The position numbers were made by a program, and so were the translations under genes. Below are positions 1 through 64,000 of a stretch of DNA of 64,000 nucleotides, in pieces. The notes below the pieces were generated by a model. That model saw only the letters and a program-made list of their open reading frames with translations, made no database searches and had not been told where the DNA came from. The DNA is from Octopus vulgaris. Its lineage: Eukaryota. Numbering within the stretch: the stretch's first letter is position 1; every line of letters starts with the position of its first letter. The DNA lies in assembly GCA_951406725.2 (NCBI GenBank), contig OX597830.1, positions 32,612,001 to 32,676,000 of the forward strand. Reading direction: 5' to 3'.

Positions 1-265
1 AGATGACACAGGTGGTAGTTTCCTGTGTCAGTGGGGTAGAAAGGGCTCCTTAGCCGTAGTAAAGGCAATCTGTCTAGGGAGATAACCTTACAATAAATCA
101 CTCGGTCCGTAGCTTAGAAATACTGGGTTGACGTCCAGCGGGAACTGCTTTGTTTCATGGAGGAGCAAAGATCTTCTTTAGTGCTTGGTTGTACAATGCT
201 TTCCAATGTGTGTAGTAGTGGCGAGCGCACACATTATTAGCCATTTGAAAAGACTATGGAATTTA

Positions 266-880
266 CCAAAACTCTACAACGACACCATCAATAACAGTAA
301 TGCCATCACCAACACCATGACTGCTACCATCACAGCCATTAGCACCACTAACAACAACAACAACAATAATAACAACAGTAATATTCTTATGTGATGTGCC
401 AGATGGAAGGACTCAGCTGAGCTGAACTCACTGACCAAAATTCTACAACAATACCATCAACAACAGTAATGCCATCACCACCACCACCTTGACTGCTGCC
501 ATCGCAGCCATTAGCACCACTAACAACAACAACAATAACATTCTTATTTGATGTGCCAGATGCAAGGAGTTGGCTATTTTGAAATGAATGAATGATAGGT
601 TCGTACTTGAGCAGAACTGACCGACCAAAACTCTACAACGACAACATCAGCAACAGTTGTACCATCACCCTCACCACCACTACCGTCACAGTCATCACCA
701 CCTCTAACAAGAACATCAATAACACCAACACAACTACAAACAGTACTACCATGAAGTAGAGTAACAACAACAACAACAACAGCAACAATAACAACAACAA
801 TCTTTTGTTCAGTGCCAGATGGAAAAACTCATCTACTTTGAAAAGAACAAATATTGCATTCATACTCAATTAAAACTGTC
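266..880. repeat. Degenerate tandem triplication of a ~170-250 bp unit
   Basis: Units start CCAAAA(C/T)TCTACAAC at ~266, ~435 and ~625; each has a CAC/AAC-rich middle followed by GTGCCAGATG. Confidence 0.8.
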
Positions 881-1629
881 TGGGGACTAATCAACGATGA
901 CAATAATAATAACAACAACAACGACAACAAATATAGCAAAATGCTATGTTTGGAAACTTTGGAATATTGGAATAAATTTCGCTATAGAAATTACAATCCA
1001 AGTGAAGTTTAACCCTTCCCTGAACATATTTCTAATATATTCATGGAATAACTTGTTCATGTGTTTTAAGTAATTTTTAAAATAATTAAAAATTTCAAGG
1101 GATTTATTAATTTACGTTTTCTGTTTATTGATGTATTGAGCTAGTGTTTGAAACACAAGCCAACAATAAGTTGTTAAATAAAATTATGAAGAGATTTATC
1201 AAATTAAAATTCATTTGCTCATTAATTTTTACGTCCGTTTTCCTATGCCAGCATGTGTTAGATGAATGTATATCATTGTGATATTCCTTATATCAAACTT
1301 AGCATAGATACCTTATTAGCCTTGAAAGATCGTCTCTTATATGTGCTTGCTGCATAAAACACATACACAGATCGTAGCAGACAAAATTTGTCTGTCATGA
1401 CAGCTGGAATTCCCATATCACATGATCTTGGTCTATTGGAAGCACCAATTTTTGGTCTCTTGGCAGAACTCAGTGGGAAGCACCAATGACCAAATATCAG
1501 TCAAATCTCACTGATATGATATAAAGAATTTTAGCATCTTTTTTCAATTGCTGATGTCAATGAAATTGACTTTTCTTTCCCCACAAATTTCTGCCCTCTT
1601 GTCTATGTTGGGACCAATTATTAATGTTG

Positions 1630-2175
1630 GTGAACTGGCAGGGCCATTAGCAATGGCAATGGGCTTCAGAGTTGTTAACATGTCAAGCAAAAATGCTTAG
1701 CGGTATTTCATCTGTCTTTATGTTCTGAGTTCAAATTTCACCGAAGACAACTTTGCCTTTCATCCTTTCGGGGTCGATAAAATAAGTGCTGGTTGAACAA
1801 TGGGGTCGATGCAATCAGCTAGTCCCCTCCCCACCAAATTTCAGGCCTTGTGCAGAATGGATTATTATTATTACTATTATTAGTATTATAATAATTATTA
1901 TTATTACTACTATTATCATAATTATTATTATTATTATTACTATTATTATTATCATTATCATTAAGGCAGCGAACTGGCAGAATTGTTAGCCTGCCGAGCA
2001 AAATGCTTAGCTGCATTTAGTCTGTCTTTACATCCTGAGTTCAAATTCTGCTGAGGTCATCTTTGCCTTTCATACTTTTGGGATTAAAAAAATAAGTACA
2101 AGTTGAGTACTGGGTTGAAGCAATAGACTAGTCCACACCCCCACAATTCCGGGCCTTGTGCTTTTAGCAGAAAGG

Positions 2176-2216
<41 letters not shown>

Positions 2217-2345
2217 TGATCTACAGAGGTTGACTTTGCATTTCAGCCTTTTGTGATCGATAAAAAAGTACCAGTTGAACACTGGGGTCAATGTAATCAG
2301 CTCATTCCCTCTCACAAGATTACTGCCCTTGAGGCAAAAATTTGA
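1630..2345 (+). mobile_element. Cluster of three tRNA-derived SINE-B copies separated by (TTA)n
   Basis: Repeated GAGTTCAAAT B-box and CTTTGCCTTTCATCCTTTCGGGGTCGATAAAATAAGTAC core at ~1630-1855, ~1964-2170 and ~2222-2345; the core resembles the Meta-type SINE central domain. Confidence 0.8.
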
Positions 2346-2376
2346 AACTATTATTGTTATTATTATTATTATCATT

Positions 2377-2871
2377 GAGTGAGAGAGCAGTTCATGCCAT
2401 CAAAGTGACACTGGGGTAAAATATACGAAGCCCAATATACCCATCATGACTACCTGTCTGATAAAGGTACACCAGGCACATGCATCACAACCATATGTGC
2501 GCGACATGGTGATCTCATATCAAGATAAACAGCACATGACCTTGCAGGTGGGGCCCAGTTAGAATTTTCTTCAGGTTGGGTAGCCCATCCCGCTCAAACG
2601 GTCCCTGAATAAGGGTTGTTTAAGGATGTTGAAAGAACCACCCATGTTTCCAGAGGTGAACTATTCAAACCCCAAAGAATCCCTCTCAACACATGGCTAT
2701 GATGCTCCCCCACTACTTCTGCTCGTGATCAGAGATGCACATATCATCAGCCACTAAGGGACATGCTCAACTGGTTAAGGTCAAACAACTGACAAGCAAA
2801 TCTGTGGTATTGAGCAGAATATTTGCTGTAGCCCATCTTTTATACCAAGACAAAACAATGTACATGATAAC

Positions 2872-2872
<1 letters not shown>
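2377..2872 (-). mobile_element. Non-coding retroelement-like family C inserted in a (TTA)n tract
   Basis: Flanked both sides by TTA repeats; 2377-2570 is the reverse complement of 10350-10549. Confidence 0.7.
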
Positions 2873-2902
<30 letters not shown>

Positions 2903-2919
2903 GTTATTATTATTACAAG

Positions 2920-3150
2920 TGTGGTGTAGCTGTATAATTGATGGAGTTTTGCAGAAAATATCTTGTGGTATTTTGTTACAAGCCTTTATGTTCTGAGTTC
3001 AAATCCCATCTGAGGTCAACTTTGACTTCAGCCCTTTTGAGGTCAATAAAATAGAATTATAAGGATCTGTGCAATTATTTGACAGAACTTCCCTCCACAT
3101 ACACACAATTGCACCACAACCATCACCGTAAGATTTTGGACTGGTGCCAC
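2920..3150 (+). mobile_element. SINE-B, degenerate
   Basis: TTCTGAGTTCAAAT...GAGGTCAACTTTG...GGTCAATAAAA. Confidence 0.65.
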
Positions 3151-3395
3151 AATTTGATATTATTGTATTTATGATGTTGTTGATGATGATGATGAGGATG
3201 AGGATGATGGTGATGATGATGATGACGATGTGATGACGGTGGTGACGGTAGTGATGGTGGTGGTGGTGGTGGTGACGATGATGGTAGTGATGAGGACGAT
3301 GATGATAATGGTGTTGATTTGCTGTTTATCTTTAGAATTCAGTCAGATAGCTTCCATTTCTCATCTTTCACTCTCTTTCTCTCTCTCCTCACTCA

Positions 3396-3446
<51 letters not shown>

Positions 3447-3531
3447 ACACATACATACACACTACTTACTAATGCAAACATACTCCTATAAACACACAAA
3501 CATTCAAACATGCTTACACACACATTTGAAC

Positions 3532-3569
<38 letters not shown>

Positions 3570-3765
3570 ACACACACACAGACATACACACAAATATTCT
3601 TCATGTACTCATATACATGCAAGTGAAAATCACCGACATACACAAACTAACACTTTCATTCACACACACACGTTTGCACATACATAAACATACATGTACA
3701 CACACATCACCAAACTTACATACAAACATACATACACATTTCAATGTAAATATAATGGATAAGTA

Positions 3766-4165
3766 GGCGTAGGAGTGGCTGTGTGGGGTAAGTAGCTTGC
3801 TTACAAACTACATGGTTCCTGGTTCAGTCCCACTGTGCAGTACCTTGGGCAAGTGTCTTCTACTATAGCCTCGAGCTGACCAAAGCCTTGTGAGTGGATT
3901 TGGAGATGGAAACTGAAAGAAGCCCATCGTATATATGTATATGTATGTGCATGTATATGTTTGTGTGTCTGTGTTTGTCACTCCAACATCACTTGACAAC
4001 TGATGCTGGTGTGTTTACGTATCCGTAACTTAGCGGTTTTGCAAAAGAGAACAATAGAATAAGTACTAGGCTTACAAAAGGTAAGTCCTGGGGTCGATGT
4101 GCTCGACTAAAGGCAGTGCTCCAGCATGGCCACAGTCAAATGACTGAAACAAATAAAAGAGTAAA
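3766..4165 (+). mobile_element. tRNA-derived SINE-A, full length with internal (TA/TG)n
   Basis: A-box TGGCTGTGTGG, B-box GGTTCAGTCCC, body GGGCAAGTGTCTTCTACTATAGCC, tail ACTGAAACAAATAAAAGAG; more than 20 copies or halves in the window. Confidence 0.9.
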
Positions 4166-4449
4166 AAAGTGATTACAAAAGCAGCAATATTAATACCATT
4201 TTAGTTGACTGTGTTGAAATTTCTGTATTGGTTCATGGAAGTATTTAGGAATATGTGTGTATGTGTGTGTGTGTGTGTGTGTGTGTTTGTTTGTATTCAT
4301 GTGTGAATGCGTGTGTATGTCTGAGTTGTTGTTACTATTATTGTTGCTGTTGCTGTTTATGTGATGCTGGTTCAGTCTTAGTAAATGACACCTGGAGCAT
4401 GTGCCTTTTGCTATGGCATCAGGCTGACCAAACATTAGAAGCATGATTC

Positions 4450-4806
4450 AGCATTCAGTCCCACTGCATGGCACCTTGGGCAAGTGTTTTCTACTGTAGC
4501 CTTAGGTAGACCAAAGCCTTGTGAGTGGATTTAGCTGATGGAATGTGTGTGTGTGTGTGTGTCTTCGTGTGGGTATTTTTGCATCTGTGTTTGTCCGCCA
4601 CCACTGCTTGACAACCAGTGTTGGTGTGTTTACATCCTCATAACTTAGTGGTTTGGTAAAACAGACTGATAGAATAATTTACCAGGCTTAAAAAAAAATT
4701 AAAGTCTGGGATTCATTCATTCAAATGAAAATTCTTCAAGGAGATGCTCCAGCATGGCAACAGTCGAATACCTGGAAGAAGTAAAAGATTAAAGATAAAA
4801 GATAAA
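4450..4806 (+). mobile_element. SINE-A, 5'-degenerate
   Basis: TTCAGTCCCACTGCATGGCACCTTGGGCAAGTG through TAAAAGA tail. Confidence 0.8.
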
Positions 4807-5259
4807 AACGTCAAAGATTCTACGAATGTGTTTGATTGAGGATCCACCATTTTTATTCTTGGGTGACAGACTCCATTCTTTCACTCAGACAACATCAGCA
4901 TCTCCAGTGATCATCACCAGATATTCAGTGCCTTTGGCCAACCCCTACAACAACAGCAGTTCAAGAATTTGGACCTGGAGATCTCCATTTCCAGTGATTT
5001 CGAGGGACACCTCCCAGCGGTGTCAGGTGTCAACAAAGAGCAGTCGACTACAACAAGATGACGAAAGTTTTATTTTTTCCAAGGTTTGGGGTCTCCCGCC
5101 CCTAAGCCTTAGACCATCACCTAATCACCCTTACCCGTCTTGTTGCTTAACAACAACAACAACAACAACAGCAACAGCCATTCATCAGGCAGTTATTCGT
5201 CGAACATTCCAGCCAACGCCAATTCAACACCCCCATCTGAAGGAAATCTTCATGAAGAC

Positions 5260-5541
5260 ATCACAGACATGATACGCTTCTGTAGTGGTTGTCATTCGGC
5301 ACTCAGGCAGTGGCAAAAGATAGCAGGACACAGTGACACAGATCAATGCAGACTCTGTAACGAGGAGGTGGAATCTGCAGAACAACTCAGGCTGAGATGT
5401 CCAGCCCCGATGGTGGAACGCTATATCCGCCAACTGGGGGCTACAATGGATGAGATGATTCATCTCCTTTCCACGGCTCTAGCATTTCTGAGAGTTATCC
5501 TCAAGTGCTTGAGGTGACCAACAACAATAACAACAGCAACA
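5260..5541 (+). pseudogene. LINE ORF2 C-terminus (I/Ingi-like group) with degenerate zinc knuckle and (CAA)n tail
   Basis: RFCSGCH...QCRLCNEEVESAEQLRLRCPA matches CxxC...E..xH...CP of non-LTR C-termini; stop at 5517 is followed by CAA repeats. Confidence 0.65.
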
Positions 5542-5639
5542 GAAAATACATGAACAAGAAGGGAGTTCCAGGGGCCAGTGTACGGATGGGGAGGGTAAGA
5601 CAGGATATAGGGATAAGTACGGGACATATTAGGGTATAT

Positions 5640-7245
5640 GCTTTTGTGTATATGTGTATATGTGTGTGTATATGTATGAATGCATGTACATACATGTATG
5701 TATATGTGTGTATATGTATAAGTGTATATATGTATGTGCATATATGCATATGTATATATATATGTGCATATATGCATGTGTGAATATGTGTATATGTATA
5801 TGCATATATATATGTGTGTGTGTGTGTGTGTGTATGTGTATATACGTGTATATGTGTATGAGTGAATATATATGTGTGTATGTATAAGCATCTATGTATA
5901 TGCGTACATGCATGTATGAATATATGTATATGTGTATATGTACAAGTATCTGAGAATGTGTATGTGTTTATGTGTATGAATGTATGTGTGCTTTTGGGCG
6001 TGTGTATCAAGGTACATGTGGTTTTACTTAGTGTATGTATGTATGTATGTATGTATGTATGTATGTATGTATGTATGAATGTATATATGTATGAATGTGC
6101 ATGTATGCAAGTATTTGTGAATCTATGTGCATGTACATTTCTGCTTGTAAAAGAATATATATATATATATATATTTCTATATATAACATATATATCTTTT
6201 CATGCACACACATTTATATGTATGTGTATATATATATATATATATTTTACTTGTATATATGCATAGTTACTCATGTGTCGACACATATCTACACGCATGC
6301 AACACACACAGATGCAAACATATTCACGCATACTCACATATACATTCATACATACAAGTAACCCTAACACATGCACACAATGCATCAACATGTGCATAAG
6401 TATGCAAACATACTTAAATACACACACACACACACATGCATTCACATATATATACACACAAATGCATATTCACAGCTAGAACTATGCATACACATATATA
6501 CATATAGGATTTTCTCATGAACCATACATGTATTATATATCAACCATTGTATGTCACATACATATACATACATACTTTTATACACACACACATATATATA
6601 CACACATACACACATACATAGATATATTCATACATAAATACATACATATATATAAATGCGTAAATACATACCTACATACATATATAAATGCAAATATACA
6701 TATATACATACATACATACATATAAAAACACACACACATATATATATATATATTTGTACATACATATGCACATAAACACACGCATTAACTGGTACCAGTG
6801 AACCCCATTTAATAAATAGATAAATAAATAAATAAAATTTATCCAAATAGATAATTCAACAGGAACCACTACCACCACCACCACCACCACTACCACCTCA
6901 ACAACCACTGCCACCACCCCTTAAACAATAACAACAACAACAATAACAGTAACGACACCATGAACATAATGGTTATATACAAATCGTGATATATAAATAA
7001 CAGAGTAAAAAAATCAATTAATGCTTGTTTTAAATATGTATTTTTCACTCAATAATGATTTTAGTAACGAAATTCTAAAGCAGAAAAATAATAGGAAGTG
7101 GAAATTACAATAAATGATTTAATTCAATTTAGTGAACTAATAAAATAAAATTTTATATATATGAGTGTGTATATGTGTATGTATGAATATATATGTATAT
7201 GCGTTTGTGTCTATATATATGTATAAATATATGTATATCTATGTC

Positions 7246-7290
<45 letters not shown>

Positions 7291-7605
7291 TTATTTATAT
7301 ATATATATATATGTACATACACACATGCACATGCACACATGTGCACACATACATATATGTATAAAGAACTCCAACACAGCAACGCAAAAATAAAAATAGA
7401 GGTTTTTAGAAAAAGTATGAAATATATTTAAAATAATATCATAGGAAGGACAATATAAAAAATTAACAAAAGCCGTGTATATATATATATATATATTATA
7501 TATATATATACTTATATATATATATATATATATTCACATATATACACATATATACATACCTACTTACATAGATACATCTATATTGATTGATATATGTATA
7601 TATAT
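5640..7605. repeat. Compound (TA/TG/CA/TATG)n microsatellite field
   Basis: Directly visible low-complexity tracts; all ORFs here are Y/I/H/T/C/V/M repeats. Confidence 0.9.
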
Positions 7606-7699
7606 ATATTTTATCTCTTACTTGTTTCAGTCATTTGATTGTGGCCATGCTGGAGCACATGAACTTAGGTAAATTTAAGAATGATTCAGCCAAAATTGG

Positions 7700-8040
7700 T
7701 CCCCTGGCCTGATAGAATCTGTAAAATCACTTTTACAAGTCAAGTTTTCTGGGATTCAGAGTCCATTTAAGAGCCCATTTATACTGCGATATATTCATGA
7801 TGTATCGTGGTATAAATGGTTTGCATGGCATTCTTTGAAATTTACCCTGATGTTGTTTGAAGGTTTCTGGTTCTTTTCTTCTCTTGATTTCTTTTCGGGC
7901 AATATTTGATAGAGGTGGACCTGTTGAGAAAAAGTAATTGCGTTGTAAAGTGGTTGCGTGTTCTGGGACTGAGTTGTACAGGTGAGAATGGCTAGGAAAC
8001 CCAGAAATGACTACTCATCAAAAAAAAAGGAGCCAAAAGT
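7700..8040 (-). pseudogene. Decayed CR1-like LINE 3' end
   Basis: Minus-strand LQRNYFFSTGPPLSNIARKEIK..PETFK resembles the ORF2 end seen at 35600-36050. Confidence 0.45.
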
Positions 8041-8090
8041 ACATGAACCATTCATAGAATATGCACAGAAGGTGTACATCGAATGAAGCA

Positions 8091-8511
8091 TCTATAATAA
8101 TAAACGTGAGATTCTGTCTGTCCGCTTGTCTAGGACCCCTGTATCTCAGTCTCTATTTGCTCTACATGGACATATTATACCCTTTTGGAATCAGGATGAT
8201 CCTGGGATTAAAAATTTGCCCTGCACTTGACTCTTGACCATCCAGCAAAGGGATCAGGTCTGGATGAGGATTTGTTATATGTTAACAGTTGAAAATTTTT
8301 ATTTTAAAAGAACTCCAAAAATTTGTGAACTTACAAGTTTTTCATGTAAACTGAATTTAAAGTAATACGATATTTGTAAGGTAATACCATATTGGTAAGA
8401 TACCAATAAATACTTTATTATATTTGTTCTCTTTAGTTTGGGGCTACAAACCCAGTTGTCCCTCCACAGGAGCTAGCTTTAAAGTCCACATAGAGTGGGC
8501 TTTTAAGCTAG
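8091..8511 (+). mobile_element. Non-autonomous Helitron
   Basis: A|TCTATAATAATAAA 5' end, subterminal hairpin GTCCAC..GTGGGC, CTAG|T 3' end at 8508-8511. Confidence 0.7.
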
Positions 8512-8529
8512 TTTAAAATAAAAGTGATG

Positions 8530-9050
8530 GTGGGGACATCAGATGTACTGTTGGCAAATTTCAGTAAGCATGGAAGTTTTGAAGGATGTAGTGTCCCGAT
8601 AGCTAACAACTGATGCAGGTGGTTTATTCCATGCTTCAGCAATTCTGAGCATGAAAAATGTATTTCCAAAAGTCATGGGTGCTGTGTTGTTTTTTGATTA
8701 TTTTAAGCATGTCCACAAGTGTTAGACATGTGGAATTCAAAAAGGTGGCCAAGGTTGTGGTTGGAAAGATGGTGGATAATCTCGTGGGTGTCTACCAAGT
8801 CACTTACCTAATGTTTGAGCTTTAATGTGTCCATGCCCAGGGAAACAAGACATTCAGAGTATGGTAAATGCCTGACAATGGGTATTTGTCTAGCAGCACA
8901 TTTCTGAACAGATTCCAGGAGACTGATATGCTAAACAAGATAGGGTTTCTAGACTTGTGATGCAAACTCTAAGTGTCGATGTACCATAGCCATATACAGC
9001 TTTTGAATAGATAGCTGGAGAGCAGCTTACAAAGATGTTCTACAAAACAC
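8530..9050 (-). pseudogene. CR1-clade LINE ORF2 3' fragment
   Basis: Minus-strand HLEFASQV*KPYL..ISLLESVQKCAARQIP..LPYSECL..L..DLVDTHEII..F..SNTCGH matches the CR1 post-RT pattern; in-frame stops. Confidence 0.75.
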
Positions 9051-9124
9051 CAAATGCTTTCACAATTATTTTAAATAGAATTCCTAATGATCTTTGATTA
9101 TGAAAACATATTCTTTAATTCTTT

Positions 9125-9312
9125 TATTTTTTTACTTGTTTCAGTCATTTGACTGCGGCCATGCTGGAGCACCGCTTTTAGTCAAACAAATCACCCCCAG
9201 GACCTATTCTTTGTAAGCCTAGTGCATATCTATCAGTCACTTTTGCTGAACCACTAAGTTATGGGTACATAAACACACCAACATATATACATATACATAT
9301 GTATATATTATA

Positions 9313-9356
<44 letters not shown>

Positions 9357-9369
9357 ATATATATGTATG

Positions 9370-9418
<49 letters not shown>

Positions 9419-9572
9419 TGGGCTTCTTTCAGTTTCCATCTACCAAATCCACTCACAAGGCCTTGGTTGGCCTGAAGCTATAGTAGAAGACACTCGCCCA
9501 AGGTACCATGCAGTGGGACTGAACCCGGAACCATGTGGTTGGTAAGCAAGCTACTTACCACACAGCCACTCC
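9125..9572 (-). mobile_element. SINE-A, full length
   Basis: Reverse complement of 3766-4165 with an expanded (TA)n core. Confidence 0.9.
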
Positions 9573-10159
9573 TAATCAAATGGCTATGAAGGTCTATCCG
9601 AGCAAAATTGGAACCAAAAATGGTCCTTAAGTAAAGAACAGTTGAGAAACACTGTCCTAAATCAAGTTCAGTGAAATCATTGATGACAGAACAATCTGCA
9701 GGATTTTTCCTGTTTCTTCAGCTTCATGTTGGAGAATGCTATCATCATATTTTAATAGACGAATGAGTGAGACAGCAGCTTGTTGGAAAATGAGTAAAAA
9801 CTGTTTTTGATTGAATCTGAGTTTCTTAATAACCCAGCCTTCCTCTGTAGCCCTTTGGCCCTTGATATCGGCTTTCGTACTGGTCTGTAAATGATATTTG
9901 CTTTTCAGTTCAGATGTCCTTATTGTTTCGAGCGTGAATGTTCCCGATAGTAATCAACTTCCCACATATTCATGAAGGGTTGGATTAAAAGCCATAGAGG
10001 TCCTATGCACTTATAAGATTTTGGTGCCCCCATCATCATCATCATCATCATCATCATAGTCATTGTCATCGTTGTCGTCATCATTGTTGTCGTCACCATC
10101 ATAATCATCATCGTTGTCGTCATCGTCATCATCGTCATCATCATCACCATCATCATCAT

Positions 10160-10340
10160 CATTTATCGTCTGTTTCCATGCTGGCATGGGTTGGATGGTT
10201 TGACAGGAGCTGGCCAGGCAGAAGATAGCACCAAGTTTTGCTATCTGTTTTTGGCATGCTTTTTATGGTTGGATACCCTTTTTACATGGCACCAGCACAG
10301 TTGTGGTTAGTTTTGGTATGGTTCTTTTTATTGTGGGATG
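10160..10340 (-). mobile_element. Family D (RTE 3' UTR-like) fragment with (GAT)n tail
   Basis: TTTCCATGCTGGCATGGGTTGGATGG matches the reverse complement of 42620-42660. Confidence 0.65.
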
Positions 10341-10349
10341 GATTACTCG

Positions 10350-10549
10350 ACCAGAAGAAAATACTAACTGGGCCCCACCTGCAAGGTCATGTGCTGTTTA
10401 TCTTGATATGAGATCACCATGTCGTGCACACATGGTTGTGATGCAGGTGCCTAGTGTACCCTTATCAGACAGGTAGTCATGATGGGTGTACTGGGCTTCG
10501 TATATTTTACCCCAGTGTCACTCTGATGGCATTCACTACTCTCTCACTC
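10350..10549 (+). mobile_element. Family C 3' portion ending in (AAT)n
   Basis: Reverse complement of 2377-2570. Confidence 0.7.
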
Positions 10550-10580
10550 AATAATAATAGTAATAATAATAATGATAATA

Positions 10581-10740
10581 ACATCGAAAAATACCTTAGG
10601 AATGAGAACCCAGGTTCAAAATTTCCCCAAGACACCTGATGAAGGCTGGAGGGTATATCAGCCGAAACATTGTGTTAAGAAACAAAATGAGGACAAATAT
10701 CCGTCAAATGTAAATAATGTAAATATTGTAAATAATGTAC
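10581..10740 (+). mobile_element. Orphan tail of hammerhead-bearing SINE (family H)
   Basis: Near-identical to 20095-20255. Confidence 0.85.
10631..10676 (+). ncRNA. Minimal type I hammerhead ribozyme motif
   Basis: GACAC-CTGATGA-A-GGCTG-gagggtatat-CAGCC-GAAA-CA-TT-GTGTT: intact core, helix I GACAC/GTGTT, helix II GGCTG/CAGCC. Confidence 0.7.
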
Positions 10741-11717
10741 AAAAATGAATTGCGCAAATTTGGCATCATCCTGAACTGAACACTGAAGACAAACCATTTA
10801 CTCCGATTCCATACCATTTCTCTAAATTCTCTTTGAAATTCTAAAAGAAATGATTCCTCAAAATGGCAAAGGAGCTACAATATGTAGGGCGAGTGGTATA
10901 GCTAATGGTATAAGCCAAGGATATTGCTCCCTCTCTTTCTTTCTGTCTGTCTCTTTTTCACTCACTCATACAACACATAATTTACATTTAAATTAAGATG
11001 AAGGATTTCACTGGATAATGGAGTTTTAGATAACAAAACAAAAAAAAGAAAAGCCAAGTGGAATGGTCATGGCTGGAATATTTTTGATTGGAGTTGACCA
11101 GGAGTTAAAGAACAACAACACTGTCATTATCACCACGACCACAACGATTATCACTGATATTAACAACAGCATCACCCCCCCCCCGTCCCCACCACTACCA
11201 CCCCGCTTCATTATCACCACCATGACAACCACCATCGCCATGACCATCACCACCACCACCACCACCACGATAATGATGACGACGATGACTACCACCACCA
11301 TCACCCGATCATCATCATCATCACTGCCACCACTGCCGCCTCCACCACCATCACCATCGCCACCATTACCACCACCCCCGCAAACACACGCACACACACT
11401 CTGCCACCACCACCGTCACCACCGCTATCAACATCACAACCACCAACCACTGCATCCCCCTCCTGACACTACCATAAACATCAGCACCAGCATCACCAGC
11501 AGCAATACCACCAAACACCCCCACCCCCACCCTATCTTCGCCATCGCCAACCCATCTTTACCACCCCTCCTCCTCCTCCTCAAATAGCACCCATCTCCCC
11601 CGCCACCCACCCACTCCGTTGATGAATCCCAGATGAAGTTAAGTTTTAAGAGATGAAAATAATCACCACCACCACCAACACAACAACAGCAACAATAGCA
11701 AAAACCCACGACAACTC

Positions 11718-11797
11718 CAATAATAATAATAATAATAATAGTGATAATAATAATAAAAATAATAATAATAACAATAATGATAATAATAACAGTAATG

Positions 11798-11867
<70 letters not shown>

Positions 11868-11884
11868 TAATGATGATGATAATG

Positions 11885-11978
<94 letters not shown>

Positions 11979-11990
11979 ATAATGAATAAT
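11718..11990. repeat. (AAT)n microsatellite
   Basis: Direct. Confidence 0.95.
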
Positions 11991-12170
11991 GAAATGTAAA
12001 TAAAAAAAAATGTAAAACTTCAGATGTGACTCCTTGATTGGATTCAGCTGTGAAATTTTTTTTTATTTAGGGGGTTGGTTTCCCTGACCCCTCAACAGAA
12101 ACCCACCAATAACCCCACCACCTTACCCTGCACATCACTCCCAATACTACTACTACTACTACTGATGATA

Positions 12171-12206
<36 letters not shown>

Positions 12207-12314
12207 TGAATAGTAATATTACTACTATCACCACCACCACCACCACCACCACCACCACCACCATTACTGCCTACCCCACCACAGCTCCCCTTGCAATACC
12301 ATTCAAGATACCAT

Positions 12315-12347
<33 letters not shown>

Positions 12348-13459
12348 TATCATCATCAACATCACAAACAATCTGAAAGTAGAAGTAACCCCACCCACTT
12401 CTCTGAAATCAAGGAAGATAGGTAGGTTGGTAGTTAGTTAGGTGGGTAACTGCGTAACTGGGGTAGCTGTGTTGCCGGGTAGCAGGGTAGATTGGCTAGG
12501 TAGGTGGGTAAGTAAGCGGTGATGATGTGTGTGGGTGGGTAGGTGGGGTTTTGGTAAGACTTTTCTTTGGAATGCTGGTGGGTTTGAAGGGTGGGCGGTG
12601 GGGTGGCCTGGGTGGCCGGGTGGAGGTAAGTAAGTGTAATGGATCTCATTGTCACCCCTAATTTGTCATTTTACCCCACTTACTGTGAAATAATTCATCA
12701 CATCATCTGTACCCCCTTTACTTTCCACCTCATCAACAGAGCCACCCAGCTACCCTGATGCCATTAATTTTGGATACGACTCTTGTTTCCACACCCCAGC
12801 ATGTATGTATGAATGTGTGTGTGTATGTATGTATGTATGTGTGTATATATGTATGTATATATATATATGTATATATGTATGCATGTATGTATGTACATAT
12901 TTATGTATGAATGTGTATATGTATGTACGTATGTGTGTATGTATGAATGTGTGAATGTGTGTATGAATGTGTGTGTGCATGTGTATCTCTATGTGTGTGT
13001 ATGTATGTTTGTGCATGTATGTATGTTTGTGTGTGTTTGTATGCACATGTGTTTGCATGTATATTTGCATGTATATATGTATGTACATATTAATGCATGT
13101 GTGTGTGTGTGTATTTAAATATGCCTGTATGCATGGCTATATGTATGTATGTATGTTCATTCTTATTCTGTTTTATTTATTTGAATTCTTCCTTGAAGGA
13201 AGGAAGGAATTGGTTGCTAACAAAGAAACTGATTCTGTTGCTGGAATTTTGATAACAACAGCATAAATATTACATGTTGAACATTAGAAAAGTTTTGCAT
13301 ATTTTTACTGTTCCGCTTACAGATGATATATATGTATGTATTTATTCTCATATGTATATATGTACATGTGTGTTTGTGGGTGGGTGGGTGTGTGTATGTA
13401 TGTATAACTTTGTATGTATGCAAGGTCCAATTCTTTTTTTATTTCATTATTGTTTGTAT

Positions 13460-13680
13460 TCTTTTATTTGTTTCAGTCATTTGACTGCAGCCATGCTGGA
13501 GCACCACCTTAAGTCAAACAAATCGACCCCCAGGAATTATTCTTTGCAAGCCTAGTACTTATTCTATCGGTGTCTTTTGCCGAATCGCTAATTTATGGGG
13601 ATGTAAACACACCAACATCAGTTGTCAAGCAATGGTGGGGTAACAAACACAGACACAAATAACAAATACACTCACACACA

Positions 13681-13719
<39 letters not shown>

Positions 13720-13905
13720 CACACACACACACAAACACACACTCACACACACACACACAACAGGCTTCTTTCAGTTTCCATCTACCAAATCCACTCACAA
13801 GGCTTTGGTTGGCCTGAGGCCATAGTAGAAGACATTTACCCAAGGTGCCAATCAGTGGGACTGAACCCAGAACCATATGGTTGGGAAGTAAGCTTCTTAC
13901 CACAC
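13460..13905 (-). mobile_element. SINE-A, full length
   Basis: Tail, (CA)n core and tRNA-like head in reverse orientation. Confidence 0.85.
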
Positions 13906-14456
13906 GTTTCATCTTGTTTGTTTTTTGTCTTTGCCCCTCATCCATCCACTACCGCTCTCATCTTGAACCACATTTATTTCATGTTTGTATTTTCACTTTC
14001 TGTATTGCATATTTGTATATTTCTTGTTTGTTTGTTCACTTTCTGTCATGTTTTGACCCTTGCTTGTTGGCTTACCATTTCCTGGTGGCTTCTCTTTGCC
14101 AGTGCCACCAGAAGGGGACAATATCATCGTTTGAAGGCATGAAATTTCGTTGAGCCATTGGCTGATAACTGATGAGAGTTTAGCAACTTCCAGTGTCTGC
14201 TTTTTATAGGATTGACTAAGGAGCAATGTGTGCCCTTTTTTTTTTTTATCTCTTGAACCCTAGAGCTCATAAGAGCCATTCCCCAGTTCCTATGGTGCAT
14301 GAGTGACTGGGATTACAACATTTCTTCTTCTGAATAGGATGGCAGTCCATTGTAGGGTTCAAGACCAGCAATTTTGAGAACTTGGGGGCACAATCACAAT
14401 GACGACGGCAATGATGCTGATGACAACAACGATCACCACCACCGTCGTCGTCGTCG

Positions 14457-14541
<85 letters not shown>

Positions 14542-14877
14542 TATCTTCATCATCATCATCATCGTTGTTGTCATCATTATCATCATTGCTACTGTCATTG
14601 TGGATGGTAGTAGCGTCATCATTAGCTTTGAATGCAACACAGGTGGGCCATATTCAGTTGTTAGCCTGACTACCTCTTAGTTAAAAAGCGCTGCTTGATT
14701 ACAGCCTCCCAGGGACTACACAGCAACATCACCAGCATATTTGTCTTCTTCTGACTCCACCCTCCGCCTCCCCTCCTCCTCCTTCTCTTCACTAACACCA
14801 CTACCACTGCCACCACCATCATTACCATCATCACCATCACTGCTTCAACAGATAATCATGATGATGATGACTGGCAA

Positions 14878-15205
14878 ATATGGCACTGTCAGTTACAATG
14901 ATAAGGGTTCCAGCTGATTCGAAGAATGGAACAGCCTACTTGTGAAATTAATGTGCAAGTGGCTGAGTACTCCAAAGACATGCATAGCCTTCACATAATT
15001 CTCAGGGCAATTCAGCATGACAACAAAAAAACATGAAAAGACTGGCCATTTTGAATTACAGATAGTCCCCAATTTTACGAGCTGGGGGGGGACTGGAGCA
15101 ATGCAAAACACAATGTCTTGCTCAAGGACACAATGTGCGGCCAGGAACTGAACTCATCACCTTCTGACCAGGAGCTGAATACCCAAATCATTAAGCAATG
15201 TGCCA
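14878..15205 (-). mobile_element. tRNA-derived SINE-E
   Basis: Minus-strand head GAGTTCAGTTCC then GTGTCCTTGAGCAAGACA; homologous copies at 18275-18510, 18875-19090 and 20385-20700. Confidence 0.75.
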
Positions 15206-15259
15206 TCACGTATTTGCATATATATATATATACGTTCACCAGGTAAATATAAAGGTGAT

Positions 15260-15838
15260 TAAAGTGATGCAATACACTCTGTCAAAAATGTTGAAATGAC
15301 ATGCTGTACTGCTTGGTATTCATGCCAAAAGCTCCAATACGATCATTTCAGAGTCTTTTGGTGTCAATCTGAGGACATGTACTGAGAGTGATAAAAATCA
15401 AGCATCCAATCAACGTCATGGTGTTTGGAGGGAATACAATTGTTGGCGAAGTTATGCTTCCATTCATCTTCCCACACAGCTTTAAACTCAACATGGAGGC
15501 CTACATCAAGTTCCTGAAGGAAGTAGTGCTGCCCTGGGTCAAGAGAGTGACTGCTGAAAGACCGTATGTCTGACAACAGGACTCTGCACCATTCCACACA
15601 AGCAGGAGAATCCAGTCATGGGTGTCAGAAAATTTCTGCGACCACATCACTCCTAACATCTGGTCACCTAACTCTGCAGACAGCAACCCCCTTGATTATG
15701 TATGAGATGCAGGTGAGCGTGAGTCTAACAAAACTCCTTGTAATGCCAAAGATGAACAGAAGGCAAGGATTATGGCAGCATTCACCAACTTAAACAAGAA
15801 GACCACCAAGAAGAGTCATAGAAGATTCCAAAGAGTCG
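15260..15838 (+). pseudogene. Tc1/mariner transposase relic (maT/DD37D-like)
   Basis: KHPINVMVFG..MLPFIFP..LNMEAYIKFLKEVVLPW..RPYV*QQDSAPFHTS..WSPNSADSNPLDY, with stops and frameshifts. Confidence 0.8.
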
Positions 15839-15864
15839 TAGAAGATAGATAGATAGATAGATAT

Positions 15865-16336
15865 GAATGTGTGTGTATATGTTTATGTGTCTGTGTTTGT
15901 CCCCCGACAGCATCATTTCACAACCGATATTGGGGTGTTTACGTCCCTGTAACTTAACGGTATGGCAAAGGTGACTGATAGAATAAGTACTAGGCTTACA
16001 AAGAATAAGTCCAGGGGTCGATTTGTTCAACTAAAAGCAGTGCCCCAGCATGACCAGCATGACTGAAACAAGTAAAAGAATAAAAGAATAATAGATATAT
16101 ATATATATATAAACTCTTTAAACACAGACACACAAACATATTCACACACACTTATACATATATACATATATACGACAGGCTTCTTTCAGTTTCCGTCTAC
16201 CAAATCCAATCACAAGGCATTGGTCGGCCCGGTGCTATAGCAGAAGACACTTGCCCAAGATGCCACGCAGTGGGACTGAACCCGGAACCATGTGGTTGGT
16301 TAGCAAGCTACTTACCAAACAGCCACTCCTGCGCCT
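15865..16336. mobile_element. SINE-A 3' half (+, 15865-16090) and 5' half (-, 16120-16336)
   Basis: Homology to 3766-4165. Confidence 0.8.
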
Positions 16337-17489
16337 ATATATATATATATATATTTATATGTATATATTTATACGTATGCATATGTGTTGTTGCATCTGT
16401 GTGTGTGTGTGTATTCATGTATGTGAAAAGAAATGACGTTGGGATGATGTGACCACAACAACAATTAGCCTCAACTAATTGACAACACCGAAAACAAGAA
16501 TCAGAATTAGAAAACATGAGTGAAACACGGGCACGTAATAGAAGCGTGTGTGGGGTGGCGGTGGCGGTGGTGGCGGTGGTGGTGGTGGTGGTGGCGTTGG
16601 TGGTGGCGGCGGTGGTGGTCAGGGGAGAGTAATTGTTACATGGAGAAATGAACAGGGAAAGCACTTGTAATAGTCTCTGTTTGTGTGTAAGTGTGTGTGT
16701 GTGTGTGTGTATGTTTGGGTGTATGTGCGTGTGTATGTGTGCATGCATGTGTGTGCGTGTGTGTGTGTGTGTCAAATACTTTAACTTGTTTCTGTCTCCA
16801 TCTTTCTATTACTCTCTAATTCCTTCCCTCTCTCACACTCTCTTTCTCATATACACACACACACACACACACATGCATATACGCATATAGATGAATATAT
16901 ATGGATATATATATATATATTTATATATATGTATATATATATATATATTTATATATATGTATATATATAGAGAGAGAGATACATGTATATATAGATATGT
17001 ATATATATATATGTGCATAAATATATATACATATGTACACACACACATATATATATATAAACATTATAAACATACACACGTGTGAACATTGTGTTCAATT
17101 ATATGTGTGTGTAGTCTGTGTAATTATGAATATACATATATCCACATGTGTGTGTATGTATATATATACACACACATACACACACACATAATATATATTC
17201 ATGCATATATATATGTATGTGTGTATGTATGTATCTATATATATACATACATTCACATAGACACACAAGTGCACAGTGAGAGACACAGAGAGATGTAGGC
17301 ATACACATACTGACATACACACACACACACACATATATACCATCGGTGACGCACATATAGCCACACACTTTGATGGTAATTAGTTTTAGATGGCAATTAG
17401 TAGCCATTTGAAATGGCAGTGTAATGTGATATTTGGAAGTGAGGTCTGCAGAGTAAGTTTACAGATGGTGCTGGCACTGTTATTGATAA

Positions 17490-17599
17490 TGGTAGTGGCA
17501 GCGGCAGTAGTGATGCTGGTGGTGGTGGTGGTGCTGGTGGTGGTGCTGGTGGTGGTGGTGATGGTGGTAGCATTGGTGGTGATGGTGGCACTAGTAGTA

Positions 17600-17642
<43 letters not shown>

Positions 17643-17672
17643 GTGATGGTAATGATGGTGATGATGATGATA

Positions 17673-17724
<52 letters not shown>

Positions 17725-18245
17725 GTGGTGATGGTGATGATGATGATGATGGTGGTGGTGATGGTGATAATGATGGTAATAATGATGATGCTGTTGGTGA
17801 TGATGATGGTGATGATGATGATGATGGTGATGGTGATGATGACAATGATGATGATGATGAAGATGATGGGATGATGATGATGATGATAATGACGACGATG
17901 ACGACTGATGATGATGATGATGGTGGTGATGGCGATGATGACGATGATGATGATGATGAAGATGGTGATGATGATGATGACGATGATGTGATGTTGGTCA
18001 TAGTTGAGTTGTAATACGGTGGTGTTGGTGTTAGTGTTGCTGTCAGTGGTACTAGTAGTAAATGATGATGGAAACAGCGATGATGATGTGGTGTTGGTTG
18101 TAGTTGTAGTGATAGTGGTGATATGGTGACGGTGGTGGTGGTGGTAGTGATCATGATGGTGATGGTGGTGATGGTGGTGGTGGTGGTGGTGGTTATAGTG
18201 ATGGTGTTGGTGATGGTAGTGATCGTGGTGGTGGTGGTGGTGGTA
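17490..18245. repeat. (GAT/GGT)n compound microsatellite
   Basis: Direct. Confidence 0.95.
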
Positions 18246-18274
18246 TTCACTGTTATTGTGGCTGTGTCAGTGTT

Positions 18275-18510
18275 AGTGCCAGTTGACCCAATCAACAGAA
18301 CAAACAGCCTGCTCATGAAATAAACCTGCAAGTGGCTGAGTACTCCACAGACATGGGTACCCTTAACGCAGTTCTCAGGGAGATTCAGTGAGACACAATG
18401 TGACAAGGCTAGCCCATTTGAATTACAGGTACAATTCGTTTTTGCCAGCTTAGTGAAACCGGAGCAGTGTGAAATAAAGTATCTTGCTCAAGAGCATAAT
18501 GTATTGCTGG
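18275..18510 (-). mobile_element. SINE-E
   Basis: GCAAGTGGCTGAGTACTCCACAGAC...GGAGCAGTGTGAAATAAAG. Confidence 0.75.
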
Positions 18511-18536
18511 AAATCTAGCTCATGTCCACTCACTGC

Positions 18537-18615
<79 letters not shown>

Positions 18616-18624
18616 TGCTCGGAT

Positions 18625-18838
18625 ATAGCTACACTCTTGGAGTGGAAGTACACTCTTGGAGTGGTTGGCTACACTCTTGGAGTGGTTAGCATTAGGAAGG
18701 GCATCCAGCTGTAGAAACTCTGCCAGATCAAGATTGGAGCCTGGTGCAGCCATCCGGTTCACCAGTCCTCGGTCAAATTGTCCAACCCATGCTAGCATGG
18801 AAAGCAGATGTTAAATGATGATGATGATGATGATGATG
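18625..18838 (+). mobile_element. Family D 3' end with (GAT)n tail and a ~20 bp internal triplication
   Basis: TAGGAAGGGCATCCAGCTGTAGAAAC...CCCATGCTAGCATGGAAAGC; TACACTCTTGGAGTGG x3. Confidence 0.8.
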
Positions 18839-18874
18839 TATATACTTGTATATATATTTATGGAGATACATTAT

Positions 18875-19345
18875 GACACTCCATCGTTTAAGATGATGAC
18901 AGTTCCAGTCGATCCGATCAACAAGAAAGTGGCTGGGTGCTCCACAGACTTGTAGTTCTCCCTTAATATAGTTTTCAGGAACATTCAGTGTGACACAAAA
19001 TATGACAAAGCTGGCCCCTTTGTATTACAGGTACTACCCACTTTTGCCAGCTGAGTACACTGGAGCAGCATGAAGTAGAGTATCCTGCCACCAAGAACCA
19101 AACTAATGACCATTCACAGCTGAATATATTGTTTGTGTGTGTGTTTGTCCCCCTAGCATTGCTTGACAACCGATGCTGGTGTGTTTACGTCCCGTCACTT
19201 AGCGGTTCGGCAAAAGAGACCGATAGAATAAGTACTGGGCTTACAAAGAATAAGTCCCGGGGTCGATTTGCTCGACTAAAGGTGGTGCTCCAGCATGGCC
19301 GCAGTCAAATGACTGAAACAAGCAAAAGAGAAAGAGAAAGAGAAA
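18875..19345. mobile_element. SINE-E (-, 18875-19090) and SINE-A 3' half (+, 19130-19345)
   Basis: Homology to other copies in the window. Confidence 0.75.
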
Positions 19346-19376
19346 ACAGAGAAATATACACACATACACACATATA

Positions 19377-19611
19377 CAGGATGTTTTAAAGGTCTTTCCA
19401 CAGTAAGTATTTAATGGTTTTCAGGTGATTCTTGTATACTGATCCCTTTACTTGCTCCCCATAAAACAAAGTCTGGCAGTATTAAATCAGGTGATCTTGG
19501 TGGCCAAAATCCCTTCGCAATAATCTGTTCATGGAAAAACTCTTGAAGTAACGCCATAGTGATGCGCAGGATGAAAAAAATTCCCTGCGGAGAGACTTTT
19601 TGAACACCCTG
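19377..19611 (-). mobile_element. Tc1/mariner internal-deletion MITE
   Basis: TA flanks on both sides; imperfect TIRs CAGGATGTTTTAAAGGTCTTTCCACAG vs CAGGGTGTTCAAAAAGTCTCTCCGCAG; residual WPPRSPDL..DFVLWG. Confidence 0.8.
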
Positions 19612-19902
19612 TATTTTCAAGACTCAAATTATTTATCTCTTCCTTAAAAAAACAATGATAATGTGGTTTAGCAGACATATCCAAACACGCAAAATATATA
19701 TATATTAAAAGTCAGGGTACAAAATGTATCTACAGTTCTATATTTAAGAGATGAAGAATTATATTACATTATTTACATTATTTACATTTGACGGATATTT
19801 GTCCTCATCTTCTTTGTTGTTAATACAACATTTCGGTTGATATAACCACCAGCCTTCATCAGGTGTCTTGGGGAAATTTCGAACCTGGGTTTTCATTCCT
19901 AT

Positions 19903-19977
19903 GGTCATATGGCATAGTGATTAAGAGCTCAGGCTACTAGCTCTAAGATTCCGAGTTCGATTCCAGGCAGTGACCTG
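19903..19977 (+). promoter_or_regulatory. tRNA-derived head with Pol III A and B boxes
   Basis: TGGCATAGTGA (19910-19920) and GAGTTCGATTC (19953-19963); consensus with other copies gives an anticodon arm GGG-CTACTAA-CCC. Confidence 0.75.
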
Positions 19978-19993
19978 AATAGTAATAATAATA

Positions 19994-20034
<41 letters not shown>

Positions 20035-20051
20035 CATGGGGACGACGACGT

Positions 20052-20082
<31 letters not shown>

Positions 20083-20142
20083 AATAATAATAACATCAAA
20101 AAATACCTTAGGAATGAGAACCCAGGTTTGAAATTTCCCCAA

Positions 20143-20188
20143 GACACCTGATGAAGGCAGGAGGGTATATCAGCCGAAACGTTGTGTT
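20143..20188 (+). ncRNA. Minimal type I hammerhead ribozyme motif
   Basis: GACAC-CTGATGA-A-GGCAG-loop-CAGCC-GAAA-CG-TT-GTGTT; mirror copy on the minus strand at ~19822-19867. Confidence 0.7.
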
Positions 20189-20384
20189 AACAAGAAACAA
20201 ATTGAGGACAAATATCCATCAAATGTAAATAATGTAAATAATGTAAATAATGCACATAATTCCTCATCTCTTAAATATAGAACTGTACAAAATGTATCTG
20301 TTTGTTTGAAAGAAGAATGACTTGTATCTCTCATTATATGCAAACTCACATTGAGAATAACAATTACATTTAGTAAAACATAGC

Positions 20385-20700
20385 ATGGCACTCCATCAGT
20401 TACAACTAGTATTTCGGTTGATCCGATCTATGGAATAGTTTGCTCATGAAATTGACATGCATGTGGCCGAGTACTCCACAGACCCATGTACCCTTAACGT
20501 AGTTTTCAGGGAGATTCAGTGTGACACAGTGTGAAAAAGCTGGCACTGTTGAATTGCAGGTACAACTCATTTTTGCCAGCTGAGTGGACTGGAGCAATGT
20601 GAAATAAAGTGTCTTGCTCAAGGAGTCACTGCACTGCCAGGAATAGAACTTGCAATTTTATGACCATGAGACGAATACCCACCACCACTAAGCCACGTAC
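20385..20700 (-). mobile_element. SINE-E, full length
   Basis: Minus-strand head GTGGCTTAGTGG...AAGTTCTATTCC. Confidence 0.75.
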
Positions 20701-20899
20701 TTTCACTAGCTTACGTGGTTATATATATTGATGGTGGTAGGTATGGTAGCAGTATTGGCTGTAGTTTATTGTTATTACAGTGGTACTTATGGTGTTGGGA
20801 ACAGTGGTAGTATTGGTTGTAGCATTATGATGCTGGCAATAATAGTTGTACACTTTGTAATGCTGATAAAGGTGAGGGTGATTGTGTTATTGGGTGTTT

Positions 20900-21444
20900 T
20901 TGGTGGTGGTGGCAGTGGTGGTGGTAGTATTGGTGGTATTGGTGGTGTGGATGATGATGATGATGATGATGATAATGCTGATGATGATGACGGCAGTGGT
21001 AGTGATGATGGGGGTAGTGATGGTGGTGGAAGCCTTGGTGATGATGATGATGGCAGTTGTAGTGATGGTAGTTGTAGTGATGATGACGATGACGATGATG
21101 ATGGTGGTGGTGGTGGTGGTGCCCATTGCGGTGGTAGTAGTGATGGTGCTGGTGGTGGTGGTGTCCATTGCGGTGGTAGTAGTGATGGTGCTGGTGGTGG
21201 TGGTGTCCATTGCGGTGGTAGTAGTGATGGTGGTGGTAGTGGTGATAGTGGTGGTGATGGTGGTGGTCGTGATGGTGATGGTGGTGGTTGTGGTGGTGAT
21301 GGTGGTGGTAGAGATGGTGATGGTGGTGGTAGTGATGATGACGATGATGATGATGAGGATAATGGTGCTGGTAGTGGTGGCCATTGCGGTGGTGGTAGTG
21401 ATGGTGATGACACCGGTAATATTTCATGATGATGACGATGACAC

Positions 21445-21481
<37 letters not shown>

Positions 21482-22730
21482 AGTGGTGGTGGTGGTGGTG
21501 GTGGTGGCGGTGGTTCTGTACATACAGTTTCGGTTCTAGCTTCGTTGGTATTTGGTTCATGGCAGTTGCGTTTAATGACGATGGTATAAGCATGGTGTTA
21601 GCAATATCGTTGGTAGACCCCGAGAATGGAAATGGAAACGGAGGCGATGATTATGACGACGATGACGATGACGATGATGATGACAGCAATGATGGCGGTG
21701 GCAATGGCGGCAGCGACGGCAGCCATGGCGCTGGTGGTGGTGGTGGTGGTGGTGTAGCAACACATGTGTGGCATGGGGTATGTTACACAGTCAATTAGTT
21801 TTAATTAGATTAATAACTTTAGTAGTCACAACAAGTCTTTGCCAGGGTTAAGAAAATAAAAATACAAACAAAGGGAAACATAACCATCAGCACCACAACC
21901 ACCACAACCACCACCCACTACCACCACCACCAACAACAACAACAACAACAGTAGCAGCAAAATCGGCAATGACGATGATGACGATAGCGATGGCGAGGAT
22001 GACAAAAACAACAACAAAATGATGGGAAAAGATTACTGCCTTGTGGATGAAGAGATGGTGATACTGATGGTGAAGTTGTTTTTGTTGTTGGTAGTGGTTG
22101 TGGTGGTGGTGGTGGTGGTAACGGTGGTGGTGGTGGTGGTGGTGGTGGTGGTGGTGGTGGTGGTGGTGGTGGTGGTGGTGGTGGTGGTGATGGTGGTGGT
22201 GAAGGTAGTGATGGTGGTAGTGATTTCGGTGAGGGCGGTGGTGATAGTGGTGAGGGTAGTTGTGGTGATAATGGTGGTGGTGGTGGTGGTGGTGGCGGTA
22301 ATGGTGGTGGTGGTAGTGGTGGTAGTGGTGGTAATGGTGGTTGTGGTGGTTGTGGTGGTGGTGGTGAAGGTAGTGATTTCGGTGAGAGTGGTGGTGATGG
22401 GTGGTTGTGGTAATGAAGGGGCTGGTGGTTGTAGCATCTGATGATGATGATGATGATGATAACAACAACAAATACTATGGCAGTGATGATGATGGTGATG
22501 GTGGTGGTGGTAATATTTGATGCTGCTGCTCATGATGATGATGATGATGATGGCAATGATGGCGTCAGTGATGAAGAAGAGATGATGGAAATAATGCTAT
22601 CGATGATGTTAGCGGCAATCGTAGAGGTTGTTGAGGTGGTGGTGGTGGTGGTTGCAGTCAGAAGAGCATTGCTGATGGTGATGGTGATGGTGATGGTTAT
22701 GGTGATGGTAGTGCTGGTGGTGGAGGTAGC
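20900..22730. repeat. (GGT/GAT)n fields including a 39 bp minisatellite (~21112-21230)
   Basis: CCATTGCGGTGGTAGTAGTGATGGTG repeated three times within the trinucleotide tracts. Confidence 0.9.
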
Positions 22731-23039
22731 AGCAGTGGACAGCATCGGTAGTGGAAGCAAAAGTAATGAGAGTGATGGCAACAGCAGTTGTAATCAAAAA
22801 CGGTAAATCTTTGTTAATATGTTTATTTAGTTATTTACTTATTTTTATACTTAATTATTTATTTAATTCTATGTTTCCATCTTCTCTAATGATGTTTGGT
22901 GTCATATTCCAGGTGATGCTGTCAAAGACTGGTTTTCTCATTTTATTTCCTTCTGGTTTAATTTACCAATAAGCAAAACATTATTACTGTTGTAGCTATT
23001 GCTGTTGTTGGTCGTGGTGATTGTACTAGTGGTAGTGTG

Positions 23040-23270
23040 GTGGTATTTGGCAGAAACGTTAGCACGTCGGACGAATTGCGTAGCCGTATTTCTTCTGTCG
23101 TTACGTTCTGAGTTCAAATTCCGCCGAGGTTGACTTTGCCTTTCATCCTTTCGGGGTCGATAAATTAAGTACCAGTTACGCACTGGGGTCGATGTAATCG
23201 ACTTAATACCTATGTCTGTCCTTGTTTGTCCCCTCTGTGTTTAGCCCCTTGTGGGTAATAAAGAAATAGG
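23040..23270 (+). mobile_element. SINE-B, young CpG-rich copy
   Basis: GGCAGAAACGTTAGCACG...GAGTTCAAATTCCGCCGAGG...CGGGGTCGATAAATTAAGTACC. Confidence 0.85.
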
Positions 23271-23356
23271 TATTTATTCCTACCCTACTTCCATCTACAT
23301 CTGACCAAAGGCTTTCCAGTGGTAACCCACCCTCCTATTCCTTTTAGGGTAAAATA

Positions 23357-24331
23357 TGAAGTGGTATCAAATGGTTTCTGGACTAATTATGCTTAATTAA
23401 AAAATAACTAATTTACCTAAGTTTTAACATCATATCCTTTGAAATAGTCATCTTGCACAGTAATACACCAGACCCAGCATTCCTGCCACTTTTGGAATCA
23501 TGCCTGGAAATTGTTTTCTATGAGTGAGTCGAGGATATTTTGTGATTAGCTCTGGGCCATGACAAAGGTGTTAAAACAACGACCTCTGAACTGCATTTTC
23601 ATCTTGGAGAAGAGACAGAAGTCTGCAGGTGATAAATCTGACAAATAGGACAAATGCAGAAATGAAACCCCAGAAGGGAGGAAAGCTGGGGGAAGAATCC
23701 AGTTCTTTGTGCGCCACAGATCTGGTCCCTTTCACTGAATGTCCTCCATCAGCATTTCAAAATATTGCAGTAGAACTCTCGATTGATAGTTTATCACAGT
23801 AGCGCTCTCGATTGATGGTCTATTGCAGTAGGTCTCTAGATTGATGGTTTATTGCAGTAGAACTCTTGATTGATGTTCTATCACAGTAGAACTCTTATTT
23901 GATGGTTTATCATAGTAGAACTCTCGATTGATAGTATTTCTCTCGACTGATGGCAGTAGAACCCTTCATTCATGGTCTGGCACTGGGAGAAGAATTCTCA
24001 GTGCACAATACCACATTTCTGGAAGTGATGCTTGTGGTAGGTCTTCCAGTTTGCTCATCATCTTCCAAAGACATACTTCTGCTTTTGAAGCACTCATGCC
24101 GGTTAAAACATCGTGTACAACCCATTACCTCCTTGTTGTAAGCTTGCCGAAGCATGTTCAATATCTCTGTAGTAGACTCCCCAAATTTAACCCTAAATTT
24201 CATGCTGGCTCTTTATTCCTGTCCATGACAAAATCACAGACTACACATGATCATAAAAACACAAATTTCACAACTTATGAATTAAACACAGCAATGTCAA
24301 CTGTTAGCTCCCACATTTTGATACCCCCTCC
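23357..24331 (-). pseudogene. Mariner element with internal deletion
   Basis: TA flanks and imperfect TIRs containing GGTATCAAA; N-terminal KFRVKFGESTTE..AY..FK..SLEDDEQTGRP (mariner HTH) and C-terminal remnants at 23430-23650. Confidence 0.8.
23763..23935. repeat. 29 bp minisatellite, about 6 copies
   Basis: Unit ATTGCAGTAGAACTCTCGATTGATGGTTT. Confidence 0.85.
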
Positions 24332-24789
24332 TATCTAGGATAAAAAAAAGAGAATAATCAGGGATGCGCTGCTTAGGTAGACAAGGCAGGCAGTACCTAC
24401 CTTAAATAGATTGATAGCAGCATTTTCCTTTTATGGCAAAATATGCACCTAATTCCATAAAATTATGAAGGTTACTCTGATTATTATGCATAAAATGCAA
24501 AATATTTTATTTTTTTGTACATTAGGTAGACATAATCTGCCCCTGCTTTTCAATCTTAGTATTTAAGCTATGCAAAATACTGCTGTAGTACACATGCTGT
24601 GTACACTCCTACAACACTGTTTTCTTTATGTGTTATAAAGGCAGAAGTAAATCTGCCTCCATCTCAGTTGTGCACCTGTGTTTCACTCACTTTTTTGTGT
24701 GCTTTACTGCATAAAAGTCACCAAGTGCCTACCCTGAGTAATTACCTATGACACACGTGCTTGATAAAAATTCTTTCCAAGTTGTATAT

Positions 24790-25015
24790 AGACTCATAAG
24801 GGCTGGTTTCCAGGTTTCTCTGGTGTATATATTCTCCACCTGGACGGCATGCTAGTCCATTGTAGGACTACTTATTTTTAACAGGTGAGTGAATTGGAGC
24901 AATGTGAAATGAAGTTTCTCGCTCAAGACCGCAACATGTCACTCAGTTCAGGAATTGAAACCACAATCTTATGATCATGAGTCAAACACTCTAACCACTA
25001 AACCCCATGCCTCCA
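24790..25015 (-). mobile_element. tRNA-derived SINE-F
   Basis: Minus-strand TAGTGGTTAGAGTG...GGTTTCAATTCC; tail shared with 34310-34400 and 14263-14355. Confidence 0.65.
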
Positions 25016-25199
25016 CGATACTTGCCCAAAGTGTCACACAGTGGGACTGAACCTGGAACCATGTGGTTGGGAAGCAAGTTTCTAACTACACAGCCATGCC
25101 TACTCTTATGTATAAGTCCATTTGTAAACACCATGAGCCTCTTGCCAAACTTCAACTGCTGCTGGCCCTATGTAAAAAGTACACATGCTGGTGTTATAT

Positions 25200-25430
25200 A
25201 TTTCTTTACTACCCACAAGGGGCTAAACACAGAGGGAACAAACAAGGACAGACAAATGGATTAAGTCGATTTTATCAACCCCATTGCGTAACTGGTACTT
25301 ATTTAATTGACCCCAAAAGGATGAAAGGCAAAGTTGACCTCGGCAGAATTTGAACTCAGAACGTAACGGCAGACGAAATACTGCTAAGCATTTCACCTGG
25401 CGTGCTAACGTTTCTGCCAGCTCGCTGCCT
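25200..25430 (-). mobile_element. SINE-B
   Basis: Reverse complement of 23040-23270. Confidence 0.85.
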
Positions 25431-25533
25431 TATACGAAGAACTAGTGCCATGTAAAAAGCACCTGGTACAATCTTGTGTCTGTCTTTGCACCACCCCCAC
25501 CACCCATCGCCATTTGACAACCAGTATTGGTGT

Positions 25534-25691
25534 ACATTATTTACATTATTTACATTTGACAGATATTTGTCATCTTGTTTGTTGTGAACACAACATTTCG
25601 GCTGATATACCCTCCAGCCTTCTTCAGTTGTCTTGGGGTTCTCATTCCTAAGGTATTTTTTGATGTTGTTGTTATTATTATTATTATTATT

Positions 25692-25730
<39 letters not shown>

Positions 25731-25915
25731 CAGGTTACTGCTTGGAATTGAACTCGGAATCTTGGGGTTAGTAACCCATGCTCTTAACCACTATGGCCTA
25801 TGCCCGTGGCCATATGGGGTAGTGGTTAACAACAAACAAGATGAGGACAAATATCCGTCAAATGTAAATAATGTAAATAATGTACATAGTTCCTCATCTC
25901 TTAAAAATAGAACTG
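25534..25915. mobile_element. Family H inverted pair inserted into a SINE-A 3' half
   Basis: (-) tail 25534-25665, microsatellite, (-) head 25731-25805, (+) head stub 25808-25829 fused to (+) tail end; TSD CAGTA(T/C)TGGTGT at 25522-25533 and 25916-25927. Confidence 0.85.
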
Positions 25916-26360
25916 CAGTACTGGTGTGTTTACATGCTCTGGGAATTGGCAGTTTGGCAGAGGAGACTGATAGAATAAGTAACAGGCTTAAAAGACAGAA
26001 AGACAATCCCAAAAAAGCACATAAGTACTGGGTGGGGGTCAATTTATCTAATGAGAAATTCTTCAAGCCAGTACCCTCGTATCACTGCAATCTGATGACT
26101 GAAATATGTAAAAGTTAAAAGCAGCAATAAAAATAATAACGAAGAAATTTTCTTTAAGAAAAAAAATTAAGAAAAGGAGAAAAAAGAAAAAAGAACCACA
26201 CCTCCACCTCTTGTTATGGAATCACATGTTTCCCTGTGGAATCTGAATATTTCTCCATGGTGGGAAATTCCTTGACAAATCTACAACAAAGAACATTTAT
26301 GTACTGAGAAACATATGTATATGTCTTTATGTATATAGTTAAACATATACGAATGCATGC

Positions 26361-26391
<31 letters not shown>

Positions 26392-26699
26392 TATATATAT
26401 ACATATATATATAGATATAGATATAGATATAGATATTTATAAATGCACACACACGCAAATATATATATATATATTTATATGTACATATTCATGTATTTAT
26501 GTATGTAGGCATGTAGAACAGTAAATATGTGTGTGGTTATGAAGCCATTTATGTATGTCTGTGCACATGAGTGTTCATGTATCTTGGGATTGCGAGTCTA
26601 TTTTTGTGTTATTATGCGTCAATTTCTAATCTGTGCGTTCATGTAAATGTATGAACGTGTTCAAGTGAGAGTGTCTAGTATGTGGCTGTCTGTTTGCAA

Positions 26700-28430
<1,731 letters not shown>

Positions 28431-28489
28431 CATGCATATGTGGAGTTTCCTATAAATGAGTGTTCCATGAATATTTTATTGTTTATCTT

Positions 28490-29070
28490 TTATTTCTTTT
28501 GGTCATTAAACCACGGCTATGCTGGGGCACAGCCTTGAAGAATTTTTAGTCTAATGAATCAACTCCACTCAATTGGGTCCCATTTGCCAAACTGCTAAGT
28601 CACAGGGACATAAAACATACCAACGTCAGGTGCCAAGCAGTGGTGGGGGACAAGGATATACACAAAGACAGTCACATACATATACATACCAGGGGCTTCT
28701 TTCAGTTTCCATCTATCAAAGCCACAAGGTTTTGGTCTGCCTGAGGTTATGATGGAAGACACTTACCCAAGTTGCCAGAGAGTAATTTGAAAATACAATG
28801 AGATAACACGGAGATCCTTGTAAGATAGTTGAACATGGGTAATGCAAAAACTTTTGTTGTTACTAGTCAGACATTGCTATTACTTCTGCTCTCTACCACT
28901 ATGTCTAAATTCAATGATGAATCCTCTAGCATTAAATCAACCACATCTAGCTAGAACTGACCTTGGGTTCAGTTCCACTCTGTGGCAACTTGGGCAAGTG
29001 TCTTCTATTATAGTCTGAAGTTGACCAAAGTCTTGTGAATGAATTTGGTTGTTAGAAAATGAAAAATACC
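28490..29070. mobile_element. Degenerate SINE-A copies (- 28490-28775; + 28960-29070)
   Basis: Homology to SINE-A. Confidence 0.7.
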
Positions 29071-29221
29071 CTGTTGAACATTTACTTTGATATTATCTAT
29101 CCCTGTGAAATTCATTGAATTTTATGCAAACATTTGATCATTTAAACATGTTTGTTTGGTTTCTACTTAATAATATTAAACTCTGTCAAAATCCCCCTTG
29201 TTTTATATACATTTGTGTATT

Positions 29222-29420
29222 TTGGCACAAAGCCAGCAAGTCTGGGGGAGGGGAAAGGCAATTAATTCAACCCCAATACTCAACATACATATTTCATCGA
29301 CCCTGAGAGAATGAAAGGTAAAGTCGACCTTGGTGAAATTTGAACTCAAATGTAAAGACGGACCAAATGCTACTAAGCTTTTTGCCCAGCACAGTAATGC
29401 TTCTGCCAGCTCAATCCCTT
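29222..29420 (-). mobile_element. SINE-B
   Basis: GAATGAAAGGTAAAGTCGACC...TTTGAACTC. Confidence 0.75.
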
Positions 29421-29439
29421 AAGAAATATATATATATAT

Positions 29440-29810
29440 TATATGTAGAAAAATACAAACCGGGACAAGAACGTAAAACATTTAGAAGACGATACAAAAA
29501 ACACGGACGGGACATTCGAAGCCTTCAATCTTCAGTCAAGAACCGGATCATCCTAGCAATTTCAGCTGATTAATCTTGAGATCGCTCCGATCCAGCCAGT
29601 CCTAAGGAAAAATTAAGCTATGAGCATTAGATTTCTTGGAAGAAGGATTGAATGTATACGAAACAGGGACAGAAAAACGGACGATGCCACACAAATATAA
29701 AATACAAAAAACAATAATGGTAAAAACAGGACAAAACAGCGGGTGTCTTACGACTAATAAACAGTACAACAAGTTTAGCTGGCGTATTTGGAAAAAATGC
29801 CTTTATCGGC
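29440..29810. mobile_element. Unclassified repeat homologous to 59930-60230
   Basis: Shared GCCTTCA..CTTCAGTCA, AAGCTATG.GCATTAGATTT and GTCTTACGACT; lies between (TA)n tracts. Confidence 0.6.
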
Positions 29811-30615
29811 AGTATATATACACACACATATACATGTGTGTGTGTTTGTGTATATAGATTGATAGATAGAAAGATATGTCTATCTATACACATACATATA
29901 TATGAGTAAATGTAATGAGAAGCAAGTTAGATATGTACATGTGCATGGATATAAAATAGTCCAACTTACGGAATATATATGATATCAGGAGTTAAATGGA
30001 TAGAGTTTTCCAAGTCTAACAGCTGTTTCTGCGAGCTTGGTGGTCCAGAATAATGATAGCTTCTTGGATCCATTATCGGATAACACTGTCTCCATCTTCA
30101 GGGTAGAATTTTACATTGGAGAATTTTACATTTGAGATGTTGACAGAGTGGAGTGTAACCAATAAACTATTTATATATATATATATGTATGAATGTATGT
30201 ATGTATGTATGTATGTATGAGGAAACAAAGTGAAAGTTTGTGAGTTATCTAACGCATCACCAAATTTTCATGCCATATGCATCTCATAATTGTAGTCTAT
30301 ATACTACTTGGGGTATGTTTGTGGAAGGCTTTTGTTTTTAAAAGATATCCATCTAGTCTATAAAGAGTTTTGGGGAAAACCTTGTCAGGACTCAATAGTC
30401 ACAGATTTCCTAAAATAAAATCTGTGTGTGACTGTGTGTGTATAAAAACATACATACATGCATTCAAACACATATACATACATACATACAAGCATGCACA
30501 CACACACATTCACACACATACACACACACACATATATCCAGACTTACACATATACACATGCATGTAGATATATAAATATTGTAAAAATGATACCATCTCA
30601 CTTGCTGTATATAAA

Positions 30616-30690
<75 letters not shown>

Positions 30691-30846
30691 CTATACATCA
30701 TACACAGATATATATTAATGTATGTATATCCAGTATACATATATGCATGTATGTGTGTATGCATGCATGTATATATTTAAGCTCATATATGCACACATAT
30801 ATATATCTACATAATATATATTTCTGTATATGTATGCATGTGTCTT

Positions 30847-30877
<31 letters not shown>

Positions 30878-31661
30878 TCACACAATAATATCCACTCACA
30901 CACTGACAGACACACACAACTATCCACATCATGTCAAGTTCATATAACACTTCCTGTAGAAGCTAATTTGTATTTGAGCCTATTAGACAAAGCTGTTATT
31001 CAACTGGGGTTTTGCCTGCGTTAACTCATCTAACACACTCCTTACTTTAATTTTGTTTAATTACAGTGAAACATGTGAACTATTATTTACTTAATTTTTC
31101 ACTTCCTTTTATTTATTTATTTTATTTTTGTTTTTGCAACTATATGTGTGTATGTATGTATGTATGTATGTATGTATGTATGTATGTATGTATGTATGTA
31201 TGTATGTATGTATGTATGAATGTATGTATTTATGTATGTATGTATGTATGAATGTATGTATGAAAGTATGTATGTACGTATGTGTGTGTATGTATGTATG
31301 TATGAATGTATGTATGTATGTATCTATGTATGTATGTGTGTTTGTATGTATGTTTGTGTGTATGTAGGTATATCTATGTATATATGAGTGTAGAGTTTGT
31401 TCCTATGTTTTTACTCCTGAATTTACATATGTACATTCTTGTGTATGTATGTAGTTAATGTGAATCTGTGTGAGTATGTGCATGTGTGTGTGTGCGTGTT
31501 AATTAAAGAAATGTTGTGCAGTGTTGAATGAAATATAGCTAAATAAGCCAGTGCATAATGATATATATATATAATATATATAGATAGATAGATCTATCTA
31601 GCCAGCTATTTATCTATCTGTCTGTCTATCTGTCTATGTATATGTATACAAGCATATATAT

Positions 31662-31878
31662 GGCACAGGAGTTGATGTGTGGTAACTAGCTTACTTCCCA
31701 ACCACATGGTTCTGGGTTCAGTCCCACTGCATGACACCTTGGACAAGTGTCTTCTACTATAGCCTCGAGCTGACCTAAAGCCTTGTAAATGAATTTGGTA
31801 GACGGAAACTGAAAGAAGCCCATTGTATGTATATATATTCATGTGTGTGTTTGTGTGTGTATGTGTGTGTGTTTGTGT

Positions 31879-31917
<39 letters not shown>

Positions 31918-32105
31918 TGTTTGTTCCCTCAGCCTTGATAGTCAACTGATGCTGGTATATTTATGTCCCCGTAACTTAGCGGTTCATCAAAAGAAACTGA
32001 TAGAATGAGCACTAGGCATACAAAGAATAAGTACTGGAGTCAATTTCTTTGACTAATGGTGGTGCTCCTGCATGGCTGCTGTCAAATAACTGAAACAAGT
32101 AAAAG
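31662..32105 (+). mobile_element. SINE-A, full length
   Basis: Head, (TG)n core and tail. Confidence 0.85.
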
Positions 32106-32149
32106 AATAATAGAATATATATATATAGATGTATATATATATCATTATC

Positions 32150-32668
32150 ATTTTACATCTTCCCTAACCGACCCCTCCTCTTCTTCAAACGAGCCCACAA
32201 CCTACGAGACATCTTGGTCCACAGCTTCATCCCTAGCCCAACCTCCCTACCTGGCTCATTTCCCTGCTCCCGCCCATGCTGCAGCATTGTCCTTACCTCT
32301 CCAACACCACCACCCTCCTCATCGGCACCTACCATCAAACCTATTGTATCACCAACTCCTTCACCTGCTCTTCTACCAATGTCATCTACTGCATCTCCTA
32401 CTCTCTTTGCTCTTATCTATACATCAGGAAAATGGGATGCCGCTTGGCCGACTGTTTCGCGGAACACCACCGAGTCATCCGACTCAGCAATGACACCGTC
32501 TTGTGCCATTTCTTCTCTACTGGTCACTTGTTGCAACACCTGTCTGTGTTCATATCATCCTTGCACAGGGGCCATCTGGACTCCTGTTTGCAACGTGAAC
32601 AGGGATTAATCTTCTCTCTTTGCTCCTTTGCGCCATATGGGCTCAACTCTCTTCCCCACTTCATCTAA
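32150..32668 (+). pseudogene. Penelope-like element: RT-to-endonuclease linker and GIY-YIG endonuclease, decayed
   Basis: FKRAHNLRDILVHS linker, then FTCSSTNVIYCIS.SLC..LYI....RL...FAEH..I....V..HF..GH...REQGLIF.L....PYGLN, the canonical PLE GIY-YIG C-terminus; frameshifted with substituted key residues. Confidence 0.85.
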
Positions 32669-33062
32669 ATCTCCTCCCCTCTTCTCAAACTACTTCCTCC
32701 TACCCACCTCCCCTCTCTTGCTCTGAATCTTACTTCTTCTCTTCACTCCTCCCCTCTTCTCTTCACTCCTCCCCTCTTCTCTTCACTCCTCCCCTCTTCT
32801 CTTCACTCCTCCTCTCCTCTCTTCTCTTCCCTCCTACAACCTTCTCCCTTTTTCCCTCTCCCTTCATTTTCACCCCTCCCTCATAACCCCACTGCTACAC
32901 ACTCCAACCCCACCTCTACCCACACCCTCCACCTAACCCTCATAGCCCACCTTTACCCCCAACCCTCAGCCTAACACACACCCCACCCCTGCTTTCCCCA
33001 CTCTTGCCTCCCCCACATCCTAACACCACCACACCATATGTTATGGGCAAAAGTCTTGAGTA

Positions 33063-33116
<54 letters not shown>

Positions 33117-33524
33117 TGTGTGTGTGTATGTGTTTGCGTGTGCATGTGTGCATATGCTGGTTTCTCTAAATAAGTAAAACACTGTTTCTGGAATTTGGAT
33201 ACAAAAATGAGAAGTCTAACTTGATGAATATGTGTTTCATAGTTTTACTGTTCCACCAACAGATTGCATCTGTAAAGTGCATGTTAACCAGTCCCTTTCT
33301 TTACCAAAAAATCTTAGAGTTTTCCAGCTTGTCACTTGGATATTTACTAACATATTCAAGAATACTAATGATTATATGTATTAATATGAATGTATAATCA
33401 GAATAGGAGACCTTAATGTTTCAAAGTGGTCGTTCAAAATATTCTCCTTCTCACTAATGTTTATATTTGCAGGGAAGCTCAACTCTATGACTGTGTAGTT
33501 TATTTATTTATGTACAAAATAACT

Positions 33525-33690
33525 AGGAGTGTCTGTGTGGTAAGTAGCTTGCTTATGAACCACATGGTTCCGGGTTCAGTCTCACTGCATGGCACTTTGG
33601 ACAAGTGTCTTCTACTATAGCCTCGGGCCAACCAAAGCCTTGTGAGTGGATTTGGTAGACGGAAACTGAAAGAAGCCCGTCGTATATATG

Positions 33691-33743
<53 letters not shown>

Positions 33744-33982
33744 ATGTGTTTGTGTTTATGTTTGTGTTTATGTTTGTGTCTGTGTTTGTTCTCCCAACAT
33801 TGCTTGATAATCGATGCTGGTGTGTTTACATCCCCGTAAACTTACCGGTTCAGCATAAGAGTCCGATAGAATAAGTACAAGGCTTACAAAGAATAAGTCC
33901 TGGGGTCGATTTGCTCGACAAAAGGCGGTGCTCCAGCATGGCCACAGTCAAATGATTGAAACAAGTAAAAGAGTAAAGAGAG
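33525..33982 (+). mobile_element. SINE-A, full length
   Basis: Homology to SINE-A. Confidence 0.9.
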
Positions 33983-34309
33983 TATATCACTTATACTAAG
34001 TTTGCATTTATACAAGTGTTGACAGGAAGGTATTCCACAAATATTCTTCATGTTTTTGATATGTAAGCATTCAAGAACAGAAGTTTTGTTTTGGTATTAT
34101 TCTTGGAGAGTTTTTCAATGGGTGGCATCATATATTACTTTTTGCTACATCAAACCACAGTGGGAGGTAGAATTTCAATTACCTTTTTCGGTACCTAATA
34201 GCAGATGAGTGTTGATAACAGGAAGAGCATCAGACACAGGGAAAATCTGGCTTAAAGAATGTCATCTGACCCATGCAAAATGGGACTGTTGTTGTTGTTT
34301 GTTCCTTCT

Positions 34310-34590
34310 AGAGCCACACCTGGCTCATAGGGCCAGTTTTCCAGTTTCCTTGGCGTATAGGCTCCCCACCTGGATGGGACGCCAGTCCATCGCAGGTGAG
34401 CTTCAAGATGCAGGAGGAAAGAGTGAGAGAAAGTTGTGGCAAAAGAGTCAGCAGAATTTTGCCATTAAAACTGCCGGAGCTGCGTGGAGCTTAGGTGTTT
34501 CGCTCATAAACACATACTTCACCCAATCTGGGATTCAAACCCGCGATCCCTCGACCGCAAGTCCGCTGCTCTAACCACTAGGCCGTGTGC
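34310..34590 (-). mobile_element. tRNA-derived SINE-F variant
   Basis: Minus-strand GGCCTAGTGGTTAGAGCAGCGG...GGGTTTGAATCCC. Confidence 0.7.
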
Positions 34591-35076
34591 CACCATGCAA
34601 AATGAGACTAGTGGACATTAAAACAATGATGATGATGATGATGACGATGATGAAGATAACAACAATAGTGACAACGATAACGACAATGATGACGATGGAA
34701 ATGACAATGCTGACGGTGACAACAACAACAAGAACAAAAACAACAATGATATGTTTTATAAATTCTATGCATGAGACTTTCAGCTCTTGAATCTCTTATG
34801 TTACTTTCCAGCCAATTAAGTATACATATGTATATATATATATGTATGTCTGTGTATGTGTATGTGTATATATGTATATGTATATATGTATGTGTGTATA
34901 TATGTGGAAGATGTGCAACCTATTTCTCCTTAACTTACATTAGATACTTTGATATCCTTTCATGACTAAATTGATTAAGTTATTAGAAAGTATCAGAGTT
35001 TTACCTTTCAATTGGTTAAAAGGCTCTTATTTTATGTCATTAATGAGATAAATGTATGTATATGTATGTATATATA

Positions 35077-35109
<33 letters not shown>

Positions 35110-35172
35110 TTATATTCATATATATCTATTTAGATATATAAATATATACATATATATATATATCTGTGTATG

Positions 35173-35218
<46 letters not shown>

Positions 35219-35599
35219 TATATGTACATGTATATATATATATGTGTATGTTTATGTATGTATGTGTGTGTATATATATGTGTGTGTGTGCATATATGTG
35301 TTTACTGTAGCAAGGACAAGTAATTTACAAAGTAGACATAGTGCAAAGACACCGCCACAATTAATTAGATTTTTGTTGGATTATTAAAATATTAGATGTA
35401 TTTGCTAACTCTGCAGAGTTTTGGTTTCAATTTAGCAGCTATTGGTTAAAACAATTTCTTTCAAGAAATATTCCATCACCAAAGAACATCATTTTTTTCT
35501 TTCTAAATTAAGAAGTTTTGCTTCAGTGTTGTTTTTGTTTTTTTTTCCCCACTTCCTTCCTCGAATCTTTGTGGTTCATTGGTGTAAACCATGCATTTC

Positions 35600-36150
35600 T
35601 AGATATTCTACATTAGTTATGTCATCATCGTTAGTCCGTAACAAGAAACATAAACAGCATGAAAAGCATTGGTCATTGGGGTTGACTAAAAGAACTCAAT
35701 CTCTACATTCTCCAATGGTGCCGGGAGCGTTACGTCATTCGTGCTATGCGGAAAATATTCCATCAATATTGCACAAATGATGTTGGCATCTATTTTAAAA
35801 TCCATCAAAGACTTGGCCCCATGCTATCTGCCCACTACAAAAATCAAACTCGGTACACATAGCAACATTACGTCACATTTACTTCACCTCAATCGGTCAA
35901 GCTTTCTTTCATACCATACCAAAATACGTCAAAACAGAAATGGATCCCATAAAATTCAAATGTTCACTGGACAAATTTCTTCAGAAAATCCTGGACCAAC
36001 CTCCTACACCTGGATATGTCTCCTACAATAATAACTCTTTGCTAGAGCAGGCTATGGGTGTCCCATATATGACTAAAAGTCTTCACCAGGTGCTGCTATT
36101 GTGTTAGACATGGCCTGGACCTGTACTGACCGAAACCTATCAAAGTTTTC
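35600..36150 (+). pseudogene. CR1-like LINE ORF2 3' end and UTR
   Basis: Frameshifted KELNLYILQ..RERY...FKCSLDKFLQKILDQP.TPGYVSYNNNSLLE. Confidence 0.7.
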
Positions 36151-36159
36151 AAAGTCATC

Positions 36160-36340
36160 ATATACCTGGAGTGCATTGAAGAGATACTACAATCAAAGTC
36201 TTCCTGACTGAGCATGATTTCTCCAGCTGCTTTGCCACTCTTGCCCAACCATCCAACCAGCTTCTGATATTGTCCATCCATTGCTTTCTATGCATGCTAC
36301 ACTTCTCTATACATCTCCATTCCTGATAATGTCTTCCAGA
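36160..36340 (-). pseudogene. RTE-like LINE 3' fragment
   Basis: RKQWMDNIRSW motif typical of RTE ORF ends. Confidence 0.5.
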
Positions 36341-36402
36341 GTTGTTGTTGTTGTTGGTGTTCTTCTTCTTCTTCTTCTTCTTCTTCTTCTTCTTCTTCTT
36401 CT

Positions 36403-36437
<35 letters not shown>

Positions 36438-36715
36438 TTCTTCTCCTCCTCCTTCTTCTTCTTCATCTTCTTCGTCCTCTTCTTTGTCTTTCTCTTGTTG
36501 TTGTTGTTGTTCTTCTTCTTCTTCATCTTCTTCTTTGTCTTTCTCTTGTTGTTGTTGTTGTTGTTCTTCTTCTTCTTCCTCTTCTTCTCCTTCTCCTTCT
36601 CCTCTTCCTCCTCCTCCTTGTTCTTGCTCTTGTTGTTGTTGTTGTTGTTGTTCTTCTTCTTCTTCTTCTTCTTCTTCTTCTTCTTCTTCTCCTCCTCCTC
36701 CTCCTTCTTCTTCTT
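36341..36715. repeat. (TTC/TTG/TCC)n microsatellite
   Basis: Direct. Confidence 0.95.
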
Positions 36716-37129
36716 GGCCACAGTGAAATGATTGAAACAAATAAAAGAATAAAAAAATGTATGAATCATCATCATCAGCATCATTATTATCATCATTTAA
36801 TGTCAGTTGCCCATGCTGGCATGGTTCGGACAGTTTGACTGTGGCTGTTAAGGTGGAAGGCTGCACCAGACTCCAGTCTGATTTGGTATGGTTTTCTAGA
36901 ATATATAGTACAATACAAAAGAAAACAATAATGAGTGTATAAAATCATAAATGACAGAGGAATTGTTTGATGAAATTTCATTTAACAATAAGAAAATTCT
37001 AACGTCATGACAAATTGTTTCGTAACTTAAAAATGTAACTAATTTACATTATTATTTTCAATCATAAATAAATTACTTACATGTCTGCTTTAATACAAAA
37101 TACAAAGTTCCTTGAAAATAATGCATATA

Positions 37130-37950
37130 GGTGTAGGAGTGGCTGTATGGTTGGTAGCTTGCTTATGAACCACATAGTTCTGGGTTCAGTCCCACTGCAT
37201 GGTACCTTGGGCAAGTGTCTTCTACTATAGCCTCGGGCCAACCAAAGCCTTGTGAGTGGATTTGGTAGACGGAAACTGAAAGAAGCCCGTCATATATATT
37301 TTTTTCTTTTATTTTTTCTTTTACATGTTTCAGTCATTTGACTGCGGCCATGCTGGAGCACCACCTTTTAATCGAGCAAACTCGACCCCAGGATTTATTC
37401 TTTGTAAGCCCAGTACTTATTCTATCGGTCTCTTTTGCCGAACAGCTAAGTGACGGGGACATAAACACACCAGCATCAGTTGTCAAGCAATGCTAGGAGG
37501 ACAAACACAGACACACAATCATACACGCACACATATATATATATACATATATACGACAGGCTTCTTTCAGTTTCCGTCTACCAAATCCACTCACAAGGCT
37601 TTGATCGGCCCAAGGCTATAGTAGAAGACACTTGCCCAAGGTGCCATGCAGTGGGACTGAACCCGGAACCATGTGGTTAGTAAGCAAGCTACTTACCACA
37701 CAGCCACTCCTATGTATATATATATATATGTGTGTATGTATGTGTGTGTTTGTGTGTGTGTTTGTGCCCATAACATTGCTTGATAACTGATGCTGGTGTG
37801 TTTGCATCCCTGTAACTTAGCGGTTTAGCAAAAGAGACCGCTAGAATAAGTAATAGGCTTACAAAGAATATGTCCTGGGGTCTATTTGCTCAACTAAAGG
37901 CAGTACTCCAGCATGGCCACAGTCAAATGGCTGAAACAAGTAAAAGAGTA
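37130..37950. mobile_element. SINE-A (-, ~37310-37712) nested in the microsatellite core of a SINE-A (+)
   Basis: (+) 5' half 37130-37290 and (+) 3' half 37745-37950 bracket a full (-) copy. Confidence 0.85.
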
Positions 37951-38531
37951 ATATATATATATATGTGTATGTGCATGTGTGTGTACGTGTGTGTACGTGT
38001 GTGTGTGTGTTATCAAATGATTAATAATCATAGAAGCATTATTAATACCAAAGGTTAATCTTGATCTCAAACGAGGCTGTGTTAGGACACAGAATAATGT
38101 GGTATATACGTTGAAACAATTTCTCATATGGATTCATGGTACATAAAAGCACATGAAGTTATATCATTGGCAGATGAGAATCCTCTGCCAGGGCCACCAG
38201 ACTGGAACTGCTGGAATATATGATTTCACACTGTAGTGGTTTTCTGGAGATCTCAATTATATTTTTGTTATATATACAGCTTCTGTCACTCTTAATCGTT
38301 TTGTTAATAAACCCACTGGCTATTTGCAACACCAGTGCCTCAATAGACACCGAGATTCTATATACACAGGTGCATAAGTGGCTGTGTAGTAAGTAGCTTG
38401 CTTACCAACCACATGGTTCTGCATTCAGTCCAACTGTGTGGCTCCTTGGGTAAGTGCCTTCTACTATAGCCTCAGGCTGACCAAAGCCTTATGAGTGGAT
38501 TTGGTAGACAGAAACTGAAAGAAACCCATCA

Positions 38532-38883
38532 TCTCTCTCTATATAAACGGCAGTTTGTCTGTGCGTTTTCTGTGTGTCTGTTTTCTCGTACCCTCACTCT
38601 GACCACGGCTTTCAACCGATTCTGATGAAACTTGACACACACATAGCCCAATGTCATAATTCAAAACTAACGCAGCGAAAATTTTGAAAAGTTCCCCCAG
38701 TTCTGAAAAAAATCGATAAATTCGACATGGGGTCGAGAATCAGAAACCCAAACCACAGACCGTCAAAAAAAATTTACCATAATTTTTTTTCCATTTTTTT
38801 GCTATTTTTTGGCTATAACTCTCTAAAAATGCTTTATAGTTATTTCCCTTACAAACCTGAGCAACGCCGGGCGATACTGCTAG
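38532..38883 (+). mobile_element. Non-autonomous Helitron following a SINE-A 5' half (38368-38530)
   Basis: A|TC start, hairpin CCTGAGCAACGCCGGG, CTAG|T end. Confidence 0.75.
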
Positions 38884-38949
38884 TATATATATATATGTTT
38901 ATATATATATATATATACATATATCATCATCATCATCATCGTTGTCATC

Positions 38950-39530
38950 GTCATTTAATGTTTGTTGTCCATGCTGACATGGGTTGGACAGTTTGACCAG
39001 GGCTGGTAAGGTGAAGGGCTGCACCAGACTCCAGTCTAATTTGGCATGGTTTTGTATGGCTGGATGCCCTTCCTAATGCCAACCACTCTGAGAGTGTAAT
39101 AGATGCCTTTATGTGCCACTGGCACAGGTGCCATTTCCATGACACTAGCATCTGCCACGACTGATTTTGTTCAGCTTCATGGTTTTGCTCAAGTATGACA
39201 TAATGCCAAAGGTCTTGGTCATTGCCTCTGTAAGGCTCAATGCTCAAAAGGAACTCAGCTATTTTGCTTCCCTGAGGCACAATGCTTGAAAGGAACTCAG
39301 CCTCTTTGCCTCTGTGAGGCCCAATGCTTGAAAGGTACTCAGTCATTTTACCTCCCTGATGCCCAACTCTCAAAAGGAACTCAATGAGGACCGACACTCG
39401 AAAGGTGCTCTTTATGTGCCACTGGCATGGTTGCCAGTCACATGACACCAGCATCAGCCATGACTACAATTTCACTTGGCTTGATGGATCTTCTCAAGCA
39501 CAACATATTGCCAAAGGTCTCGGTCAGTAA
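38950..39530 (-). mobile_element. Family D (RTE 3' UTR-like) with a ~41 bp internal minisatellite (39222-39385)
   Basis: GGCTGGATGCCCTTCCTAATGCCAACCACTC; unit TTGCCTC.GTGAGGCCCAATGCTCAAAAGGAACTCAG about 4 copies. Confidence 0.75.
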
Positions 39531-40569
39531 TTATTTCCTCTATTAACGATATAATTACCTCAACGGCGGGGTATTGTTTTTGGTCACGTTTGTTTGTTTG
39601 TCTGTGGACATTCTTTCAGTTTCCATCTACCAAATCCACTCACAAGGCTTTGGTTAGCCTGAGGCTCTAGTAGAAGACACTAGCCCAAGGTGCCAAGCAG
39701 TGGGACTGAACCAGGAACCATGTGGTTTAGAAGCAAGCTTCTCCCATACAGCATACCTGCACCTACATATGTCTAACCTGCTTCTCAGCTTTCAAGATGT
39801 ATGAAATAAATAAGAGATCTTTAACTTGGAAAAACAGGTCAGAGTTAGCACCAAGAAAGTATATCCAGCCTTAAAAATTAATGCCTTGATGATATATTCA
39901 TCTGACCCATGCTGGCATAGGAAAACGAAAGTAAATGAACCATGCAAACTATGTACCGGTACCCAGGAAATTCTCAACTACTTACAGATTATTCAATGAG
40001 TATGCAGTGCAATTGAAAGGACAATTGAAACACTCGTTTTTGAAAAAAATGGTAAAGTTCCATTTAATTTTACTTCAAAATAAATATATTTTTCATATCT
40101 ACACTCATGTATATTGAGATCTACTTTTTTTCCTCCTCATATATTCACATTCATAAAACATGCCTGTTTTCTTTTTCTCTCTCTCACATACACACACTCA
40201 CACACACATGTGCGCACGTTTATATACCCATACATGCAACAACACACGGATTATTCCTGTAATCATACACAGACGTAGAACAATCATTTCCTTTGAATTT
40301 AAATATACTTAAGCCAACTATTTTTGTTTTGTTGTTGGGGTTTTTTTTTGCCAATTTGTTTTGTTTTTTGTTGTTAGTTTAATTAATATATTTTCCTAGC
40401 TTTTATGATAACCGATATAAACAAAATAATATCAATAACAACAACACCATAACAACAACAACAACAACAACAGCAATAGCAGCATCAACAACAATATCGA
40501 ACAACAAATACTAAAAACGACAGCACAATAAAAATAACAATAATGATGATAATAATAATAATAATAATG

Positions 40570-40606
<37 letters not shown>

Positions 40607-41029
40607 CAACAACAGTAATAATTACCATTATTAATAGCAAGAAAGAGAAGGAGAGCAATCATCATATCATTGCTTAATTCTTCACATTCTAAACAAACAC
40701 TGGAAAATGTTGTTTATAGGAAAATTTAGAAGCTTGTTTTTTTTTTAAAAAATAAATGATAAAAAATCAAAAAGTAATGAATAAAAAAATGGTTATAATA
40801 TAATGTTTCTTCATTTTCATAAAAATTTAACTTTTTATTTTCACATTTCATTGAATTTTTTTTGCTTCTTTTTGTTTTTGCTGTTTTGTTTTCACTTTAA
40901 AAATAAAATACACTCCAAAACAATATATGCCAGTCGGGTTTTGTCTGCCAATGGTAAATGGTTTAAACCGGTATTTTGTGTGCTAATTTAAAGCTGTTTT
41001 CATCGCACAGTAATTTTATTATTTATTAA

Positions 41030-41299
41030 CACTTTCATGGCTCTGTTTCTAATGAAAAATACGCAGTCTATATTTTTCAATTAATTTTCAAAAATAATCG
41101 AGAGTTTAGAGGGATTAAGTAAAATAACTAATGTTTGCTCGTTTATTAAGTTGCTGTTTGGAACGTAGCAAAATTTATCAAAAGGCTCTAATATAGAAAT
41201 TATGATGAAAGAAATAAATTTCAAATAGGAATTCTTTAAATTGAAAAGTCATGTATCAGAGAATGAGGGATGGTATCAGGCTGGTTGGCATCAAAAGGG
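41030..41299. mobile_element. piggyBac-like MITE
   Basis: TTAA|CACTTT ... AAAGGG|TTAA ends; related fragment starts TTAACCCTT at ~1010. Confidence 0.5.
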
Positions 41300-41643
41300 T
41301 TAAAAACTTGGTAATGAATGTATTATTTGATACCTTTTGCTCCCTTGTCTCATTATATATGCGTGCATTAGCCTGTACATAAATATCTATCTATCTATCT
41401 CTCCTTTTTTTTCTCTCCTTGTTTTTTCTGTGCTCCTTTCTGTAGAAGAACATAGGCTCGAAACGTAAAAGTCTTTTTCTCTTCCTGAGCATTATACTAA
41501 TACATCTGTTTGTTTTGTACACCACCTGTCTTTGTCTTTTGTTTTTTTCATAAACTCTCCCTATATATATATATATGCATATATATATATATATATGTAT
41601 ATACATACACATATAAATATATATATATATATATGTATGTATG

Positions 41644-41721
<78 letters not shown>

Positions 41722-41891
41722 GATAGATGTAAATGTCAAACAATGAGAATAAGTGTTCAAGACTGCATTGGTAGAAAAAAATCTTTATTTGTGTATTAAG
41801 GGTACCATTGGTTCCATGTTATGAAAATATCTCAACATCTTAACAATTTTTTCAATTTGATCACATGGAGGAATGGGTGTTTGTCTCCATT

Positions 41892-41927
<36 letters not shown>

Positions 41928-41944
41928 TATATATACATACATAC

Positions 41945-42019
<75 letters not shown>

Positions 42020-42023
<4 letters not shown>

Positions 42024-42680
42024 GTATGCTGTGCGTGAGAAGACCCGGCAAGACTAGTGAAGCCATAACCCGTGGCCCCTACCTGGGACGTAGTCAGTCC
42101 ACCTGTGCATACCTTCCTTCTTGTGACACTTGTGAAGACCTGTTGAGGCAAGTGAGAATCGAATCGTATCGAATCAAATCGAACCAAATCAAAATAGATG
42201 AACATCAATGGAATTTGTATCCTTGTGGTACCAGTGCCGGTGGCACATAAGAAAACCATCCGAACGTGACCGTAGCCAGTACCGCAATGACTGGCCTCCG
42301 TGCTGAGGGCACGTAACAAACACCATCCGAGCGTGGCCGTCCGCCAGCCTCGTCTGGCACCTGTGTCGGTGACACATAAGAAAACACCATCCGAGCGTGG
42401 CCGTCTGCCAGCCTCGTCTGGCACCTGTGTCGGTGGCACATAAAAAACACCATCCGAGCGTGGCCGTCTGCCAGCCTCGTCTGGCACCTGTGTCGGTGGC
42501 ACATAAAATCACCCACTACACTCTCGGAGTGGTTGGCGTTAGGAAGGGCATCCAGCTGTAGAAACACTGCCACATCTGACTGGCCTGGTGCAGCCTTCGG
42601 GCTTCCCAGACCCCAGTTGAACCGTCCAACCCATGCTAGCATGGAAAGCGGACGTTAAACGATGATGATGATGATGATGA
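42020..42680 (+). mobile_element. RTE LINE 3' end (family D), young CpG-rich copy
   Basis: ORF-end [11 protein letters not shown], long UTR, (GAT)n tail. Confidence 0.7.
42321..42510 (+). repeat. 63-64 bp tandem repeat, 3 copies
   Basis: Units start CACCATCCGAGCGTGGCCGT at 42321, 42385 and 42448. Confidence 0.95.
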
Positions 42681-42701
42681 TATATACATACATACATACA
42701 T

Positions 42702-42746
<45 letters not shown>

Positions 42747-43549
42747 GCAAAGCTAATTCTTCAGCATCACTTGGGCTCATCACAGATTTTGAATTTAGAA
42801 TAAAACATGCCTGCTCGAAGAATTTCACGTTTTTCTGCAATATTTTTAACCACAAATGGCTTATTTTTTTATATCTAGCACTATGTCTTTCTCCATTTCT
42901 AAGTTAAGAGTAAAAATAAAGCAACCCTGCAAAATACAACTGATCTTTGCACACAGACCCACAGAATAACAGCAATCAAATAACGACACCGGAGTGCAAA
43001 ACAAACATCAGCGATCTGAATCTCACCTGTACACTTGACAAGAGATGCCAGTTAGTCCTTTACACCTACCAGGCTCGTTCATAGTAGCCCGTGTTGCTGG
43101 ATAATTTTTTTATCCATTGAAGAATATTGTAGAACGGAATCTTTCCATAGATAGGAATTTAAATCCTAATCTCTATAGAAATTTATTGTTTCAAGAAAAC
43201 ATTGAATTTGAATTTGAATTTGAATTTTTACGATTATATATAACAACACGGGTTGTAAACTTTTGTGCCTGAGTCAGGCGCATGTGAACAATGTCGAGAG
43301 AACGTCAGTTACGAATGATATTTTTTGACACAGGGCATCTCTAAGACAACAGCCAGATGCTGAGCAAAAATAAATAAACCACGATCAGGTTCAGTAAAAG
43401 TTATTGGCAGCAATTACATACTTGAAGTCAGTGTTGGCAGAAATTAAATCAGCTTGGAAATAGACGTTCACTTTACCACATTTATACTTGAGCTAAGCCT
43501 GAACTGCCCATGTGCCAGAGTCACCACTGATATATATATATATATATAT

Positions 43550-43946
43550 ACTCTTTTACTCTTTACTCTTTTACTTGTTTCAGTCATTTGACTGTGGCCA
43601 TGCTGGAGCCCCGCATTTTTTAGTCAAGCAAATTGACCCCAGGTCTTATTCTTTGTAAGCCCAGTACTTATTCTATCGGTCTCTTTGGCCAAACCGCTAA
43701 GTTACGTGGATGTAAACACACCAGTATTGGTTGTCAAGCGATGTTTGAGGGACAAACACAAAACATATACACACATACATATACACGACAGGCTTCTATC
43801 AGTTTCCATCTACCAAATCCACTCACAAGGCTTTGGTCAGCCTGAGGCTATAGTAGAAGACACTTGCCCAAGGTGCCACACAGTGGGACTGAACCTGGGA
43901 CCATGTGGTTGGTAAGCAAGCTACTTACCACACAGCCACTCCTACG

Positions 43947-43981
<35 letters not shown>

Positions 43982-44547
43982 TTATCATCATCATCATCAT
44001 CATCGTTTAACGTCCGCTTTCCATGCTAGCATAGGTCAGATGATTTGACTGAGGTCTGGCGAACAAGATGGCTGTACCAGACTCCAATCTGATCTGGCAG
44101 AGTTTCTACAGCTGGATACTCTTCCTAATGCCAATATACTCTTTTACTCTTTTACTCTTTTACTTGTTTCAGTCATTTGACTGTGGCCATGCTGGAGCAC
44201 CGCCTTAAATCGAGCAACTCGACCCTAGGACTTATTCTTTTGTAAGCCCAGTACTTATTCTATCGGTCTCTTTTGCCGAACCGCTAAGAAACGGGGACAT
44301 AAACACACCAGCATCGGTTGTCAAGCAATGCTAGGGAGACAATCACAGACACACAAACACACACACGCATATATATATATACATATATACGACGAGCTTC
44401 TTTCAGTTTCCGTCTGCCAAATCCACTCACAAGGCTTTGGTCAGCCTGAGGCTATAGCAGAAGACACTTGCCCAAGGTGCCACGCAGTGGGACTGAACCC
44501 GGAACCACGTGGTTGGTAAACAAGCTACTTACCACACAGCCACTCCT
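43550..44547 (-). mobile_element. Two SINE-A copies (43550-43948, 44140-44547) with a family D fragment between
   Basis: Homology to other copies. Confidence 0.85.
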
Positions 44548-44550
44548 AAT

Positions 44551-45230
44551 CTTGGCACAGGGCTAGTAATTTCAGGGTGGGGGTAAGTCGATTTTATTGA
44601 CCTCCCCCCACCCCCAGTGATAAACTGGCACTGATTTTATCGACCCTGAAAGGACGGAAAGCAGGGTTAGTCTTGACGGAATTTGAAGTCTGAATGTAAT
44701 GACAGATGAAATGCCATTAAGCATTTTGCCTGGCATGCTAACGATTCTACCAGTTCCCTACCTTGGTATACGCAAATATTGGTAGAAGGCCCGTAATTTT
44801 GTGGGGAGGGGGTAAGTCGATTTCATTGACCACAGTAATCAACTGGTACTTAATTTATCAAGCCTGAAATGATGACAAGCAAAGTTGCCCTGGGTGGAAT
44901 TTGAACTCAGAACATAAAGATGGACAAAATGCTGCCAAACAATTTGCCTCACATGCGAACAATTCTACCAGCTCACTGCCTTAGTATATACAAATATTCT
45001 TTTCTTCTCTAGGCACAAGGCCTGAAATTTTGGGGGAGGGGAGGCCAGTCGAATAGATCGACTCCAGTACACAACTGGTACTTAATTTCTTGACTCTGAA
45101 ATGATGACAGGCAAAGTTGACCCTGGTGGAATTTGAACTCAGAATGTAAAGACGGAAGAAATACCATTACGCATTTCGCCCAGCATGCAAACAATTCTAC
45201 CAACTCGCTGCTTTAGTATATACAAATATT
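44551..45230 (-). mobile_element. Tandem array of three SINE-B copies
   Basis: ~230 bp units, each followed by TT(A/G)GTATA(T/C)(A/G)CAAATATT. Confidence 0.85.
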
Positions 45231-45375
45231 GATCATATATATATAATAAATTTACATTAGTACACACTCACATGAGCACACCCACATATATATAGAAACA
45301 TATCACAGAAAGACACATATATAAATATACACATAGCAACAGAAAAAAAATCTAAAAGCAATAAATCTGTGTGTA

Positions 45376-45452
<77 letters not shown>

Positions 45453-46037
45453 AGTGAATCATCATTGATAAAGTCAGTCATTTACACTTGATTGTGCCAT
45501 TTTTTTGTCAGTGCAATAATTCGGAATATACTTTAGATATATATACTGACTTTTGTAATTTAGGAAGTAAAATGGCAGCTGATGTGAGTGTGTGTGTGTG
45601 TGTATGTGTGTGTGAGGGTTGGGAGATGGGAGGGCTGAGGTGAGGTGGGAGGAGACGGGGAAGAGTAAGTATGCAAAAAAAAAAAATGAAAGAAAGAAAA
45701 AAGAAAGAGAAAAAAGACAAAGAAAGAAAGAAAATGAAGGCTTACAAATTGACATTACTGGAAAGTTCCAGTCTTAGAGTTTTCGAAACATAATAAATTC
45801 CAATAGAAAGAAATGGTTTATGTTTAGCAATGGTACGAATGTGAAGAGGAAAGAAACGTGTGTGTGTATGTGTGTGTGTGTGTGTATTTTCGATGATGGT
45901 AATGGTGGTGGTGGTGACGGGGTTTCAGAGAAGGTGGATGGCGGTGAGGAGAAGTGGGTGGGGTTGTAAATTATAGTGATTTTTGTGTTCCTATAAGAAA
46001 TGCTGGATATTGTTGCAATTGCTTATGTTGTTGTTGT

Positions 46038-46069
<32 letters not shown>

Positions 46070-46403
46070 CAGTAGTGAAAGTAGTGGTGCTACTATGTTC
46101 ATGTGCTGGTAATTGGTAGCTGTTGTAATAGTGGTAATACGAAATTAGTTTTGTGGTGATAGCGGCGGTGGTAGTTATGGTGGTGGTGGTGGTATCGGCA
46201 GCGCCGGCGGTGATGGTGGTGGTGGTGGCAGTGATGGCAGTTGTGGTGGTTGTGGTGGTGATGGAAATAACAGTGATGAATATAAAGATAATCCAAGAAA
46301 AAATGCTTCCAAAATATTCATTGAGCAATATGTATGTGCTGCCATTTGTGTGTATGAATATATATATATATATACACATATATATGTGTGTATGTATATA
46401 TAT

Positions 46404-46466
<63 letters not shown>

Positions 46467-46650
46467 TATATATATAATTACTGGTATCCTTATATATTTC
46501 TATATTTTATATCTTATATGTTAAGCATAATATGTTATATGTATGTATATTATTGTAATTATCACATTAGCAAACAAATAAATAAGTTAACATAATATAA
46601 TATCTAAAAGTTGATGAACCACCTATTGATCCCCTCCATTTTCTTATTGC

Positions 46651-46701
<51 letters not shown>

Positions 46702-47000
46702 GCAGGAGTTGCTGTGTGGCAATAGCTTGCTTACCAACCACATCGTTGCGGGTTCGGTCCCACTGCATAGCACCTTTGGCAAGTATCTTCTACTATAGCC
46801 TTGGGTTGACCAAAGCCTTGTGAGTGGATTTGGTAGATGGAAACTGAAAGAAGCCTGTCATATTTATATATATGTTATGTACCGATAACTTTGCAGTTCG
46901 GCAAAAGAGACCGATAGAATAAGTACTAGGTTTACAAAGAATAAGTCCTGGGGTCGATTTGCTGGAATAAAGGCAGTGTTCCAGCATGGCCTCAGTCAAA
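46702..47000 (+). mobile_element. SINE-A with internal deletion
   Basis: Homology to SINE-A. Confidence 0.8.
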
Positions 47001-47189
47001 TTGGTGCCTTGTTGTGCCACTATTTCCTATTTATAATTTTTCCTTTACAATGCTTTATTTAACTGGAAAATAATACTATTGTATGGCAATAATATTTATA
47101 ATTTATTTATATATATATATGTATATACACATACGCACAGACACACGTGTATATATATATGCACACATATATTTTATTTGTAGGTTAAT

Positions 47190-47363
47190 CAGGCTACCAA
47201 TGGTTTCATGTTAAGGAGGTATATCTCTTAACAATTTTTAAGCTAATTACATGAGATGTTGGTATTTTCATACAAGAGGGCTACAAACACCAATATCCAA
47301 AGAAATGGGCTTGAAAATTGTGAAGAAATATACCTATCTTAATATGAAACCATTGGTAGCCTG
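47190..47363. mobile_element. MITE-like foldback with ~55 bp imperfect TIRs
   Basis: CAGGCTACCAATGGTTTCAT ... ATGAAACCATTGGTAGCCTG. Confidence 0.7.
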
Positions 47364-47481
47364 GTAGATACAGAATATTTATTCATCAATGCAGTGTTGA
47401 TCACTCATTCCCATTCGTTGCTAATGTATATGTGTATATGTGAGTGTATGTATTTATGTATGTATATATATATCTATACAT

Positions 47482-47515
<34 letters not shown>

Positions 47516-47615
47516 TGATAGATAGATAGATAGCTGAATGGATAGATATACAGATAGATGTTAGATAAATAGATGGATAGATTAATAGACTGACTGATAT
47601 ATAGAAATTTATATA

Positions 47616-48331
47616 CGAAGGGAAGTCAGAAATTATAGGTACTTTTGCCATAATACAACTCTGTTATTGTGACACTGCCTTCTGTGCATGTGTGCTTATA
47701 GTTGGTACTATTGTAGTCACGGGATCAAAGTTTGAGCCTGATTGAACCATTTTTCATTCTGGCTTTGCAGTGTAAGCATGACCACCTCACTAGCAATGTG
47801 CATCAAAAGAGAACGAAGAGCAGTGATCTGGTTTCTCTGGAAAAGGGGGTGTATGATCAACAGTGCAAGATACAGTGCTTTGCTGGCCAACAAACTGAAG
47901 GCAGCAATTCACACCAAATGCCAAAGCCTGTTGTTGAAGAAAGTTTTGTTGTTGCATGACAATGCACGCCCACACACGGCTGCTCTGGCTGTTGAAACCA
48001 TTAACCAATTGGGTTTTGAAGGTGCTGGAACACCCTGCCTACAGCCCAGATCTTGCCTCTTCCAACTATTATATCTTTGAAGTGCTCAAAGAGGGTTTAC
48101 GAGATCGTCGATTTCCTGTGGATGAAGATGTGAAGGAAGTGGGACATAACTGGTTGCACGACCAACTGGGAACCTTCCTCTTGGAGAGAATACACAGGCT
48201 TGTGAACTGATGGACCAAGTGCATCAGAAAGAAAGGAGGCTATATAGAAAAATGCCGTAGTTGTTTATCCCCTGCTTTTTTGTAAATACATTGGTAAAAC
48301 AAGAATGTGTATAATTTTTGACTCTCCCTTG
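47616..48331 (+). pseudogene. Mariner element with internal deletion
   Basis: TA flanks, TIRs containing GAGTCA.AAATTATA-like sequence; RAVIWFLW, LLLHDNARPH, HPAYSPDLASSNY, WTKCI..GGYIEK. Confidence 0.9.
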
Positions 48332-48437
48332 TATATTAAAAAGGTAATACATACAAGAGGGGCAGTTGTGTAAGTATATATATATGTGTGTGTATATATA
48401 TATATATACACAAATATATATACAAATATATATATAA

Positions 48438-48471
<34 letters not shown>

Positions 48472-48496
48472 CATACATACATACATACATACATAC

Positions 48497-48563
<67 letters not shown>

Positions 48564-49242
48564 CTAGCAATAATACCTGTCGTTGATTGGATAATTACTT
48601 TTACTGTTTCTTGGGCCAAGAAGCTAGAAAAATGGGTATATCATATAAAAGAATAGCTTTACAGAATCCAGGTGACTATGCAATGGCACTGAAGAAGCCA
48701 CAACTGAAGTGGAAGAACCATGGTTTCTTTTGACATTTGAATAAGCCATATACCCAAGGAGAATTGAAAGGTTCAGTTTTGAATCTGAACAAGGCTGAGA
48801 CTATGACTACAGATTTAGCTTCACTAGTCCTAAACATAATAAATGAAGTAAAAAAAAGATGGATTTCATATACGAACTTCTGTTTCTTCTTGAAGTTGCA
48901 TTCCAGCAACTTTTAGTGTTTGGCTCTGAGTTTTATTAATGCCCATGGCAAAAGAAAGTGGGATAGGAAACTAAGTTACAACAGGACATTAGATGGTATA
49001 ACTGGTATGTGAGGAACAAAGGCAGGATCACCTTTATCAAGACCAGTGAGAATATTTGCCTCAATGTAGTTCTTCATAGGTTTGTGCTCAACTAGTGTTG
49101 TACCATTGCATAAATTTTGTGGAGACAAATTATGCAATAGCATAATACAAGATATAGAAAAGCATAACAGCTTCCCTTGAACCATTTACTTTCATATTGG
49201 TGAACAAACACACAGACAGAATCTCTCTTTTACATATATCGA
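48564..49242 (-). mobile_element. Deleted Helitron with Pif1-helicase remnant
   Basis: Minus-strand TC start and CTAG end; IMLLHNLSPQNLCNGT..IEANILTG..PHIPVIPS and SFAMGINKTQSQTLKVAG. Confidence 0.85.
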
Positions 49243-49249
49243 TAAATAA

Positions 49250-49321
<72 letters not shown>

Positions 49322-49447
49322 TGATAATAACAATAATAATAATAGATAAACATATATACATAATATCTTCGCTTGAACCATTTTCTTTCATTCTGGTGGA
49401 TCAAAAAACAAAAACACAAACGGACAGAATCTCTGATATATATATAT

Positions 49448-49830
49448 TCTCTTTTACTCTTTTATTTGTTTCAGTCATTTGACTGTGGCCATGCTGGAGC
49501 ATCGCCTTTAGTCGAGCAACTCGACCCCGGGACTTATTCTTTGTAAGCCCAGTACTTATTCTATCGGTCTCTTTTGCCGAACCGCTAAGTGACGGGGACA
49601 TAAACGCACCAGCATCGGTTGTCAAGCAATGCTAGACACACAAACACACACACACACATATATATATATACATATATACGACGGGCTTCTTTCAGTTTCC
49701 GTCTACCAAATCCACTCACAAGGCTTTGGTCGGCCCGAGGCTATAGTAGAAGACACTTGCCCAAGGTGCTGCGCAGTGGGACTGAACCCGGAACCATGTG
49801 GTTGGTAAGCAAGCTACTTACCACACAGCC
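49448..49830 (-). mobile_element. SINE-A, young full-length copy
   Basis: CpG-intact match to SINE-A. Confidence 0.9.
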
Positions 49831-49837
49831 ACATATA

Positions 49838-49896
<59 letters not shown>

Positions 49897-50684
49897 ATAT
49901 ACATATGTGTGTGTGTGCATGTATATATTTACACACACACACACATATATATGCTATGTGTGGTTATATGTATATATACATATATGCATATATATATTAT
50001 ATATCTATACATATATGCTTATATGTGATATATATATACATACATACATATATATATATATATATCATATACATATATATATATATAATATATATAAAGA
50101 TATATATATACACATAGATACATATATATATATAAATATATACACATACATATATACATACATGGTACGCTCACACACATATGTATATATCTATGTATAT
50201 GTATATGCCTTGTATATTTATTCGAATCCTATTTCAAAGGTGAACTGGTCAGCTGTAAAACATTAGCCAACAGACAAAATGTAGTCAGACTAACAATATA
50301 TTAGTAGCTGTAGCCATGTTTCCAACCTTCCTTCCTTCTTTCTTTACATGGACCATTTTACCATGTACACACACACACACACACACTCACACACACACAC
50401 ACACACACACACAGAGACTTACATGTGCATATATATGACCAAACATAGCATGCACTTATCAGTATAGATATATATATTTATGACTTCTCATTAAACTGAA
50501 CAAATAAATAATTAAATAAATGTATAAATGGTCCTGTGCACCCCTAAGAAACATAGATTCTATGGTACCTGTAGTCTTAGTCTCCTTCTTTATGTATTCT
50601 ATATTGCAGTTCCAATGCCTTGCTGTAAATCTACAAAAAATTGAGTGGATTTGGTAAACAGCAACTGAAAGAAGCTCACCATAT

Positions 50685-50773
50685 ATATCTCTATCTATCT
50701 GTCTGTCTGTCTATCCGTTTGTCTGTCTGTTTGTCTGATAGTCCGTCTGTCTGTCTGTCTGTCTGTCTATCTG

Positions 50774-50840
<67 letters not shown>

Positions 50841-51043
50841 CTCTATCTCTCTATCTACCTATCTCTCTATCTCTCTCTTAGTCTATCTCTCTCTCTCTCT
50901 CTATCTATCTATCTCTCTCTCTCTCTATCTCTTTCTATCTATCTATCTATCTATCTATCTCTATCTATCTATCTATCTATATATCTCTCCTTCTATCTCT
51001 CTATCTCTCTCTCTCTCTCTATCTCTATCTCTCTATCTCTCTA

Positions 51044-51080
<37 letters not shown>

Positions 51081-51085
51081 ATATA
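50685..51085. repeat. (TCTG/TCTA/TC)n microsatellite
   Basis: Direct. Confidence 0.95.
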
Positions 51086-51557
51086 TAAAACTAGGCTCTT
51101 TACACATTCCAGACTTAATCCAAATTTTGCTTGAATCAACTTGGATTATCCTTTTACTAGGATTAATAAAATAAACGCCAGTCAAATTCTCAAGTCGATA
51201 ACATTGCCCAGGGATTCTCAACAGAGGCTCATACAACCCATTGGGGTCCACGACTGATTTTGTTGTTAGAATTTATCTTTTATCTTTGACTTGCTTCAAT
51301 CATTAGACCGCAGCCAGGCTGGGGCACTGCCTTGAAGAACTTCTAGTCAAATGAATCGATCCCACTACTAATTTATTTTTGTTTTTGGTAAGCCTGGTAC
51401 TTGTTCTGTTGGTTCTTTCACCAAATTGCTAAGCTATGGGGATGTAAACACACCAACATCAGTTGTCAAGTGGTACAAACACAGACACACATATACAGGG
51501 TACAATGGGTAAATTGTTGCTATTTTATATTTTTAATTATCCATATGTGCATTGTTT

Positions 51558-51711
51558 ACATTATTTACATTATTTACATTCGGCGGGTATTTGCCCTCAT
51601 CTTGCTTGTTGTTAAAACAACATTTCAGCTGATATACCCTCCAGCCTTCATCAGGTGTCTTGGGGAAATTTCGAACCTAGGTTCTCATTCCTAAGGTATT
51701 TTTCGATGTTA

Positions 51712-51771
<60 letters not shown>

Positions 51772-52392
51772 TATGTTTGACTTTTGCTTTATATTTGTAT
51801 AAGTTGGCTCCAAGCTCACCCAGAGACCTCAAGAGACAACAGGTTGGAAGTTCGTGTTGTTGTTATGCCTAATGTGCCATATATTTGGTTTTGTATTTAG
51901 TGTTGTACTAGTGAATGTCTAAAAAAAAAAACGAAAATTATATTTGTTTTAAAACTTGAGATTACATAGAAAGTATTTTGCGTAGGATATGAGCAATTCC
52001 CATAAGCACTATCTTTTGAATTTCTGCCATTTTGGGGTTTCCTGATATCTGAGTTAGGTAGCGATCAGTCCCTTTTGCTATCATTCCCAGGGCACCTATG
52101 GCAACAGGTATTGTTTTAGTCTTCAGGTTCCACATTTTGCAAGTTTCTATTTCAAGATCTTTATATTTGCTCAGTTTTTGGTAGGTCTTGACAGATACGT
52201 TTATATCGATTGGGACAGTCATATCAATGAGAAGACATTTTCTTTGTTTGAAGTCTTTCATTATGATGTCTGGCCTATTTGCATCTATCTTCTTGTCAGT
52301 TTGAATGGGGAAGTTCCAGAGGAGTGAGATGTGGTCATTTTCAAGCACTGGATGTGGTTTGTGTTCCCACCAGTTTATTATTATTATTATTA

Positions 52393-52482
<90 letters not shown>

Positions 52483-52643
52483 TCACTGCCTGGAATCGAA
52501 CTTGGATTCGTGGGGTTAGTAGTCTGTGCTCTAAACCACTGATCCATATGCCCATGCAGTGACCTGAACAATAACAATAACAACAACAACAATAATAATA
52601 ATAATAATAACAACAACATCGAAAAGTACCTTAATAAAGTACC

Positions 52644-52702
<59 letters not shown>

Positions 52703-52907
52703 TGATGATGATCAACAATAAAAATAACATTGAAAAATACCTTAGGAATGAGAACCCAGGTTTGAAATTTCCCCAAGACACCTGAAGAAGGCTGGCAGGT
52801 ATGTCAGCCAAAACGTGTTAACAACAAACAAGATGAGGACAAATATCCGTTAAATGTAAATAATGTAAATAATGTCCCTAATTCCTCATCTCTTAAATAT
52901 AGAACTG
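51558..52907. mobile_element. Family H inverted pair
   Basis: (-) tail 51558-51710, (-) head 52479-52553, (+) head end 52556-52567, (+) tail 52727-52907; perfect TSD TATGTGCATTGTTT at 51544-51557 and 52908-52921. Confidence 0.85.
51771..52374 (-). pseudogene. 5'-truncated R4/Dong-clade LINE: restriction-like endonuclease domain and 3' UTR
   Basis: ORF 51962-52348 LWNFPIQTD..ANRPDI..CLLIDMTVP..QKLSKYKDL..IPVAIGALG is an RLE PD-(D/E)xK domain; (TTA)n on both sides. Confidence 0.85.
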
Positions 52908-53777
52908 TATGTGCATTGTTTGTTTTTGATTTTGTTGGCTACACAGTATAGTAGGGTCAGTTGGGCACCATCTGTGAGTAAAAGAGCTCCACGATACAAT
53001 TCACTCTGCTAAATATTTGGAAACTATGCTGTACTACTTGGCATTTGCACCAGAAGCTTCAATATAAACATGTACCAATATGAACATGTACCAATACGAA
53101 CATGTACCAATTTGAACAGGTACCCAGTCTACATCATGGTGTTTGGAGTGATCACCATTGATGGTGAGGTGATGCCTCCATTCATCTTTCCACATGGCCT
53201 CAGACTCAACACAAAGTCCTACATTAAGTGCCTGGTGGAAGTAGGGTTGCTCTGGGTCAAGAGAATGTCTGCTGGAAGACCCTATGCCTGGCAACAGGAC
53301 TCTGCACGATGCCACACAAGCAAGAGAACCCAGTCACGGCTGTCAGACAATTTCTGCGACCATATCACCCCTAACATCTAGCAACCTAACTCTCTACACT
53401 GCAACCCCCTTGATTATTATGTATGGGGCACAGTTGAGTGAGAGACCAACAAAAGTCCTTGTAACAACAATGATGAACTGAAGGCAAAGATTATGGCAGC
53501 ATTCACCAACTTAAACAAGGAGACCACCAGAAGAATTGCAAGAGTTTCTGAAGTCGTCTGGAGGCCATGGTTGAAGCCAATGGCGATTTTATTAAATAAA
53601 TTTACTCTTTAGTATTTCAAGATATTTTTATGTAATTTTGGTAAATATATCTGTTAAAATGAGATGTCAGTGTCATTTTCATTGTTTGCATAATTTAGAC
53701 AACTAGTTTATTCATTGCACCCTGTGTGTATATGTATATATATATATATGGAGAGAGAGGGAGAGGGGGAGAGAGAG

Positions 53778-53842
<65 letters not shown>

Positions 53843-54074
53843 TATAATGGGCCTTTTTCAGTTTCTTTCTACTAAATCCACTTGCATGGTTTTGGTTGGA
53901 CCTAGGCTATATTGGAAGACATTTATACAAGGTTTTATGCAGTGGGACTGAACCCAGAACCATGTGATTGGGAAGCAAGCTGCTTACCACACAGGCATGT
54001 GAAAAAATTGATCATACAAGGCATGTAAAAATTTTAACAATTTTTTATATAATTCCTAATATTTGATTTTATTT

Positions 54075-54280
54075 TTGGCACAAGCCCAGCAATTTCAGGA
54101 GAGGAGCAAGACTGTTACATCAGCCCCAGTGCTCAACTGGTACTTATTTCATCGACCCTATAAAGGGATGAAAACCAAAGCCAACCCCCTGCAGGATTTG
54201 AATTCAGAATGTAAAGACTCATAAAACACGGCTAAGCACTTTGGCCAGCTGGCCAACAACTATGCCAGTTCTCTGCCTTT
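54075..54280 (-). mobile_element. SINE-B
   Basis: Homology to SINE-B. Confidence 0.7.
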
Positions 54281-54997
54281 TAATTACATAAATATAATTG
54301 GATTTTTAAAACATTGAATGGCTTTGAGAGTCCAGTGGAGCAAAATAGGAATTAAAAGGGTCCATAGGTGAAAAATGGTTGCGAACCACTGGCATTCTCT
54401 AACCTCCTCCTCATTAAAACCTCCAGCCTTGTGCCTAAATCAGAAGCAATTGTGGTTGCTGCTGTTGTTGTTGTTAGCATTTATTATTTTCCATATCTGC
54501 ACCAGAATGCTTTATTGAGGTCAAAATTCTGTCTTTGGTGGAATCTATATGAAGAGCAAAAATATAAAATATGAAAATAATAGTAAAAAAAAAATTATAA
54601 AGAAAAGGAAAAAATTTTTTCCATTCTCAACTAATTGGTTAATTGATTTCTCATCAGTCAATAAAATAGCTGGCTATGGCAGACGAACTATGGGTAATAT
54701 TTAATGTTAACGAACTAACTCTATAATCTAAGTCAGCTGTAGTGATTAATTGTACAGGATTTGTGGTAAAGAACAAAAGCCTTTCTTTCTTTTTCTATTT
54801 TTTTCTATATTTAAAAAAAAAATTCCATTTCAAAGTTATCTGATTTGATTTCTTTTCTTTTTGTTTTTTCTTTGTTTGCATAAGTGAACATGTGAAAGTA
54901 TGTGTGTATTTATGTATGTATTCATGGGTTGCATGTATGATTTAGATACACACATACACACACATATATAAATATATGTATATGTGTGTGTGTATGA

Positions 54998-55039
<42 letters not shown>

Positions 55040-55116
55040 TTATGTATATGTATACATAGTATATGTATATATATATATTTATATATATATATAGATAGAT
55101 AGATAGATAGATGCAG

Positions 55117-55156
<40 letters not shown>

Positions 55157-55574
55157 TTATATATATATGTGTATATATATATATGTATGTATGTATATAT
55201 ACATACACATATTTATGTATATATATATATATATGTATGTATGTGTAAATGAAATGAAAGTATGTAAGTGTGTATATATATATATATATATAATCATATA
55301 TTTATATGTATTCATGAATGCATGTATGTCTGAGTGGATGCAATTTTGCATGAGTGTATTTGTAAATAGTGACTATCTCTGACGTTGGTATCTGCAGCAA
55401 TTGTATTTCTGTTACTGTTTACACCCAGTTTTGGTCATAGTCACTAACAGGCAGATGGTTTCTGCCAGACTGACCGACTGATGAAGACACACTGCAAAGA
55501 AAATAAACCCACCAGGGTAAGACCTTGACTGCCTCTCAATGACTAAAAGAGCATCCTCTTTAATTCATACACAC

Positions 55575-55790
55575 GAGGTGGGTGGGGCACTCAAAAGTGC
55601 ATGGTTTAAGGGCATCATGAAAAACCTGGCTGGAGGCCCAACCTTCCAAGTTCTTTTACAGGCTTAGAAAAACTGAAGGACCACTGCAATTCGTATGTGA
55701 ATATGAGAGGGGAATAAGTTGCATAGACTCATAATAAACTGATCCTCCTGTGTATTCTTTTACCCAAACCCAGGAACGTTTCAATGCCAC
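55575..55790 (+). mobile_element. Mariner-like 3' remnant
   Basis: FFYRLRKTEG region weakly resembles a mariner C-terminus; possible imperfect TIRs. Confidence 0.35.
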
Positions 55791-55799
55791 ATACATACA

Positions 55800-55835
<36 letters not shown>

Positions 55836-56401
55836 TACATATATATATGTATCAAAAGAAAAACAGGACGCAAAGGATTTTGCGGTACATATGTTTTGGG
55901 CTTTATTGAACAACTTATTCTTATATCAATGCATAATTGATATAACAGATAGATCAAAAGCCTTCTTCAGCCACGTACAATTGCCACACCAAAGACTTGT
56001 ATCACATTATAACAGGTTTGAGAAAGAGTTTGAAAAAAAACCGTTGGGAAAGTAAATCCTCATAGGCGTACATGGTATTGCGAGACTCCAAAACAAATCG
56101 TCCATACCGTTTCTTCACTCGGTAAAGAATGAATACTGGGTAGATTACTTCATATAGGGGAAGGTATTGGATGTTGAGAGAAAAAGGAAAGGAGGGGAAG
56201 GGGTGAAACTTTAATGAAGTTGGGATCACAAACAAGGAAAAATATATATATAAATTTAAACATAATTATAAAGGATGATAATAAATATAAAATATAATAA
56301 AAAATATAATAAAAAACGTAAAGATGTAAAGAAATAAGTATATAAAGATACAAAGGACGTCACGTATAGGGTCATAAATTCTAGAAATGTATATATATAT
56401 A

Positions 56402-56524
56402 TATATTAGAAGAAATGAGGTACTCAGAAATCTGGATGGTTTTATATTTACAGATATTTATTAAATATATCTGTAAATATAAAAACCATCCGGATTTCTG
56501 AGTACCTCATTTCTTCTAATATAT
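56402..56524. repeat. Near-perfect palindrome with ~57 bp arms
   Basis: TATATTAGAAGAAATGAGGTACTCAGAAATC... versus its reverse complement, one mismatch and one indel. Confidence 0.9.
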
Positions 56525-56934
56525 AATACCTGTACATCATCTCCAAACCTTCTAATATATATATATATGATTTTTATATACATATATATATATATGTGAT
56601 ATATATTTACAGGTTTGGCTAATGTGGTTACAATGTCTACTGTGAAACCAAATGATTCAGGCTTCATTTCTGCTGTTTGTCATTCACAAAAGCTTCAAAA
56701 TATAATCAAAACTGTGTCAAAAACATTTGTTTGTTGTCTTTGTGGTTATTTAGCTCCAGCTTGGCTCTGAATGAGGAGGCCTCTTCCAGCAATGAAGAAT
56801 TCTTCTCTTCTTATATATCTGGGAAATTATAGTTCAGGTATTTAACGTGGCCAGTTTTTACCAAATTAATGGGGTGGATAAAAAAAGTCTATATATTTCT
56901 GAGACAAAGAATTTTTAGATAATGTATTAGTTGG

Positions 56935-57285
56935 AGTTATTATGGCTTTTAGTATGTTTCATCTGCATATACTCCAGCCTTCTTCAGGTGTCTTCTGGTT
57001 CACCTTAGCGCCTTGATCGGTATTGAAGTCAGAACTTCTAGATGACTGCACTGCATTAAGCAGTGCCTTAATCAACTACGCTATTTCTGTAGGCAGAGTC
57101 AGAATAAATTTTTAAAACTTAGTGGATAAAGGTATTGAAATGCATTGCAGTCATCTAGGGGCACTGAGTTCAATCCCAGGTAAGGCACTAAGGTAAATCA
57201 CAAGACACCTGAAAAAGGTGGGGGGGGGGGACATAAAACAGCTAAAACCTAGTGAAAATAACAATGAAGGTGAGGACACTATTTT
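56935..57285. mobile_element. Second tRNA-headed, hammerhead-motif SINE family (H2), head-to-head pair
   Basis: (-) arm ~56935-57085 and (+) arm ~57117-57285 share TGCAGTCATCTAG, a GAGTTCAATCCC-like B-box, AAGGC.CTAAGGT and AAGACACCTGAA. Confidence 0.7.
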
Positions 57286-57329
57286 GACCATTACATAGAA
57301 TAGAAGAGTGGAATTTGAGTAAGATTAGT

Positions 57330-57520
57330 TTTGGACTGCAGCCATGCTTGGGCAGTCCTTTGAAGGGTTTCGTTGAACAAGACGACCCCTAATACTTATT
57401 TCGTTTTAAGCTTGGTACTTATTGTATTAGTAACTTTTGCTGAACTGCGAAGTTAAAGGTATATAAATTAACTAACATGGGTGGTCAAGTGATGGAAGGT
57501 ACAAACATAATCACAAAAAG
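57330..57520 (-). mobile_element. Degenerate SINE-A 3' half
   Basis: Homology to SINE-A. Confidence 0.6.
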
Positions 57521-57587
57521 ACACCAGCCCACACGTACACACATACACCACTCACATATATATATATATATATATATACATACATGT

Positions 57588-57618
<31 letters not shown>

Positions 57619-58770
57619 CACTAACTGGATATTTAAAAACTTAAAGATGCAAATTATGATTCAGGCATGTTTGGCAATCAAAAATACATGTTGTGTATAG
57701 GTGAACAAAACCTAAATACTGCACAGCAGTTAAGGGCTACATGATTAGTTGAAATCCTGTTTGAGTTATATTTGCCATTGCCATTTGGTTACCTCAGGGA
57801 TGATTACAATAAGCAAACAGACATGAACTGTAATCAACATAACTTTCTATATCTACATCTTATAAATTTTCTGATTTGGTGCTAATTCCAGAAATCAATG
57901 TTAAAGCTTTGTAGAATAAACTGTTAATATAACACAATGTAAGACTTTGTGTGTGTGTATGTGCATGTGTGTGAATATGTGTGTGTGTGTGTGCATGTAT
58001 ATATATGCGCATGTACATATGTATACACACACACATTTAAAAATTACACACAAACTTCCACAACCATACACACATACATATATGTATATGTTCATGTATA
58101 TATATATGTGTGTGTGTGTATGTATAATGCATATATATATTTGTGTGAGTGTGTATATGTGTATATAAATACATATGTAGGATTACGTATGTACACACAC
58201 ATGCATGCACACAGATACACACACACACATGCACATGCACACACAAACATACACACACACATGTATGAAACAGTTTTTATCAGTGTATTAATATACTAAT
58301 ATTGTTCAATGAAAATAATGACCATGCAGCATAGACTTATAATGAAACTGAAGAAAATAATTATTTAATCAATCACTTTCTATGATGGTTGTATGTGTGT
58401 GAATGTGTGTGTATGTGTGTGTGTACGTGTACATGTACAGAGATACACACAGAGACATGCACATACACACATGCCTTTGCCTTGGTGTGAACAACTGTCT
58501 GTAGAACATACTCACACACACACACACATACATACAAACATATACATATATATATATGTATATATATATACATACTTATACACAAACATATTTACATATA
58601 CATATATATATATGTATGTATATCATGTATATATGCATATGTATGCATATATGTATATATGTGTATGTATGTATGTATGTATATATATATATATATATAT
58701 ATACATACACATACATATATATATATGTATATATATGTATATACATATACATATATATACATGTATATAG

Positions 58771-58867
<97 letters not shown>

Positions 58868-59033
58868 TATATATGTGTGTGTGTATACTTACAAATATTG
58901 CATTCATGTGAAAGTATCTTAATGACTACAGTAATTGTGAAATAGGACAAAGAAGAGAAGAAAGGAAAGAAAGCATCAGAGGGCTGCTGAAACAAATTAG
59001 AGAACTAAAGCGAAATATATGAATATATTTCAA

Positions 59034-59590
59034 GGTATGGCTGTGTGGTTATGAAGCTTGCTTTGCAACTGCATGGTTTCAGGTTCAGTCCCACTGTGCA
59101 GCATCTTGGGAAGGTTTATTTTTTTGTAATCTTTGTAGGTGAAATTTGTAGGTGGAAACTGTGTTGAAGCCCCTCGTGCATTTTTACTTCTTTTGCATGT
59201 TTCCATCATTTTGATTGTGGCCATGCTGAGGCACCACATTTAAGGGTTTTAGTCAAACAAATTGACCTCAGGACTTATTTTTTTAAAGCCTAGTAATTAT
59301 TCTATAGGTCTCTTTTGTTAAACTGCTAAGTTATGGGAACATAAACACACCAACACCGGTTGTCAAGTGGTGGTGGTAACAAACACAGACTCAAAGACAC
59401 ATACACATAGATGTATACAGATATACATACTGCAGGCTTCTTTCTTCCAGTTTCCATCAACCAAATCCACTCACAAGGTTTTGGTTGGCCCACAGCTATA
59501 TTAGAAAACTCTTGCCCAAGGTGCCATGTAGTGGGACTGAACCTGGAACCATGTGGTTGGGAAGTAAGTTTGTTATCACACAGCAATACC
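59034..59590. mobile_element. SINE-A 5' half (+) and full copy (-)
   Basis: Homology to SINE-A. Confidence 0.75.
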
Positions 59591-59691
59591 TGGACATATG
59601 TTGAAGTTATTAACAGAACTATATCTATCAGTCAGTTTATCTAATATATCTATTTATCTACATGTGTGTGTGTGTGTGTGTGTGTGTATGA

Positions 59692-59738
<47 letters not shown>

Positions 59739-61035
59739 GGCGCAGAAGTGGCTGTGTGGTAAGAAGCTTGCTTCCCAACCACATGGTACCAGCTTCAGCC
59801 CCACTGTGTGGCACCTTGGGCAAGTGTCTTCTATTATAGCCTTGGCCAACCAAAGCCTTATGAGTGGATTTGGTAGATGGAAACTGAAAGAAGCCTTTTA
59901 GCATTTATATATATATATAATATAAAACTTATATATAAAGAACGTGAAATTCACGAATTGACAAACACGGAAAAACGGACAGTAATTCAGCGCCTTCATT
60001 CTTCAGTCAGAAACCGATTCATCATGGCAAATTTCGGCTGTTTAATTCTTCGATTTGCTCCGAAAAGGCCAGCCCCAAGGAAAAGCTAAGCTATGGGCAT
60101 TAGATTTGCTTGGTAGAAGGAAAGAATGTGACAACCAAGACGAATAGGAAAACAAGAGACGAAGATAAACTTGGAAACAGTAACGAATAAAAACAGGAAT
60201 GATACGGGGGCGTCTTACGACTTTGAGACAAAATGAGACAAAACAATTGATCAGCAAGCGTGGGAAGCGGTTACCTTTTCGGTAGAGGAGACATGTGTTG
60301 TACAGGCGGCTGTCAGCAGTGGAATGGCTTAGCAGCAGCAGGTTGCAAGAATGTGAGAGAGAAAGAGAGAGGGGGGGATTGAGGAGGGCCGAGAAATGAC
60401 CAAGAGAGAGAGAGAAAGAAAGAATTAAAGAGGGTGAGAGGAAGGGGCACCAAAACAACTTGGTAAAGAGGCGCCAAAATACCTTGATGAAGAAGCAATG
60501 GCGGATGATAAAGGGGAAGTTTAAAGTTGAAGACATCGTGCAATAGTGGAGATATGACAAACATAAATGGATTGGTGCACGTGCGCTGCGATAATATAGA
60601 ATAAAACATATATATAAAGAACGTGAAATTCACGAATTGACAAACACGGGAAAATGGACAGTAATTCAGAGCCTTCATTCTTCAGTCAGAAACCGATTCA
60701 TCATGGCAAATTTCGGCTGTTTAATTCTGAGATTTGCTCCGAAATGGCCAGCCCCAAGGAAAAGCTAAGCTATGGGCATTAGATTTGCTTGGTAGAATAT
60801 ATATATATATGCTTGTGTGCCTGTGTTTGTTCTCCCACCATCACCTGACAACTGATGTCGGTGTATTTACATCCCCATAACTTGGCAGTTCAGCAAAAGA
60901 GACCAATAGAATAAGTACTAGGCTTACAAAGAATAAGTCCTGGGGTTGATTTGCTCGACTAAAGGCGGTGCTCCAGCATGGTCGCAGTCAAATGACTGAA
61001 ATAAATGAAAGAAAAATAGAATGAAAGAATAAAAG
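59739..61035 (+). mobile_element. SINE-A split by an insertion into its (TA)n core
   Basis: 5' half 59739-59895, 3' half 60810-61035. Confidence 0.8.
59913..60797. mobile_element. Element with ~190 bp direct repeats (59930-60118 and 60609-60797)
   Basis: Near-identical repeats 679 bp apart; no TG..CA ends, PBS or PPT seen. Confidence 0.75.
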
Positions 61036-61419
61036 AATATATGCTGAAGATATTTACTGAGTGCAATGTATGCGTGTGTGTGTGCGTGCATGTGTGTGTG
61101 CGTGCATGTGTGTGTGCGTGCATGTGTGTATGTGTGTGTGGCGGGGTGGGTAGGGGGGTTTGCATTGTTCATTGGTATGTATTTTAAAGGAGATCACACA
61201 TTCAGTAATTACAACATTTTGTCCAGTTACCATGGTAATTTTGTTCTTAGTCTAAAACTAAACCAATTCCCCCGTCACCCCCATCCTCCACTCCGTATTC
61301 TTCACATCCCTGCAGAAAAAAAACAAAAAACAAAAAAAAGGAAAAGACAAAAAAATATCCTGGCTTCACTTCTGTCCCCACACTGGATAATAACAAAATT
61401 ACCCTAACAATCTTTCACC

Positions 61420-61950
61420 TACCACCATCACCACCACCACCACCACCACCATTACTACCACAACAACAACAACAACAACAACAACAACCACTATTAACAC
61501 CACCACAACAACAACCATTGCTACCACAACCACCACAAACACACCACCACCACAACCTCCACCACAACAACCACCACTACTATCACCACCACAGCCACAA
61601 CTAACACCACCATCACAACCACCACAACCACCAATACCATAACCACCACAAGCACCACCACCAATACAACCACTACACCAACCCCCACTGCCACCTCCAC
61701 CACCAGAACCATTATTATTCCCATTCCCAATATTATCTCGATTTCTTCCAAAACTTTATCGAACATCACCACCACCACCACCACCACCACTACCTCTACC
61801 ACTAGCACTAATGCAACTTTCAATATCACCATTTGTACAGCTACCTCCTCCACTACTACAAACAACACCAATGCTGCAGCCAGTACCATCATTTTAAGTC
61901 ACCTTCCCCATTGTCAACACCACCATCACCACCACAACTACAACCAACAC
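61420..61950. repeat. (CAC/AAC)n low-complexity field; similar field at 63230-64000
   Basis: Direct. Confidence 0.9.
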
Positions 61951-62117
61951 CATTATTTTCAGTCACCTCTACATCTACAAGTTCCAATTACTCCAGGATG
62001 AGATATTTTTATGAGATTACTCTACCTGCTAGAAATAGCAGCGAAACTGCTCTCGAATTTCTATTTCTACTTCCTTTGAGAAAACAAGACATGTTGGATG
62101 TTATAGTCAGAAAGAAG

Positions 62118-62560
62118 CGTGGCTGAGTGGTAAGACATTTGCTTCACAACCACATGGTTCCAGGCTCAGTTCCACTGCATGGGATCTTGGACAAACGTCT
62201 TCTACTATAGCCTTGGGCCAACCAAAGCATTATACTCTTTACTCTTCTTTTACTCTTTTACTTGTTTCAGTCATTTGACTGCGGCCATGCTGGAGCACCA
62301 CCTTTAGTCGAGCAAATCGACCCCGGGACTTATTCTTTGTAAGCCCACTACTTATTCTATCGGTCTCTTTTGCCGAACTGCTAAGTGACGGGGACGTAAA
62401 TGTACCAGCATCGGTTGTCAAGCAATGCTAGGGGGACAGACACATACACACAAACACATACACACATACATATATATATAAATATATACGACAGGCTTCT
62501 TTCAGTTCAGTAGAGTAGTTATGAGTAGATTTGGTAGACAGAATCTCAAAGAAACCCATC
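62118..62560. mobile_element. SINE-A (-, 62235-62505) inserted into a SINE-A (+)
   Basis: (+) head 62118-62230 resumes at TGAGTAGATTTGGTAGAC (~62522). Confidence 0.75.
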
Positions 62561-62573
62561 ATGTATCTATCTG

Positions 62574-62610
<37 letters not shown>

Positions 62611-62758
62611 ATATATATATATATGATTTTGATTTTGATTTTTCCAGTTTCAGCTTATGAGCTGTGGCCATATATATATATATATATATATATAGCATAC
62701 ATACATATATATTTATACATTTATGTGTATATCGTTATATCATATATATAGATAGATA

Positions 62759-62790
<32 letters not shown>

Positions 62791-62804
62791 TTATATATAT
62801 ATAT

Positions 62805-62957
62805 TTTTTTTTAGACATCCACCAGTACAACACAAAAAACAACCAAATATATGGCACACTAGGCATAACAAAAACGTGAACTTCCAACCTGTTGTCTCTT
62901 GAGGTCTCCAGGTGAGACTTGGAGCCAACTTGTACAAATATAAAGCAAAAGTCAAAC

Positions 62958-62960
<3 letters not shown>
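62805..62960 (+). mobile_element. R4/Dong 3' UTR fragment in (TAA)n
   Basis: Reverse complement of 51772-51925; TAA repeats on both sides. Confidence 0.85.
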
Positions 62961-63012
<52 letters not shown>

Positions 63013-64000
63013 CCTTTCATGGAATTTATGAATATTTTGATACATTGCTATGAGTGTTTCCACAAATCACACCTCTCTTAACAACATAGTCCATATTCCT
63101 GGGATGATTAAAGTTCATGGCTGGATTAGTTTTGATCACTGAATACTGACCTTGGGTTAAACAACAACACTACAATTGATTAATGCCACAACAATGACTT
63201 TGAATACAATCACAGCTTTAGTAGTACCATAACCACCACCATCACCACCACCACCACCACCACCACCACAGCAACCACCACCGCCACAGCAACCGCAACC
63301 ACCACCGCCACAGCAACTGCAACCACCACTCCACACAAACATCATTACCAACATCACCACCACCACCACCACCACCACCACCACCACCACCACCTCCACC
63401 ATTAACCCCCCCCCCTCGTGTGGCACCACAGCCTCAGCCTCTATAGCCTATAGCTGTACAACCAGCATCACAATCATCAACACTACCATCACCATGACCA
63501 TTACCACCATCACCACCACCACCACTACTACCACAATCACTGCCAATATTAGTACCACTACTACTACTACCACAAATACTGCCATTGCTGCTACCACCAT
63601 GGCCACTGACAAAACCAATAACAACAGCAACACCATCTCTACCATTATCTTTACTCCCATCACTAACAAGAGCAACACCAATGACATCCCTCATCACCAC
63701 CATCAACTTCACCATTAACAACAACAACAGCAATACCATACCATCCCCCAACACATGCCACCAGGGCCGAGACCAACAGTGCAATCATCACCACCACCGT
63801 TAGCATTGCCACCACTGCCACCACTCCTACCAACACTAGATAGACCCCCCCCCTTAAACACCATTAACAGCATCAACAATGATGACAGCAGCAACACCAA
63901 CGAAGCAACCACCACCGCCAACACTACCATCAACACTACCACCACCACCACCACTATTGTTGCCACCACCACTATTGTTGCCACCACTACAGTCACTACC

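Follow-up and report, generated by a model that had tools for sequence, protein, structure and literature searches.

SINEs normally depend on LINEs for their copying and end in a LINE-type simple-repeat tail. Insertions of Penelope-like elements (PLEs), as characterised in the relevant sections of Craig et al. (PMC8557442), carry an inverted, 5'-truncated copy at their 5' end and a tail of 30-40 nt, which is often present at one end only. In the case of PAc, the protein starts reverse transcription in vitro at two internal sites downstream of the hammerhead, the tail corresponds to the stretch between these two starts, and the hammerhead itself is protein-assisted and dispensable for insertion (Frangieh et al., PMC11167929). 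The minimal hammerheads of PLEs are defined by a short helix I, a long helix II, an unpaired base between positions 9 and 10.1 and a palindromic 15.2-16.2; cleavage was not seen in the monomer and was low in the dimer, and pairs of motifs 100-700 bp apart, one on each strand, were noted (Cervera and de la Pena 2014, PMC4209133). Short non-autonomous Penelope elements are described in butterflies (PMC6685494). In an annotation of Octopus vulgaris, Penelope-like sequence amounts to 6.83% and the unclassified SINE families number in the hundreds; hammerheads are unmentioned in its relevant text (PMC13282606).

The window analysed here is a stretch of 64,000 nucleotides from Octopus vulgaris (contig OX597830.1, positions 32,612,001 to 32,676,000), and it contains several copies of a dispersed, non-coding repeat in which an (AAY)n linker connects a tRNA-like head to a hammerhead-bearing PLE end. 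The element is roughly 300 bases in size, with a main arm of 270-390 nt, and is very abundant. We give a probability of about 60% to the reading that this repeat is SINE-like, probably transcribed by Pol III and likely copied by the reverse transcriptase-endonuclease of PLEs, not by the LINEs that normally copy such repeats. The first-pass annotation of this DNA identified the hammerhead correctly and overlooked that the element has a tRNA-like head and a tail and is flanked by target duplications.

The motif at 20143-20188 (+) is a minimal type I hammerhead of the PLE type, as indicated by sequence reading, a descriptor, folding and the consensus of PMC4209133, and all the parts reported for it in the first-pass annotation are present. 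Helix I is formed by GACAC (20143-20147) and GTGTT (20184-20188), the core CTGATGA occupies 20148-20154 and is followed by an extra A at 20155, and helix II (20156-20161 with 20170-20175) leads into GAAA (20176-20179) and C-G-T-T (20180-20183), with the predicted cut after 20183. One helix II pair is broken in this copy by the A at 20159, a position at which at least 97/100 of the reads or contig depth carry T. In the established hammerhead numbering, the CUGANGA and GAAA boxes and U16.1-H17 are present as in PLE minimal hammerheads, the G10.1-C11.1 pair is GC in five young copies and GU in one, and 15.2-16.2 is a palindromic C-G in the consensus, with no stable helix III. All six copies listed earlier were found, at 10631 (+), 19822-19867 (-), 20143 (+), 25587-25632 (-), 51614-51659 (-) and 52777 (+), and the extra A after A9 recurs in every one of them. 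The reported CpG decay is also real, the C-G at 15.2-16.2 being altered in 4 of 11 cells. None of the six young copies is simultaneously intact in the core, both helices and the palindrome; core and palindrome are complete in the family consensus.

The ribozyme itself is ordinary and belongs to a known class, the PLE minimal hammerhead, because the extra base after A9, the C-G palindrome and U17 all belong to the published PLE consensus. Fig. S3 of PMC4209133 contains rows from Ciona and Tetraodon with the identical CUGAUGAA...GAAA-C-G-U-U layout; an octopus row and any mention of tRNA are absent from the accessible part of that supplement. The expectation that such a PLE-type hammerhead acts only as a dimer accords with the traits given in PMC4209133. 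The palindrome AACGUU, proposed earlier as helix III, is indeed there; its 6-bp pairing (-3.5 kcal/mol by folding) is not the catalytically useful dimer helix, because A14 and U17 would be tied up in it. The useful helix III is predicted to be the 4-bp A15.1-C-G-U16.1, at -1.7 kcal/mol.

A strict minimal-hammerhead descriptor matched twice in the window (10636 and 20148) and not once in any of 60 dinucleotide shuffles, and a looser pattern gave six matches, four of them family copies, against a mean expectation of 1.14. BLAST with the region identified one family with seven pieces in the window, six of which carry a hammerhead, and returned one diverged match as well, and a profile search added a second diverged copy; the diverged pair lies at approximately 56948-56992 (-) and 57204-57250 (+) (nhmmer E-values 2e-4 and 1e-6). 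Rfam matched no hammerhead in 19700-20320 at E-values up to 10, and local Rfam and ARAGORN scans matched neither a hammerhead nor a tRNA. Over the whole window, the Rfam matches (best 150 of 327) were of miRNA type and driven by microsatellites. The hammerhead pattern was found in none of the metagenome and viral contigs scanned. A 20-nt pattern hit four metagenome and two prokaryote loci, which we rejected as chance, the likeness being confined to 18-25 nt.

Folding of the monomer predicts that G5-G8 pair with C15.2-U17 (P 0.58-0.69), and because the monomer is predicted to fold inactive, the hammerhead would cut rarely, or only with a protein or a second RNA. Neighbouring copies lie on opposite strands, and a whole head-to-head unit folds as one hairpin of -277 kcal/mol; because its arms form this single long hairpin, the ribozyme fold is predicted to be abolished, with helices I and II at a probability of 0.0. 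Core, helices and flanks all diverge from the majority by 3-5% (3/76, 3/63, 3/72, 9/262 and 16/386) and loop II by 5/48, and helices I and II of the window copies show no excess of conservation. Two-sided changes were found in none of the 11 helix pairs among the six copies, a comparison with little power in a young, neutrally decaying family. The hammerhead copies in the window are thus under neutral decay, which says little about the master copy.

Three insertions in the window follow one plan: an inverted, shortened copy stands head-to-head with an arm composed of the head, (AAY)n, the hammerhead and an optional 32-nt tail. Unit 1 (19717-20299, arms on both strands, delimited by its flanks and direct repeats) begins with the left target-site duplication GTACAAAATGTATCT (19717-19731, +), which is identical at 15/15 positions to the right one (20285-20299, +), although up to 3 nt of it may belong to the tail. 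Its inverted 5'-truncated arm (19732-19902, -), with the hammerhead at 19822-19867, the hairpin region and the 32-nt tail, joins directly to the first base of the tRNA-like head (19903-19977, +), in which the A/B scan placed the A box at 19910-19920 and the B box at 19955-19963. The linker, read from the sequence as a variable microsatellite (AAT)n(GAT)n...(AAC)n(AAT)n, spans 19978-20094 (+), and a 48-nt segment conserved among the copies (20095-20142, +) leads to the hammerhead. Downstream of it, folding and reads define an A-rich region (20189-20253, +) that comprises the 5' arm of a 9-bp hairpin, 9-nt repeats and a short 3' end, and copy comparison and loose read ends define the optional 32-nt tail (20254-20285, +). 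The 3' arm of the hairpin lies within the tail, and the hairpin is part of the minimum-free-energy structure of three of the four folded copies and absent from that of the 20143 copy, in which the end of the tail lies 132 nt from the start of helix II.

Unit 2 (25522-25927) is bounded by a 12-nt duplication with one mismatch. Its main arm (-), placed by reading the flanks, has the head at 25805-25731, (AAC/AAT)n and the hammerhead at 25632-25587, without a tail, and its inverted arm (25808-25916, sequence reading) consists of the first 22 nt of the head, GTTAA, the part behind the hammerhead and the tail. Unit 3 (51544-52921) has a 14/14 duplication and a tailless main arm (-) with the head at 52553-52479, an (AAT)n interrupted by a LINE fragment, and the hammerhead at 51659-51614; its inverted arm (52556-52908, sequence reading) holds the last 11 nt of the head, (AAY)n, the hammerhead at 52777 and the tail. 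Within the microsatellite of this inverted arm, 52609-52645 is a short aborted duplicate of the start of the segment. The outer ends of the three units therefore match at 15/15, 11/12 and 14/14 nt, whereas a match of 12 or more nt with one mismatch was reached by 7 of 1500 randomly drawn window pairs, which were not required to lie at junctions. Across the window, (AAY)n occupies the linker place in every arm that reaches that far, the 32-nt tail is present on four of seven 3' ends (units 2 and 3 each carry it at a single end), and an inverted truncated arm stands at the 5' end of all three head-bearing young units as well as of an older pair. This inverted partner arm and the optional tail, here of 32 nt, constitute the insertion signature of PLEs. 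Target-site duplications accompany it in all three young units, as in PLE insertions, and each 3' end is of PLE type, either the short one or the tail; a LINE-type 3' tail is absent.

The older head-to-head pair (56890-57300) is without (AAY)n; its tRNA-like head, which is either a different one or far diverged, joins about 25 nt upstream of a decayed, related hammerhead. No recognisable target duplication was found around it, and its likeness to the young family beyond the hammerhead, taken alone, does not exceed background (scores 26-27). The pair suggests a second family or an earlier form, and since it repeats the plan with another head, we count it in favour of a SINE-like element moved by PLEs. 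A stronger version, in which a true SINE family with a PLE partner combines a tRNA promoter with a PLE priming stem-loop, was amplified about 10^5-fold in this animal lineage and was formed at least twice with different heads, is put forward tentatively, at slightly less than even odds.

Several other sequences were noted in the window. The fragment within the (AAT)n linker of unit 3 (51771-52375, -) is a later insertion of a 5'-truncated non-LTR retrotransposon, recognised by protein likeness as a C-terminal endonuclease region with its 3' UTR; it shares 55-62% identity (E-values to 1e-50) with the C-termini of proteins of about 1200 aa that bear a reverse transcriptase (PF00078), and has a weak R2 match (E 0.2). 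A second copy of the 3' UTR, at 62813-62960 (+), has no hammerhead behind it. Both are non-LTR 3' fragments with a restriction-like endonuclease and (AAT)n at the end, which we take to be R4/Dong-like. ORF fragments at 47742-48080 (-) and 53013-53381 (+) look by eye like transposase remnants, presumably of Tc1/mariner type, and 41891-42654 contains tandem repeats of 60-130 nt in a repeat-derived stretch.

All three full heads of the window (19903-19977, +; 25731-25805, -; 52479-52553, -) lie within units 1-3. Scanned with the established box motifs, each carries an A and a B box 34 nt apart, the B box being without mismatch, and 2-4 chance matches are found per shuffled window. Since Rfam and ARAGORN do not call the head a tRNA, we term it tRNA-like and name no parent tRNA. 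The young heads fold no better than shuffles (z 0.0, 0.7 and -1.6), and the head profile weakly matches the heads of another abundant repeat (best E 0.002). The latter is a very abundant SINE-like family of about 400 nt with an internal (AT/GT)n tract, located at 3744-4170, 9105-9577, 37125-37712, 43551-43958, 49442-49851 and many more places.

Every full head leads to a hammerhead segment in the same orientation, two directly and one across the later LINE insertion, and in all three units the first G of the head is also the first base of the main arm. Both inverted arms that reach far enough carry head sequence (the last 11 nt in unit 3 and the first 22 nt in unit 2), so the head and the hammerhead part were copied from one template. 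This link is based on three insertions in one 64-kb window, the mapping of reads having skipped the microsatellite at 19973-20106. These arrangements bear on the possibility that two unrelated repeats have met, namely a tRNA SINE that ends in (AAT)n and truncated PLE ends that land in such tracts. Such landings would fit the microsatellite bias of PLEs (PMC8557442) and the cutting of PAc at ATT (PMC11167929), as far as the relevant text of both papers goes. They would also fit the headless copy at 10583-10737 (+; hammerhead 10631-10676, no tail), which follows another repeat at its (AAT)n terminus and for which no target duplication was found. This copy counts against our preferred reading, as does, on the side of two separate repeats, a read depth of the head below that of the hammerhead. 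However, the duplications enclose the head, and the inverted arms abut its 5' end and themselves carry its sequence. Four of the five hammerhead segments behind (AAY)n have head sequence upstream, among 19 such tracts in the window, and no head of the three stands alone, even though 14 of the 19 tracts have no hammerhead segment directly behind them. We therefore consider a chance meeting of two repeats quite improbable. A non-coding repeat ending in (AAT)n was noted at 2349-2870 (-), with (AAT)n on both sides, and at 10335-10550 (+), directly upstream of the headless copy.

Public reads extend these observations to the family. In fourteen runs from five organisms, 0.41-0.72 of the sampled words were present; six RNA runs with word shares of 0.04-0.09 were left out of the mapping, which placed one raw RNA run and three DNA contig sets (three organisms) onto 19890-20330 at 82% likeness. 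Summed depth, which is not copy number, reaches 5-8 million across most of the hammerhead region, whereas the unique flank has about 100 or less. This excess of about 10^5-fold, found in three species, fits the seven pieces in 64 kb. The loose ends fall into two clusters, 20235-20245 and 20285-20287, where the agreement of the flanks is mostly 0.4-0.5, and those at 20285 and 20287 recur in all four runs, which marks two alternative 3' ends. At the other end, the depth of the head climbs from 19905 in RNA and in the DNA of three species. The head reaches about 0.1-1.2 million against 5-8 million for the hammerhead in DNA, and about 280-630 against 1500-1750 per direction in RNA; because the depth of the head is well below that of the hammerhead, most hammerhead segments may lack a head.

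The two 3' ends, the tail and the hairpin reproduce the geometry of PAc, from which we infer that Pol III transcribes the element and that a PLE copies this RNA in trans. Transcription would start at the first G of the head and read beyond the tail. The PLE protein would then bind the stem-loop downstream of the hammerhead and nick AT-rich DNA, and reverse transcription would start internally at one of two sites 32 nt apart, so that the tail is present or absent, as in PAc; the first of these starts would correspond to the short 3' end within 20189-20253 and the second to the end of the tail. A second priming on the other strand would lay down the inverted arm. In such a cycle the uncut RNA would serve as the template, with the hammerhead a probable passenger within the captured PLE end. 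The partner PLE was not among the window ORFs as judged by eye, and no ORF with a reverse transcriptase and GIY-YIG adjoins any copy in the window. The element contains no T4 run, an absence shared by 860 of 2000 shuffles and thus not significant, and the copy at 51712 does contain one.

The precise 5' end would also be produced if the copies were solo pseudo-LTRs of an autonomous PLE whose pLTR begins with a tRNA-like segment that it has captured; a SINE lineage of its own would then not exist. Initiation inside the element, near the 5' end of its mRNA, would yield short copies that extend from the start site as far as the tail. In PAc, reverse transcription begins just behind the hammerhead, 111-118 nt into the ORF (PMC11167929, relevant text), which would lead to the same 5' end, and a 48-codon open frame spans the hammerhead and the region downstream of it in the 10583 copy. 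However, the 48-codon peptide has no homologue among longer proteins, which is weak evidence, a search for a PLE N-terminus found none, and by eye no PLE ORF is present in the window. The microsatellite inside the unit is variable, and the older pair has another head at another distance. Pol III cannot read a 3-kb AT-rich ORF, so an autonomous element of this type would need a second promoter. We judge this origin unlikely and continue to prefer a SINE-like element moved by PLEs.

The first-pass annotation had suggested that cleavage could define the RNA end or permit circularisation, which would correspond to a retrozyme-like element with a hammerhead that acts as a dimer, fixes the RNA ends and produces a circular intermediate. 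The complete core and palindrome of the family consensus are in its favour, and non-LTR retrozymes are proposed as PLE derivatives in the relevant part of 10.64898/2026.07.22.740005. In unit 2, moreover, the internally deleted inverted arm (25808-25830) has the head joined about 2 nt from the predicted cut via a 5-nt microhomology, which resembles a template jump off a cut RNA; this single case is a possible trace of such a jump, and the microhomology explains the joint equally well. The element, however, ends away from the cut, about 50-100 nt downstream and 280 nt upstream of it, so the idea that cleavage defines the RNA end is not supported. Nor is circularisation: the 64-kb window is without a head-to-tail tandem or dimer of hammerhead units, and no RNA reads lie at the 15 joints listed, 112 more existing. 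Nowhere in the RNA run do starts or ends pile up; with an unstranded library, this and the empty joints are weak tests. Retrozymes, according to the relevant text of PMC7229834, have canonical hammerheads in tandem repeats. Taken together, a retrozyme-like cycle appears very improbable here.

Because the RNA library is unstranded and 73/100 of the mapped reads continue into unlike sequence, most of the RNA signal is probably read-through. A>G changes occur at 25 places in the RNA and at 6 in the DNA, and T>C changes at 17 and 4-5. Position 20133 is changed in 262/1417 RNA reads against 0.3% of the DNA depth, 20172 in helix II in 258/1643 against 0.1%, and 19914 in about 68/100 against 5-14/100; A>G and T>C are also far commoner in RNA at 20132-20134. 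The excess looks like heavy A-to-I editing of fold-back RNA, the RNA and DNA coming from different individuals. The head-to-head units are predicted to form long double-stranded RNA, and the family shows this editing-like signature.

If the preferred reading is true, the partners of tRNA-headed short elements would widen to include PLEs. The element would be a natural minimal substrate, with about 190 nt of PLE end, for the PLE cycle of internal priming, tail and inverted arm, and its sequence would mark the minimal RNA signal by which PLEs copy cargo in trans. It also sharpens the question of why PLEs retain a hammerhead that is dispensable for insertion. Cutting would separate the promoter from the priming site, so whether young subfamilies have kept or lost the core would tell a structural from a catalytic role. 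On the basis of three insertions in one window and the family-wide data on ends, the carrier is probably a PLE-driven SINE-like family. No tRNA-headed, PLE-mobilised element is described in the relevant text of the literature searched, a search to which Repbase, Dfam, SINEBase and the bioRxiv supplements were external, and the family is abundant enough that it may already have a database entry under some name. A 2024 account of small-RNA-derived mobile elements lacks the word Penelope in its relevant text (PMC10886601), and the corresponding parts of PMC6962438 and PMC8967140 hold nothing specific to the element.

Comparisons with known systems indicate which features are shared and which are particular to this element. 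With PLE minimal hammerheads it shares the core, the extra base between 9 and 10.1, G10.1-C11.1, a 5-bp helix I, a 6-bp helix II, the C-G palindrome and U17, as well as opposite-strand copies 100-700 bp apart (PMC4209133, relevant text), but no PLE ORF was seen adjoining the copies here and a tRNA-like head lies upstream. Non-LTR retrozymes (PMC7229834; 10.64898/2026.07.22.740005) and MRC1 of Chlamydomonas (PMC8557442) are likewise non-coding, have a PLE end and are thought to be moved by PLEs, but they form head-to-tail tandems or pLTRs, and a tRNA head is not described in the relevant text. The schistosome SINE-like repeats SM-alpha and Sj-alpha also place a Pol III promoter of tRNA type before a hammerhead; theirs is canonical and cuts itself out of tandem multimers (PMC6765202, relevant text), whereas the octopus element has a minimal hammerhead, dispersed head-to-head units and ends away from the cut. 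Endonuclease-bearing PLEs and PAc (Poseidon, Anolis) share the inverted truncated 5' arm, the optional 30-40 nt tail, the target duplication and a hammerhead about 100-130 nt upstream of the 3' ends, as described in the relevant parts of PMC8557442 and PMC11167929, but theirs is a randomly truncated ORF, in contrast to the fixed 5' start at a tRNA-like head. The tRNA-derived SINEs, including those of octopus, share the 5' A/B-box head, the short non-coding body, the very high copy number and a borrowed 3' end; unlike them, the element described here carries a PLE-type 3' end with the insertion signature of PLEs, and its microsatellite is internal.

What the first reader, a model, noticed from the sequence alone, without database searches (positions are those of the whole stretch)
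51544..52921. Third family H inverted pair with a perfect 14 bp TSD
Seen: TATGTGCATTGTTT on both sides. A full (-) copy joins a 5'-truncated (+) copy that starts within the end of the head and has a stuttered tail start at 52617-52635. TSDs of 15, 12 and 14 bp and variable junctions fit target-primed retrotransposition and argue against a cut-and-paste MITE.
Basis: partly seen in the sequence, partly recalled or inferred. Interest (0 to 1): 0.7.

Follow-up and report, generated by a model that had tools for sequence, protein, structure and literature searches.

The report
tRNA-headed Penelope-dependent mini-retroelement pair
Two back-to-back copies of a short octopus-type jumping element, with a tRNA-like front and a decayed hammerhead-ribozyme-like rear, sit between a true target duplication and were likely pasted in by a Penelope-like retrotransposon's enzyme; this would make it a SINE that rides on Penelope elements rather than on LINEs.

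Summary
The 14-mer is exact at 51544 and 52908 and occurs nowhere else in the window. Contigs of uninterrupted host copies continue from one copy of it into sequence like the left flank, so it is a real TSD; 13 or 14 bp, since one base may be the element's own.

Family H is a tRNA-like head (A/B boxes), an (AAY)n tract and a 3' part bearing a minimal type I hammerhead motif. It has two 3' ends about 32-35 nt apart in 3 of 3 DNA runs. Head-to-head arms, microhomology junctions, an optional ~30-nt tail and 12-15 bp TSDs are the published insertion anatomy of Penelope-like elements (PLEs), not LINEs.

The finding does not mention a 605-bp 5'-truncated RLE-type (Dong/R4-like) LINE inside the left arm's (TAA)n. 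The host is an internally deleted Tc1/mariner.

Best reading: a likely Pol III-driven, PLE-mobilised non-autonomous element. The autonomous partner was not found, and Repbase, Dfam and SINEBase could not be searched. Verdict: new variant of a known kind.

The parts
51497..51543 (+). Left end of the host: internally deleted Tc1/mariner element, left terminal inverted repeat from ~51497
   Evidence: Inverted-repeat match to ~53722; left flank seen as the continuation of empty host copies
51544..51557 (+). Left TSD copy. Read on the element strand it also matches the element's last 9-nt repeat plus 5 nt at 12 of 14 letters
51558..51709 (-). Left arm 3' part (pLTR-like), short end without tail
51614..51659 (-). 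Decayed minimal type I hammerhead motif: core CTGATGA/GAAA intact, 6-bp helix II, helix I and the 15.2 position damaged
   Evidence: criteria from PMC4209133
51710..51770 (-). (AAT)n linker of the left arm, 3' half
51771..52375 (-). 5'-truncated RLE-type non-LTR retrotransposon (Dong/R4-like) inserted in (TAA)n: last 137 aa of the ORF plus 3' UTR
   Evidence: 46-62% identity, 95-100% query cover to 15 proteins, 7 of them with Pfam RT; P0003 matches R2 proteins in PDB at E 4e-37; second 3' piece at 62804-62960, 91%
52376..52478 (-). (AAT)n linker of the left arm, 5' half
52479..52553 (-). tRNA-like head with A-box (from 52546) and B-box (from 52501); the 5' end may extend to 52556
52554..52567 (+). 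Junction and last ~12 nt of the head that start the right arm
52568..52726 (+). Right-arm (AAY)n linker with a duplicated first 18 nt of the 3' part at 52616-52633 (the 'stutter')
52727..52875 (+). Right arm 3' part (pLTR-like); hammerhead core broken (GAAA changed, 3-nt loss)
52876..52907 (+). 32-nt optional 3' tail between the two family-wide 3' ends
   Evidence: Loose ends at 52875 and 52910 in 3 of 3 DNA runs; tail on 4 of 7 3' ends in the window
52908..52921 (+). Right TSD copy
52922..53722 (+). Rest of the host Tc1/mariner: broken transposase C-terminal part and right inverted repeat
   Evidence: 66% identity to P0137, which has HTH and DDE_3 hits below Pfam cut-off for DDE_3; paralogue at 15266-15814, 77%

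Best explanation
This is one insertion of a short non-coding element (tRNA-like head, (AAY)n linker, hammerhead-motif 3' part) laid down as a head-to-head pair between a 13-14 bp target duplication, likely transcribed from its own Pol III promoter and likely copied in trans by the RT/GIY-YIG protein of a Penelope-like element. Shown: anatomy, TSD, empty site, two 3' ends. Inferred mechanism: the PLE protein nicks both strands 13-14 nt apart, leaving 3' ends. Each end primes reverse transcription on element RNA, one at the short start (before the tail) and one at the long start (after it). The two cDNAs are joined at their far ends through a few bases of microhomology, giving one full and one 5'-truncated arm. 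At this site the top-strand 3' end could pair with the element RNA over 12 of 14 bases, the two mismatches being G:U-compatible, which may have guided priming. Later a Dong/R4-like LINE inserted in the left arm's (TAA)n, and both hammerheads decayed. The element is most likely a selfish passenger; this copy is dead (about 5-6% from the family majority).
For: Head-linker-3' part join in 3 of 3 full heads; no head stands alone. Same 5' start in 3 full arms plus the right arm of pair 2, i.e. 4 of 4 arms that reach the head's start. A strict A+B box pattern hits 2 places in the window, both H heads; block-shuffle mean 0.025, max 1 of 200. Relaxed ARAGORN folds 2 of 3 heads; 0 of 500 shuffles of each head. 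Hammerhead motif with the PMC4209133 marks: bulged base after A9, G10.1-C11.1 pair, palindromic 15.2-16.2, 5-bp helix I, 6-bp helix II. Two 3' ends: 192/250/207 contigs leave at 52875 and 259/266/239 at 52910 in runs X1/X3/X9, with unrelated flanks (agreement 0.40-0.42). PLE literature: inverted pLTR, 31-bp tail, 8-10 bp TSD, palindromic head-to-head junctions (PMC3846280); 30-40 bp tail (PMC8557442); both strands cut and extended, two RT starts bounding the tail, predicted dimer (PMC11167929). Target match: best of 1698 host 14-mers; 0.019% of window 14-mers reach 12 of 14.
Against: No autonomous PLE sharing this 3' part was found. One search of longer proteins gave 1 hit, a host gene model. 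Of 99 profile hits none has an RT or GIY-YIG Pfam match. Rfam finds neither tRNA nor hammerhead, even at E<=10. Default ARAGORN finds 0 tRNAs, and its relaxed setting gives 37 hits in the window, so it is permissive. The A/B pattern was written after I had seen the heads and misses the third head. No compensatory changes support the hammerhead helices among 8 copies (0 of 11 pairs), and MFE folds do not give the hammerhead shape. Long target pairing is seen at 1 of 3 short ends; the other 2 share only 3 nt at the junction. PMC11167929 reports that PAc starts at RNA sites not homologous to the cut DNA. The two arms share no private changes, so a single template is neither shown nor excluded. 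Transcription is not shown: run X15 is only guessed to be RNA.
Confidence: 0.72

Rival explanations
1. Family H is not a separate transcription unit but the long pseudo-LTR/3' UTR of an autonomous PLE that once captured a tRNA-SINE head; these pairs are 5'-truncated insertions of that PLE.
For: The anatomy is that of truncated PLE insertions. One frame is open from an ATG through the tail, as for PLE ORF starts (P0017).
Against: All 4 arms that reach the head's start begin within a few bases of each other, and none runs on into ORF sequence. No RT-bearing protein starts with that peptide. Upstream of the solo copy no RT/GIY-YIG Pfam hit.
Confidence: 0.15
2. Same PLE machinery, but the pair arises by fold-back self-priming or a template switch onto the first cDNA, as proposed by Arkhipova and colleagues, not by two independent priming events at the target.
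For: Palindromic junctions; pair 2's right arm starts with ~20 nt of head and jumps to the 3' part; model stated in PMC3846280.
Against: Both outer ends fall on the two family-wide 3' ends and abut the TSD, as expected if each is primed by a target 3' end.
Confidence: 0.35
3. An ordinary LINE-dependent SINE ending in (AAT)n, into whose microsatellite separate PLE end-pieces inserted.
For: PLEs prefer AT-rich/ATT targets and microsatellites. The solo 3' part at 10581 follows an unrelated repeat ending in (AAT)n. A one-off join of this type was noted in another genome (e1-7811937).
Against: The TSDs enclose head and 3' part together in 3 of 3 pairs. Inverted arms in 2 of 3 pairs contain head pieces plus the 3' part, so both were on one template. 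No lone head in the window.
Confidence: 0.08
4. Cut-and-paste MITE, or an assembly/chance artefact.
For: The whole unit has inverted ends.
Against: TSD length and sequence vary; the ends differ by the 32-nt tail; junctions differ in each pair; a solo copy exists; the TSD is verified by empty sites.
Confidence: 0.02

Closest known systems
Insertion units of endonuclease-bearing Penelope-like elements (Penelope/Poseidon, Neptune, Nematis; PMC3846280, PMC8557442, PMC11167929)
   Same: Head-to-head inverted copy that is 5'-truncated, palindromic junction, optional 30-40 nt tail, TSD, minimal hammerhead motif near the 3' end.
   Different: No ORF; a fixed tRNA-like 5' head with A/B boxes; TSDs here 12-15 bp versus 8-10 bp in the rotifer examples read; partner not identified.
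Non-autonomous PLE derivatives: Chlamys-dependent MRC1 (PMC8557442), animal non-LTR retrozymes (PMC7229834; bioRxiv 10.64898/2026.07.22.740005), short non-autonomous Penelope in Heliconius (PMC6685494)
   Same: Non-coding and taken to depend on PLE proteins; retrozymes carry type I hammerheads related to pLTRs.
   Different: Retrozymes are head-to-tail tandem repeats; H occurs here as inverted pairs (3) or solo (1). The retrozyme preprint has 0 occurrences of 'tRNA' or 'octopus'. No tRNA head is described for these in the passages read.
Schistosoma Sm-alpha/Sj-alpha SINE-like elements (reviewed in PMC6765202)
   Same: Pol III promoter followed by a hammerhead in a short non-coding retroposon.
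   Different: Active canonical hammerhead and tandem arrays; the passages read describe no PLE tail or inverted-pair anatomy.
TRIMp3 (Cassandra, Helenus, Ajax; PMC10886601)
   Same: A small-RNA-derived Pol III promoter on a non-autonomous element that uses a non-LINE partner.
   Different: Partner is an LTR retrotransposon (LTRs, PBS, PPT, 4-5 bp TSD).
Octopus tRNA-SINEs OK, OR1, OR2 (Ohshima and Okada 1994; cited in PMC4758252 and PMC4824008; original not seen)
   Same: tRNA-derived head in an octopus genome, very abundant.
   Different: OR1 or OR2 is listed as a CORE-SINE (the two papers name different ones); H has no body between head and (AAY)n. Sequences could not be compared, so identity with one of the three is not excluded.

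Membership tests
Autonomous EN+ Penelope-like element | ORF with PLE RT and GIY-YIG endonuclease | tested here: not met
   No such ORF in the unit; the only RT-linked coding piece is the nested RLE LINE
Non-autonomous PLE derivative | Optional 30-40 nt 3' tail (two 3' ends) | tested here: met
   32-nt tail on 4 of 7 3' ends in the window; two loose-end peaks in 3 of 3 DNA runs
Non-autonomous PLE derivative | Inverted 5'-truncated copy joined head-to-head, flanked by a TSD | tested here: met
   3 of 3 pairs; empty sites for pairs 2 and 3
Non-autonomous PLE derivative | Minimal type I hammerhead motif near the 3' end | tested here: met
   Core, bulge, G10.1-C11.1 and palindromic 15.2-16.2 in the family majority; each copy decayed; no Rfam hit and no covariation
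Non-autonomous PLE derivative | 3' sequence shared with an autonomous PLE of the same genome | tested here: inconclusive
   No genome held; protein searches found no RT-bearing carrier; DNA collection scans gave 0, 0, 0 and one chance hit
tRNA-derived SINE (SINE2) | 5' head with Pol III A and B boxes, tRNA-related | tested here: inconclusive
   A+B pattern in 2 of 3 heads against shuffle mean 0.025; cloverleaf only at relaxed ARAGORN score; Rfam tRNA no hit
tRNA-derived SINE (SINE2) | Short, non-coding, dispersed, abundant | tested here: met
   Pair 1 full arm 383 nt; 7 3' parts in 64 kb; very many contigs in 4 of 4 runs (depth is not a copy number)
tRNA-derived SINE (SINE2) | LINE-type 3' end (LINE-derived tail ending in poly-A or simple repeat), single orientation | tested here: not met
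   3' ends are two fixed points with a PLE-type tail; insertions are inverted pairs
tRNA-derived SINE (SINE2) | Transcribed by RNA polymerase III | not testable with these tools
   Only contigs were available; no run of 4 or more T in the pair 1 full arm is compatible with it
CORE-SINE (octopus OR family) | ~60-bp CORE domain after the head | tested here: not met
   Head is followed directly by (AAY)n in 3 of 3 full arms; no CORE reference sequence was on hand
Non-LTR retrozyme | Head-to-tail tandem units each with an intact hammerhead | tested here: not met
   0 tandem units in the window; a few backward joints in run X3 hint that tandems exist elsewhere (table 5c)
MITE | Fixed terminal inverted repeats and fixed-length TSD | tested here: not met
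   Ends differ by the tail; TSDs 12-15 bp, unrelated
Dong/R4 clade (nested insert only) | RLE-type C-terminus and insertion in (TAA)n | tested here: met
   TAA targeting by Dong in PMC3812793; clade placement by a tree was not done

The most novel reading that the evidence does not exclude
Family H is a 'Penelope SINE': a Pol III, tRNA-headed element that has captured a PLE pseudo-LTR and is mobilised by PLE machinery, the PLE counterpart of LINE-dependent SINEs and of TRIMp3, and one of the dominant repeats of octopus genomes, with at least one older sister family (56930-57290). Its many short pairs would record dual-strand target priming from the two RT starts, sometimes guided by primer-template pairing, and make the unsolved second-strand step of PLE integration testable by counting.
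Probability: 0.45. Interest if true: 0.7.

Novelty: new variant of a known kind. Interest (0 to 1): 0.5.

Why it matters
SINEs are described as depending on LINEs, and small-RNA-headed dependents of LTR elements were named in 2024 (PMC10886601). A tRNA-headed dependent of Penelope-like elements would fill the third slot and re-label part of the octopus repeat load: the O. vulgaris annotation lists 893 recently active unclassified SINE families and 190 Penelope-like families covering 6.83% of the genome. How PLE inverted pairs and tails form is called unresolved in PMC8557442. A short, very abundant element with scorable TSDs, ends and junctions allows a direct statistical test. The single insertion itself is a dead copy with no sign of host function.

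Tried and rejected
No whole genome is held, so no genome-wide TSD table could be made.

Rfam at gathering threshold: 0 hits in the window. At E<=10 on four sub-regions: only chance hits, no tRNA or hammerhead. Default ARAGORN: 0 genes. MFE folding of 8 pieces gave z from 0.6 to -2.0 and no hammerhead shape. Pair counting on 8 copies: 80.5% of cells paired, 0 compensatory pairs, uninformative.

Search for the autonomous partner: 1 hit among 114 candidates, an O. sinensis gene model with an exonised H piece. 99 profile hits, all 99 scanned, none with RT/GIY-YIG; 95 had no Pfam hit. I printed 61 of the 99; they look like spurious translations of H and of a related repeat. DNA pattern scans: metagenome 0, viral 0, prokaryote genomes 0; one metagenome 20-mer hit with no similarity beyond 22 nt, rejected as chance.

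Pfam on the nested LINE piece gave only a weak unrelated hit. Pfam on six host-mariner frames gave 0, and PDB gave 0; the host was identified through homologues instead. No TSD was found for the 57 kb pair.

L1-type twin priming rejected: both arms carry the same 3' end. Earlier scan findings: none by sequence, place or the first word search. None of 24 listed runs holds half of the stretch's words (best 0.43), and no listed contig spans the stretch, so the filled locus was not seen independently.

Full report
OBSERVATION. The 14-mer is exact at 51544-51557 and 52908-52921 and occurs nowhere else on either strand of the window. Chance is 1e-8 at a fixed place, 4e-6 with 400 offsets. I laid four runs on 52715-53725. 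In run X15, 21 contigs cover the host from 52909 and continue left into a shared sequence (agreement 0.84). It equals the window's left flank 51515-51544 at 23 of 30 letters (counted by eye). Empty host copies thus hold one copy of the motif. The row is shown for 1 of 4 runs, in a table cut to 24 rows with 3445 hidden. The TSD is 13 or 14 bp because the T at 52908 may be the element's last base. Pair 1 has an exact 15-mer with up to 2 shared bases. Pair 2 has a 12-mer with 1 mismatch, present once in an uninterrupted copy of its host SINE in this window.

SETTING. The host is an internally deleted Tc1/mariner with inverted ends at ~51497 and ~53722, 66% identical over 53082-53522 to a 373-aa HTH/DDE protein. 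Its last two catalytic aspartates are 37 residues apart by my count; the label DD37D/maT is recalled. Translations of H occur in gene models named Octopus sinensis and O. bimaculoides, so the window is inferred to be octopus.

ANATOMY OF THE 1350 bp BETWEEN THE TSDs. Left arm on the minus strand: head 52553-52479, (AAT)n, a 605-bp insert, (AAT)n, 3' part 51709-51558. Right arm on the plus strand: last ~12 nt of the head, (AAY)n with a duplicated first 18 nt of the 3' part (52616-52633), 3' part 52727-52875, 32-nt tail to 52907. The insert encodes the last 137 aa of an RLE-type non-LTR retrotransposon: 15 homologues at 46-62% identity, 7 with an RT domain; one of them matches R2 structures. It lies in (TAA)n, as does a second 3' piece at 62804-62960. 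Dong elements target TAA repeats (PMC3812793) and Dong-R4 is recently active in O. vulgaris. Clade placement is by these marks, not by a tree.

WHAT FAMILY H IS. The window has 3 full heads and 7 3' parts. All 3 heads lead through (AAY)n to the 3' part (in pair 3 across the LINE insert), and 4 of 4 arms that reach the head's start begin within a few bases of each other. A strict A-box plus B-box pattern hits 2 places in the window, both H heads; shuffles give 0.025 on average. The pattern was written after seeing the heads and misses the third. Relaxed ARAGORN folds 2 of 3 heads and 0 of 500 shuffles of each, but also gives 37 hits in the window; Rfam tRNA does not hit. The head is therefore tRNA-like on moderate evidence. 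The 3' part holds a CTGATGA...GAAA core with a 5-bp helix I, 6-bp helix II, a bulged base after A9, the G10.1-C11.1 pair and a palindromic 15.2-16.2. These are the marks listed for minimal hammerheads of metazoan PLEs (PMC4209133). Each copy is decayed, Rfam has no hit, and 8 copies show no compensatory change. Copies are 94-97% identical to their majority; the two arms here are 88.6% alike and share no private change.

TWO 3' ENDS. In the window 4 of 7 3' ends carry the tail and 3 stop 32 nt earlier. In 3 of 3 DNA runs, contigs leave the element at 52875 (192, 250, 207) and at 52910 (259, 266, 239) into unrelated flanks (agreement 0.40-0.42). This is the optional 30-40 nt PLE tail (PMC3846280, PMC8557442), which corresponds to two RT start sites in vitro; the same protein cuts and extends both strands and is predicted to be a dimer (PMC11167929). 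Head-to-head arrangement, palindromic junctions and TSDs are described for PLEs in PMC3846280.

MECHANISM. Shown: TSD, empty site, outward-pointing 3' ends at two fixed points, variable junctions. Inferred: the left arm's cDNA is the top strand extended from 51557, the right arm's cDNA is the bottom strand extended from 52908, so the target was nicked on both strands 13-14 nt apart and each 3' end primed a copy (short start left, long start right); the far ends were joined through a few shared bases. I give this about even odds against fold-back priming or template switching; pair 2's head-to-3'-part jump shows that switching does occur. One oddity: the target 14-mer read on the element strand matches the element's last repeat plus 5 nt at 12 of 14, the best of 1698 host 14-mers, a level reached by 0.019% of window 14-mers; both mismatches allow G:U pairs. 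The other 2 short ends share only 3 nt at the junction, and PMC11167929 reports no primer-template homology for its enzyme, so this is a lead from one site.

WHAT IS NOT SHOWN. The partner PLE was not found. Transcription, Pol III use and cleavage are untested. No genome-wide counts were possible; summed contig depth suggests great abundance but is no copy number.

COMPARISON AND NOVELTY. The insertion pattern is known. Non-autonomous PLE derivatives are known (MRC1, retrozymes, Heliconius). Pol III plus hammerhead is known from Schistosoma Sm-alpha, and small-RNA-headed dependents of LTR elements from PMC10886601. Ten library searches (five of them aimed at the SINE-Penelope link) listed no paper that, in its listing or in the passages I read, describes a tRNA-headed PLE dependent or this octopus family's anatomy. 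The library lacks most subscription papers, the 1994 octopus SINE paper, and the Repbase, Dfam and SINEBase records; supplements of the bioRxiv preprint and the sequence files of PMC8557442 were not seen and may bear on this. H fails the LINE-type 3' end test for a classical SINE, the CORE test and the tandem test for retrozymes. It meets 3 of 4 tests for a non-autonomous PLE derivative, the fourth being inconclusive.

WHAT I SAW OF EACH PAPER. Parts 1-2 of 4: PMC11167929, PMC4209133. Part 1 of 5 plus passages: 10.64898/2026.07.22.740005. Abstract and introduction: PMC10886601. Passages only: PMC3846280, PMC8557442, PMC3812793, PMC7229834, PMC8967140, PMC6765202, PMC4758252, PMC4824008, PMC6685494. 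Passages plus supplement passages: PMC13282606. Ohshima and Okada 1994: citation only.

VERDICT. Real and correctly seen. An ordinary dead copy of an unusual element: a likely PLE-mobilised, tRNA-headed mini-retroelement. New variant of a known kind; interest 0.5.

Noticed in passing
window 56930-57290: A second, older head-to-head pair: a different tRNA-like head (B-box-like motif) joined directly, without (AAT)n, to a diverged hammerhead-like 3' part (profile E 9e-7 and 3e-4). Possibly a sister family. No TSD found.
   Followed up: partly
window 25534-25916: Pair 2 sits inside another abundant SINE; its right arm starts with ~20 nt of head and jumps to the 3' part at a short shared motif, and its left arm has a 16-nt deletion.
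   Followed up: partly
window 19732-20285: Pair 1 has the tail on both arms, unlike pairs 2 and 3.
   Followed up: partly
window 10581-10738: Solo, headless H 3' part with three 9-nt end repeats, behind an unrelated repeat ending in (AAT)n; best-kept hammerhead helices. TSD not sought.
   Followed up: partly
window 62804-62960: Second 3' piece of the RLE-type LINE (91% to the nested one), between (AAT)n tracts.
   Followed up: partly
window 51272-51497 and about 20 other places: A very abundant ~220-bp dispersed repeat (65-78% alike) lies just left of the host mariner. Not classified.
   Followed up: no
window 15264-15843: Second internally deleted copy of the same Tc1/mariner family; a weak third match at 19453-19560.
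   Followed up: no
proteins P0018-P0115: Many predicted proteins are translations of a related repeat with the same hammerhead-region peptide, some in head-to-tail repeats; perhaps another pLTR-type family. Source organisms unnamed.
   Followed up: no
protein P0001: An O. sinensis gene model starts with about 36 residues read from an H 3' part, followed by a cysteine-rich membrane-protein-like sequence: exonisation or annotation error.
   Followed up: no
window 41891-42658: Head-to-tail repeats visible as repeated peptides in several frames.
   Followed up: no

What the first reader, a model, noticed from the sequence alone, without database searches (positions are those of the whole stretch)
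56935..57285. Second, older tRNA-headed family with the same hammerhead motif and head-to-head geometry
Seen: two diverged arms facing outward. Each has a different tRNA-like head from family H (TAGTGGATAAAGG...TGCAGTCATCTAG...GAGTTCAATCCC) and no microsatellite linker. The minus arm continues AAGACAC-CTGAAGA-A-GGCTGGAGTATATG-CAGAT-GAAAC, closely matching the family H ribozyme; the plus arm is more decayed but ends TGAGGACA like H. Inference: the ribozyme tail has been coupled to at least two heads, so this is a class of elements. No TSD is discernible.
Basis: partly seen in the sequence, partly recalled or inferred. Interest (0 to 1): 0.75.

Follow-up and report, generated by a model that had tools for sequence, protein, structure and literature searches.

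The report
tRNA-headed Penelope retrotransposon ends, inverted pair
This is an old, decayed head-to-head pair of end pieces from a Penelope-type jumping gene whose lineage carries a tRNA-like head next to a hammerhead-ribozyme motif; that head likely lets short copies spread on their own, as SINEs do.

Summary
The pair is real: arms 56889-57121(-) and 57120-57297(+), 77% alike, members of an old, low-copy family (H2; 12% divergence vs 4-5% for family H). Its majority has a minimal, dimer-type hammerhead; both window copies are decayed. The 'two heads on one tail' reading is not supported. Family H follows the stop codon of a Penelope/Poseidon-type RT-GIY-YIG ORF (28 of 30 loci), and six H2 heads follow a sister ORF. 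ORF end, leader and head are collinear between H and H2 (85%, 79%, 72%), so one PLE lineage acquired one tRNA(Arg)-like head in its pseudo-LTR. The window's short H2 is an ORF-less, internally deleted derivative. The geometry is the known PLE insertion signature: inverted partner on the 5' side in 43 of 98 loci, on the 3' side in 0, and the ~30-nt tail on one arm only; both arms keep a head in only 12 of 98. I did not find in print a tRNA head inside a PLE pLTR; 26 of 30 H copies start at it, SINE-like. Pol III transcription and cleavage are untested. Verdict: new variant of a known kind, interest 0.55.

The parts
56889..57121 (-). Short-H2 arm 1: ORF-less pLTR derivative (part of leader, head, hammerhead, full 3' tail); 19% diverged from the family majority
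   Evidence: nhmmer model positions 32-283; divergence
57084..57121 (-). Leader, homologous to the DNA that follows the PLE ORF stop codon in family H and in H2-type PLE copies
57019..57083 (-). tRNA-like head of arm 1; A box 57073-57083 (one mismatch), B box 57019-57030 (damaged); 10 nt longer than a standard tRNA A-B spacing
56950..56990 (-). Minimal type I hammerhead motif of arm 1: CUGAAGA core and extra A intact; stem II, the 15.2-16.2 pair and the 3' strand of stem I are damaged; predicted inactive
56889..56949 (-). 3' tail of arm 1, reaching the terminal PLE-type tail extension; 14 nt are missing relative to the family, and a contig of another organism label carries 14 extra nt there
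57120..57297 (+). Short-H2 arm 2: 5'-truncated inside the A box, ends about 33 model positions short of arm 1; 16% diverged
   Evidence: nhmmer model positions 73-250
57120..57177 (+). tRNA-like head of arm 2: half an A box, intact B box at 57166-57177
57206..57254 (+). Decayed hammerhead of arm 2 (G8 and G12 changed, stem II replaced by a G run); predicted inactive
57120..57121 (.). Inversion junction with about 2 nt of microhomology (TA)
   Evidence: sequence and overlapping arm limits
56876..56888 (+). Left copy of a possible decayed TSD (about 9 of 13 letters match 57298-57309; A-rich, not significant)
   Evidence: read by eye; no exact match of 6 nt or more
57298..57309 (+). Right copy of the possible decayed TSD
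   Evidence: as above
19730..20288 (.). Context: young sister family H inverted pair in this window, flanked by a 15-nt TSD-like repeat
   Evidence: L204

Best explanation
The two arms are decayed, ORF-less copies of the terminal repeat (pLTR) of an old Penelope/Poseidon-type retrotransposon whose pLTR carries a tRNA-like head upstream of a minimal hammerhead motif, and they were likely inserted together in one event by the element's reverse transcriptase/endonuclease acting in trans. SHOWN: H2 heads sit directly downstream of a PLE GIY-YIG ORF end in six loci; family H is the pLTR of the younger sister PLE; short H2 has lost the ORF and a ~115-nt pLTR body and occurs as partial tandems (tail joined to leader). 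INFERRED: an ancestral PLE captured one tRNA(Arg)-like sequence just after its stop codon. Its A/B boxes likely act as an internal Pol III promoter giving short head-to-tail RNAs (H, H2L). In short H2 the T-run-free unit is likely read through as more-than-unit or circular RNA. The PLE protein would bind the 3' hairpin/tail, prime reverse transcription at either of two nearby sites, and join two cDNAs head to head, giving an inverted 5' partner, a tail on one arm only, and a TSD around the whole pair. The hammerhead would cleave only as a dimer and may be dispensable for insertion.
For: ORF linkage: 28 of 30 H-type ORF-end loci continue into head or ribozyme; six H2-headed loci carry the sister ORF end (tblastn E 2e-29 to 7e-6). 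Protein identity: atlas 0.97 to HTH_animal/GIY-YIG clusters; DKG, YVDD and CxC-in-GIY-YIG motifs. Collinearity H vs H2: ORF end 90/106, leader 34/43 (0 of 2000 shuffles reach the score), head 43/60; the same H2 vs H split in trees of ORF end plus leader and of head. Geometry: 5' inverted partner in 43 of 98, 3' in 0 of 98. Full tail on one arm only in 24 of 36 H2 arm pairs (both full in 2) and 13 of 16 H pairs (both full in 1). TSD-like words of 8 nt or more around whole H pairs in 9 of 13 vs 4.5% of mismatched controls. 5' ends: 26 of 30 H copies start within 25 nt of the A box vs about 5% expected from truncation in the ORF (1 of 29). Tail-to-leader junction in 10 of 30 leader-selected H2 loci. 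Hammerhead features match the PLE min-HHR of PMC4209133. Inverted 5' copy and one-sided 30-40 bp tail are described PLE traits (PMC8557442; PMC11167929).
Against: No transcription start, Pol III occupancy or cleavage was measured. No intact ORF of either lineage was seen (longest open frame 362 aa among 150 hits; long copies frameshifted). Pfam gave 0 families for the 302-aa H-PLE fragment. No compensatory changes in the hammerhead stems were found between H and H2; only 3 of 122 H2 copies keep the full core and none passed a strict descriptor. Paired arms share no more derived letters than random copies (H2: 119 of 2000 resamples reach the value; H: 849 of 2000), and this pair's arms differ at a recurring indel variant, so single-event origin rests on geometry, not on shared mutations. 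No exact TSD at this locus. The head diverges somewhat faster than its flanks (0.42 vs 0.29-0.35 between copies). Only 10 tRNA isotypes were compared.
Confidence: 0.75

Rival explanations
1. Same PLE origin, but the tRNA-like head is a passive old insertion in the pLTR. The pile-up of 5' ends at the head comes from RT stalling or fold-back at the small palindrome just upstream of the A box, on Pol II read-through RNA, not from a Pol III start.
For: A self-complementary stretch lies at the start cluster and several H pairs are centred on it. 25 of 29 short-H2 copies run more than 20 nt past that point into the leader, so it is not an obligatory start. PLE pLTRs are reported to hold their own promoter (PMC6765202).
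Against: A and B boxes are kept in the majority of both lineages at tRNA-like positions. Start sites fall where Pol III starts would (-2 to -25 from the A box), also in 11 of 14 long-H2 copies that reach the A box. The short-H2 sense strand has no run of 4 or more T. Short H2 has a similar palindrome yet is read through.
Confidence: 0.3
2. One reading: a ribozyme tail was coupled independently to two different tRNA heads (or the head was swapped in place), making a modular class.
For: The heads differ by a 10-nt insertion and 28% of sites; best tRNA matches differ (Arg-TCT for H2; Arg-TCG, then Arg-TCT, for H); the head diverges faster than the flanks.
Against: The non-tRNA leader and ORF end are homologous and collinear on the 5' side and the trailer on the 3' side. 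The H2 head scores higher against the H head (z 8.1) than against any tRNA tested (best z 5.6), although the H head scores as high against tRNA-Arg(TCG) (z 8.3). The two trees agree on the split.
Confidence: 0.1
3. The pair in the window is two separate insertions, or a later inversion or duplication, not one PLE insertion.
For: No exact TSD here; no excess of shared derived letters; the arms differ at a recurring indel variant.
Against: H2 heads were absent from 600 kb of arbitrary sample, so chance adjacency is unlikely; partners occur only on the 5' side (43 vs 0); the tail asymmetry 282/249 matches the family pattern.
Confidence: 0.08

Closest known systems
Penelope/Poseidon-clade Penelope-like elements (pLTR with minimal hammerhead; Cervera and de la Pena 2014, PMC4209133; Craig et al. 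2021, PMC8557442; Frangieh et al. 2024, PMC11167929)
   Same: RT followed by a C-terminal GIY-YIG; pLTR with min-HHR; 5' truncation, partial tandems, inverted 5' copy, one-sided 30-40 nt tail; dual min-HHRs on opposite strands 100-700 bp apart are already noted in PMC4209133
   Different: The pLTR holds a tRNA-derived head with A/B boxes; most family-H copies start at that head; the short H2 unit has no ORF. 'tRNA' does not occur in PMC11167929 and occurs once, unrelated, in PMC8557442.
Non-LTR (animal) retrozymes (PMC7229834; bioRxiv 10.64898/2026.07.22.740005, which derives them from PLE pLTRs)
   Same: About 290-nt non-coding unit with a type I HHR, derived from a PLE pLTR, found as more-than-unit copies
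   Different: Dispersed monomers, partial dimers and inverted pairs rather than tandem arrays of full units; minimal rather than canonical HHR; tRNA-like head (no mention of tRNA, Pol III or molluscs in the preprint)
Schistosome SM-alpha / Sj-alpha SINE-like elements (as reviewed in PMC6765202 and PMC8490949; primary papers not read)
   Same: Pol III-type promoter followed by a type I hammerhead in a short repeated unit
   Different: SM-alpha has a canonical active HHR and, in the passages read, no parent PLE ORF; here the head is physically inside the pLTR of ORF-bearing PLE copies
tRNA-derived SINEs of octopus (Ohshima and Okada 1994, seen only as a citation; OK/OR names and the 'Twin' SINE of Albertin et al. 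2015 are recalled, papers not held)
   Same: tRNA-like head, short non-coding dispersed repeat
   Different: 3' end comes from a PLE, not a LINE; identity with any named octopus SINE could not be tested
Helenus/Cassandra TRIMs (PMC10886601, passages)
   Same: Concept: a small-RNA-derived Pol III-type sequence captured inside a terminal repeat
   Different: Those are non-autonomous LTR elements; here it is a PLE pseudo-LTR that is also present in ORF-bearing copies

Membership tests
Penelope/Poseidon PLE (parent of H2) | RT ORF with C-terminal GIY-YIG endonuclease upstream of the pLTR | tested here: met
   H lineage: RT motifs and EN in long broken copies. H2 lineage: only the EN C-terminal part was recovered, in 6 loci. 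Pfam scan of the fragment was blank.
Penelope/Poseidon PLE (parent of H2) | CCHH motif with two cysteines inside GIY-YIG; no CX2-5CxxC linker finger | tested here: met
   Read by eye from translations of H-lineage copies; CxC also in L155; definitions from PMC8557442
Penelope/Poseidon PLE (parent of H2) | RT phylogeny places it in the clade | not tested
   No reference PLE RT set was fetched
Penelope/Poseidon PLE (parent of H2) | Inverted 5'-truncated copy, partial tandems, tail on one end only | tested here: met
PLE minimal hammerhead (min-HHR) | CUGANGA and GAAA core, extra nucleotide after position 9, G10.1-C11.1, palindromic 15.2-16.2, NUH site | tested here: met
   Column counts in 116 H2 rows: core letters 95-114 of 116; CpG-decay pattern at 11.1/12 and 15.2/16.2 points to C-G. 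Met for the family majority, not for the two window copies.
PLE minimal hammerhead (min-HHR) | Stem I of 4-5 bp and covariation in stems | tested here: inconclusive
   H2 stem I is 3 bp (H: 5 bp); no compensatory changes seen; one natural copy folds into stems I and II, z -2.8
PLE minimal hammerhead (min-HHR) | Self-cleavage as a dimer | not testable with these tools
   needs an in vitro assay
tRNA-derived SINE | tRNA-related head with A and B boxes | tested here: met
   z 5.6 vs genomic tRNA-Arg(TCT) among 10 isotypes; A box in 27, B box in 43, both in 17 of 73 H2 heads; no ARAGORN or Rfam call
tRNA-derived SINE | Copies begin at the head (Pol III start) | tested here: inconclusive
   Met for H (26 of 30) and long H2 (11 of 14); not met for short H2, where 25 of 29 extend into the leader
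tRNA-derived SINE | Pol III transcription | not testable with these tools
   only assembled contigs were available
tRNA-derived SINE | LINE partner sharing the 3' end | tested here: not met
   the 3' end is shared with a PLE, not a LINE
Non-LTR retrozyme | Tandem repeats of two or more full units each with an intact type I HHR | tested here: not met
   only partial dimers (up to about 1.7 units, L280) among loci held; no H2 copy passed the strict descriptor; arrays longer than the 3-kb loci were not searched
Non-LTR retrozyme | Expressed as small circular RNA | not testable with these tools
   no raw RNA reads available

The most novel reading that the evidence does not exclude
A Penelope lineage captured a tRNA-Arg Pol III promoter inside its pseudo-LTR and kept it through several subfamilies. 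It thereby became a standing factory of PLE-mobilised SINEs: head-initiated short elements (H, tens of thousands of arms; H2L) and an ORF-less unit copied from multimeric or circular RNA (short H2). This would be a SINE class driven by a PLE rather than a LINE, with the SINE-to-retrozyme transition visible in one genome, and it would seed the genome with ready-made inverted repeats.
Probability: 0.45. Interest if true: 0.75.

Novelty: new variant of a known kind. Interest (0 to 1): 0.55.

Why it matters
SINEs are normally paired with LINEs. Here the parent ORF, the captured tRNA head and the short derivatives are all physically linked, so the origin of a PLE-dependent SINE-like or retrozyme-like element can be traced step by step. 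It offers a model for how Pol III-plus-hammerhead elements such as schistosome SM-alpha might arise (inference). It also suggests that part of the large unclassified SINE fraction in octopus annotations (893 of 900 recently active SINE families unclassified in PMC13282606) may be PLE ends; this was not tested. Head-to-head pairs would form long dsRNA when transcribed, which may matter for A-to-I editing in cephalopods (speculation). The specific locus is a dead relic with no sign of function.

Tried and rejected
Rfam (gathering on the window; E-value mode on 9 loci) and ARAGORN found no tRNA or hammerhead match; this is uninformative for decayed heads and min-HHRs. The GIY-YIG family search returned other PLE families whose 3' flanks had no H/H2 tail (30 loci), so they were rejected as partners. 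The idea that the H2L body encodes a decayed GIY-YIG C-terminus (RTVYPHGxN-like; motif partly recalled) gave 0 matches with a degenerate pattern and was dropped. The PDB sequence search gave nothing relevant. The shared-derived-letter test of single-event origin was not significant. The strict HHR descriptor had 0 hits in the 600-kb sample and 0 in 20 shuffles, so that control is uninformative. A regex for other SINE heads as a control returned none. Sequencing-run search: no RNA holder listed. Family-H-like contigs occur in four presumed RNA runs, but contigs show neither start, strand nor polymerase, so this is not used as evidence. Earlier scan findings: none returned. The octopus genome paper of 2015 was not held.

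Full report
OBSERVATION. The window lies in a 2.8-Gb, microsatellite-rich animal genome; I infer an octopus-like cephalopod from size and repeat content. The two arms are real. They are 77% identical over 101 aligned nt, and a profile built from 29 other genomic copies places them at 56889-57121(-) (model 32-283) and 57118-57301(+) (model 73-250). The quoted motifs are at 56950-56990(-), 57120-57177(+) and 57266-57279(+). ARAGORN and Rfam report nothing relevant.

FAMILY SIZE AND AGE. BLAST of the minus arm listed 42 genomic matches, with 40 of 117 candidates scored. An exact 21-mer of the head occurs 23 times, and only 1 of 40 head-covering copies found without it carries it, which suggests very roughly a thousand copies. 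Sixty arbitrary 10-kb stretches held no H2 head but 11 family-H tail hits, so H has tens of thousands of arms. Non-CpG divergence from the column majority is 12% for 122 H2 copies (biased low, since these are best hits) vs 4-5% for 12 and 65 H copies; the window arms are at 19% and 16%. A contig from a run with another organism label covers the unique left flank, the minus arm and the junction with 12 differences, so the insertion likely predates that split. 'Older' holds.

RIBOZYME. In 116 aligned H2 rows the core letters CUGAAGA, the extra A, stem II GGCUG/CAGCC and GAAA are majority states. The C/T-G/A splits at positions 11.1/12 and 15.2/16.2 are CpG decay, pointing to an ancestral GAAACGUA with a palindromic ACGU helix III. 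This matches four hallmarks of the PLE minimal hammerhead in PMC4209133 (parts 1-2 of 4 read), a motif proposed to work as a dimer and weakly active in vitro. Stem I is only 3 bp in H2, and I found no compensatory changes. Three of 122 copies keep the full core, none passes a strict descriptor, and neither window arm folds into the motif.

WHAT THE ELEMENT IS. Some family-H copies continue 5' into a reading frame. Searching with 62 residues of it gave 3366 candidates; in 28 of the 30 loci fetched, the stop codon is followed by H head and/or ribozyme-tail. Longer copies show DKG, RT and YVDD motifs, a linker without a zinc finger, and a GIY-YIG with internal CxC. The atlas puts a 262-aa piece at 0.97 with HTH_animal/GIY-YIG clusters; Pfam gave no family for a 302-aa piece. 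By the features in PMC8557442 (passages) this is a Penelope/Poseidon-type PLE, and H is its pLTR. All copies seen are broken. For H2, a longer subfamily (H2L) has a ~115-nt body between head and ribozyme, and six loci (L294-L299) have the H2 head directly after a sister GIY-YIG C-terminus. The window's short form lacks both ORF and body. In 10 of 30 leader-selected loci its tail end is joined directly to the leader, and several copies extend 5' through the upstream ribozyme, so templates were longer than one unit.

ONE HEAD, NOT TWO. Majority sequences of H and H2 align collinearly: ORF end 90/106, non-tRNA leader 34/43 (0 of 2000 shuffles reach the score), head 43/60 plus a 10-nt insertion in H2. 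Trees of 15 natural copies give the same well-supported H2 vs H split for ORF end plus leader and for head (short segments, and one row has an interrupted head). L300 joins an H-type head to an H2L-type body. Among 10 genomic tRNA isotypes, H2 is closest to Arg(TCT) (z 5.6) and H to Arg(TCG) and Arg(TCT) (8.3, 7.1); H vs H2 scores z 8.1. The head diverges somewhat faster than its flanks, so in-place replacement is not strictly excluded, but a single capture is simplest.

GEOMETRY. Of 119 loci given, 98 remained after removing duplicates: 43 have an inverted H2 piece on the 5' side, 0 on the 3' side, and 12 keep a head on both arms (11 of 44 among head-anchored loci; tail-anchored loci under-count this). 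Where both 3' ends are measurable, one arm has the full tail and the other stops short in 24 of 36 H2 arm pairs (three loci counted more than once; both full in 2) and in 13 of 16 H pairs; the window pair ends at 282 vs 249. PMC8557442 describes the adjacent inverted 5'-truncated copy and the one-sided 30-40 bp tail as PLE traits, and PMC11167929 (passages) traces the tail to two RT start sites and finds HHR cleavage unnecessary for insertion in vitro. Direct repeats of 8 nt or more flank whole H pairs in 9 of 13 (control 4.5%) and H2 pairs in 7 of 25 (control 4.3%; several low-complexity); none flanks the window pair. Paired arms share no excess of derived letters.

IS THE HEAD A PROMOTER? 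Of 30 H copies picked by their head, 26 begin within 25 nt upstream of the A box. Truncation inside the ORF runs at 0.0019 per nt, predicting about 5% (1 of 29 observed). Long H2 behaves alike (11 of 14 copies that reach the A box start at model 54-72), but short H2 does not: 25 of 29 extend into the leader. The short-H2 sense strand has no run of four or more T, compatible with Pol III read-through. A small palindrome at the same place could instead stop or fold back the RT, so Pol III use is inferred, not shown. Neither window arm has both boxes intact.

COMPARISON AND NOVELTY. It works like a non-autonomous PLE derivative. It is not a canonical SINE (the partner is a PLE) and does not meet the tandem-array definition of a retrozyme. 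PLE min-HHRs, opposite-strand HHR pairs and pLTR-derived retrozymes are published (PMC4209133; PMC7229834, passages; bioRxiv 10.64898/2026.07.22.740005, parts 1-3 of 5 plus a word search). A Pol III promoter followed by a hammerhead is known from schistosome SM-alpha (review passages). I did not find a tRNA-derived head inside a PLE pLTR, or PLE-mobilised SINEs, in searches. The 2026 O. vulgaris repeat paper (passages and its one supplement) has no mention of ribozymes; PMC8967140, PMC6962438, PMC10886601 and PMC3531059 were seen as passages only. The library lacks most subscription papers, the 2015 octopus genome paper and Repbase/Dfam, and bioRxiv supplements were not seen, so these families may already be catalogued under a SINE or Penelope name.

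VERDICT. Observation largely confirmed; interpretation corrected. The locus is a dead relic, but it exposes a PLE lineage with a captured tRNA head and SINE-like or retrozyme-like offspring. New variant of a known kind; interest 0.55.

Noticed in passing
window 56400-56525: Near-perfect palindrome (44-nt arms 98% complementary, extending inward through 18-nt arms), about 370 nt left of the pair; origin unknown
   Followed up: no
window about 57320-57470: Fragment of another, far more abundant repeat directly right of the pair (very high summed contig depth)
   Followed up: no
L120, L125 and others: A young PLE-like family with RT plus C-terminal GIY-YIG and 781-aa open frames in 16 of 150 listed hits; no H/H2-type pLTR in the 30 loci checked; candidate active element
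   Followed up: partly
L300 and L303: Intermediate PLE subfamily: H-type head length with H2L-type body; useful for dating the 10-nt insertion and the (AAT)n linker
   Followed up: partly
L155 (= L294): H2-type PLE insertion whose inversion breakpoint lies inside the GIY-YIG ORF, with one arm deleted from mid-ORF to the pLTR body
   Followed up: partly
L266:1-1500 (minus strand): The start of an H2 head has expanded into a tandem minisatellite of about 12-nt units
   Followed up: no
H and H2 tails (e.g. window 20203-20270): Both tails keep a 9-nt inverted repeat closing an A/C-rich loop, a candidate RT-initiation hairpin like that described for Anolis Poseidon
   Followed up: partly
window 10583-10761, 19730-20288, 25530-25917, 51543-51707, 52475-52911: Family H copies in the window; these are pLTRs of the younger sister PLE, which bears on the separate family-H finding
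   Followed up: yes
L014 and L027: Two near-identical H2 loci about 147 kb apart on one contig, likely a segmental duplication; counted once
   Followed up: no
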